A stretch of DNA of 64,000 bases from Mizuhopecten yessoensis (lineage: Eukaryota). Below are positions 1-64,000 of the stretch, one piece after another. Numbering within the stretch: the stretch's first letter is position 1; the number at the start of each line of letters is the position of its first letter. The notes below the pieces were generated by a model. That model did no database searches and was not told the DNA's origin. It saw only the letters and a list, made by a program, of their open reading frames with translations. Position numbers and translations under genes: made by a program. Location of the stretch: positions 306,961-370,960 of the forward strand of contig NW_018480051.1 of assembly GCF_002113885.1 (NCBI RefSeq), read 5' to 3'.

Positions 1-110
1 AATCTCCAACCCTCGGGCTGATGTTTTTTTCGGGTTAGACAACCAAAAAACATCACCCCTCGGGTTGGAGATTTCTCTGTCACATCCTCAAGGTAGGGGA
101 AGATTCTATT
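1..110. repeat. Imperfect hairpin, probable end of a non-autonomous DNA element
   Basis: aatctccaaccc (1-12) pairs with gggttggagatt (62-73); gatgtttttt pairs with aaaaaacatc inside. Confidence 0.45.
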
Positions 111-348
111 AATCTTTCCCGGCTAAAACAGGAGACACACCTGTGAAGGGTAGGAGAAAAGGATATATCTCACACTGTCCAGGGGATGTCAGAATTTTTT
201 ATTCGTAGCTTGTCTTACGGTTTTCTTTCTTGAATTTTTACTGGTAGAAAAGTCACTGAATTACCGATTTGTTTGAATGTTGCATAGACTTTTTTGTATT
301 AAATCTAAAGCATACATCTTTAATTTTAGTGATATTTTTTTTTTTTAA

Positions 349-667
349 GTGACCAATTGTGATCGCCTTTTGTCCGTCGTCGTCCGTCTGTAAACAATTT
401 ACATTTTTGACTTCTTCTCCAAAACCCCTGAACCAATTTCAATGAAATTTTGCAGAAACCTTCCATGGCCAAAGGTCAACAAAAATAGTTGCCGGTTTGG
501 TCCCCGGCCCCCCAGAGGCCTGAGGGGCGGGGCCAAAAAGGGTCAAATTGACTAAAATTTCAAAAATCTTCTTCTCAAGACCCAGATATGGTAGAATCAA
601 ACACTCTTCATAGATGGAAGGGTCTTAAGGTGCTCCACCAAAATTGTGAATTTCTTGACCCTGGGGT
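349..667 (+). mobile_element. Helentron-associated non-autonomous element (HINE/DINE-1/pearl-like), cut at an assembly N
   Basis: gtgaccaattgtgatcgcc head, gtcc/gtc microsatellite, conserved tttgacttcttctcc..ccaatttcaatgaaa box and a GC-rich satellite monomer; N at 668. Confidence 0.65.
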
Positions 668-841
668 NTATTTTCTAATGTGTACTGTTAACAGACTGGG
701 TGGATTGCCAGATATTTTAGTTTGTTAGTGTGTCCGGCTAGAATGTAGAGGTCCTTGGTTTGAATTTCTGTCTGGCCGTTGCATTTTCCTTTCCTGTTTA
801 CATATATATGGAAATGCTCATTTTTGTGTTTTAATTCTCAG

Positions 842-3800
842 CTCATCACGAGGAAGTGGCAGTTACGGTAACAAGTCCCACAGTAGCCTGTCTCCCACGC
901 CAACCATCAACGAATCACCGCGCTACCAAAACTTAGAAACACAAAACCAAGCTTACTTACCAAGATCATACCCACAGAAAGGGGGACCATGTGAAAAACA
1001 AGATAACTCACAAAGGCAGAATGCCAGTTCCTCCCGGATACCAGCACCGTCATCAGCTTCACAACGCCAGAGTGGAAATTCCTCCCGAACATCAGAAAGG
1101 CAAGAGCAGCACCGTCTTCGTCAACATTCACCCGAGTTAGTTCCAGCGAGCCCAATTGAAACTAGAAATTTTCATGAAAGTTTACCTGTGGGATTGTTGG
1201 AATCGGAAAACTTCAGCAGGAAGCAGAAAAAATCAAATTCTCCGAAAAGTAGAAGACAGATTTTTCATAAGCTTTTACCTGTTGCTCAAGGTCATCATGA
1301 AATTGACAAAGACACTCGAAATGAACATGTTCAACATGAGCCACAAAGTACTGTTCAAATGGAACAAGAACAAAGTGCCGATTTTGAACTTCTGTCTGAG
1401 CAGAACCAGGACAGCGATGGCCAGTTTAGGACTCCTCCATTGTGTAAAAACGATAAACGTGTTTCTCATAAAAATTCCCCTGAGGAACAGAACATCAGAC
1501 TTTCACTGGAGGATAGCTGGAATACAGATTCTGCTTCACAGAAACCAGTCAGATGGCAAGGCCTAGGGGACGCAATGCGGAGTAATTCCCCAGGTTCTGC
1601 AAGACAGCGTACACAAAGTTCCGGTGAAGAGGAAGAGAGACAAAGACTGACTCAGGGGGATCAAGGAGGAAATAATTCACCGAGATATGCAAGTGGAAGA
1701 CGACCTGATGCAGGGGAGGTAATCCTGTCTCACTCTCCACAGGAGAACAGATCTGTGTCCTTCGAGGATAGACTTTCTTCGTTTTTAGATGACGAACATG
1801 AACTTGACGATGATTTCTCAGCCAGAAGACATCTTGCCAGCTCCGATGTAAGTTGTTCTCTATATGATTGTTGTAACCTTTTAACTCATTCACCCCTGAA
1901 ATTTCATAATGAACTATTCCAACCTTTGAATTGGAAGAGTTCAAATGTGTCTTCAGGGGTGAAAGAGTTAAATTAAAGAAAATGTCAGAATTTGAAAATA
2001 TAAGCTGACACAGTTGACAGGCATGATGTTCACATTAAAATGTCAAGTGTACATAGAACATGCAATTATTTATGCACAAAACTTAGTATTTGAGGTTAGT
2101 CAGGTAAAAGAAGATTGCTTGTGATGGCTCTATGGATTTAAACTTACCAGGTATTAATATTGAATGACTAATTAATTAGCATATTAAAACAGGTGATATT
2201 TTTTTCCAGCCTGAAGCTTCACCCGGTAGAAAACTGCAGCGTCTTCTACTTGAGTCAAAGAAAATGATTGAAACTCTGGAGAAATCTACAAACCCTTCGT
2301 CTCCATTGAAAGAGGTACGCATGGAAATGTTGAGCAGTAAAAATGATTGTGTGTGAAAGCACAGACAGTTGAATTTAACCATTTAACCAAATAACGAAAT
2401 AGAAATTTTAATTAAAAAAGGATCGGTCAGGAATCCGATTGGTCTCTGTACACTATATCAACCAAGTATCAAATGTTTTGCCAAAAGAGGTTCTGATTGG
2501 CTGAAATCCACTCAGGATCCTTTTTATCAACATTTTTCAAAATATGTTTTCTCACTTAAATCAACGGAAACAGATATGTATGCTTTCTTGGTAGTTTTCA
2601 CCTAATATTTTGCACATTTATCAACGGGTATGAAAAATATGTGAGAAACATGTGTCCTAGACTATCAAAGTCGATAAAGTTTGAGACTGAAGAGAGAAAC
2701 CAAAGAAGGTTGTTTCACAGCAGCTGATTGGTCAATCTTAAAACGGAAATAAACATTACTACATGTATTTTAAACAATATGTTACATGCTTTGCTTTGTG
2801 GGAAATACAAATAAAAATGCAGACAAACCTTAGTTTTAAAAACTGTTCATAAAACAGCAAAATCAACAAATGATAGGCTTTCAAAATTAAAAACAGTATT
2901 TTTTTGGTTTGTTTTTGTTGCGACTATTACACAGCAGATATTATTTCTCTTAAACTTGTCATCGATTTTGAGGATTTTCATTTTTCTAATGGCTAAACTT
3001 AAGTATTTGTTATATAAGTGAAGATAATGAATGACAAAAAGTAAAGTATAACGACAGTAGGGTTATTCAACTTATCACAGTCAGTATGGGTATTCAACGT
3101 ATCACAGACAGTAGCTATATAGGTGTATTCAACTTATCACAGACAGTAGGGGGTATTCAACTTATCACAGCCAGTAGGGGTATTCAACTTATCACAGACA
3201 GTAGGGGGGTATTAAACTTATCACAGACAGTAGATGTATTCAACTTATCACAGACACTGAGACAGTAGGGTTATTCAACTTATCACAGTCAGTATGGGTA
3301 TTCAACGTATCACAGACAGTAGCTATATAGGGGTATTCAACTTATCACAGACAGTAGGGGTATTCAACTTATCACAGTCAGTAGATGTATTCAACTTATC
3401 ACAGACACTGAGACAGTAGGGGTATTCAATTTATCATAGACAATAGAGGTAGTCAACTTATCACAGTCAGTTTCGATATTCAACTTATCGCATACACTGA
3501 GACAGTAGGGGTATTCAACTTATCAGACACTGAGACAGCAGGGGTATTCAACATATCACAGATGGTGGGGGTATTCAACTTGTCACAGACAGTCGGGGTA
3601 TTCAACTTATATCAGACAGAAGGGGTTTTCAACCTCTCACAGACAGAAGAGGTATTCAATTTATCAAAGACAGTAGATGTATTCAACTTATCAGAGATAC
3701 TGAGACAGTAGGGGTATTCAATTTATCATAGACAATAGAGGTTGTCAACTTATCACAGTCAGTTTCAATATTCAACTTATCACAGTCAGTTTCGATATTC

Positions 3801-3967
3801 AACTTTTCACAGATAGTAGGGGTATTCAACTAATCACAGTCAGTTTGTCTCTTTATTTTAATGACCTTTTAGGGGAGCATAATCCATCAATTTTACGAAT
3901 TTTTTCTTTCTCTTATAATATTTCTTCTCTTATCCAGGATGAAGCCAGAGAGGGAGGCAGCCAGTGA
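842..3967 (+). CDS. 3' coding exons of a host gene, Ser/Gln/Arg-rich disordered C-terminus (exons 842-1847, 2210-2314, 3938-3967)
   Basis: AG at 840-841, then an open frame from 843 (SSRGSGSYGNK...) continuous with ORF 1188-1976 to GTAAGT at 1848. Phase-0 exon PEASPGRKLQRLLLESKKMIETLEKSTNPSSPLKE follows, then terminal exon DEAREGGSQ-TGA. Splice phases are consistent. Confidence 0.7.
1885..1967. mobile_element. 83-bp TTAA-flanked MITE, copy 1 (piggyBac-like ends)
   Basis: TIR ctcattcacccctgaa / ttcaggggtgaaagag with TTAA at 1881-1884 and 1968-1971. Confidence 0.8.
3052..3845. repeat. Intronic minisatellite, ~27-bp unit gacagtaggggtattcaacttatcaca
   Basis: Many degenerate tandem copies visible directly. 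Confidence 0.95.
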
Positions 3968-4625
3968 CAACAGTAATATTGGAGTTATGAACTGTAAACA
4001 ATTTATGCAATCTAAACTACCCAGAAACTGATGATGTTTTTACAAATATTGTATTACTCTTTCAAAACATTGTCACCCATGATATTTGAAAGTTCAGCAT
4101 TTCATCATACTTAGTTGGTTCCACTAATTTGAATGACATTTCATTAAAACACATTTTATCAAAAAGATTTTATATTTTTTTTAGCATCTATCTCTTTTGA
4201 AATGTCCCAGAATCAGATCACCCAGATAATCATCATCTCTTGGGGTTTTTTTCCTCATTAAGCTGAAGTCTCTTCTTATTTGGTAAACGTCAAGCATAAT
4301 TTTAAAAAATAAAATAAAATCAGAAGCAAAATTTTGTTTGAAACTATTACGTCAGGAAAGTATTAATTTTACAATGGAGTTTTAAGCAATGTCTCTTATG
4401 AAATGTCATATACTGCCATGGCTATTTAGTCAGGGAAAAATTATGTAGGATGAAAGTAGTTTAAACTGTTTAACAGGATATCATATTTCTTTTAGCAAGC
4501 ATATGTTATTTTAAAACTATTCATACACACAAAGGTCATTTTACTTTGCAAGAATACATCAGATACTCCAATATGGCAGAAACAGATTTTGACAGAGAAA
4601 GGTTTTATAGATTTTATCTTGTTAA

Positions 4626-4708
4626 CTCATTCACCCCTGAAGTTTCATAATGAACTATTCCAACCTTTGAATTGGAAGAGTTCAAATGTGTCTTCAGGGG
4701 TGAATGAG
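4626..4708. mobile_element. 83-bp TTAA-flanked MITE, copy 2, in the presumed 3' UTR
   Basis: Near-identical to 1885-1967; TTAA at 4622-4625 and 4709-4712. Confidence 0.8.
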
Positions 4709-6564
4709 TTAAAGATATTCCCAGTAATTTAACTGTTTTGTACAGTAACAGTCTTTTAGACTAAAAAAGTTCATTATTTTTTTTGGCACAACATTTCAAT
4801 GGCACAGCCATCCTTATCAAATGCCTCAATGTTTATGTCCATCACTAAGGAAACTACCTTATTAATCAGTAATTTAATGAAATGAAATCCCGTCAAACAA
4901 GCAGAAGAGACCAACTTTATTAAATACCCTGTTAAGATCTACTTTTATTAGTCTTTTTTGATAGGAGTTATTCCCCTTTTCTGATATGACCTTTTGTTGA
5001 AATCTTCTACAATTTGTGAAAAATCGTTTAAAGTTTACCCAGTAATATTTTTGAAATATAACTTTCATTCAGACGCATTTGCTGGAAGTCAAAAACGATG
5101 TTTTCTGTGAATAAATATAATTATTTATTGCTTAATGCAGGAACATTTTACATGATATATATACAGTATTCTGTTGTTTTCCATAGGTTGGAATGCCAAA
5201 ATTCTCAAACAGTGCTGTTTTAAACAGTGTATTTAGGTACAATGTGTCTGTATAGTTCAACAGATTCACAGCTGATGTATTTATTACCTGGTACTGTTAT
5301 ACAGCGATATCCGTCCATGTCATAACAAATATATTGCAGCAATGTTGTTTTTTTGAAAAGCAACAAATATATAACGTTTACATCTCATTTTATGTTTTCT
5401 TTAAATCAATCTCAAAATTATACATCACATTTTACTTATTTTATCGGTGATAAAGTCTTTCGGCTCTGTGCCCGAAAAATCGGTCAAATTAGGGGTTGGC
5501 ATATTTCTTGTTACGAGCAAAGATATTCCCCTCTCCTCCTCACAAATAGAAGGAGAGAGGGAGAGAGAAATGAGGGGGCTTATCAGCAGGCATGGGCCTA
5601 CCACCACTAAAATAGGGTTCACATTGCTTCACATTGCTATTTACTAATGTAAAAAAAAACATGCTGTCTCCCTATTAATAGTTACATTGTATGTAGCATT
5701 TCATTCCTTTCTACAATGTTTCATTGATTAGCAGTATTATTTTCACCTAGTCAATAGTCTTGAACATTTTACATTCCGAACCAGCCTTGTATTTTAGAAA
5801 AAGGAAATAATGCAAACAATTTTGGTGTCAAAAGGTAAAGGTCATGGTAAGCTATTTTGATTTGTAAAAAATCCATTTATCAATTAACCTATTCTGCTCT
5901 ATTTAATGATAATGATATGCAAGATGTTGGATTATTAATTAGCAATAAACTTGCATTCTACTTATCATGAGTTTTTGTCAGGTACATGTAGACTATGTTT
6001 ACCTAAATTCTCCAACCTACCAGGTAGCAACCAGAAGCAATTTCTAATTTGATGATCAAAATGACCTGTTTATGTTTCGAAACTGACCTGGAAAAATAGG
6101 AGCCTGAATTCATCATATAAAAAAAAATTAAGGACATATTTTTCCTCGTGATTTAAGCATTATTTACTTTTAAACATTAGACAGCATTTGTATTAGTTTG
6201 TATGCATTGTAAGTATAAGTACACAACTCAACATACAATGGTTTTTTAGTGATATCCGTACAGGTGTTTTTAAATAAGTCATCTACCTACCCCCAGTAAA
6301 TCATTTTCTCCTTAAAAATTTTCAATGGGAAAACAGTTTTATAGCATTGATAATAAGATGGTTTGGGTTAACATGTGATTATCAGGGAAAAAGGTAGTTT
6401 GTGATGGATTCAGACATCACTTTATTGATGCAAATGTATCAGCTTACATCAATTACCAGTGATGAATATGACATCCCTGTGAGTGTGTGTGTGACTATAT
6501 TTTATACACTAGTTATATGTTATTGTTGATATATCAGATACAAATATTTATTTACAATTATTTT

Positions 6565-6570
6565 AATAAA
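6565..6570 (+). terminator. Candidate polyadenylation signal of the host gene
   Basis: AATAAA followed by a GT/T-rich tract (gtttcagtttgttacgagttttt) after ~2.6 kb of UTR-like sequence. Confidence 0.45.
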
Positions 6571-7379
6571 AGTATTTTGTAATAATGAAGGTTTCAGTTT
6601 GTTACGAGTTTTTTTTTATTGGAGCCGTTGAATTGTACGTGTACTGCCTTCTGAAATGCCGACCATATGAGCTATCTCAGCAATAGTATAGTGACCACTG
6701 TCCTTAATTATTGCTTTCACAGCAACGGTTTTAATTTTTGATGTTCAAAATGCTATATTCACGAAGCACTTGTAGTATACTAATCGGACCATTATCTAGA
6801 GACTGTATTGGGAAGCTATCTACAAACTCGTTAGGCACAGCTGCTATCGCATTGGGAAGCTATCTATAAACTGGTTAGGCACAGCTGCTGACGGCTACTT
6901 TAGTATAAGTCAACATTCTCTTTCACTTCGAGACTTTGAGACAAAGAAAACACAAAGCCTACTTTATCAAGGACAGTTATCAAACAGTCGTTCAACAAGT
7001 CGCGAGCATGAAACTACGCAATGATGGCCAAGGGGAGCATTGATATCATACTATATTATGAAATAATGAACACGTACATTATCTAAAGATCTTTCGAGGT
7101 AAGTGTGTGTTTTTTTTGTGAAGAAATTATTCGGTCCAAAAAGCGTAATAATCTGAGATTGATATAGTTCATGATGCTCACTGAAAAAAACACGCCTTTT
7201 TGTAACATTTTAACATTTTTACTTTGATTTATTGACCGTTTTCATATGTATTTCATCATTTTACAGCATTAATCATACCATGAAATAATCAACACAGCTT
7301 TTAAAGATCTTCCTGCAGAAGAAGGAGAAAGTCTGTTGTTTGGTTTTGATTTGCCCAGGCTTGGCGAGGACCGCTATGA

Positions 7380-7530
7380 ATGCTGTACACAGCATCCAAA
7401 AACAGTTCCCAATATGGCAGCATTTTATGCTATACAACTCGGCATGTATCTGTTTTGGCGGCATCTGAAAAGCACACTGTGCTTTAGTATAGGAGCGTAT
7501 TTCAGATTTAGTCTCCGCCTTCATTTTAGC
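7380..7530 (-). pseudogene. Mariner (Mos1-type) transposase N-terminal HTH remnant
   Basis: MKAETKSEIRSYTKAQCAFQMPPKQIHAELYSI resembles the mariner HTH pattern IRxYIK...xxxxIHxEL; no catalytic domain seen. Confidence 0.5.
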
Positions 7531-7640
7531 ATTGAAAAGTAGACACAGGTCACGAGTGGATACCATTCAACCATGAATGACTTCTTCAATTCTTGTCAGA
7601 TGATATCGTCATTTTGCATGTGCATTGCTCTTTAAATATT

Positions 7641-8930
7641 CATGTGACCAGTTAACAGTCGTAGGGTAGCAAACACCAGTTTATCATGGGACCAGTTAAC
7701 AGTCGTAGGGTAGCAAACACTAGTTTATCATGTGACCAGTTAACAGTTGAAGGGTAGCAAACACCAGTTTATCATGTGACCAGTTAACAGTCGTAGGGTA
7801 GCAAACACTAGTTTATCATGTGACCAGTTAACAGTTGAAGGGTAGCAAACACCAGTTTATCATGTGACCAGTTAACAGTCGTAGTGTAGCAAACACCAGT
7901 TTCTCATGTGACCAGTTAACAGTCGTAGGGGAGCAAACACTAGTTTATCATGTGACCAGTTAACAGTTGAGGGGTAGCAAACACCAGTTTATCATGTGAC
8001 CATTTAACAATCGTAGGGTAGCAAACACCAGTTTATCATGTGTCCATTTAACAGTCATAGGGTAGCAACCCCCAGTTTATCATGTGACCATTTAACAGTC
8101 GTAGTGTAGCAAACACCAGGTTATCATGTGACCATTTAACAGTCGTAGGGTAGCAAACACCAGTTTATCATGTGACCATTTAACAGTCGTAGGGTAGCAA
8201 ACACTAGTTTATCATGTGACCATTAACAGTCGTAGGGTAGCAAACACCAGTTTATCATGTGACCAGTTAACAGTCGTAGGGTAGTAAACACCAGTTTATC
8301 ATGTGACCATTTAACAGTCGTAGGGTAGCAAACACCAGTTTATCATGTGACCATTTAACAGTCATAGGGTAGAAAACACCAGTTTATCATGTAACCATTT
8401 AACAGTCGTAGGGTAGCAAACACCAGTTTATCATGTGACCGGTTAACAGTCGTAGGGTAGCAAACACCAGTTTATCATGTTACCATTTAACAGTCATAGG
8501 GTAGCAAACACCAGTTTATCATGTGACCAGTAGACAGTCATAGGACAGAAAAAAACACCAGTTCATCACATGACTACTTAAAAGTCGTAGGGTAACACAC
8601 ACCAGTTTATCATGTGACCAGTCAACAGTTGTAGGGTAACAACTACCAGTTTATCATGTAACCAGTCAACAGTTGTAGTGTTACAAACAACAGTTTATCA
8701 TGTGACCAGTCAACAGTTGTAGGGTAACATACACCAGTTTATCATGTGACCAGTCAACAGTTGTAGGGTAACAAACACCAGTTTATCATGTAATCAGTCA
8801 ACAGTTGTAGGGTAACATACACCAGTTTATCATGTAGCCAGTCAACAGTTGTAGGGTAACATACACCAGTTTATCATGTGACCAGTCAACAGTTGTAGGG
8901 TAGCATACACAAGTTAATCATGTGCCCATT
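7641..8930. repeat. Tandem array, 44-bp unit catgtgaccagttaacagtcgtagggtagcaaacaccagtttat, ~29 copies
   Basis: Period 44 (7641, 7685, ...); no unique spacers. Confidence 0.95.
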
Positions 8931-8999
8931 TGGTTTTAGAAGAGTTGTCAGAACAAGGCTTTTTCCACAAAGGGCAACAACTCCATAAAAAGGGGTCAG

Positions 9000-11900
9000 A
9001 AGGTTCAGAACACATTCACAATTCGCCAAGGATCAGTCGTTTTCTTACAAAAACTCTTTAGCTGTTAACATGGCATTGTCTCATCAACAACGGTTTTCTC
9101 CTTGCCATAACTGCAGCTGCATCCTGAAATAATTAAAAGAGAGAATTAATATAACAAGTTAACTGATATAATATATACAAATTATTCTATGTAGATATAT
9201 AAGACCAATTAAACTTAAGCTGCAGTAGATTTCACAGCATTTTGCTTCTCGAAACATTAAAATATATGCATATATATTATAGCTATAGAAATTGATTGAT
9301 AAGTAACATATTATAATCTTTAAATCAAATGTTTCCCTAAATATAAAATTGAACTCTGAATTTTTTTCATCATATTAACTTAACTTGTGTGCAGTTTTTC
9401 CAATAAAAACAGTTGGTATTTGAGTATTATTTATTTTTCACTTAGATTTCAGTTAAATTTATGTCGTACCATCATGACAAAGACTCCACATGAATGACCG
9501 TCGTCTTGCCTCGAGCAAGGAGACTCCATCCAAGTGCACGTCTCTGGTGCCATTCCAAGAGCTTGACCCCAAGCAATGAGGAATTGCCTAAATTTATGAA
9601 AAAATGTATTAGCTAATTATTTTAATTTCTGTCTTAACAAATAAATAAAACGTTGCTATTAAATGAAAAGTATTATTAGTTAAAAGAAAAAAAAGTATAC
9701 AGAAAAAAAAGTATGAACATATGGACATGTGTATATTTTTGGAAGATAGGTGAATATTTCTAAATATTTTATGAAAACAAAGCGATTGAAAAACAGGAAA
9801 TGAATTTAACAAAGAAGTTGAGACATAACTGATGCATCAAAAATTGTAGTCATGACATTTGCAGAGACCAAACATCAATGAAACAACAAAACAGTACTTC
9901 GAAGAAACTTGATCATGCGGGACATTAATGTTATAATGAAATTGCTGTCACTGGTGTTCAATCTTAAAAAATTAATTCAAAACAACACATCTTATATTAT
10001 CGTGTTTAGTCTGCACTAAACCCAACAGCACACACAGGTTATACTCTGCTATGTTTTTTGTCGATAAAATAACAAACACTTAAATTTTCGAAAATGAGCA
10101 TTTATTCTAAATGCCAGAAATCGAACATATGTATACATATTTGTGTTGATTTTTATAATAAGGTGTACAAAGAACCAAAAAGATGGGGCTTGCTTCAAAA
10201 TAAACGCACTATTTGTAATTAAAATATGTACAACAAATGAAACAAAATTTAAAACAAAGATGTGCAACAATTACATTTTACACAATAGTACATAAAGGTG
10301 GATACAAATTAGTGGAGGAGGAGGGTAGCTGATTTTTTAAGGAGACTTTTCAAAATGTCAGCATGGAAAAATATTCTGCACAGGTCACGTGACTTTAGTA
10401 CACCAAAACATCACGTGACTACTTCTAAAGGGATGGACTAGTTTAAAAAACGGAAAGTTATCCTCCATCCGTAACCAACAAAATATAACATATGGAAATA
10501 TCATATACTAACCAGATAATATAAATTACGTTATGCATTGCATAAATACAATTATTCTAAGAAATTATGAATCTTTTTAAACATTATGATAATATTGCTG
10601 ATGCCATGGAAATTGGATTACTTACCTCCAATGTTTTGCAAACATGTTTGATCTCTCAATGCTATGTAGTGAATCATAGATGTACAGTTCCTGTTGTTTG
10701 GGTTTGGCGACCATAAGGAACCAGTGGTCCTTATGACATACAGGCAGGAGTATCGCCTCGTAAATATGGAATGGAACCCGTTATAAATAAATTTGGTTTA
10801 GTTATTAAACATACTTATTTTAAGCTATCATCATGAAATATTGTATACAAAACTTGGAAGAATATGAACTAGGAATTGTGGGTTGGTGCTTTGTTTAAAT
10901 ATATGTGAGCAAAAAAAAATAAAAAATACTGACTTTGTGATGATAAATATATATAATTTACTTTTACAGTGGCTCCAGCTCTGTTGGTCTTCATCTTTTT
11001 TCTTTTTCTTTTTTTTTTTGTGAGGGAACTAAGAAAAAGCTCAGAATCTCTTTTCTGTTCTTTTCTATATATAATTAAATGTCACATGACTATTTAAGTG
11101 GTACTTAAGCACATATTTCACGTTTGTACGGTAAAATCTTTTCATTAAAGCACCATTTGAACATGTTAATTTGAACTTGTTAATTGAAACTTCACCTTAT
11201 GGAATGTCCATGTTTGGTAGTCATTGTGGCTCCATTTGGTTGCCAGGAAGCAGGGCAGGATGAGGCTTTCATGGTTGTTCTCCTGTTTCTGTTCCCAACT
11301 TAGAACTGTCAAGAAGGGGTGCATCACCTGAACAAAAAGGATTGAAAGTTCATCCTTTTTTATTATTTGGAAAATGAAATATGAGTGTCATATTTGATCT
11401 AGGAATGAAATAAGAGTGTCAGATTTGATCTAGGAATGAAATAGGAGTGTCATATTTGATCAAGGACCTGTATAAAAATCATGAAATACTGTTGCATTGT
11501 TTTTATTAAATAATAAATTACAGTATTGAATATAGTATTAATTGGTTAATCCTGAGATAATTCAGGCATTAAGCAAGATATCAAAGTAAAACAGGAATAT
11601 CTCATGATGTTGGAAGACCACGATTGTAATCAAAAGGTTGAACTATAAAATAAAGTAATCCATTTTTAATAGATAGGTTCGATTACACATTTTTATGTTG
11701 TGTTTTTCTTAAATTCATTTGTAAATCAAATGTTAAGTGAAAAAAGTGATTAAGAAATCCATTAAATTATGAAAATGTGCATTGTATTATTTGTGTAATG
11801 TGTTTGTTTGTTTAATTTTAAAACATGTTCAGACAGACTTACAGCTCCTCAATAAAATTAATCAATTGATATGTATAACTGTGTATCAATGAAAACCGTT

Positions 11901-12280
11901 CTAGCCATTAAATTAAAGAATAATAGTATTTTTCACTCGGCATGGTGGTCACCTGTGCTTATGGGACCAAATGTGGTTATTATTTAAGCAAAAGCATGTA
12001 GTTTAGCAAACTGATTTCAACTTTATGGGTGATTTGATCTATGCATGGAGATTAGATCATTATATTTGGTTTTCAAATTACAATCTTTCATGTCACATTT
12101 GTTCTCACCTGGTCATTGACCCATTTCCTTGGTGCTAAGGTTTCGAAATCTTCCATTGCGAGCTTCGTAGTTCCTATTCCTAACCGTCCACGGGTCGATC
12201 TCGATAGAAGTGGCATTTTTTCTTTTAAGCTGTGGTGTGGTTAAAGGCAGTGTTTTAAGTGTATCTATGACCGAATCTGA
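9000..12280 (-). pseudogene. Ulp1/SENP-type (C48) cysteine protease domain of a Ginger1-like element; exons ..12109, 11327-11196, 10777-10626, 9587-9470, 9123..
   Basis: Spliced translation: EDFETLAPRKWVNDQ|VMHPFL...|VPFHIYEAILLPVCHKDHWFLMVAKPKQQELYIYDSL...|...QDDGHSCGVFVMM. It shows the HW, YDS and QxxxxxCG motifs. One acceptor is mutated to GG and the last exon has a stop. Confidence 0.8.
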
Positions 12281-12281
12281 A

Positions 12282-23745: not shown

Positions 23746-25007
23746 TCGCTTATGTTTTAAAAGAAAAATTGACTTTTGCAACATTAGCAATAGGATCAGA
23801 TTTTGTTGCACTTTACTAAAATACGCATGCAATATATGCAAACCCTGTAGGTAGCACGCAAGTAAATATCAAAATATTAAAATTATTTTTTTCCCATATA
23901 TACTTCATCAATTGAAAGGAAACTGATAAATGTTTTAAACCAATTGCAACTAAAGGCTTTTACCGAGAGAAATCCGTGATATCTCATCACAATAAATTAG
24001 GTGAATTTTTTTTCATTCAAGACACCTTTAAGCGAAGTTTAGTCAATCTAAAAAATTCTATAAAATCGGAAAAATATTTTAAAAGCATGTAAAAAATTCC
24101 TAGTTATTAGTTTATCAAAGAAAAATAAGACATAGCTGACAAACTGCCAAAATATTAGAGACAAAAGTTTTTTAATGAATGAAATATGTGAAATCTGTCA
24201 TAATTTCACCCCAAAACACACACAGTTTCATTTTCTTAGCATTTAAAACTTTCTAAACCTATTTCCTGTTCATTTAAAGCAGGTTACACCTTAACCCAAA
24301 ACACAGTTATTTCTGGAAAAGCCTTCATACTAATAAAAACAGCCCAAAAAAATAACTGAACAAAAATTGTATGTCTATTGGATGTTTTTTCAGCGATAGG
24401 ATTATCTATACATTGTGGTCTAACCCTTAAAACTGTTTAAACTGTACAGGAGCAATTTTTTATGTCATTATAGGGATTTGAAAAAAATTATATTATGTTG
24501 CAATTGGAAAAGGTGGACTTTTACCACATACAAAATAATCTAACCCTTTCAAATACCAGAACAAATAACAGATTTGTTTTTTGTATTTTGAAAATAGATT
24601 ATCAACACTTCCTAACCCTCATCACAAAGTTATCATATTAGTCAATAAACATCATGTTAAATTTAATTGAAATTGCAACATAACATATTTTCAGACATCC
24701 ATCACTCATTAAAAAACTCGAAAATTTCGAACTTTACCAGAGGGTTACAATTGGCAAAACTAATGTTAAAAAAATGACCAAAAGGGCAGCAAAATTCATT
24801 TCTTGAAAATAACTCGAAAAAAAACAACCACATACGCGTCAAGAGCAATGGACGTTATGTTGACATTATGTTGCAATTCGATGATCTTATGTTGCATTTG
24901 GGAAATTTGGCAAAACTTATGTTGCATAAAGGCCAACGAACTGTCAACATAGACGTCCCGGTTCTAACCCCAAACCTAAACCCTAACCCAAACCCTAACC
25001 CTAACTT

Positions 25008-25533
25008 TACAGAAATTGCAGAAGGCAACATAACAGACGATCAACACAACGTACCCCTTACAGAAATGGCAGGAGGCGACATAACAGACGATCAACACAA
25101 CGTACCCTTTACAGAAATTGCAGGAGGCAACAAAACAGACGATCAACACAACGTTCCCCTTACAGAAATGGCAGGAGGCAACATAACAGACGATCAACAC
25201 AACGTACCCCTTACAGAAATGGCAGGAGGCAACATAACAGACAATCAACACAGCGTACCCCTTACAGAAAAGGCAGGAGGCGACATAACTGACGATCAAC
25301 ACAACGTACCCCTTACATAAATGGCAGAAGGCAACATAACAGACGACCAACACAACGTACCCCTTACAAAAATGGCAGGAGGCGACATAACTGACCATCA
25401 ACACAACGTATCCCTTACAGAAATGGCAGGAGGCAACATAACTGACGATCAACACAACGTACCCCTTACATAAATGGCAGGAGGCAACATAACAGACGAC
25501 CAACACAACGTACCCCTTACAGATATGGCAGGA
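25008..25533. repeat. 51-bp tandem array, ~10 copies, each carrying GCAACATAAC or a variant
   Basis: Unit acagaaatggcaggaggcaacataacagacgatcaacacaacgtacccctt, period 51. Confidence 0.95.
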
Positions 25534-25534
25534 G

Positions 25535-25940
25535 ATCATTCTAGATCTATTGAAGTGTATCATGTACGAGTTTTAGTACAAGTACCTAAAACCGAGATAT
25601 GGAGATTGAATAAAGTTACTCATAACGGATTCGGACAGTCTTTTGTACCACGTCCAATGCTCAGACGTCTATGACGACATGTATCGGGACAGACACATGT
25701 TCGATCTGTCCAATTATCTGGTCGATTATCGTTGTCACGATACAAAGAACAAAAAAATAACTGGGTATTTTAAAGACGAAACGGGAAGCGAATCCATTGC
25801 AGAGTTTGTAGGACTCAGCGCTAAAATGTACTCATACGTCTATGCCGTACAATCAAGGTTAGAAATAGAAAATCTCACCGTTCTATGAAACGGTATAAAA
25901 GAAAAACAGGTAGCTAAAGGCATTGCAAAGACGACCATTA
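25535..25940 (+). pseudogene. Protein-primed family B DNA polymerase (Maverick/Polinton-type), palm region, 5' piece
   Basis: ILDLLKCIMYEF*YKYLKPRYGD*IKLLITDSDSLLY (motif C region), FDLSNY..NKKITGYFKDE..IAEFVGLSAKMYS, AKGIAKTTI. Confidence 0.85.
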
Positions 25941-28900
25941 TAGACTAGTCAGCCTACGGTTTGACCCGCACCTAATTCCAACAAAGACCATTCTTGTTGG
26001 ATTGCACTCAGAATATATGTAATTAAAACATACGAAAAGTCTAGAAAAATCTAAATAGGGGAACATATTGGATTTTCCGATTAAAGTGTGCAAAAATATG
26101 TTGATAATATATTGCGCGTATGTGTAGCCGTAGGTGCAAAGGGAGATAAATCCTACCAGCAAGCACGTTTGTTTATATTCTGTGAGCAGACTTATTTATG
26201 ACGACTTGACAGAAAGCTGTTGTAAATATGGTGAGTGGTGACAGACATTGAAATATAATGATCACTTACACTGTATATATACATGTAACATGATATAAAA
26301 ATGTTATTGTGTATGCTGAGTGTACGTGTTTGACTTGGTTGGAAAGTGTTGTCTGCTCGAGTCCCGAATCGTAAAACCGTGCCGTACAACAGGTTCATAA
26401 ACACTGAAATTTTACCAAACTAAGTGATGTCAGGGTTCAAAACAATTATTATACCAGAGTTCGATTTAATTTTAACCGTGTAGAAACGGTTATTTGATTA
26501 AAATTATTTTTTGAATGACTGGACCAGTGTATATTCCGTACGAAAAATAAAACTATGGAACCCTATAGTTGCCGTACACACTGGTTTGATCCGGTCTACG
26601 ACATACATAATGTAGATGGTAATTAAATGTACTTAACAGTTTGTTGTGCAGGTATACACGTCATTGCAATTATAAGTGACATTTAAACACATACAAATGA
26701 CATTGCTTATTCGCTTATTGACTTAGTCTTTTTATGGGAGCATGGGGGGGGGCTGTAAGTTCGACACCACGAATTATATATATATAAGGGTCCTGACGGT
26801 ATTTAATTGGACAGACGCTTGAGATACCGTCAAAAGCAATATAATACGATACGGAATGGTTTGTTTTTTGTTTTTGTTTACTATTTACTATTTATGGAAG
26901 ACAGGACATTTTCCCAAAAAATAGTGCGAATACGTTACTTAAAAAACCCATTATAGACCGAACTTACCCAGCTCTAAAGATCTCCCTGTCCACTTAAGTT
27001 TGCAAGCACCATCATTCCAAAAAAATAGATAAGGGGATAGGGGGGTGGGGGGTTGGGGGTCTACATACGATCAAATGGCCCATCCCCAATCCGATATTGT
27101 CAAACTGCTTTTACCTGCAATCTGTATAATAGAACATATTATCAATATTGTGTTTTATTATTTGTTTCATAATCATACAACTTCTGTTTTATTTAATTTT
27201 ATTTATATTATCTTGTTTTTATATCTTTTGTATTATAATTTTTATTATGTTCTTTTTGATATGATTTTGTGGAAAATGTAAACAAGTAACCGTCGTGTAA
27301 ACCAGACGTCTATGGTCTTCGGACTTCCAGAATGATCAGTGTTGCCAACAAAGGTATGGTAGGTGTGTATTTTTATATTTTATTTTTACACCTTTCTTTT
27401 TGCTTTTTGTTTCTTATAATTACATTTTACTTCCAATGTAACCGTTTTCTCTTTACCTCTATTAGTTTCATTTGCTATATATGTGATATACATTCCACAT
27501 TACCACCACGCAGACACTAATGGTGGTGATGTTTTTATTGCAGGAAATATGAGCCGCTGTGCAATTTGCAAAGTGCCTGTCAGAGACGGGGAATCTACAG
27601 TTACCCTTCGAGAAAAAGGCAGCAATGGTATCAACAAAGCCAGCAAGGCACGTGACAATTCCAACGTCAATACATCTGCTGGCGATGTGGTGCACACAGA
27701 GTGTAGGCGTATATACTGCAATGCGAACATTATAAAGCGGGATGCTGGGCTATTGGAAGCTAGGGATACAGACGACCCTTCTTGCCATCGCTCTTTACGC
27801 TCCACCAATACAGACCACCAAACACGATTCTGCGACATATGCATTTTATGTGGAAAGCCTGCAAAGACCTCTGATAAGAAGAGAGGGATCGATGTCTATG
27901 CCGTGCGGACAATGAGGTTCCAGGAGACTTTGGTACAAGCCTTTGATGACCGGAAAAATGATCAATGGGCACAGGAAGTAAAGGCACGTTTGGAGTTCGT
28001 TCGTGATCTCCCCGCTGCCGATGCGGTTTACCACCAGCTATGCAATGTGAACTTCCGTACCAACTACCAGATCCCGTTGCTTTTCACAAACGAAAAACCT
28101 AAACGACGCAAGTCATCTGGAAGACCAACAAGCGACCTTCACGAGTCCGGATTCCAACGGGTACTACAGTTCCTAAGCGAGCATGCCGAAGACCAGATCA
28201 CCATTGCAGTCCTTGTTGATCACATGAAAGGCTGTTGCGGAGAAGAGGCATACAGTCCAACACATATGAAGAGGAAACTTGTAAAACATTTCGGCTCTGA
28301 CATTATCATCACGGAAATAAACGGAAAACCCAACATTATAACGTTTAAAGCTACCGCATCTCACATACTTAGTGACTTTTATCAGCGACCTCAGAATCAA
28401 GACCCAGAGGCTGAAAAAAGAAGTATTATCGAAACAGCAGCGAAGTTGATAAAACGGGATATTAAGTCTATGGATACTTCGAAAGTTGTGTACCCATCAT
28501 CGTCAGAGATATCGTCTGGTGAAAAGAACATTGAATACCTTCCTGCTAGTGTACAGATGTTGTTGCGGTTGCTGTTCTGTGACCTGGACGCACAGGTTAA
28601 GATCGCATCAATTGGACAGGCCATAGTCCAAGCAACACGTCCAAGAGTCCTTATCGCCCCGCTCCAATTAGGTCTTGGCATTCAAATGCATCATCAATTC
28701 GCCTCGAAATTCCTAGTGGATACATTGCATCGACTTGGCTTTTGTGTATCCTATACTGAGGTACAAAAGTTTGAAACCAGTGCGGCTGCATCACAGGGAA
28801 CTGATATCCACGGAATCACACCGGAGCACACCATCCAGTACGTTGCGGACAATGTTGACCATAACCTGAGGACATTGGATGGCCACAACACTTTCCACGG

Positions 28901-31775
28901 AATGGGGATCATTGCTGGTGTCACACCAGCTGTATCACGCCAACGACCTGTTCCGAGGATATCCGTAACAATGGATGAAGTAACTGCGTTGGCGAAGATT
29001 AACATAGACTTCTTCAAACTTCACACTAATCCACTCGAAGCGTTGGTGTTTGAGAAGATTCATGCGGTTCCGAGGCAGGACGCTACCTGGAAACTTGACT
29101 TGCTTTCCAAAATCGCATGGACTCTACGGTCCCATAATGGGTGGTCGGCGATGATGCACGCGGTACAGGATGGCGATTTTCCGGGAAAATCGTCAGTTGT
29201 CTTTCTGCCAATGATCGACATGGACCCCAGCGATATGTCATGCATATACTCGACTCTACAATTCGTAAGCAAGGAAGCCAGACGGCACGGTGCTCATCCC
29301 ATCCTGACATTTGAAGGTAAATGCAGACAAGGCTCGGGACGTCGGGAACAAAATCTTGAAATCTATGGAAGGTCGGAATGTTGCGGAACATGTCTTTAAA
29401 AGAAGTGAGCAGGCAGTTACCCTTAGTACCAAATCAACAATTAAAGTAGACGGTGAAACAATCCACGTTGACCCTCAGCTACTTTTTCAAAGACTTATTG
29501 CCGCAGCAAACCGACTTGATGAGGACGCCTCCCATATCTTTGGCTATGAACTGAGCAGTTACCCGTCGTCTTTGTTCGATTCATCTGGACTTCCACGACC
29601 TGCACAGAAACCAGCACTCGCTGATGCCATATGGGGATTGGATGAGTGAGTGTCATTCCACGCCACCACGTGCACAAGTACATTTCGTACTTGACGGCGG
29701 GTCGCTGCTCCATCGCATTCCTTGGACAAGAGGGTCGATATTCTCCGATATTTGTCAGAAGTACGTGGAGTACGTGATTCGAAACTACAATCATCCCACA
29801 GTAGTGTTCGATGGATACTCGGCTGGTCCGTCTACAAAGGACATAACCCACGTACGACGAACAGGAGGAGCCATTGGTGCAAAGGTCGCCTTTACAGAGA
29901 ACATGCCTTTCAGGTCAAAGAAAGAACTCTTCCTTGCCAATGCCGAAAACAAACAAAACTTCCTAAACATGTTGAGCGAAAAACTAGAACTTAGTGGATG
30001 CCGGACAGTTCACGCGATAGGCGATGCCGATGTATTAATCGTGCAAACAGCTGTGGAGAGCGCCCGTGACATCGCTACAGTGTTGATAGGTGAGGACACG
30101 GATCTTCTTGTGTTGTTGCTGTTCCATTCTGATCTAGACGCCAATGACATTTTCTTCCAATCTGTACAATCAGGAACTAAGAAAATGAAGATATGGGACA
30201 TCAACAAAACGAAGAAAATCCTTGGACCCAGCACGTGTGCCCTCATGCCATTTGTACATGCCATTACAGGATGTGACACCACGTCTCGAATCTTTGGCAT
30301 CGGAAAAGGAGCCCCATTGAAAAAGGTGCAAGGTGACTCTTACTTCCAAGAACTGGCTGGTGTGTTTTGTAGGAAGGCGTCGCACGAGGACGTTGTAGCA
30401 GCAGGGGAAAAAGTAATTGTAGCACTATACAACGGCGAGCACACCGACGGACTGGACACACTTCGGTACAAGAAATTCTCCAACAAAGTCATGTTGAGCA
30501 CAACTTGTGTACAGGTGCATACATTGCCACCGACAACTGCTGCTGCTGCTAATCACAGCAAACGAGTCTATCTGCAGGTACAGCAGTGGATACGACCAGC
30601 CGAGCATTTGTCACCGTGTGAATGGGGATGGTATATCGCCAATGATAGACTGCTTCCTATGAGGACCCACCTACCACCAGCACCGGAACTGCTTTTAAAA
30701 GTTATCCGGTGCAATTGTAAAACAAACTGCGACTCAAAGCGATGCAGCTGTAGAAAGCATGGATTGGAATGTACCCCATGTTGTGGTGAATGCAAGGGTG
30801 TCAGTTGTTCGAACGGCCAAATCCTTATTGTGGAAAGTGACTTGAAAGACGAATCGTGATAACAAACTCGTCTGAGCTAGTAGATAATGTGTCGTGTCAT
30901 AAACTTTGTGAACTACGAACAGACTAATACATGTATGCTGGATGACGTTTTCTAATAATACCGTAACAACATAACGTTTTAGTTGTCCCACTCGTCAAAG
31001 CGATGCAGATGTATATGTTTAGGAATGAGCAACATGTTGTGGCAAATGGTCGTCAGGTTTTCTATAAGTCGATCATACCATGAAGACACTTGCAATAATA
31101 AAACACATAAAACACATATAAGACGTTGATAGATGGATAGCTTTTCCAAAAATGATATATAACACTACATTATGTTAACAGATATCAGACAACCGGGGCG
31201 ATCTCTATGGAAATTCAAAATTTACCCTGTCTGAAAATATTTGCATTGAAAATAACCAAACCTAATTTGTAAGACATCGATTGTCCATGTCTTTTATTAG
31301 ATTAGTACATATGATTAACCCGTTGTTGTTGCAACAAAAAACATGTGTGCAATGTACATATTTGAAATTATTGAGAAAATATCGAAATATTTTTCATTTT
31401 TTGGGGTAAATTTTAGGGGGTATGGGTGTTTTGTGTCATTTTAACAAGATTTATAATTGGTAAAACATCTTAAACTTACATTCAAAATAACAATATAGGT
31501 CTAAGCTTTCCATAAATACTACTATAACAACTCATCATGTCTTAAACGTAACTCTGTCGTATACAAAATGTTTATGAACATGGACAATTAAATGGCACAA
31601 AAAGTGGGGCATAGTGTTAAGTAAGACGTAATTTTCAAGACTTTGCCCTATTTAGATTTTTCTAGACTTTTGATATGTTATCTTCTGTATAAATAAGTGC
31701 AAGAAAAACACAAAACAAACTTTGTTGGAATTATGTATGGGTTGAGCCCTTTTTTGTCGTAGGCTGACTGGTCTA
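25941..31775 (+). mobile_element. AcademX DNA transposon with both ends, 5835 bp
   Basis: TIR TAGAC(T/C)AGTCAGCCTACG plus patchy inverted similarity over ~130 bp (aaaagtctagaaaaatctaaataggg); 3-bp TSD TTA at 25938-25940 and 31776-31778. Confidence 0.9.
27483..30859 (+). pseudogene. Academ transposase + XPG-like nuclease + Cys8 (CXC) protein, with an internal deletion near 29312 and a frameshift near 29640
   Basis: ADNVDHNLRTLDGHNTFHGMG; LDGGSLLH, VVFDGY, DADVLI, GEDTDLLVLL, HAITGCDTTS; C-terminal CNCKTNCDSKRCSCRKHGLECTPCCGEC. Confidence 0.85.
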
Positions 31776-31778
31776 TTA

Positions 31779-31925
31779 GACGAGATCTAAGACATGAAAT
31801 GTATAGGAACTGTTTATTCGAAAACAAAATTAAAATGTGTAAAATGAATTCGATTAGAAGCGATAAACACCAACTGTACGTGTATGCCGTCAACAAGTCG
31901 GGTCTGTGTGCCTTCGATGACGTGT
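31779..31925 (+). pseudogene. Protein-primed PolB, C-terminal piece continuing after the Academ insertion
   Basis: RDLRHEMYRNCLFENKIKMCKMNSIRSDKHQLYVYAVNKSGLCAFDD is in frame with KTTI once the element and one TSD are removed. Confidence 0.85.
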
Positions 31926-32103
31926 ATCATATACTATAGTTGGTAAAACTATTAGATTACATGTTTTTAAATAACATTGCTATATGCCATTGTTGGGTAT
32001 TCATTTCACTTACGTTACAATGTTGTAATTGGAGGAGTTCTATTTCTCAATATGAATGTTATTGACTATTAATAAAAAAAGGCGAAAACAAAATCGTTTG
32101 TTT

Positions 32104-32466
32104 TTAGTCAATTCTCTCTACATTCAGATATACAATCCAGCACCGACTCATCATACGTTGAAAAATGACTTCCACTTTACAATAGTATCGATGTCTCGTC
32201 AACCTTTTCATCTGATTACGAACTCTACCGTATTTTACTTCCACTACACTATCGATAAAGAAATGAGTTTCGTTTCTTAATTCAATGTAACGTTTCTTTA
32301 TGGCTCTGACGAGTTTACGAAAGATGACGGATCTGCAGATGTCGACCTCGTGACAACCAAATAAAATACTGATAAAACATAGATTAGTAGCATAATACGA
32401 GCTATCTCTTAATACCACATAACCGTACGAATTTATGACAGATTTAACCAAACGATTTTGATACAT
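32104..32466 (-). CDS. Small intronless ORF (120 aa), unknown, convergent with PolB
   Basis: ATG-to-stop ORF in AT-rich DNA next to PolB; no recognised motif. Confidence 0.35.
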   Translation of the reverse strand: MYQNRLVKSVINSYGYVVLRDSSYYATNLCFISILFGCHEVDICRSVIFRKLVRAIKKRYIELRNETHFFIDSVVEVKYGRVRNQMKRLTRHRYYCKVEVIFQRMMSRCWIVYLNVERID

Positions 32467-34134
32467 ATTTAAATGAGAAGGCTAACGAGACATCGATATA
32501 ACGAGACGCTATGCTCTTTACAATACATATTTGTACTAAAATAAATGTGAATTATATTAGTTAATGAGAGACAACTCTATCCAATAATATGAATGGCTAA
32601 ATATTAATCAAACTCGTCTACGCAACTGTATATAGTTATAGGAAAGGAAAGATCAGACAAATATGTATCGTATATAAGCTGTATCAATCATTGGAAAATG
32701 TTCTAACGTTAGAAACTTACAGCTTATATAAAAAAAACGACCTATATTATTGACTTGAACTATGATTGTGTATACAAGAGCGTCTATAGACATTCACTGA
32801 AAATGTTGACTTGCTATATATTGATCAAATTCATCTTGGCGTGTAGCCGATGATTGGGGTTGGGTTTTGTTCCGGTGGTACGGATGCATCCTTTTGTTAT
32901 CTATCAGCACCTAGCAAGGAATAAAATGTAAATAACAACACAATTAGCGCGACAGACTCATTGTCTATGATTTATCGGTTTTAAATTCTAGTAATATAAA
33001 TTCTATGTTTCTTAACCTGAAATTATGTTACTAGTTTTATCTCCAAGGACATTTATACTAAAATATATATTGTAGACATACACTGTAAATTTTATCTAAT
33101 GTGCTTTTATATTCAATCAACCTCGTAAATGCATATTCGTTATGTTATTTTTATTTTTTTATTTTTTTTACTGGACTTGAAGCTTACAAATACCAATGAA
33201 AAAAAATGTGATTGACACCGTACATGTCTGAAATCACTCTGTTTATCCTCTGCTTTGTTGTCTTGTTTCTATATTTGTGAGAAAATTGAAGCATTACATT
33301 TTGCTTCCGATGATCAAAGAAAAAGTTAATAAACTAAGTAACTCAATGAATCGCAAAATATACAAGTCATATCATATGAATATGATTCTATGAATGTATA
33401 TATGCTGTTACTAAACCGACTCTTACCAACAATTACGGTTTGTTTTGAAACTGTTCCTTTATGGACTTCAAATTCAAGTCGTCAATTTCAGTCCACGATA
33501 GTGGGAGGTAGTATTTGTTTATCCCTTTTCGTAATATGCATGAAATACTCTGCTTTAGCATCGAAATAATTCACTGACACGGTTATCTGACTGTTTACTC
33601 TAATATATAAACTTTTTTCTTTTACACCATCTGATTTTTCAAATTCCCGCATATCCACAACTCCATAAAGACAATTCTGAGCAATTTTGGCGCCAACTTA
33701 TGGAAAGTGACAGTTAACTGTATTGGCGCGCTTTTTATATGGCTGGCTATATGTGTGTTAAGGTAAAGCCGAATCGACCAATAAGAAAACACGTTTACGG
33801 AATGGTGAACATGAAGGTGTTTTTTTTAAGGCGTGTTTTTAGTGAAATACATTAGACAATCGTAATGAAATCATTTTTTCTCACACATCTGACCCTCATT
33901 AAAAAGAATAGATGTTAGGCAATGGATACAGATAAGAGAATATTTACATTTTTTTTAACATAATGCCTTCTAGCATTTCCTCTTTAATTAGTGATGATAG
34001 CAAATTTACATTTTGAATGTGTTTTATTTTAAAAACGCAATTAGGAGTATCCTTATGATTGTACTTTTAATGTAGAGTGTTGCCGGTTTTGTACTTTTAA
34101 TGTTGATTTTTCGTTAGTGCTAGTATCTTGATTA

Positions 34135-34674
34135 GTCCCTGCAGGTAGGGCGTAAGAATTGTACCTGCTGCCCCCAATTGCATGATCGTAAGAGGCGACT
34201 AAATTTGGGACCTTATCTCTTCTCTCCTTTCTAAATAACTTTCTTCTTCCTAATGTCTCCCTTGACAATGCCTCACTTTTGGCCATTTGTTGAGCGTTCG
34301 CCCCTGTGAGGAAGGCTTTGGGTTCTGTCCCCTGGCCGAGACATACCAAAGTCTTTAAAAATGGTAGTTTATACTCCTGCTTAACGCTCAGCAAATTAGG
34401 AGTGGGACGACTGGTTCGCCCGTTGTCAGTATAATGTGACCGGGTGGGGCGTCCTGCTGGGTGTCTTCGGCAGAATGTTTCAGTGAGGTAGCACTATAAA
34501 GTCGGCATCAGTTTCGCGCTATCACAAGGAGACAAACACGAACATATCGCAGCCTCCCAATATACACACACATACACTACACGCATGCATCTTGCACCCA
34601 GGGGAGGCCGTCCTTAAATGACCTTAGCTGTTAATAGGACGTTAAACAAAATCAAACAAACAAACAAACAAAAA
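34135..34674 (+). mobile_element. Composite SINE (V-domain-like + tRNA-like + Meta-domain-like, (AAAC)n tail), longest copy in the window
   Basis: tcgtaagaggcgactaaa; cataccaaagtctttaaaaatggta; tail gctgttaataggacgttaaacaaaatcaaacaaac; 13-bp TSD agtatcttgatta at 34122-34134 and 34675-34687. Confidence 0.85.
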
Positions 34675-34836
34675 AGTATCTTGATTAAACAAATCCGAGT
34701 TATCTCTCTTGACCTATCACCGCTCTTGACCTGTCACAATCATATTAAATTCCTAAAAATTCATGTTGTAATAGTACCACAAACGACGTTTAAACATAAA
34801 TAGAACGATAGTTTTATCTGTTGTATTACAAACACC

Positions 34837-37405
34837 ATGATCAGTCTGTCGTTTCTGTTGATGGTGCAGGGATGCGTTAACACGCCATTCTTGTCCGCTT
34901 GTGTCAGAGACGACCAGCCGTCTACGGAGAAGTTTACATGCACTATGAATTTCGATTGGTTGATTTGAAGGAATAAGACAATCTCCCTATGCTGTGGTCC
35001 ACCATCCTCCCTGTGCTGTGGCGCGCCACACCCCAATCAGATGATGATTGTTATAAAGAGATGGAGAAGTCAGGACCGTCTCGTGGGGGAGTGTGGGAGC
35101 TACACTCCTGAGGTTTACATATACTCTCAAGAGGCGATGGAGTGTGCTCTCATGGAGGGATCGGTTATGAACTGTGTAAGTATATAAAATGGCAATGCTT
35201 ATAGGTGCTGGATTTCGGAGTCCGTTTCTGTATTATTTGACCGATCTATTTCACACTTTACTAATATTGTATTGTATAATGAGAAGTAGGCTTGGTTTAT
35301 ATGAATCTTTTCCCAGTTATGTCTATATAAGAAAGCTTGTTTGTAATCATGTTTTTTATATATATATATATATATATAAGATCTAGCAAGTAATAACGAC
35401 GGTATGGTCCTATATAAGTAGTGGATGCGTACCACTAGAATAGATACATGATCGTTAAAGTAATACTAACGGTATGGATTCCAATGTAGATAAATTCCGT
35501 AGCAAATGTATACGTCCTCAGTACATACGCTTTTATAAGACTTATTATATAATATAATACATCAAAGCTATTTAAGATGAGACATTTGTTTAAACTGTAT
35601 TGTAATTTGATGATCTTAATGTTTAGAACACCTTCAACGAGTCTACTACCTCTTCGAGCCAGGCTCCTCCTGCCTCCTCGAGCCAAGCTCCTTCTGCCTC
35701 CTCGAGTCGATCTTCTCCTGCCTCCTCGAGTCGAGCTCCTCCTGCCTTCTCGAGCCAAGCTCCTCCTGCCTCCTCGAGCCAAGCTCCTCCTGCCTCTTCG
35801 AGCCAAGCTCCTACTGCCTCCTCGAGTCGAGCTCCTCCTGCCTCCTCGAGCCAAGCTCCTACTGCCTCCTCGAGTCGAGCTCCTCCTGCCTCCTCGATCC
35901 AAGCACCTCGTGCCTCCTCGAGTCGAGCTCCTCCTGCCTCCTAGAGTCGAGCTACTCCTGCCTCCTCGAGCCAAGCTCCTCCTGCCTCTTTGAGCCAAGC
36001 TCCTCCTGCCTCCTCGAGTCATACCAGTAATATTCTTGCTATATTGATGGTGGTGGTGCTATGTGTGGCTGGTACTTATAATTTTCTTTAACATCTCATA
36101 CTTATTAATAATTTTACTAAATTTTTAATAACTGTACTACATTTATAACGAATAATTGTTAGGTGATGCGATCAATATCTACAATCACTTACTGTATTGA
36201 CATGATTTTTAATTCAGCAATATACCTATGTTTAATCAAGTAAATATTTTTTAGACATATACGCAATAATAGAACTGTACTAATTCAATTGTAGTGGTTG
36301 GTGTTCTAGCTATGGCAGCTATGCTGCGATGGCGCAGACGTTTAAGATATCGAATATGGGATGACTTGAAAGTCTAAGTAAAATGATAAATTGTGATTTC
36401 ATAAAATTTAATCCTTTACTTTTTCTATTCACAGTCACAAACAAAGAGGATGAGGATGAAGGTATGTTAATTTCTTATACACATATCTCCAATTGATAAT
36501 GATTCGTTTCTGTTATTTTCAAACCACATATCTATTAAAAAGAGTATTTACAGTCAAACTTATCATAGAAGATACCATTTTATTTTAAACATTTTTTTGT
36601 CTGATGAATATTGAAAATTAATCTTGTTTTAATATATTTGTTAGTGTTTAAATATAATAACTGAGTAGATTTATACATATTGCAATAACATTTTATTCAC
36701 ATTTGGTTTAAATTGTTGAATATACATTCCACTTTATAAAGGACACTTTCTATAAAGGACACTTCTCTATAAAGGACACTTTCGTTTTGTCTCTTTGTCT
36801 GCATATTCAAATCTTCATATATTTAAATTCTAGAGGATATCGAAATGGATGAGGTCCTGCCTCATCTTACCATACCTCCAACAACAGGTAAGTTAGATTT
36901 TTTATGTAGATGTTCTTAAATGATACATGATCATTGATGATGATGTGATTTACAACGTCTTGAATAATATTTATTCATGTATATAGTTTTATTTCAAGTT
37001 ACATTTACATTTTAGATGAAGCAGATGTAAAGGATGAAGATTCATTTGAGGGTATTTAGAAAATGTTTATATTTCTTAGGTTTTATTTCATATTTTAATA
37101 CCTTGTGTTACACTAAACATTATTGCTAATTATTCTTTTAAAATTTTCGAATCTAGAGAGGAACTGGAGAGTACCTTCACATCATGTTGTACATCCCTCT
37201 CCTCTAACAATCAAAATTGATTTGAAGATAGACTGCTTATTTTGTCTTGTAAGAATATATGAATGGTTCTGTTCAGTACATTTTTATTGAAAAATGTTTC
37301 TAAAACTGTTTCTATTTTTAACTTCTAGTTGAGGTGGAGGTGGAAGTGGAGATGGAGGGGACAACTAGAAGAAGCCCCTACAACTTAAGAAATCGTGTAT
37401 CTTAA
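34837..37405 (+). pseudogene. Multi-exon type I membrane protein: signal peptide, Cys-rich ectodomain, SSSQAPPA mucin-like stalk, TM helix, acidic tail
   Basis: Exons 34837-35175, 35627-36071 and 36295.. join in phase. TM is ILAILMVVVLCVAVVGVLAMAAML followed by RWRRR. Acidic micro-exons lie near 36435, 36835, 37017 and 37329, ending RRSPYNLRNRVS*. Stops at 34966, 35942 and 36375. Confidence 0.65.
35650..36020. repeat. 24-bp coding tandem repeat (tcctcgagccaagctcctcctgcc), ~15 copies
   Basis: Directly visible. Confidence 0.95.
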
Positions 37406-37489
37406 GATTTTCTGCGGTTTGGTTTTTCAAAAAACATTTATGTGTCTATTTTTTAGTTATTGTTTCATATTTACAACAACACATAATAC

Positions 37490-38120
37490 TTTTTTGATAC
37501 AGATACTCAGTGTAATGTGACTATTTTTTGGTGTGATTTTACCAATGTTTACATTAGCTATTTTTTTTATATGATTATACTTATGCTTAAGATATATTTA
37601 TCTTGTGATAATTTTGATAAAGATACTTAGAGTAATGTGACTAATTTTTAATGTGATTTTATCAATGTTTAAAATATCCATTTTTTTTATATGATTATAC
37701 TAATGCTTAAGATATATTTTATATTGTGATAATTTTGATACAGATACTTAAGGTAATGTGTCTATTTGTTTTTAGTTCAGTGATGTACCTTTACTGGGAT
37801 AATTTTGAAACAAATACTCAGGATAATGTGGCTATTTTTTGGTGAATTTATAAATGTTTAAATTATCTTTTTTTTATATATGATTATACCAATGCTTAAG
37901 ATATATTTATATTGTGAAAATTTTGAAAAAGATACTCAGGATAATGTAATTGTATCAATGTTTAAATTATCTTTTTTTTATATGATTATACCAATGCTTA
38001 AGATATATTTTATGTTGTGATAATTTTAAAACATTTTTTTAGTGCAATTGTATCAATGTTTAAATTATCTAAAAAAAAAATTGGGGTTATACCAATGCTT
38101 AAGATGTATTTTATATATGA
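37490..38120. repeat. Degenerate AT-rich ~120-bp tandem repeat
   Basis: agatact(c/t)a at 37501, 37621 and 37742; recurring tatgattatac..atgcttaagatatattt. Confidence 0.8.
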
Positions 38121-38755
38121 TACATATTCATCATATACAGGAAAATGTTTGTCTTTTTTTATTTACTGTACTAAATAAATGATTGAATTCGAAACTGTTG
38201 TTTTGTTTTATCATTCTAATGCAACTATTAAGGATAGGATCTACTTGTGCGATTCAGTTATATATATTTATAAGATTCCACTCTCTTTAATAGTATTAGG
38301 CAGTGTCGTATACTTGTATAACTCCCAACCCATATACATATGTTGGTACACATGGGTAAGATGTATGAAAATGATGTACGCATTTGATTCAGTTAGCAAC
38401 TTGATCCTGTACTATATAGATGCTACTTATTCATTGATCTAAAGAACACAGTCGTTATCATTAGCAGCAAAGTTGACACTCTCTGATTGATAATAAAACT
38501 GCTCTCTCGTATAGCAATGTCATAAGGTTCAGTACGTTAATGATACACTTGCTATGTGTTAAATGTAATTAACTTAAAGTAATATGAGGATTGAGTATAT
38601 CCTAAACAAGAGAAAATGTGTGAAAATGTCTTTTGACTACCATCTCCATTTATCACAACTGATAGTTGTGATTTTACAGGCTTTGGACTGTCTGACATAT
38701 ATTGTCAGGCTGGATTAGAGTCAACCGTCCGTCCGTCAGTCATTTGTCTCTCTTG

Positions 38756-39046
38756 TTAACCATGCCGTATGAACAGGAGCTCTACCGCTTCCTCATAGGA
38801 AATATGGTCTTCCAGACACACCTGTTCTACCCATCGACGCGTCTCGGAGATCATAGTAGCGGAAAGCATTTGTCTTTTCTCTCTCATCTTCATTATCAAA
38901 TGATGCTCCCTTTCATAAACAGGAGCATCCATATCTTCTCTATGTGTAGCCACACATAGTTTAAGCTCCTTATGTAGAGTTGCATCACGATGTAGTCCTA
39001 ATTTGTGGAGGATTATTAGAGATCGCTGAAATTTTTCACGCCACAT
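38756..39046 (-). CDS. Small intronless ORF (96 aa), unknown
   Basis: ATG-to-stop ORF with protein-like composition; no recognised motif. Confidence 0.3.
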   Translation of the reverse strand: MWREKFQRSLIILHKLGLHRDATLHKELKLCVATHREDMDAPVYEREHHLIMKMREKRQMLSATMISETRRWVEQVCLEDHISYEEAVELLFIRHG

Positions 39047-39744
39047 TGTAGCAGTACTACTGTCATTAATTGTCCAGTGAAAAGTGAATAGAAAGTGGTT
39101 GTGTACGTTACTTTACACCTATTTGTCCTACAGTATATAATTATAGATACGGAATGTTTCACTTATCAATTACTATTTTTTTCATCTCATGAATAACAAA
39201 TATCGAGTGTGGTTAGATGCGTTAGTTTTGACCTACATATTATCAAGTACTTTCATCTTCATGGTACACATATACCTACATCTCCGAGCTATCATTGTTT
39301 CAAGTACTTTTCATCCAAATACTTTCATGAAGTATTCCTATTGATTTACATATTATCAAGTACTTTCAGCTAAAAGGCAAAATTATTCCTACATCTCTGA
39401 GCTATCATTGTTTCGAGTGCTTTTCATCCAAATAAATACTTTCATCTTAATGGCAAAATTATTCCTACATCTCCAAGCTATCTGATTCAGGTACTTTTCA
39501 TCCAAATACTTTCATAAAGTATTCCTACTCCCTAGAGCTACTTTCTTGAACTGATCTATCTGAGCGTGTGCCTTTGAAAGCGTCGAAAATTCTTCTCACT
39601 CACTATATATATACTCCTAACCGATGGGGACTGTTAGGGACTGACATATGGACCTTTTAGGAACTTTAAGGGACCAAGAGGGACTTTTTAGGTATCTAGA
39701 GGGACATAGAAGGACTTTTTAGGGACCTAGAGGGACCTTTTGTT

Positions 39745-41425
39745 ACCTGTAAAATACGTCTATTCTTTGGAACAAATGAGGGTACTTTATAGCATTCAGA
39801 TTGTTTTACACGATAAGATGAGTTGCGCAGTTGTGACCCAACAAATTTACAGAAGTTACACCATTCCCCATCTGTAGAGGTGACCAGGTATCTGTCACGA
39901 GCTTTAGTCTTGTTTCTGTCAACATATAAGTACGCCAGGTCTCCAATGCTGAGGTGATGGGACGAAGGGTATAAACCACTAGGGCACTTTGACAGCTCAC
40001 GCGACTGGTGGTTACTGGCTCGCAAAGAGTGGTGTTGCCGTTGGATACGGTCTGTGTCCTGGTATTTGAACATTGAAAAACTGAACCTTTTGAGTCCACA
40101 TTTCTCTAGAGGAAAGGCTCCTGTTGCGAATGAGTTCATTCGAGCTGTAGCCAATGACAATGCAAGAGGTATTATAGAACGGCAACCAGGGTCTTGACGT
40201 AGGATCTCATTTTCTAGCTCGAGGATACATTTTTCTGCAACTGGATTCTTGTTTTTATTTTTAACCCTGTCAACCTCTATGGCTATTCTGTGATGTTGCA
40301 GAAGCTTGTCTTTGCACAAGGACACGAACCCAGGAGCAGGGTCTGTTCGAATGACTGCAAACGGGCGGTCTAGGGGATGTAACTCTGCGCATAGTTGGAG
40401 AAGGGCATCTCTGAGAGTGTCGCGTTGCTCGTTTTCTATCAGAGAAGTGACAGTGTAAGATTTGTTTGTTTGTTTGTTTGTTTGATTTTGTTTAACGTCC
40501 TATTAACAGCTAAGGTCATTTAAGGACGGCCTCCCCTGTGTGCAAGATGCATGACACATTCGCGGAGCACCAAACGTGCTACCAACTGTTTCTGGAGGGG
40601 ATGAGCTTTCTTGTGGTATTACAGTATGCGGCACATTTTCAGGGCAGAACACTGATGACATATTCGAGTGACCTGGTCAATTAACTTGTCCATGTCCAAA
40701 GCAAAGAAATATCGATGAACAACACTCTTCAGTTGGTGGGCGGAAGGGTGGTCAAGCTTGATGTGCAATGATGTCAACAGGCCATCAATGACACTCCGCG
40801 GAACAATGATACACTCGCGGGATGGGAGTAATGGAACGTTTACTACCATCAAACCGTCTTTGGCAGTTGACGCGACCTGGATATAACGTTTGACATCGCG
40901 AATGCCTGTAAGTGTCTTTGGTGGACGGGTGCCCTGACGAAGATGAGCTTTGGCACGAAGCAAATCAGAACATTCTGATTGTATTGAATTCCATGTACTT
41001 CTCCCGGCAAACGGTAGTTTAAAGATGCCATCTTGAACATTCTTGATGTTGACATTCCTAACAGTAGAATCCTCAGCAAAGCGTACAAATGAACAGTCTG
41101 GCAGGAAGGATCGTCACAGGCAGGGGCATTACGACTTGCAAAGTCGGAAGGCAAAATGACCACACCTGCAACATGCCTGATAGATACCTGATACCTGCTG
41201 GCCATGGATAAAAATGTTGATACACGAGGGTTTACTGTCAGTTAGAACACAAGCACGATGATCAATCTGAATAATGTAGGGACTGAAGTGCTTTATGGCC
41301 GTGGCAATGGATAAGGCTTCAATTTTACAGGGTAGCCAAATGACTTGGCGATTGCGAAGCTTTGCACTGAAAAATCCAGCTAGGCGTGTGACCTTGTTCC
41401 GAGAAACATACAAGGTTGCCCCAAG
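39745..41425 (-). pseudogene. Gypsy LTR-retrotransposon pol fragment (RNase H + integrase)
   Basis: [69 protein letters not shown]; frameshifted. Confidence 0.85.
40461..40553 (-). mobile_element. 5'-truncated copy of the (AAAC)n-tailed SINE, inside Gypsy integrase
   Basis: Reverse complement of the 3' end of 34135-34674. Confidence 0.9.
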
Positions 41426-41429
41426 AATT

Positions 41430-41848
41430 TATCTAGTTTACAATGGTTAAAGATGAAATCTTTGCATCCAAACCATTAAGGGAGGCTTCCTGGTATTTTC
41501 CTTTGCAGTCAGCTGGCGGTTAACCTGGTTTTTGGCAACAAAATAAAAAAAAACCTTACTTTTATCGAGTTATTGTGCTAATAAATGAAATCCCTGACCC
41601 TCAAAACATGTATTTAGACCCAAAAATCTTTTGAAACGGACATCTAGAAGCAAAGATATGTATTTTTATGATATACTAGACGCCGGGTGGCGGCCGTTTT
41701 GAATTTTCGCGTCTGATCGAGTTAGCCCACATTTTCACGAGGTTGACCCCATCTCATTTTGATCAGCACCCTCAAATTGACCAAAATCAACTTTCAGACC
41801 ATGGTCCCGGAAAAGTGGTCACGGAACCCCATTGAGGGAACTCTACTA
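41430..41848. mobile_element. Probable end fragment of an Academ-like non-autonomous element
   Basis: Ends ...gagggaactctacta (TAG-type terminus on the minus strand); partner end not found. Confidence 0.35.
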
Positions 41849-42529
41849 ATACGTATATGTACAACAAAAGTAAAATTTATGAATGTATTTTAGCTTATGG
41901 ACTATACAATGTCTTAAAAATTTAGCTTGCAAACAACATTTCGTATAATTGTATGACACCAGGTAGGCAGTTAGCTTCACAAATGAAAGGTGGACTTGAA
42001 GTTGCTGATGCCTAGTTTTTAATCCCCATCAACTCGGATGTCGTTCGATCCAGGAAAGGGGGGGGGGAGTCCAGGTCACTGCATGAGACAGGCACGCCAG
42101 AGATCCGCATGTCACACGTCATTGTTTAACGTTTAAAACATTAAAGTGCAAAATAAGAACTTTCATCATTTTAAACATTGGAAATTATATAGCTTTTACA
42201 GTCATACTGGATTGAGTTCCAAAAAACACTTAACGGTTAATTTTTCTACATTTATTAGATTTGATCCAAATAAATTACATTTTTTTCAGTGTAAGTTGCC
42301 CGGCCGAATAAGTGCAATCAAGCTCGTTCAAAGTGCTATCAAATACATCATTCCATTTTCCATTACAAATGTTTGAGGTATTATGCAGAACTATTGACAG
42401 TTAGACATTTTCGTGGACGCAATCCAATATCACTGTAAACAACTTTAGTAGGCTAACAGACTTAGTAACAGTGTCTTATTAACAAACTGATAGCAATAAC
42501 CAAATAAATACATATCAGCTACTTTTATT

Positions 42530-44505
42530 TATTAATCAATGCCCTAAGCAGATCTGCCATCATCTTGGCCTGCTGCTGCCTTTCTTCCTTTTCTAGGTTA
42601 AACCGCTCTTTCTGTAATGCCAGTTCTGCCTTCCTTAGCTGGAGTTCCTGTTGCCGTATGTTGGTTTCTGTGTCATTTTTCTCCTTTAGGTAATTAGTGA
42701 TGACACTAGTGCTATTCTGATTCCGGGGTCTTTCGCTTGGCGTGTCCTCCTAACCACCTGGAAATAGAAATAAGTAGAATTTCCGAATAACATTGTGCTG
42801 ATTACATTGATGATATTAAGCAGGTTTTTACATTTCATTAAGGCAAAACAGTATAAGCATAGCATATTAAAGATGCATTCCCAGAGTTTTGCGCAGAAAA
42901 CTTGTAAAATACGGAATTTAGACTGTTTTGGTTATTTTTCCTGAATAGGAAATGTTCTGGCCTTTCCTTTAATACCATCCACGGCGAAAAACTCTTATCA
43001 ATGTCAACAGTGACCATAGACCTTGACCTAGACCTTAGAACCCTCAAATTCGAACTCATCTGAGGTATTCCCATACTTCCCTATAAAGGTTGTCAAATTA
43101 AAATCTGTTTAAAAATTAAGTTAGTCGCTAGAGGGATGACAAGACATGGTTATTTTAACATATTTATTTCCGTCAGAGGACAAAGTTTATCAATATATAG
43201 TCTCAGTTGCTGGTCATGACTGGAGATGAGAGAGCATTGTGGGGAGTTCTGTTCTCCTGTGAGGGGGTGGGTGTGTCTTGGGAGAGGGGATGGGGGAATT
43301 TTGGCTTTTATTAAAAGGATTAATGCCTTGAGGGGGAGTTCCCCCCCCCCCCCCTTCCCCCAAAAGGGCATGATTGGGGGAGTCTCCCAACGCTGGGGGA
43401 GAGTTTGCAGGCTTGCTAATAATGCATGTAAATAAAATAAAGTAAATAAAGCCCACTCTCACAGTATAAATAAGTTAAATTGGTTGTGTTTTAGTCTTCA
43501 CATTACCCATACACCCTAATTATTTAATGGACCAAATATAGGCTTACTTTTGCTTAGAGTTATCATGGCCCTTTTTCTAATTTGTTGGCCACTCTGCTCC
43601 TCACGTTCCACCCTGTCATTCTCCTTTTGTCTCGTCCTTTCCTCCTCCTCAGACAGCTCCAACATATCGTCCAGGAGTTCTTCCCTCTCGGTATAGGCTT
43701 CATCGACACCAGTTCTGTAATTATATAAAATAAGTAAAATACTCTTTATATAAAAAAAATATATTATAAAAAGAGTGGTTATTAGAGAAAAATGCATGTT
43801 ATACATGTGTGTGTTTGTTAGTCAGTTAATTAAAATTATGGCCATTTTTATTGTTTTCACATACCGGTATTCCGTACACTGTCACATATAAAAGGCCAAT
43901 CTTGAAACAATTAGCATTGCCAACATTAATACTCATGAGTTCAATGTCTTAAAATGGATTAAAATGATTTAACCAAAAAAAAAAAAGCAAAGCTTATTCT
44001 CAATTTCAGACATATGTGGGGGAAAAGGGAGACAACATGTAAGTAAAGTTACAGTTACACATACATACAAGATGAAATATTTGGAATTTGGAATTTAATG
44101 TTTCCTTTCCTTTCGTTGAAGATATTTCATTTCGTTTTGTTTCGTTTTGTCATTCATTTTACGCTTTACAAGTTTACAGGGACCTACTTTTTTTTTAGTA
44201 AAGTCAAAACTAATTAGGCGGGTGATATTTAAACATTTCTCGAATAAATGCTACAACCTAGAAATTATGAACTTTTATAATGTTGCCTGCATGGTCAACT
44301 TACTTTTTTTGTGATGAGGCGGGTTTTTTTCTTCTCTTTTTTGCTCTCTCTCTGACTCGACGGACATCACATCCACTTGGCATTGCAGCGCCAATATCCT
44401 GCCATAGTCCACGGTTTTTGTATGGATTCTTCCCCAAAACCTCTCGCATCAGAAACAGGTCGTCCTTTTCGGAAAAGCGGATTAGCTTTTTTCTTTCACA
44501 AGCCT
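42530..44505 (-). pseudogene. Harbinger-type Myb/SANT DNA-binding ORF, 3 exons
   Basis: IRFSEKDDLFLMREVLGKNPY..LWQDIGAAM..RRVRER | TGVDEAYTEREELLDDMLEL..IRKRAMITL | coiled coil RQQELQLRKAELALQKERFNLEKEER; GT-AG introns; one stop. Confidence 0.7.
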
Positions 44506-45040
44506 GTAATACATTAACGCATATGAATTAATTACAGATTTGTATATATTTGTAGTAATTTTGTACAAAATATAAATACCGCATAGATGTAGGATGAGCA
44601 GTGGGGGTGATGGTGGGGAGGGGCAGGGTTGTATGGATTGGGGGTTTAGTGGTTCACTCGGGTAGGTAAGTAAAGGTAACGCGACAAACGCCTAACGGTG
44701 TGTGTGTTGGGGGAGGGGAAGGGGAGTTGAGGTAAATATATATGTATAAGGAATAAAAATATGATTATCACAGTGTAACTGTTCCCTCTGACTTTCAAAT
44801 CTGAGACCAGTGTCCATTTTGCATATTTTAAATATTCTGTTGTAATAAATAACAATAGACTGTCTTTAAAAACTGGGGGTACAATTTCCAATCTGGCGAT
44901 ACTAGCCCTCATTTTTGGGAACACTGATCTGACTAGAACGAATACCCTGCCTCACTGCATACCCCAACCGGCAAGGACAATCCATAATAAAGTATCCGTC
45001 CCTTGTTTTGAACTACGACATCGCTATTTAGTATGATCTA

Positions 45041-45043
<3 letters not shown>

Positions 45044-45071
<28 letters not shown>
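45044..45071. repeat. (TG)n microsatellite
   Basis: Directly visible. Confidence 0.95.
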
Positions 45072-45599
45072 CTTAACATTTGAAATAAATAATGTTTTTG
45101 GTTAGAGAATATAATTTTGGCCATTATCCGAAAGGGTGTCTACACCTGAACATTTTTGACAACAGCACACGATGCAAAATTGCAAAAAATCCAGTTGAAC
45201 GACCTATACTGGGACACGGATAATTCTGCAACAAGAACGTAATCTTAAATTTAAGACAGAACTTAGGAAAAAAATACTATTTGCGGGGGTCAATTTTTGG
45301 GTCAAATATGGTGTTTTTGGCATTTTTAGTAATTTTTGATGTGGTAACCATGGTTTTCACACAAGTGACATACATAGAAAAAAGAGGTTTATACACTTCT
45401 CAGTGCTTTGTATGTATTGCAAATATAATGCAGTTTACAAATATATATGTGTTGTGTTGGGTAAATCCGCTGTGTTTACATTTCTTAGACATGTGCCTTG
45501 TTTTTCAGAGTCGTGCCATTTTTACTGAACACTGCTACCTTAGTTGATACATATATGCCAAAGTCGCCGTACGCATGGAATATTCAGAGAAAGTATTTT

Positions 45600-45995
45600 T
45601 CTCCTGCCCACACAACTCCAACAACCCAGGTGGAGTATAAAATGGTCTGGGGTGGGTGTTGCGGTATCTGTGCTGTAGCATTCAAGTGAGGTGGCACTAT
45701 AAATGATACCGTTGGAAGCATGGTCCCACTACAAACAGAACACAATATATGTACATCTCAAGCACACACACAGGCATACACACATAGGGAGATATTAGCC
45801 AGGTGGCATAGGAATAGTAGTTAGCGCCTGATAAGGCAGCTCCTGCGAATTCCTCAATATTGTATTGATTCATATATATGCTAATTGTATTGACTGTATA
45901 AAATTGTATATCTATGTACTGTAAAGCGCTTTAGAGTGGCTTATGTTAGCTAGATAGGGCGCTATATCAAATGTTGTATATTTATTTTATTTTTA
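45600..45995 (+). mobile_element. SINE fragment with Deu/Nin-like domain and L2-type tail
   Basis: caacccaggtggagtataaaatgg core; tail ctgtaaagcgcttt..gggcgctatatcaaatg followed by (ttttat)n. Confidence 0.6.
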
Positions 45996-46775
45996 TCTTA
46001 TATGAAAACGGATGTTTATGTTCATCTTCAACTGAAGTTTGATTTTTTTTTTAGAAGAAGAATTAAGAAAAAAATCAAAAAAAAAAATCTTAGAACATGC
46101 CACATTAATAACACCGTAACTTTTCAGTTCAAAGCATCCCATCCACAGCTTCCATGACAAACTCTACTACTGCTTGCTAAAATTATATTTCAAATATGTA
46201 CAAACAATATTTAAATCTCATTTAACAGTAATCAACATAGCGGTTAAATCGTCGAAAGGGCGAGCAATCCATCTATCCATCATGAATATTATATATACAC
46301 AACATGTTGTCGTACCTCTTATTCGTTCACAAAATGTCTAATGGTGAGCAATAAATCAATCCATCATGAATACATATCCCGAAAAGATGGCGGCCTTTAC
46401 ATCGCATTATCTACAAAATAACTCCGCCTTCCTTAAGTCACGTAACATTTCTCATGACATTGACAAGTTTGTAAGTGCGCACTTTCGCAAAAACAACTAA
46501 CCCTAACCCTAACCCTATTGTTTAACATCAACGGAATCTATAATGTCATATACAAGCATCTTATATAAAATTCCTTAACTACTTAAATTCAAACCACAAT
46601 AACAGTTTAAAAATTATGTCCTCTCATTTGACCGCTTACAGTTGTTAAAGTGTATTATTACACAGATTTTTTTTTCAATAATACACATTAAAACGTTAAA
46701 ATATATTTCGACCAACCGAATATTCAAGATAATATCAACTGGTACAACAGCTCTAAAATGTCCAAACCAATTACT

Positions 46776-47640
46776 GATGAAATGATATAATTAAATGCAT
46801 ATTATTAAATGAGAATTCATGAGAGTAAAAATAAATTTTCTTTCCTTGCAGTTCATTACCATATGTACAGATGTTGACGATGACTTCATATCATCTCAAG
46901 TTCCAATAGCAGAAACACAAATCCAGAACGGACTGCAGCCAAGTCTGGAAAATACGCCAATAGAGAAAAATACCGTAAAAGACAACGATGATGACACAAA
47001 AGACGGTGATGGAAATGAAGATGAGGTAAATTTTAATTTTAACCAATGAAAATTCATCCATATATATCTACAAATAAATCAATCTCATAAACAGATGAAA
47101 TGATATAATTAAATGCATATTTTTAAATGAGAATTCATGAGAGTAAAATAAATTTTCTTTGCTTGCAGTTCATTACCGTATATACAGATGTTGACGATGA
47201 CTTCATATCATCTCAAGTTCCAATAGCAGAAACACAACTCCAGAACTGACTGCAGCCAAGTCTGGAAAATACGCCAATAGAGAAAAATACCGTAAAAGAC
47301 AACGATGATGACACAAGAGACGGTGATGGAAATGAAGATGAGGTAAATTTTAATTTTAACCAATGAAAATTCATCCATATATATCTACAAATAAATCAAT
47401 CTCATAAACAGATGAAATGATATAATTAAATGCATATTATTAAATGAGAATTCATGAGGGTAAAAATATTTTTTCTTTCCTTGCAGTTCATTACCGTATA
47501 AACAGATGTTGACGATGACTTCATAACATCTCAAGTTCCAATAGCAGAAACACAACTCCAGAACTGACTGCAGCCAAGTCTGGAAAATACGCCAATAGAG
47601 AAAAATACCGTAAAGGACAACGATGATGAAGATGATGGTA
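46776..47640 (+). repeat. Three tandem ~317-bp units, each containing an acidic exon
   Basis: Units start at 46776, 47094 and 47411; exon DVDDDFISSQVPIAETQ..DGNEDE|gt; copies 2 and 3 share a TGA. Confidence 0.9.
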
Positions 47641-47719
47641 GTTATACATAATGGACATTGTGTCCACTAGAATAATGTCTTCGGGTTATTAGTTTAGTAT
47701 AAGTTAGCACTAATTTAGC

Positions 47720-48095
47720 ATATCCAGGGTTAGAATTGGAAGGTGAGGGTAAGATTCAAGTTTGCGTAAGATGTAACGATTTTAGCATAGATGGTACTTT
47801 TGCAGCAGAAGCAGGGTGGTACTTTTGCAGCATAAGCAGGGTAAGGGTTAGGATTAAGGTTAGAATTGTGCTATCTGGTAACTTTCCTATGCTGTATTGG
47901 TAACATAAAGCTATTTTTGTTACATGAGGTTAGGGTTAGATCCAAACCAGCATAAGATTACTTCATTATGCTGTATTAGTAACATTAAGCTATTTTGTTA
48001 CTCAGGGTAGCGGGTTAGGGTTAGATCCAAATTAGCATAGATGGTACATTGTTAGCATAGTTTGTTACACATTTAGCATATCGTATTTAGGATTA
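47720..48095. repeat. Second-type TTAGGG array interleaved with AGCATA/TATGCT motifs (intronic)
   Basis: gggttagaat, ggttagggttagatccaaa twice, repeated agcata; also (CTAACC)3 at 46497-46517. Confidence 0.75.
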
Positions 48096-49120
48096 GAACT
48101 CGACTATATTTGTTCGTTCTTATAATCAAACAGGGTCGATGAAAGATGAGGATAAGGAGGAGCGCAATGACCAGCATGAGCAGGTGTGCAATGACCAGGT
48201 GGATGAGGTGTGTAATTACCAGGATGACGAGGAGTGTAATAACCAATATGATGAGGAGTGCAAAGACCAGGATTAGCAAGAGTGTTATGACCAGGACGAT
48301 AAGGAGTCCAACGACCAAGATGATGAGAAATGTAATGAAAAGGATGAGGATTTGTTCAATGACCAGGATAACAAGGAGTGCAAAAACCAGGAGGCGAAAT
48401 ATGTTGGTGACCAACCCCTATTTTATGACAGTTGGGACTCTGATATCATCCCACCTACACCGCCGAAAGCAAGGGTTAGCGTTAGCCAAAAGCAAACAAG
48501 AAATCAATTGCAAACAGGACAACGGAATAGATAGATTGCGACATATGCAGAAAAGCTCAGAGTAACATTTGGCGACACATGCGCGGAGTTCACCATTTAA
48601 AAGTGGGAAAAGCAAAGGTTTTGAAGACAAAGAGTGGATATATCGTCTATGTGTGTTCAATCAAGGGGTGCGACAAACCAACAGCAAGACTTAGAGACCA
48701 CTTCATAAACGAGCACGGCATTCAGAAAGAAGGAAGAAGGAGCCTGAAGACCTTTGCATCTACTTTGCCGGATGACTACTGTGGAGACGATAAACCGACT
48801 GAAAGACAGAGAAGCAGGAAGAAGAGAGATATATGGCCACCGACAAACCAGCCATCGTGTATGGAGATTTTAGTGGATTCATCTGTTGAAGTTACTGCAT
48901 CCAGACCTACACAGGAGAAAGTGATGTCAAAACCTGCTCAAAAGGATGATATGACCGAAGCTGCCATGAAAGAAAGAGAGACGCAGAATACAGCGATTTC
49001 AAAACCTGCTCAAAAGGATAATACGACTGCTACTGCCATGAAAGAAGGAGAGAGCAAAGAGTCGGAAGAATCAGACGAAACAGACGACGAGTCAAACGGT
49101 GAGGTGAAAGACGTAAAAGA

Positions 49121-49660
49121 AACAAGAGGCCCAAGGGCCTTAGCGTTCACCTAAGTTATATCATAGGTACTGGTAGCTTTATTTTATTGTTCAGATGTGA
49201 TGTGGAAATCAGCATGTAAACTAAGTGAAATACGATACTAATGTCATGTCATCAAAGAATAAGAATTCGAAAATATTGGTAAATGTCCCTTTGGGGCTCC
49301 GCCCTAGCCCCTGGAGATCGGGCAGGAATCCTAATTTTACAATGTAATACCCTCATTCATCAAAGATAATTCTCACCAAGTAAAAATAATTTCCTGCAGA
49401 AAGATGTCAAAATATACCCAAAAGTGTTATTTCCCTATATAAACTATAGTAAACTTTACCCCCAGTTTTGAAATATTGGTTAATTTTCCCTTAAGGGCCC
49501 CGCCCTGGCTCCAGGGGTACGAATCGCAATTTAACAATTTTGTAGCCTCATCTAACAAGGATGATTCTGACTAAGTTTGAAAAAATCCATCCACTGGTTC
49601 TTGAGAAGAAGTTGAAAATGTAAAAAGTTTACGCACGATGGACGACGGACGGAAAGCGAT
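49121..49660 (-). mobile_element. HINE-like insertion in the recombinase-like gene
   Basis: aacaagaggcccaagggcc end, GC-rich satellite monomers, gagaagaagttgaaaatgtaaaaagtttac..gacgacggacg. Confidence 0.7.
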
Positions 49661-50289
49661 AATACGAGTCGATGAACTGCGTGCGTTTTGTGGTTATCTG
49701 CAAAGAGGTGAACATCTGAAGTCTGCAAGAACCGCATTTCAACACTCCCGCCAGGTCTGTGTTATAATTCTGTTCATGGTATTGATCGTTGCCAAGAACC
49801 TCATTGGAAACGCAAGTAAAGTTCACACAGCAATGTCCCGGACCAAGAGAGGTGTACGCAACCTGAAGAAGAAGGCTTCGCAACGCAGTACTGAACTGGT
49901 TGTCGAAGACATTTACAGGATGCCATCAACAGAAGAAGTGGCTACATTATTTACATCAACTATCGTGAAAGGCATAGATGATCAGCTCAAGGATGACTTC
50001 TTCACAGTTCCTGATAAGAACATCTTCAAGAACATGATAGGTTATTTCATTATCAGGGTCCACCTTTCAAATGGCGAGAGGTGCGGAGCTATACTTTGTA
50101 TCACAGAGAAAGTCGTTAAGTCTCCAATAGTTCGGCCTGACGGAGTAATACAACAGGTAGCCAACTATTTTGGTTACGGTTAGATCATAATTCAACCGCA
50201 TTAGTTTCGTTGCCACAGCAATAACATTGAGGCTTCCGATTGGTCGAAATTTAGATATTGTTCGATTTTGATGAAAATTGGTTTCATTG

Positions 50290-51210
50290 CGTTTATACAA
50301 AATTGGTTTCTTTTTACACAAGGATGCTCCACACCAAATATGGACCAAATCCTTTCATTCCTTCAGAAGAAGGATTTTAACGAATTTGCTATGTTTCCCC
50401 TTTTGGGCCCCGTCCCTCAGCCCCCAGGGGGGCCAGACTTACCATTTATACAAATTTTGTTCCCCCCTTCCACAAGGATGCCTCTGACCAAATATGGACC
50501 AAATTCTTTCATTCCTACAGAAGAAGAAGGATTTAAAAAAAAATTTGTTATATTCCCCCTATTGGGCCCCGCCTTTCAAGCCCCTGTGGGGGCCAGGACC
50601 ACTGTTTATACAAAATTGGTTCCCCTTAACACAAGGATGCTCCACACCAAATATGGACAAAATCCTTTTATTCCTACAGAAGAAGATGGATTTTAAAGAA
50701 TAGTTTGCTATGTTTCCCCTATTTGGCCCGGCCTCTCAAGCCCCTGGGGGCCACACCCACGGTTTATACAAAATTGGTTCCTCTTCACCCAAGGATGCCT
50801 CATACCAGATATGGACCAAATCCTTTCATTCCTACAGAAAAAGGATTTTAAAGATTTGTTTGTTTGTTTGTTTGATTTTGTTTAACGTCCTATTAACAGC
50901 TAAGGTCATTTAAGGACGGCCTCCCCTGTGTGCAAGATGAATAATTTGCTATGTTTCCCCTATTTGGCCCGGCCTCTCAGGCCCCTGGGGGCCACCCCCA
51001 CGGTTAATACAAAATTGGTTCCCCTTCACCCAAGGATGCCTCAGACCACATATGAAACAAATCCTTTCATTCCTACAGAAGAAGGATTTTAGAGAATTTG
51101 CTATATTCCCCCTATTTGGCCCCGCCCCTCAGCCTCTAAAGAGAGGCCAGACCCACCCTTTATACAACATTTGTTCCCTTTTCCCCGAAGGATGCTTCTG
51201 ACCAAATTGA
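50290..51210. repeat. ~155-bp HINE-core-type satellite, ~6 copies, with a SINE fragment at 50855-50939
   Basis: tttatacaaa...caaggatgc...ccaaatatggaccaaatcctttcattcctacagaag at ~50292, 50445, 50605 and 50763. Confidence 0.85.
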
Positions 51211-51285
51211 TTCTTTTTTCAAACGCAATCATGCTATTTAACAAAGATTCATAATTTTTGTACATGTATATATTTTTACCCCCAG

Positions 51286-54200
51286 GGGAATCATTAAAGA
51301 CCAGCTTTTTGACAAGATGGTTGCTCTGACTGCTACAACTTGGATGGCCGGCTTGCAGTTAGGTTCAAATGCAACAACACTCCATCACTGGTCTGAAATT
51401 ATAGATGGGAGATACAGCCATGAAAAGTTACAAGAATTTTTTGACAATGATGACAGATATGCTGATGCCAAAGGGAGAATACTCGCCAGAGGTTTTGATC
51501 ATAGATGATATTAGTATGCTGTCAGCAAAAGTGTTCCAGATGGTCGAGTTTGTGTGTCGACAGGTGAAACAGACAAATCGTGTTTTTGGTGGTATTCAGG
51601 TAATTATTTTGATTAGTACAAAATATAGACTAATCACACAGACTGAAGGACAGAAAGGTATATGGAACAGACATACAGACAGGTTGATAGAGTAAACAGA
51701 CAGAAGGGCAAACAGGTTGATAGAGTAAACAGATGGAAGGACAGACATGTATATAGAACAGACAGACTAGACAGACATTATAACACTTAAATGTGGAGCC
51801 ACATAACTATGTAATTTGCTGTATCTTGCCCTGAAGTCTTATATACTTTTTATTGGAAATATAATGCACACTTATAATATTAATTGTAAAAATTCAAACA
51901 TTGATTAAATTCTTATATGTAATATTTATCCTTTTTTTTAAAGTTGATTGCATCTGGAGACTTTAAGCAGCTGCCACCAGTTCCAAATTACAGACTTCAG
52001 GATGATGGAAAGTACTGCTTTGAAAGCCACATATTTGACAAGACATTTCCTCACCATGTGAACTTAATCAAAGTAAGTTATATTTATATATTTTTATATA
52101 TAATTCTACTCTTGCTTTGATAGACATGGGCATAAATGTTTGTCTGGTCCACCATTCACTTTCCTACATTTGCAAATTTGTTCATTCATCCATGAAGGGA
52201 GATTCAGAGATTTCAAATGTTGTATTCATGTTGTATATGGATATTTGTGGCAGAGTAGTAGCCTAAATGAAAGGGATAATTCATTCCTGATTTTGGTGTC
52301 AATATTGAAATGCAAATTATAATATATATAATTTCAGTGAATTTCCAAAGAGCAAATATGTTAAGAGAATGAGTAATGTCCTTGTATGAAATGAAAATAA
52401 ATGTACATTTACCTTTTTACTTAGGTTATGCGACAACACGAGGATGATTTGATATCAGCAGTGAGCGAGCTGTGTAATTGAGCACCTTCATTCACAGTAG
52501 ACATTACAGTTAATGAAAACTCTTAACAGGCCGATACAAAACATAAATGAAGGTGACGAAGTGATTCGACTATATGGAAGCAATTTTGATGCTAGCTTTA
52601 TCAATCACATATGCTAGATGAGATGGAAGGAGAATCACAGGTGTACAAGGCCCAAGATGAAGGTTTGTACATTTAAATTTTGTGAGACTATGTGCTGTAT
52701 ATTGAATTACACCATAAAGTTGTAACCTTTAGATGGTCATCAGTCAAGGTCGCACTTGATCACTTAACTGGTACATCAAATGGCCAACTGGTAACTTTAG
52801 AATTCAAGATGGCCACCATGCATGGCATCTGTTTGGCTGTGAAAATAACAGTTATAACCGAAGTTCTAACTTTGTTGATATTTTGTGGAAGTGATACATG
52901 GTGATGTGTATTTTATATAACACAGACTTACGCTTGTAAATGTCAGGATTCAAGTTGGCGGCTATGGCCACTGAATGGCACTGATTGCCTGATACATTAA
53001 CATCAATAGTAGAGTGGGGTATTCATTGGCTTACAGTTCTGGTTTTCTTTATATGATCTTGAACAGTACATTTTATGCAAATAATAGTATATATACATTA
53101 TTGTATGAGAAAGATTTTAAGATTAATTTTGTATGCAATATGATCAATTCTGGTGAACAATGTAGAAGAAAGTCATTACTATATTCAATAACATAATATT
53201 TAATGTATATAACAAGAGGCCAAAGTGGACTGTATCAATTAACCATGTATTTGATTGTGGTTTAAGAAAAGTATCATTTTACTTGCAGGTGCCTTGAAGT
53301 TGTTACGAGGAAACACTGTGCCAAAAACATTGATTTTGAAGCAGGGAGCACCATTTATCCTCATAAAAAAACATTGTAAATGGACTGTACAATGGAATGC
53401 GAGGAAATGTCCACAAACTCTCCAAGGGACAGCTGCCTGTAGTAAATTTTAGTGGTAGACTTTTAACATTGTCAGTTGTGAAGTTTGAAACATATGATAC
53501 TCGGCAACAAAAAACATTAGCGTCGAGATCACAGATACCACTCACACTTGCATTTGCCTTGACAGTGCATAGGGCTCAGGGACAGACCATCAGGAATGTT
53601 GAGGTCGATTGTTATTCGTTAGTTGCACCAGGACAAATGGGAGTGGCCATAGGCAGAGCTGAGAGTAAGGCATGATTATGCATAAGGAACTATACCCAGA
53701 ATATGTTTATGATTTTTATTCTACACCATTTCAAGATCCAAAGGATGAATTGTCTTGCTATAAAGCAAACCTTACTACTTCAGTTGAAAATGTGTCACAA
53801 CACTACCAGGAACCTCAGCAAGGTTCATCTCGAGCAACTGATGAAGACAATGAATCAACAACATTTTTGACACCAGATGAAGCTGAATTTTCAGACATTC
53901 AAATTGTTGATTCTCCATGGTCTACGCAAGAGTTTCTGAGTGACTTCTCCAACTTCACATCACTCCTGTCGTCATTAGAACCTAACAACATGGAGACACA
54001 CATACAATTATGTACTCAGTTGTTGAAAGCATCACGAAAAGTCAACTGAAGACTTCATAAAACTGGACTATAGCGTATGAGAAACTAAACAAGTTTTTGA
54101 TCAGTGACATACACATCACTAAAGTGAAAAACCTCTTCAGAGTGGAGACGTTGTCAAAGCAGCAGAACAACTCTTCGACAAAGTTGGCCTTTTGGTTAAT

Positions 54201-57200
54201 GGACAAAACTATTGAATCCAGATCTCAGAAAGTTCTGGAAGAAAAAGAAGAAAAAATTGACCATCAGGATGAGTCTCCAAGTGTAAGTTCTGCTGGCAAG
54301 GCCAAAATCAGATACATAGCAGGTGCACGTGTCCACAAAATTGCTAAACGATTGCAAGAATCAGTGTCCAGAAAGTTAAGCCTGAGTAGACAAACAGAGC
54401 TAAATGATGCGACAGCTTGACTACAAGAAGCAGATGATAATGAAACAAATGAGTTTTTTCAGGCACAGCTGACAAATGAGAAATAAGTGACGTGATCGCG
54501 ACGATGGTGGCACGGAGCTCCACAAAGAATTTGATTTTTCTAATAATTATGTAGAGTTTCAAGAGTGTATTTTTGTTAATCAAGCACATCAAGGTGTATA
54601 TTTGCTGAGCGTCATAGAAGAACGAAGATTTGTTGCCCCGTTTGTGTGTATTTTACAAACAGAGAACGTTAAGTGACTGTACAGTGTAGTGAGTACTGTT
54701 TTCATTGTTTCGCACATTCAGATACAAATGGGTTCTAGTATGTGTTATGGCCGAAGAAAATGTATTAACGCCAAGCAATAACTTAAAAAGGAAACTCACT
54801 GAATCTATCAGTCCTGACTCTTTGAATTTTGAATCCCCTGTACCGATACGCAGACGATCTTCACTCCCCGACATACGATCTGAGGTTATCAACATGGCCG
54901 CCATTAGTACAAAAGTGTCTACTCCTATCCAACCAAGAGTGCTTACTAACCAGGGCCAGTTGATAAACCTTTCTCAACTTGTTCATGCTACAATAACTAG
55001 CACTTGTGTTATCGCAGGTCTTGTGCCAAGTCTAGCAACGGCCATTAGTCAACAGATTAGTACAGACATGGCTCCATTCACAGTCAAGATCCAACAGTTA
55101 ACTGATCAAGTAGCGACTGTCTCCAAAGAAAATGCTGAGAATTGCGAAAATGTATTCGATTACGAGATAGGTTACACAAAAAAATGTAAAAGAAGTTTGC
55201 GTGATATTGATATACCTTGTTTTAAAAGAGCTAGAAACCGAGTAAATAATATGTAAAGCATGCACAAGAATCATTGTATGCTAATATTGTAGTATCAGAT
55301 CCTATATCATATTGGAAACTGTTGAGGCGGTTAATTAAATCAGGCGGTAAATCTAATGAAACTTCACCATTAGTTGATCCACAAAATAGTAGAATTGTAT
55401 ATGATGATTTTGAAAAAGCTCCCTTCATCCTAGAACTAATTCTTCCTGTGCTTCCATACAATGGAACCATTCGGAAATAAAAGACGTTTTGGAAGTATTA
55501 ACATTAGGTAAAAGCTCCTGGTACAGATGGTATTAGTCACCATATGTTACGACACACTGCAAAAACTATATGTTAACCTCTTCAAATATTATTTGATATG
55601 TCATTGTCTAAATGTATAAACCAGACTTTGTGGAAGCAAGCTATAATAATGCCCTTGTAATAAAAAGATGATACACATTTACCTTCAAATTACAGACCTA
55701 TATCTTTACTATCAGCTGTAGGAAAAGTTTTTGAACCAGTAATTGTCAAACATATTCACAACTACCTTTTTGAAAACTCACTATTTTGTTCAAGAAAATC
55801 TGGGATTATGTCTAATCATTCCACTGTGCAACAGCTAATCGTAATCTATCAAAATATATGTTTAAATTTTGAGGAAAAGAAACATACTTCTATTATCTTT
55901 TGTGACATATCAAAGGCTTTTGATAGAGTTTGGCATAAGGGTCTGATTGAAAAGCTTAAAAGTGGTTAACTAATTATCTACAGGTCCGACAACAAAAAGT
56001 TTGTATTGGTGAATCATTTTCGAATAGTTAGTTATTAAAAGCTGGGGTATCTCAAGGCTCGGTGTTTGGCCCCGATTTTATTTCTAATCTATGTCAATGA
56101 TATTTCCGAAAATTTAATTAGCGTATCTAGACTTTTTGCTGATGATACTTCTTTAATATTTGGTTCTAACAACTGCAACGAAATGAAATGAGTAATGAAT
56201 CAAGTGCATGGTCTAAGCAATGGTTAGTTAAATAAAAGTTCTAATAAAACAGATGTTCTATTCATCTCAAATATTTAAAAAAAATCAAGATCTGGAGCTA
56301 TTGTTTGGCGACACCATTTTATTTTTCTGAAAACCAAAAGCATTTAGAGGTAACTTTCAGTGCAAATGGTAAATGGGGTGATCATGTCGAAAATATTTAT
56401 AAAAGTTCTTCAAAACGGATAAATGCTTTAAGACAATTAAAATTTCTGGTTAATAGGAAAGTTCTTAGTAAAGTATATACATGTTTCATTCTACCTATAA
56501 TGGAATATGCCTGTGAACTCTGGAGTGGTTTATCTAAATTCCATATTGATTTGTTAGAAAAACTTCAACTCGAAGCAGCTAAAATAGTAACTGGGTTGCC
56601 AGTATATGCAAGTTCTCAATCTTTGTATTTTGAAACGGGATGGAACACTTTGAATACCAGAAGAGAACGAAGAAAGCTAACTTTGTTTTACAAAATGCAC
56701 AATAAACTAACACCATCATATTTTTATACATTACTTCCAGGTTTAGTATGTGATAGAACTCCATATACCCTTAGAAATAACAATAACTATATCATGCATA
56801 ACTATATTCTGTCCAATACTAGATCATCATATTTTCCAGCAACTACAAAAAATTGCAATAACTTGAAACCACTAGAAATCAAACTACAGTTAGTAAATTC
56901 AAAACTGCCATAACTCCGGAACATCATAATACCTTAATATCTTATTAACTAGACTTAGACACAATTGTAGCCAACTGAATTATGATCTCTTTCGTGTGAA
57001 ACTTGTAGAATCTCCTTTTTGTGCCTGTGGTCACCCCTGTGAAAACTCATACCATTATTTTTTTCGAATGTCCAATGAACAGGAACATTAGACATGACAT
57101 GTTAAATAAGTTGAAACCATATCATCATGTGCACATAGAGTTACTATTGTTGAAATGTTGAATTATCAAATGTTAACAATGAGCGAATTTTTGAAATTGT

Positions 57201-57619
57201 TCAGACTTTTATTTATTCAAGTGACCGTTTCTAAACAAAAACATTGTATGAAGGTATATGTATCTAATCTGTCATAATATCTTCTCTCCTAAACCTCTCA
57301 TTCTGCTCTGTAGGTCTATAGAATAATACATAGTGTTACTGGTTCAGCAAATTGTATATATATTTTTTTTCTTTACAAATTTGAATAACTCCGCTGCATG
57401 GCACTTTGATATGTTACCTAGAAGGAACAGGAATGAATAGCTTGTGCCCAATCCATTTTATTATATCAATAAAATATGTTTAAATCAAGCTGACAAATGA
57501 ACATTTCCATTTACACTATCACAACATCCACATCAGATCTGTAATTGACGAAAACAGTGTACTTCTCGAAAAATGGATCGGCTTATTTAGCTCCATTGAT
57601 GATAATGAAATTGAGGATG
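51286..57619 (+). pseudogene. Spliced PIF1-family (SF1B) helicase with long C-terminal extension; exons 51286-51599, 51944-52072, 52425-52663, 53289-54479 + 57501-57619
   Basis: VALTATT..ATTLHHW, LIIDDISML, FGGIQ, SGDFKQLPP, VMRQ, NGMRG, RSQIPLTLAFALTVHRAQGQTI, GQMGVAIGRA. Frameshifts and stops present; the Walker A exon is absent. Confidence 0.85.
54480..57487 (+). mobile_element. CR1-type LINE, internally deleted, with 13-bp TSD
   Basis: TSD agctgacaaatga at 54467-54479 and 57488-57500; ORF1-like start; RT motifs CDISKAFDRVWH, GVSQGS, LFADD; C-terminal CACG..HYFF; tail aataaaatatgtttaaa. Confidence 0.9.
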
Positions 57620-57779
57620 CAATACCTGAAATCAGAAGGTCAAAAGTCAGAAACAAGGGAGGTTAATTCCGTCAAAATGACGTCACACTCAATATACACA
57701 CCTATTGGAAACAGGGGGAGATAATTCAGTCGGTAACACAAAAATTGATGACGTCACACGCAAAAAAACACATGATGAA

Positions 57780-57890
57780 GTGACGTAGATCTACGGACGT
57801 AGGTAAAGGGGGTTGCTAAGCCGCCATCTTGGATCAAAGATGGCGGAATTCCTTAGCAATACCCCCCCTCCCCCCGTAGATCTACGTCAC
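57780..57890. other. Nested GC-rich palindrome/cruciform
   Basis: gtgacgtagatctacgg / ccgtagatctacgtcac outer arms; ttgctaag / cttagcaa and ccgccatctt / aagatggcgg inner arms. Confidence 0.9.
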
Positions 57891-58099
57891 ATTATCATAC
57901 ACTAAACATTTCAGCGCATGTGAGGTCACAACAAATTCCAAATTCCAATATGCTTCATCACTTTGCGTGATTGATAAAGGTTTTTTTACCAATCAATTTT
58001 AAGATCAACTGATATTTCTTTGTCACTTTTTTTTAATTTGTTCTTATACATTTTATCATCGTACTTTCGTTTTTGTGAAAGTCGCCATCATATCTTCGC

Positions 58100-59380
58100 A
58101 AAATCTCGTAAATGTAAATGCACTGACTAAAAGTGGCATAGATTGCTCAAATGAACGAGATAGTGTTTGTCCGAAGTGCTACATAAGATATCTGCGCAAA
58201 AGATAATCTGAAAAAGAACGTTTTGAAGATGAAACTACTGCAAGTTTCACTCTCTTAACGATCAAGGACCTGTTTTACGGGTCCTGTTCACATACAAAAC
58301 GTTATCTTTGTTTTAACAATTTTAATTCGACGAAAAGCAAATCCACATCAAAATCCATTCATACTTTGTCATTTTTCTTTCATCTTCAGTCTAGATTAAA
58401 CTACACAAAATGCTCTTTTACTGTTTTGGTTTATGATGAAAACTAATATCTCTTTGTATTTACGTGTTCCGCTCTTTTTGCCTGGTATTTCAAAAACCTT
58501 TAATTCTGTAGTACAAGCATTAAATAAATATATAGTTCCAGTGTTCCATGGTCCTTACCATTTGAGTAGGGGACATACACTTTTACAAATACTTTATACT
58601 ATGAAACATTCTTTGGGGACAAAGTGATTGCCTTAATAGATGGTACATATATTTATATTAAAAAAGTGCTGACCATAAGCTTCAGAGAATGTCTTACGGT
58701 GGCCAGAAGGAGCGTAATTATCTAGAATTCATGAGCAAAGCTCTATCCGATGGCTACATTTAAGACACAGTAGGACCATTCTCTGGAAGGTTAAGTGATA
58801 CAAGCATTACAAAAAACATCATGGACAAGCTCACATGGTTGGAGCAAGACGACAATGTAGTCGTTGATTGTGCTTTTAGAGATGTCCTGCCAATGTTAGA
58901 GGCATCTGGTAATAATACCAACACGCCCTCATATCATAAGACTGGTCAGAGGTAACACTGGTCAGAGGCTAGCATTTACAGAACAGTTACTAAATCCCGA
59001 TGGATTGTATCATGGTCGTCTTAAGCATTGGATAATTTTAGAAATTAATTAATTTCAAATTGCTTCATTGATAAAATTAAGAAAGTGCTAAAGATTGTGA
59101 CTGCATGTCTCAACTGGATACGGGTCCCGATTTATCAAAGATCATCGAAAACTGACACAAAAGACAGATACCTTGCACATCAAATGAAGTTTCCACTTAC
59201 AAAAAACAAAATGTTTGGCTCAGAGGGTGAAAACAACTAGCTCTCTCCAAGAGAGCAAAGTCAGAATTCGTAAAGATTATGAAATATGGATGTAACACCA
59301 CTCTCAAGACCTCATCCGTTGTCGGATTTGTTCCAGACACAAAAACCAGACTAAATATAATGTTTGGATTCAGAACACGA
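58100..59380 (+). pseudogene. Decayed DDE_Tnp_4-type transposase (PIF/Harbinger-ISL2EU clan)
   Basis: IDGTYIYIKKSADHKLQRMSY..SDGYI*DTVGP; VVVDCAFRDV; RTVTKSRWIV. Confidence 0.7.
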
Positions 59381-61117
59381 CACCAAATGATAATAATCAA
59401 ATAAAAGATTACTACTGTCAATGCCAAGTAAAAGTAGAAGCCCTGATGATGCATTAATGCATCACCGGGTCTGGGCCGAATGCTGCATTAGAGGAGATCG
59501 GGGTAATATCGGACATCCAGGGTTCAGCGGACACTATTTTGTATCATCCAATACCTAAAATATCGGCGATTGTTGCTGTTCGTTTTTTATGTAAACTTTG
59601 CTCATTTGCCACCTGTTGACAAACCCGTGTTCACGACAAGTGATGATGTGTTCTGCTCCTAAGAATTCCCGAGAGGTATCGATACACATTCGGGTACTAC
59701 TTCCGTTTCCTGCACAGAAAAGAGCATCTGCATCTGACACACGACGTAAGTCAATCGATCGTTGTCTCGATATTGTGACTGGCACACTGATACAATTTGT
59801 AATACTGGTTCCAAAGCTCTCTAATGATAAATAAATCATTGTTCAGTTAAACGAACTTAATGAATTTTATTGTTATTTTAAAATCAGTATGTAATAAAAT
59901 TATTGTGTGAAACACTGGTGCATCATGTCACGGACACCGCAGAAATAACATTGAACGCACGGTGCCCTTATACACGCCAGCATTTATGACTGATTTTTTT
60001 CTATCAATCGAAATTAAGTTCTCAGATTATGAATATGAACTGATATGCATATTCTGGTGTTTTTTTGTTGATTATTTTTAGCAATTGATTAAAGATGATC
60101 GACTTCAAACGTAAATCGAAAGATGAATGATCTAAATATAGTAACAGTGATCATATGATCAACATTCGTTCAAGATGGCAGCGACAGACGTGTGTAGGTA
60201 AAGACGATCAGTATATATGTATATATATGAGAGTTTTGCAATTTTGAGGGTTTTAAACATGCAATTAATATTACCTATAGCTTTCTCATTTGTGTCATGT
60301 GATGTTATTGACCAATACAGTAGTTATTTACGTTGTTGTCATGGTAGTTGTTCGCGTTCTTTCAAAACCAAAAAATGTCGGAAACTGAAAGTTCGGACGA
60401 GGAAAACTTTCAAGGGATTTGATCCCAAAGAAGCCAAAGGCGCTGAACACAACTTTGCAGCTTTACTTCGACATCAAGGTATCGGGGTTGATTTGGTTAG
60501 TGGTTTAAGTGAAGTTGAAAGTGACAACGAAGATCCTGGCCCTTGGGGAGCAGCAGACAGCGATGTCAATGATGACGAACACCATTATGGCCAGAATGGA
60601 TGGCACGCTGGGTTTGATTATTTTGAGCGAGGCCTACCGCACCTAATTCTTTCGAGAGGGAACACAGGGCCAACAAGAACTATGACACCGGATATGGAGC
60701 CATTAGACTTTATATGTCCTTGTTTTTGGATGGTGATCTATTGGATCTGTTGATAGAGGAGACTGGACGGCATCCAAAACAGAACAGACTGCCACGGAAG
60801 GATTTGACCATGGAAGAATTATAAAGGCATTTCTTGGACTGTGTATGGTCATGGGAATCACAAGAAAACCTTCCACGAAATTGTATTGGTCGACTGACTT
60901 GTACTCGGAGACACCTTTCTATGCAAGGACAATGACTAGGGACCGCTTCACGACCATACTTAGGTACATACACTTTGCTGACAACAGTGTAGAACCTAGA
61001 CAACACAGTCCGACATATAATCCCTTGTACAAGATTAGGAGGCTGGTGAATCATCTGAATAGTTTGTTAGTACAGGAGTATGTCCCACACAGGCGTGTAA
61101 CAGTGGACGAGTACATG

Positions 61118-61460
61118 TTTGTTTGTTTGTTTGGTTTTGTTTAACGTCCTATTAACAGCTAAGGTCATTTAAGGACGGCCTCCCCTGTGTGCAAGATGCA
61201 TGCGTGTAGTGTATGTGTGTATTTTGGGAGGCTGCGATATGTTCGTGTTTGTCTCCTTGTGATAGCGCGGAACTGATGCCGACTTTATAGTGCTACCTCA
61301 CTGAGACATGCTGCCGAAAACACCCAGCAGGACGCCCCACCCGGTCACATTATCCTGACAACGGGCGAACCAGTCGTCCCACTCCTAATTTGCTGAGCGT
61401 TAAGCAGGAGTAGAAACTACCATTTTTAAAGACTTTGGTATGTCTCGGCCAGGGGACAGA
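61118..61460 (-). mobile_element. Truncated SINE copy, TSD acatg
   Basis: Matches the 3' part of 34135-34674; splits VDEYM|IPF. Confidence 0.9.
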
Positions 61461-61970
61461 ACATGATTCCGTTCACGGGAAAAGTGAATTTCAAACAATA
61501 TATGAGACTTAAACCCCCAAAATTGGGTGTGGAAGTGTAGGTGTTGGCTGAATCTGAGTGCAGCTATGTTCACTACATTGACATCTACCTAGGTATTTAT
61601 CATCTTGTTATAAAATGAAATTGGCTGTTAATACTAAAAAACTTCTAAATCTATTATCTAATTTGCTTCAGGAAATATGTAAATAAGCCACAGCAATTCA
61701 TGTTGGTATTACAATTAAGATAGTCACATTATATACTAGTTATGTAATGTCAGTGATTTAATGTCGGTGCTAGTGGCCTTAGTAAGGTTCACTCTTCGTC
61801 ACTCAGTCCTCATTTTCACATAATGACACTTGCCAAATGCCTACAATGTAGTTATATTTTGTATTTTTACATTATCCAATTAAGAGTATTACCTTACATT
61901 GATTGTAGGGAGATACCGCCATGCTAAAGGTGCTCTGGCTAGCAGAGTAGTTAGCAAATCCCAATGCTTG

Positions 61971-62126
61971 TTTGTTTGTTTGATTTTGTTTAACGTCCCA
62001 TTAACAGCTAAGGTCATTTAAGGACGGCCTCCCCTGTATGCAAGATGCATGCGTGTAGTGTGTGTGTGTGTATTTTGGGAGGCTGCGATATGTTCGTGTT
62101 TGTCTACTTGTGATAGCGCGGAACTG
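61971..62126 (-). mobile_element. Truncated SINE copy, TSD atgcttg
   Basis: TSD at 61964-61970 and 62127-62133. Confidence 0.9.
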
Positions 62127-62524
62127 ATGCTTGCAGGGTACTGAAGTTCAGGGCCAGGGTTACCATGTTTATATGGATAACTATTATACCTCGCCCGATC
62201 TTTTCACTAGTCTATACAATAATACAACTTATTCATGTGGTACAGTGAGGTCCAACCGTAGAGGCCTACCAAGGGACCTAATGCAGAAGCGCCCTGAGGG
62301 TGTAGTACAGAGAGTTGACATGGCTTCAGGCAAAAGGGGCCACTTGCAGCAGTTGTTTGGAAAGACAAAAAATCTGTCACAGCCCTGTCTACAATTCACG
62401 ACAACAGTATTGTAGAGGTGCAACGCCTTGTTGAAGGGGAGGATGGTACTTTTGCCCGACAGAATGTACCATGTCCACAACTTTCAAGTGATTACACTTC
62501 GCACATGGGTGGGGTTGATAAAGC

Positions 62525-62643
62525 TTTGTTTGTTTGATTTTGTTTAATGTCCTATTAACAGCTAAGGTCATTTAAGGACGGCCTCCCCTGTGTGCAAGAT
62601 GCATGCGTGTAGTGTATGTGTGTGTATTTTGGGAGGCTGCGAT
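62525..62643 (-). mobile_element. Truncated SINE copy, TSD gttgataaagc
   Basis: TSD at 62514-62524 and 62644-62654. Confidence 0.9.
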
Positions 62644-62707
62644 GTTGATAAAGCAGACCGGTATATACAGTACTACTCTTTCAACCACAAAACATGGAAA
62701 TGGACTG

Positions 62708-62843
62708 TTTGTTTGTTTGTTTGTTTGTTTGATTTTGTTTAACGTCCTATTAACAGCTAAGGTCATTTAAGGACGGCCTCCCCTGTGTGCAAGATGCATG
62801 CGTGTAGTGTATGTGTGTGTATTTTGGGAGGCTGCGATATGTT
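62708..62843 (-). mobile_element. Truncated SINE copy, TSD aaatggactg
   Basis: TSD at 62698-62707 and 62844-62853. Confidence 0.9.
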
Positions 62844-63689
62844 AAATGGACTGTGAAAGTGTTCTTCCGTCTTCTGGAAATCATGAAGCTGAATGCTTTT
62901 CAACTATTTCTACAGCGTCCTCATCATCAGCCTGGGCAGGGAAAGCAGCAGCTGTCTTTCCTGCAGTTTACTCAGAGCATCATCAGAGGACTAGTAGATT
63001 GTTTCACCTCTACTGCAAGGAAAGGTAGACCATCTCCACTACCGCTGGATGACCGTCTAACACAGCGTTACCTTCCTGGCACACTTGAGTCGCGGTCTTG
63101 GTGCCATGTGTGTTACATGAGATGTACGAGTGGAATGCAGGACAACAACCAGCCAAACGAAACTGGGCTGCACTGAATGCCGGAGTCATCTGTGCCTTCC
63201 AACATGTTTCACTGTGTATCATTATCAGACAAAGTATTTCTAGATAGCTGCTGTACTGCAAGATACACATGAGGTGCGGGGTCTTTGGCAGACACTTAGC
63301 TGCCATGAAGAATTGTCAATTTCTTCTAAATGTATTGGGGGAAAAATATCAAAATGATCATTGCTGAATTTTTAAAAAAAAGTTTGAAAACAATTTGCAT
63401 GCATGAGAGAAAATACAAAACCAAATGCACGATGAACTAGAAAAAAATATACAAACAAATGCATGCTGAATTTGCAAAAAAAGGCTGGTCCTTTTATAAT
63501 ATGCTTACATTTGACTACCCTCCCATGGTGCAAGCGTTTAAAACTATTGTCTTATTTTTATTTTCTTTGGTGTATTTTATTTTTATTCATTTTCTTTGGT
63601 TGTTATCGTTGCTGTACATGTATTATTGTAGACTAGTGTCGTGCCTCCTGAAAATTATCCTTGGAGTTATCCATCTTGTCGTACATCCT

Positions 63690-64000
63690 ATCAAGGGACA
63701 TACTGCAGAAACGCCCTGAGGGTGTAGTACAGAAAGGGGACATAGCCTTCAGGCAAAAGGGACCACTTGCCGAGTTGTTTGGAAAGACAAAATATGTGTC
63801 ACAGCCCTGTCTACAATATTGTAGAGGTGCAACACCTTGTTAAAGAGGAGGATGGTACCTTTACTCGACATAATGTATCCTGTCTACAGCTTCTAAGTCA
63901 TTATTCTTCGTACATGGGTGGGGTTGATAAAGCAGACCAGTATATACAGTACTACTCTTTCAACCACAAAATACGGAAATGGACTGTGAAAGTGTTCTTC
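63690..64000 (+). pseudogene. Second, SINE-free partial copy of the piggyBac transposase (runs off the window)
   Basis: Colinear with ~62270-62865 minus the SINEs; MGGVDKADQYIQYYSFNHKIRKWTVKVF. Confidence 0.85.

What the first reader, a model, noticed from the sequence alone, without database searches (positions are those of the whole stretch)
46380..50156. Zinc-finger / tyrosine-recombinase-like gene embedded in a second TTAGGG-plus-motif array: candidate autonomous relative
Seen: a YY1-like aagatggcggc at 46384, (CTAACC)3 at 46497 and an intron (47720-48095) where GGTTAG units alternate with AGCATA/TATGCT. This is the same grammar as 19-24 kb with a different partner motif. The spliced product has acidic repeats, two C2H2 fingers, LRAFCGYL..KSARTAFQHSRQV and IRVHLSNGERCGAILCIT. 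Known: YR enzymes have a helical core-binding domain followed by a box-I arginine (..GxRxxE/xI..). Inference: this is the recombinase of a sister subfamily of the 17.7-25 kb element, truncated before HxxR/Tyr by later insertions.
Basis: partly seen in the sequence, partly recalled or inferred. Interest (0 to 1): 0.75.

Follow-up and report, generated by a model that had tools for sequence, protein, structure and literature searches.

The report
Dead telomere-repeat-linked recombinase transposon
This is a broken copy of a jumping gene whose intact relatives encode a DNA cut-and-rejoin enzyme and sit among telomere-type TTAGGG repeats about 14 times more densely than control DNA, each enzyme lineage paired with its own short repeated motif, so the family likely lands in such repeats, but this copy cannot move anything.

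Summary
48134-50156 is a pseudogene of a zinc-finger / tyrosine-recombinase / C-terminal helix-turn-helix protein. It has stops, a frameshift, a 540-bp repeat inserted into one exon and a 48-residue deletion. It ends at a conserved splice donor, and the catalytic exon is missing. An intact paralogue folds like XerH/XerA/Cre; the family pentad is R-K-[T/N]xxR-H-Y.

The genome holds at least 51 such loci or fragments on 30 contigs, in mostly co-oriented clusters. TTAGGG 7-mers are 14-fold denser around them than in controls, and tandem 12-mers occur at 15 of 22 contigs versus 0 of 20 controls. Partner motifs, often phased at 20-21 bp, track recombinase clades (AGCATA for this one).

The 17.7-25 kb element carries a relic of a distant clade. 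The 'YY1 site' and (CTAACC)3 are the end of a separate non-autonomous element. Sixteen homologous loci from other organisms show no TTAGGG excess, though one has a phased array abutting (CT)21.

Best fit: a TTAGGG-associated bivalve branch of microsatellite-targeting CryptonV-like DNA transposons. CryptonV membership was untestable and targeting is inferred.

The parts
46078..46496 (+). Right end of a separate ~1.65-kb non-autonomous element ('family A') that is bounded by (CTAACC)n at both ends elsewhere; contains the aagatggcggc motif (46384); homology breaks at 46078
   Evidence: its last ~90 bp are 77% like an end of the YR-bearing segment on C2695
46497..46517 (+). (CTAACC)3.5 tract at the end of family A; possibly the junction to the recombinase element (inferred)
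   Evidence: contigs of runs X1 and X3 bridge it into the downstream DNA
46852..47637 (+). Three acidic exons (46852-47025, 47169-47342, 47487-47637) in 317-bp exon-intron repeats; exons 2 and 3 carry in-frame stops; run X9 shows fewer repeat units
47638..48133 (+). Intron with GGTTAG plus (T)AGCATA/TATGCT array (47717-48095); the same kind of array lies in the intron before the zinc-finger exon at C76703 and C1928
48134..49119 (+). 5' part of the large exon: acidic repeats (stop at 48274-48276), frameshift near 48530, two C2H2 fingers (50% identical to paralogue over 117 aa), acidic linker
49120..49660 (.). High-copy dispersed repeat inserted into the exon (not an intron of the gene)
49661..50156 (+). 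Tyrosine-recombinase core-binding domain (48 aa missing near 49767) and box I with catalytic Arg at 50079-50081; ends at conserved GT donor 50157
50157..51207 (.). Intron start, then dispersed repeats and a 159-bp satellite; the catalytic exon (K, xxxR, H, Y) expected after this intron is absent
51208..54448 (+). PIF1-helicase gene relic of an unrelated element (86-90% to C5005, which has no YR within the 30 kb fetched); not part of the finding
17629..24975 (+). Related but distant element with ATGTTGCA arrays; carries its own internally deleted YR relic (19868-19927) and C-terminal helical domain (20087-20299, 61% to C1928:90.4k)

Best explanation
46.5-50.2 kb is a dead copy of a zinc-finger / tyrosine-recombinase gene from a multi-clade, likely CryptonV-type DNA transposon family whose copies in this bivalve genome sit among TTAGGG repeats, and whose intact members would likely excise and re-integrate by recombination at short TTAGGG tracts. 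Shown: the protein family, the YR fold and catalytic set of intact paralogues, the lesions in this copy, the TTAGGG enrichment, the clustering with mostly shared orientation, and clade-specific partner motifs, two of which recur at 20-21 bp. Inferred: (a) the fingers and/or the C-terminal three-helix domain bind the phased motif arrays and the hexamer, assembling the recombinase on its own element; (b) excision gives a circle that recombines with a TTAGGG seed, leaving tracts in direct orientation on both sides; (c) the elements carry TTAGGG seeds in their introns and ends, so they serve as landing sites for one another, which would build the co-oriented multi-clade clusters. This copy later gained stops, a frameshift, a repeat insertion and a deletion, and lost its catalytic exon where it now abuts satellite DNA and an unrelated PIF1 relic.
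For: Homology: E 1.8e-16 to an intact paralogue; 50% over the fingers and 26% over the YR part; clade support 100/100. Fold: the AlphaFold model of paralogue P0004 matches XerH (E 6e-6), XerA, Cre and lambda integrase. Catalytic columns in 122 proteins: R 120, K 121, T/N at the HxxR His 111, R 121, H 122, Y 120. TTAGGG 7-mers: 236 in 336,736 bp around YR loci on 22 contigs (0.70/kb) versus 9 in 181,342 bp of 20 controls (0.05/kb) and 4 in 128,550 bp of 13 PIF1-flank stretches; 12-mers at 15 of 22 versus 0 of 20, Fisher p 1.9e-6. Neighbours within 30 kb are co-oriented in 19 of 21 pairs, and in 8 of the 9 pairs I can assign to different clades. Four motif labels on 11 rows need the minimum 3 changes on the tree; 0 of 200 shuffles are as low. 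23 of 37 short AGCATA spacings are 20-21 bp. Family A and the ATGTTGCA element have (CTAACC)n on both sides. At C5399 an ATGTTGCA-element end joins an AGCATA array at a CTAACCC. No consistent RT beside intact ORFs. Named homologues are cnidarian and oyster; CryptonV is described as cnidarian and microsatellite-targeting (PMC8869645, passages).
Against: No orthologous empty site was seen. The one filled/empty comparison uses an 89%-identical paralogous transposase, which has no TTAGGG at either site; this fits the element bringing the tract, or telomerase adding it, better than a pre-existing target. 7 of 22 YR contigs have no tandem 12-mer, 4 of them from one clade. 16 homologous loci from metagenome contigs have only 3 7-mers in 85,105 bp and no 12-mer, though 10 of the 16 are under 5 kb. 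The ends of this copy could not be defined. Motif labels were assigned by me from the nearest array, after seeing the first tree, and 22 of 33 rows were unlabelled; AGCATA-type arrays also lie near the C76443:11.5k gene of another clade. TTCGTTAC motifs show no 21-bp phasing. Many co-oriented pairs are tandem duplicates or pieces of one gene. Controls were hand-picked round coordinates, not random draws. The C-terminal domain is not closer to telomere-binding Myb domains than to homeodomains or FF domains. No CryptonV sequence was available to compare.
Confidence: 0.72

Rival explanations
1. Same transposon family, but TTAGGG is cargo rather than target. The hexamers are binding sites carried inside and at the ends of the elements (or added by telomerase at breaks made during transposition); integration uses little or no target sequence, and clusters arise from local hopping and tandem duplication.
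For: The paralogous empty sites lack any telomeric repeat, and the junction is host GT joined in register to TAGGG. Most tracts are internal and interleaved with partner motifs. Several clusters are near-identical duplicates.
Against: Different clades sit side by side in the same orientation, and one element end joins another family's array exactly at CTAACCC. Family A copies are head-to-tail with tracts between them. A homologue in another organism has its phased array abutting a different microsatellite, (CT)21.
Confidence: 0.3
2. One reading: this gene is the autonomous recombinase partner, or a close sister, of the 17.7-25 kb element.
For: Same protein family, same array grammar, same strand, 27 kb apart.
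Against: Stops, frameshift, insertion, deletion and no catalytic exon; contigs of run X1 cross the stop, frameshift, insertion junction and deletion with 0-1 letter differences. The 17.7-25 kb element has its own relic closest to C1928:89.7-90.6k; the clades are far apart, AU p 0.038.
Confidence: 0.04
3. A decayed domesticated host gene (like the Crypton-derived DUF3504 genes), or a YR retrotransposon of DIRS/TATE type that lost its RT.
For: Multi-exon structure. TATE is a YR element inserted in telomeric hexamers (PMC6681497, passages).
Against: At least 51 loci or fragments, most broken, with non-autonomous relatives. Catalytic residues are kept, unlike DUF3504 (PMC3212892 abstract). The RT/RNase H hits among 64 nearby ORFs are heterogeneous, including one with GIY-YIG and one beside DUF1759. 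Introns argue against an RNA intermediate (inference).
Confidence: 0.08

Closest known systems
CryptonV DNA transposons (Kapitonov and Jurka, Repbase Reports 2012; not seen, known here only from passages of PMC8869645 and the table in PMC5753468)
   Same: YR-encoding DNA transposon of animals; homologues named from cnidarians (Actinostola, Paramuricea, Clytia, Dendronephthya, Hydractinia, Sanderia) and an oyster; association with simple repeats; one homologue next to (CT)21.
   Different: Here the repeat is the telomeric hexamer, it occurs inside introns as well as at ends, each clade has its own partner motif, and clades cluster co-oriented. None of this is in the passages I could read. Sequence membership could not be tested.
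CryptonA / CryptonI (Kojima and Jurka 2011, PMC3212892, abstract and sections 5 and 8 read)
   Same: Animal YR DNA transposons with non-autonomous derivatives and no terminal inverted repeats.
   Different: Those have no C-terminal domain and no terminal repeats; this family has N-terminal C2H2-like fingers (72 of 122 proteins) and a C-terminal three-helix domain (68 of 122), with no DUF3504 hit in the Pfam scans.
TATE of Leishmania (PMC6681497, passages read)
   Same: YR element in tandem clusters at telomeric hexamer repeats; the closest functional analogue.
   Different: TATE is a retrotransposon of kinetoplastids with RT and RNase H; no consistent RT here, and 15 of 22 YR contig regions lie over 50 kb from scaffold ends.
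XerH / XerA / Cre / lambda integrase
   Same: Core-binding plus catalytic fold; R, K, R, H, Y positions.
   Different: HxxR histidine replaced by T or N; extra finger and helix-turn-helix domains; about 12% identity.

Membership tests
Tyrosine recombinase superfamily | Core-binding plus catalytic fold | tested here: met
   Paralogue P0004 model versus PDB: XerH E 6e-6, XerA, Cre, lambda Int; 44 matches at E<=0.001. The window fragment itself was not folded; it is tied to the family.
Tyrosine recombinase superfamily | Catalytic R-K-HxxR-H/W-Y in intact family members | tested here: met
   R, K, R, H, Y in 120-122 of 122; the His of HxxR is T (96) or N (15), aligned to XerA HVLR
Autonomous element (this copy) | Open frame with all catalytic residues | tested here: not met
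   Stops, frameshift, insertion, 48-aa deletion; only the first Arg present
CryptonV | YR sequence groups with Repbase CryptonV | not testable with these tools
   No CryptonV sequence in any library on hand; only 3 papers hold the word; one review was not held
CryptonV | YR DNA transposon without reverse transcriptase | tested here: met
   64 of 91 candidate ORFs from 28 loci scanned; RT/RNase H hits are scattered and of mixed types
CryptonV | Specific insertion into microsatellites | tested here: inconclusive
   Strong TTAGGG association and one (CT)21 junction, but no orthologous empty site, and paralogous empty sites lack the repeat
CryptonV | Present in cnidarians | tested here: met
   Of 20 representatives looked up, 9 clusters carry a species name: 8 cnidarian, 1 oyster
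CryptonA/I | No C-terminal domain; DUF3504-type YR | tested here: not met
   C-terminal domain in 68 of 122, modelled at pLDDT 89; Pfam gives weak Phage_integrase, not DUF3504
Cryptons in general | Short (4-6 bp) direct repeats at both ends | tested here: inconclusive
   Ends of this copy undefined; related elements have direct (CTAACC)n tracts on both sides; the 17-bp repeat of the 17.7-25 kb element differs at the left end of C2188 and C798
DIRS / Ngaro / VIPER / TATE YR retrotransposons | RT and RNase H in the element | tested here: not met
   element ends were not defined for most copies
Telomere-binding Myb (telobox) domain | C-terminal domain closest to TRF/Tbf1-type Myb | tested here: inconclusive
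   Best Z 6.3 (FF domain, rmsd 3.2, 65 aligned), 6.2 (DUX4 homeodomain), 5.8 (ARR1); telomere-repeat binders 4j19 Z 4.9 and TBF1 Z 4.8; no Foldseek hit at E<=0.001. One Atlas cluster at score 0.94 has Myb PF00249 in 40% of members.

The most novel reading that the evidence does not exclude
An undescribed radiation of animal DNA transposons whose non-canonical tyrosine recombinases integrate into the telomeric hexamer. Each clade reads its own phased motif array, and all carry TTAGGG landing pads that make them insert into one another and spread interstitial telomeric repeats. Some arrays (C76270, C4453, C5309, C2188), whose TTAGGG strand points to the scaffold end, would be true chromosome-end insertions, a DNA-transposon counterpart of TATE.
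Probability: 0.3. Interest if true: 0.75.

Novelty: new variant of a known kind. Interest (0 to 1): 0.5.

Why it matters
The copy itself is a fossil. The family matters for three reasons. Sequence-specific DNA transposons are rare in eukaryotes, and CryptonV is barely described in searchable papers (3 mentions). A YR transposon tied to TTAGGG would offer a source for interstitial telomeric repeats in molluscs and a possible route into chromosome ends. The clade-to-motif pairing, with intact single-ORF paralogues (786 aa at C5399:2086.9-2089.2k), gives a directly testable natural series of protein-DNA specificities in a recombinase that lacks the usual HxxR histidine.

Tried and rejected
Pfam on the window fragment gave no integrase hit; paralogues give only sub-threshold Phage_integrase. 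The PDB sequence search with the family profile gave XerA at only E 0.06. The word-indexed protein searches each found only 2 proteins; the profile search found 3395 at E<=0.001.

PIF1 as part of the element was rejected: no YR near any of the 6 PIF1 regions fetched, no PIF1 in the YR regions, and no TTAGGG excess there. My recollection that KolobokH carries PIF1 was wrong (RecQ; PMC9587614 passages).

The 17-bp terminal repeat as a family feature was not supported. A telomere-only location was rejected: 15 of 22 regions are over 50 kb from scaffold ends. The exact pattern for the family A end found 3 sites. The viral-contig scan found no relative. A telobox identity for the C-terminal domain was not resolved.

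Expression: no RNA holder listed. About 19% of one RNA run gave no reads on the unique exons, and three RNA runs gave 0, 1 and 0 reads on the intact C76703 paralogue; tissue is unknown, so this is no test. In run X1 the C76703 gene has contig depth 17-41 (mostly 33-41) against 10-15 for this locus, with a step at its (CTAACC)n tract; this hints at near-identical extra copies, but the tool warns that depth is no copy number.

Literature searches found no description of a TTAGGG-associated Crypton. Repbase Reports and subscription papers were not searchable, and no supplements were read. Five look-ups of earlier findings gave nothing that bears on this.
Full report
Setting. The window is G000:C76724:306961-370960. 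A source names two paralogous proteins as uncharacterised proteins of the scallop Mizuhopecten yessoensis.

Observation. All quoted motifs are present. The intron array is far above chance: 7 GGTTAG/CTAACC and 9 AGCATA/TATGCT in 386 bp, with 0 of 1000 shuffles reaching either. The left landmarks, however, belong to another element. 46078-46517 matches several contigs, at 90% for full-length matches, and the match ends at a (CTAACC)n tract in the C4537, C76270, C5309, C4453 and C5526 copies that reach that far. On C76270 this family A is a 1.65-kb non-coding unit with tracts on both sides, in tandem, and its last 90 bp are 77% like an end of a YR-bearing segment on C2695.

The gene. Three acidic exons in 317-bp repeats lead through the array intron into one large exon. 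In paralogues the fingers, core-binding domain and box I are a single open frame (432 aa at C76703). Here that exon is split by a very high-copy repeat at 49120-49660, has a stop at 48274, a frameshift near 48530 and a 48-residue gap. It ends at a GT donor at the codon where C76703 and both C1928 copies of this clade have their intron. The following catalytic exon is not found on this contig. Instead come repeats, a 159-bp satellite and, from 51208, a PIF1 relic whose 86-90% paralogue has no YR nearby. Contigs of run X1 cross these lesions with 0-1 letter differences, and X3 and X9 also cover the locus; one of these runs could be the source sample.

The protein family. Genome searches gave 8, 37 and 62 matches. 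In the regions fetched around them a profile found 51 loci or fragments on 30 contigs, a lower bound. A profile search of 1.84 billion representatives gave 3395 proteins at E<=0.001. Of 20 looked up, 9 clusters have species names, 8 cnidarian and 1 oyster. The model of intact P0004 (mean pLDDT 78) matches XerH, XerA, Cre and lambda integrase. R, K, R, H and Y are kept in 120-122 of 122 proteins, and the HxxR histidine is T in 96 and N in 15. 72 of 122 have a C2H2-like pattern and 68 of 122 the C-terminal domain. That domain folds as a homeodomain/Myb/FF-like helical bundle with no preference for telomere binders.

TTAGGG. Within 5 kb of YR loci on 22 contigs (window and 7 tiny contigs left out), 7-mers occur at 0.70/kb against 0.05/kb in 20 hand-picked controls and 0.03/kb in 13 PIF1-flank stretches. 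Tandem 12-mers occur at 15 of 22 against 0 of 20. Seven contigs have none, four of them from one clade. 15 of 22 regions are over 50 kb from scaffold ends. Neighbours are co-oriented in 19 of 21 pairs; many are duplicates, but 8 of 9 cross-clade pairs agree. Sixteen homologous loci from metagenome contigs show no excess (3 7-mers in 85 kb; 10 loci under 5 kb), but one has ten 21-bp units ending at (CT)21. The link to the telomeric hexamer therefore looks lineage-specific within a wider simple-repeat-associated family.

Partner motifs. The nearest arrays are TAGCATA for the window clade (window, C76703, two C1928 copies), ATGTTGCA or AAGTTGCA for C1928:89.7k and C3762:50.8k, CAACATAA for C4063 and C5536, and TTCGTTAC for C5399, C1177 and C76443:19k. 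On an IQ-TREE of 33 of 41 rows (8 near-duplicates dropped) these four labels on 11 rows need the minimum three changes; 0 of 200 shuffles do as well. Labels were set after the first tree, kin share labels, and AGCATA-type arrays also lie near one gene of another clade, so this shows clustering, not co-evolution. AGCATA spacings are 20-21 bp in 23 of 37 cases up to 60 bp, and ATGTTGCA spacings peak at 21 bp; TTCGTTAC shows no such phasing.

Relation to 17.7-25 kb. That element has (CTAACC)n at both ends in the window and on C2188. It carries its own deleted recombinase relic, 60-61% identical to C1928:89.7-90.6k. The window gene sits in a separate 7-row clade (100/100); forcing it together with that clade gives AU p 0.038, a marginal rejection for a group named after the first tree. 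It is a distant relative and could not have been the element's driver in its present state.

Mechanism. Shown: fold and catalytic set in paralogues, lesions, enrichment, clustering, motif-clade match, flanking tracts, and one element end joined to another family's array at CTAACCC. Inferred from general YR chemistry and the Crypton model (PMC13465315, passages): excision as a circle and re-entry by recombination at a short directional core, here likely within TTAGGG, with the phased arrays as binding sites. Against this, the only filled/empty comparison is with a paralogue and shows no prior repeat, with host GT joined in register to TAGGG, so cargo or telomerase addition remains open.

Comparison. 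It works like a microsatellite-targeting CryptonV (PMC8869645, passages; the Repbase report was not seen) and, in its target, like TATE (PMC6681497, passages). It fails CryptonA/I on the C-terminal domain (PMC3212892, abstract and two sections) and the YR retrotransposons on RT (64 of 91 ORFs scanned). CryptonV membership could not be tested by sequence. Eight literature searches found no TTAGGG-associated Crypton, but Repbase entries for oysters or fish may already hold it. Also seen: PMC5753468, PMC3706591 and PMC9587614 as passages only; no supplements were read.

Verdict. A real but dead recombinase gene. Interest 0.5, carried by the family rather than by this copy.

Noticed in passing
L135:397-427 and 1460-1520 (G000:C76270:7548-7578 and 8612-8670): A (CTAACC)5 tract sits inside a transposase reading frame, and a family A array begins 1 kb further on; an 89%-identical paralogue (C1955) has no telomeric repeat at either place. 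It could be an excision footprint or a telomerase-type insertion.
   Followed up: partly
G000:C76270, C4453, C5309, C2188, C3553: In these five scaffolds the TTAGGG strand of element-associated or pure tracts near a scaffold end points toward that end, as at a chromosome end. Post hoc and small; assembly breaks at arrays could contribute.
   Followed up: partly
window 51208-54448; G000:C5005:266.9-273.5k: The PIF1 relic's close paralogue lies head-to-head with broken ORFs that look like a P/THAP-type transposase (resemblance recalled, not tested), suggesting a transposase-plus-PIF1 element. Window 54448-57488 is a later insertion with LINE-like RT frames.
   Followed up: partly
window 17674-17690 and 24942-24958: The 17-bp direct repeat at both ends of the 17.7-25 kb element equals the right-end sequence of the C5399 copy, whereas other left ends carry a variant; a CAACA..ACGTCC motif is present at all ends seen. 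It is a candidate recombinase core site.
   Followed up: partly
G000:C5399:2073.9-2084.3k: A 94-96% identical copy of the window's 21.7-25 kb segment, interrupted by other DNA, sits just downstream of an intact 786-aa YR ORF of another clade with its own TTCGTTAC arrays.
   Followed up: partly
L278:6978-7237; L281:7373-7491: Homologous YR genes in metagenome contigs have 21-bp-period arrays downstream; in L278 ten copies end directly at (CT)21.
   Followed up: partly
L010:9233-9250; window 48473: Short telomeric tracts occur inside coding exons of family members (read as PNPNPN in the C76703 second gene); in the C2150 paralogue of the window exon the site at 48473 is a perfect two-unit tract.
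   Followed up: no
window 57821-57846: An inverted pair of YY1-like motifs within a longer imperfect palindrome (about 57770-57890), at the start of what may be a Harbinger-like element (type recalled).
   Followed up: no
window 27420-30859: Two long open frames (659 and 434 aa) with no Pfam hit; they look like an uncharacterised transposon gene.
   Followed up: no
Atlas rows: Some chordate clusters near the paralogue carry a SET domain, suggesting YR-SET fusions in the wider family.
   Followed up: no
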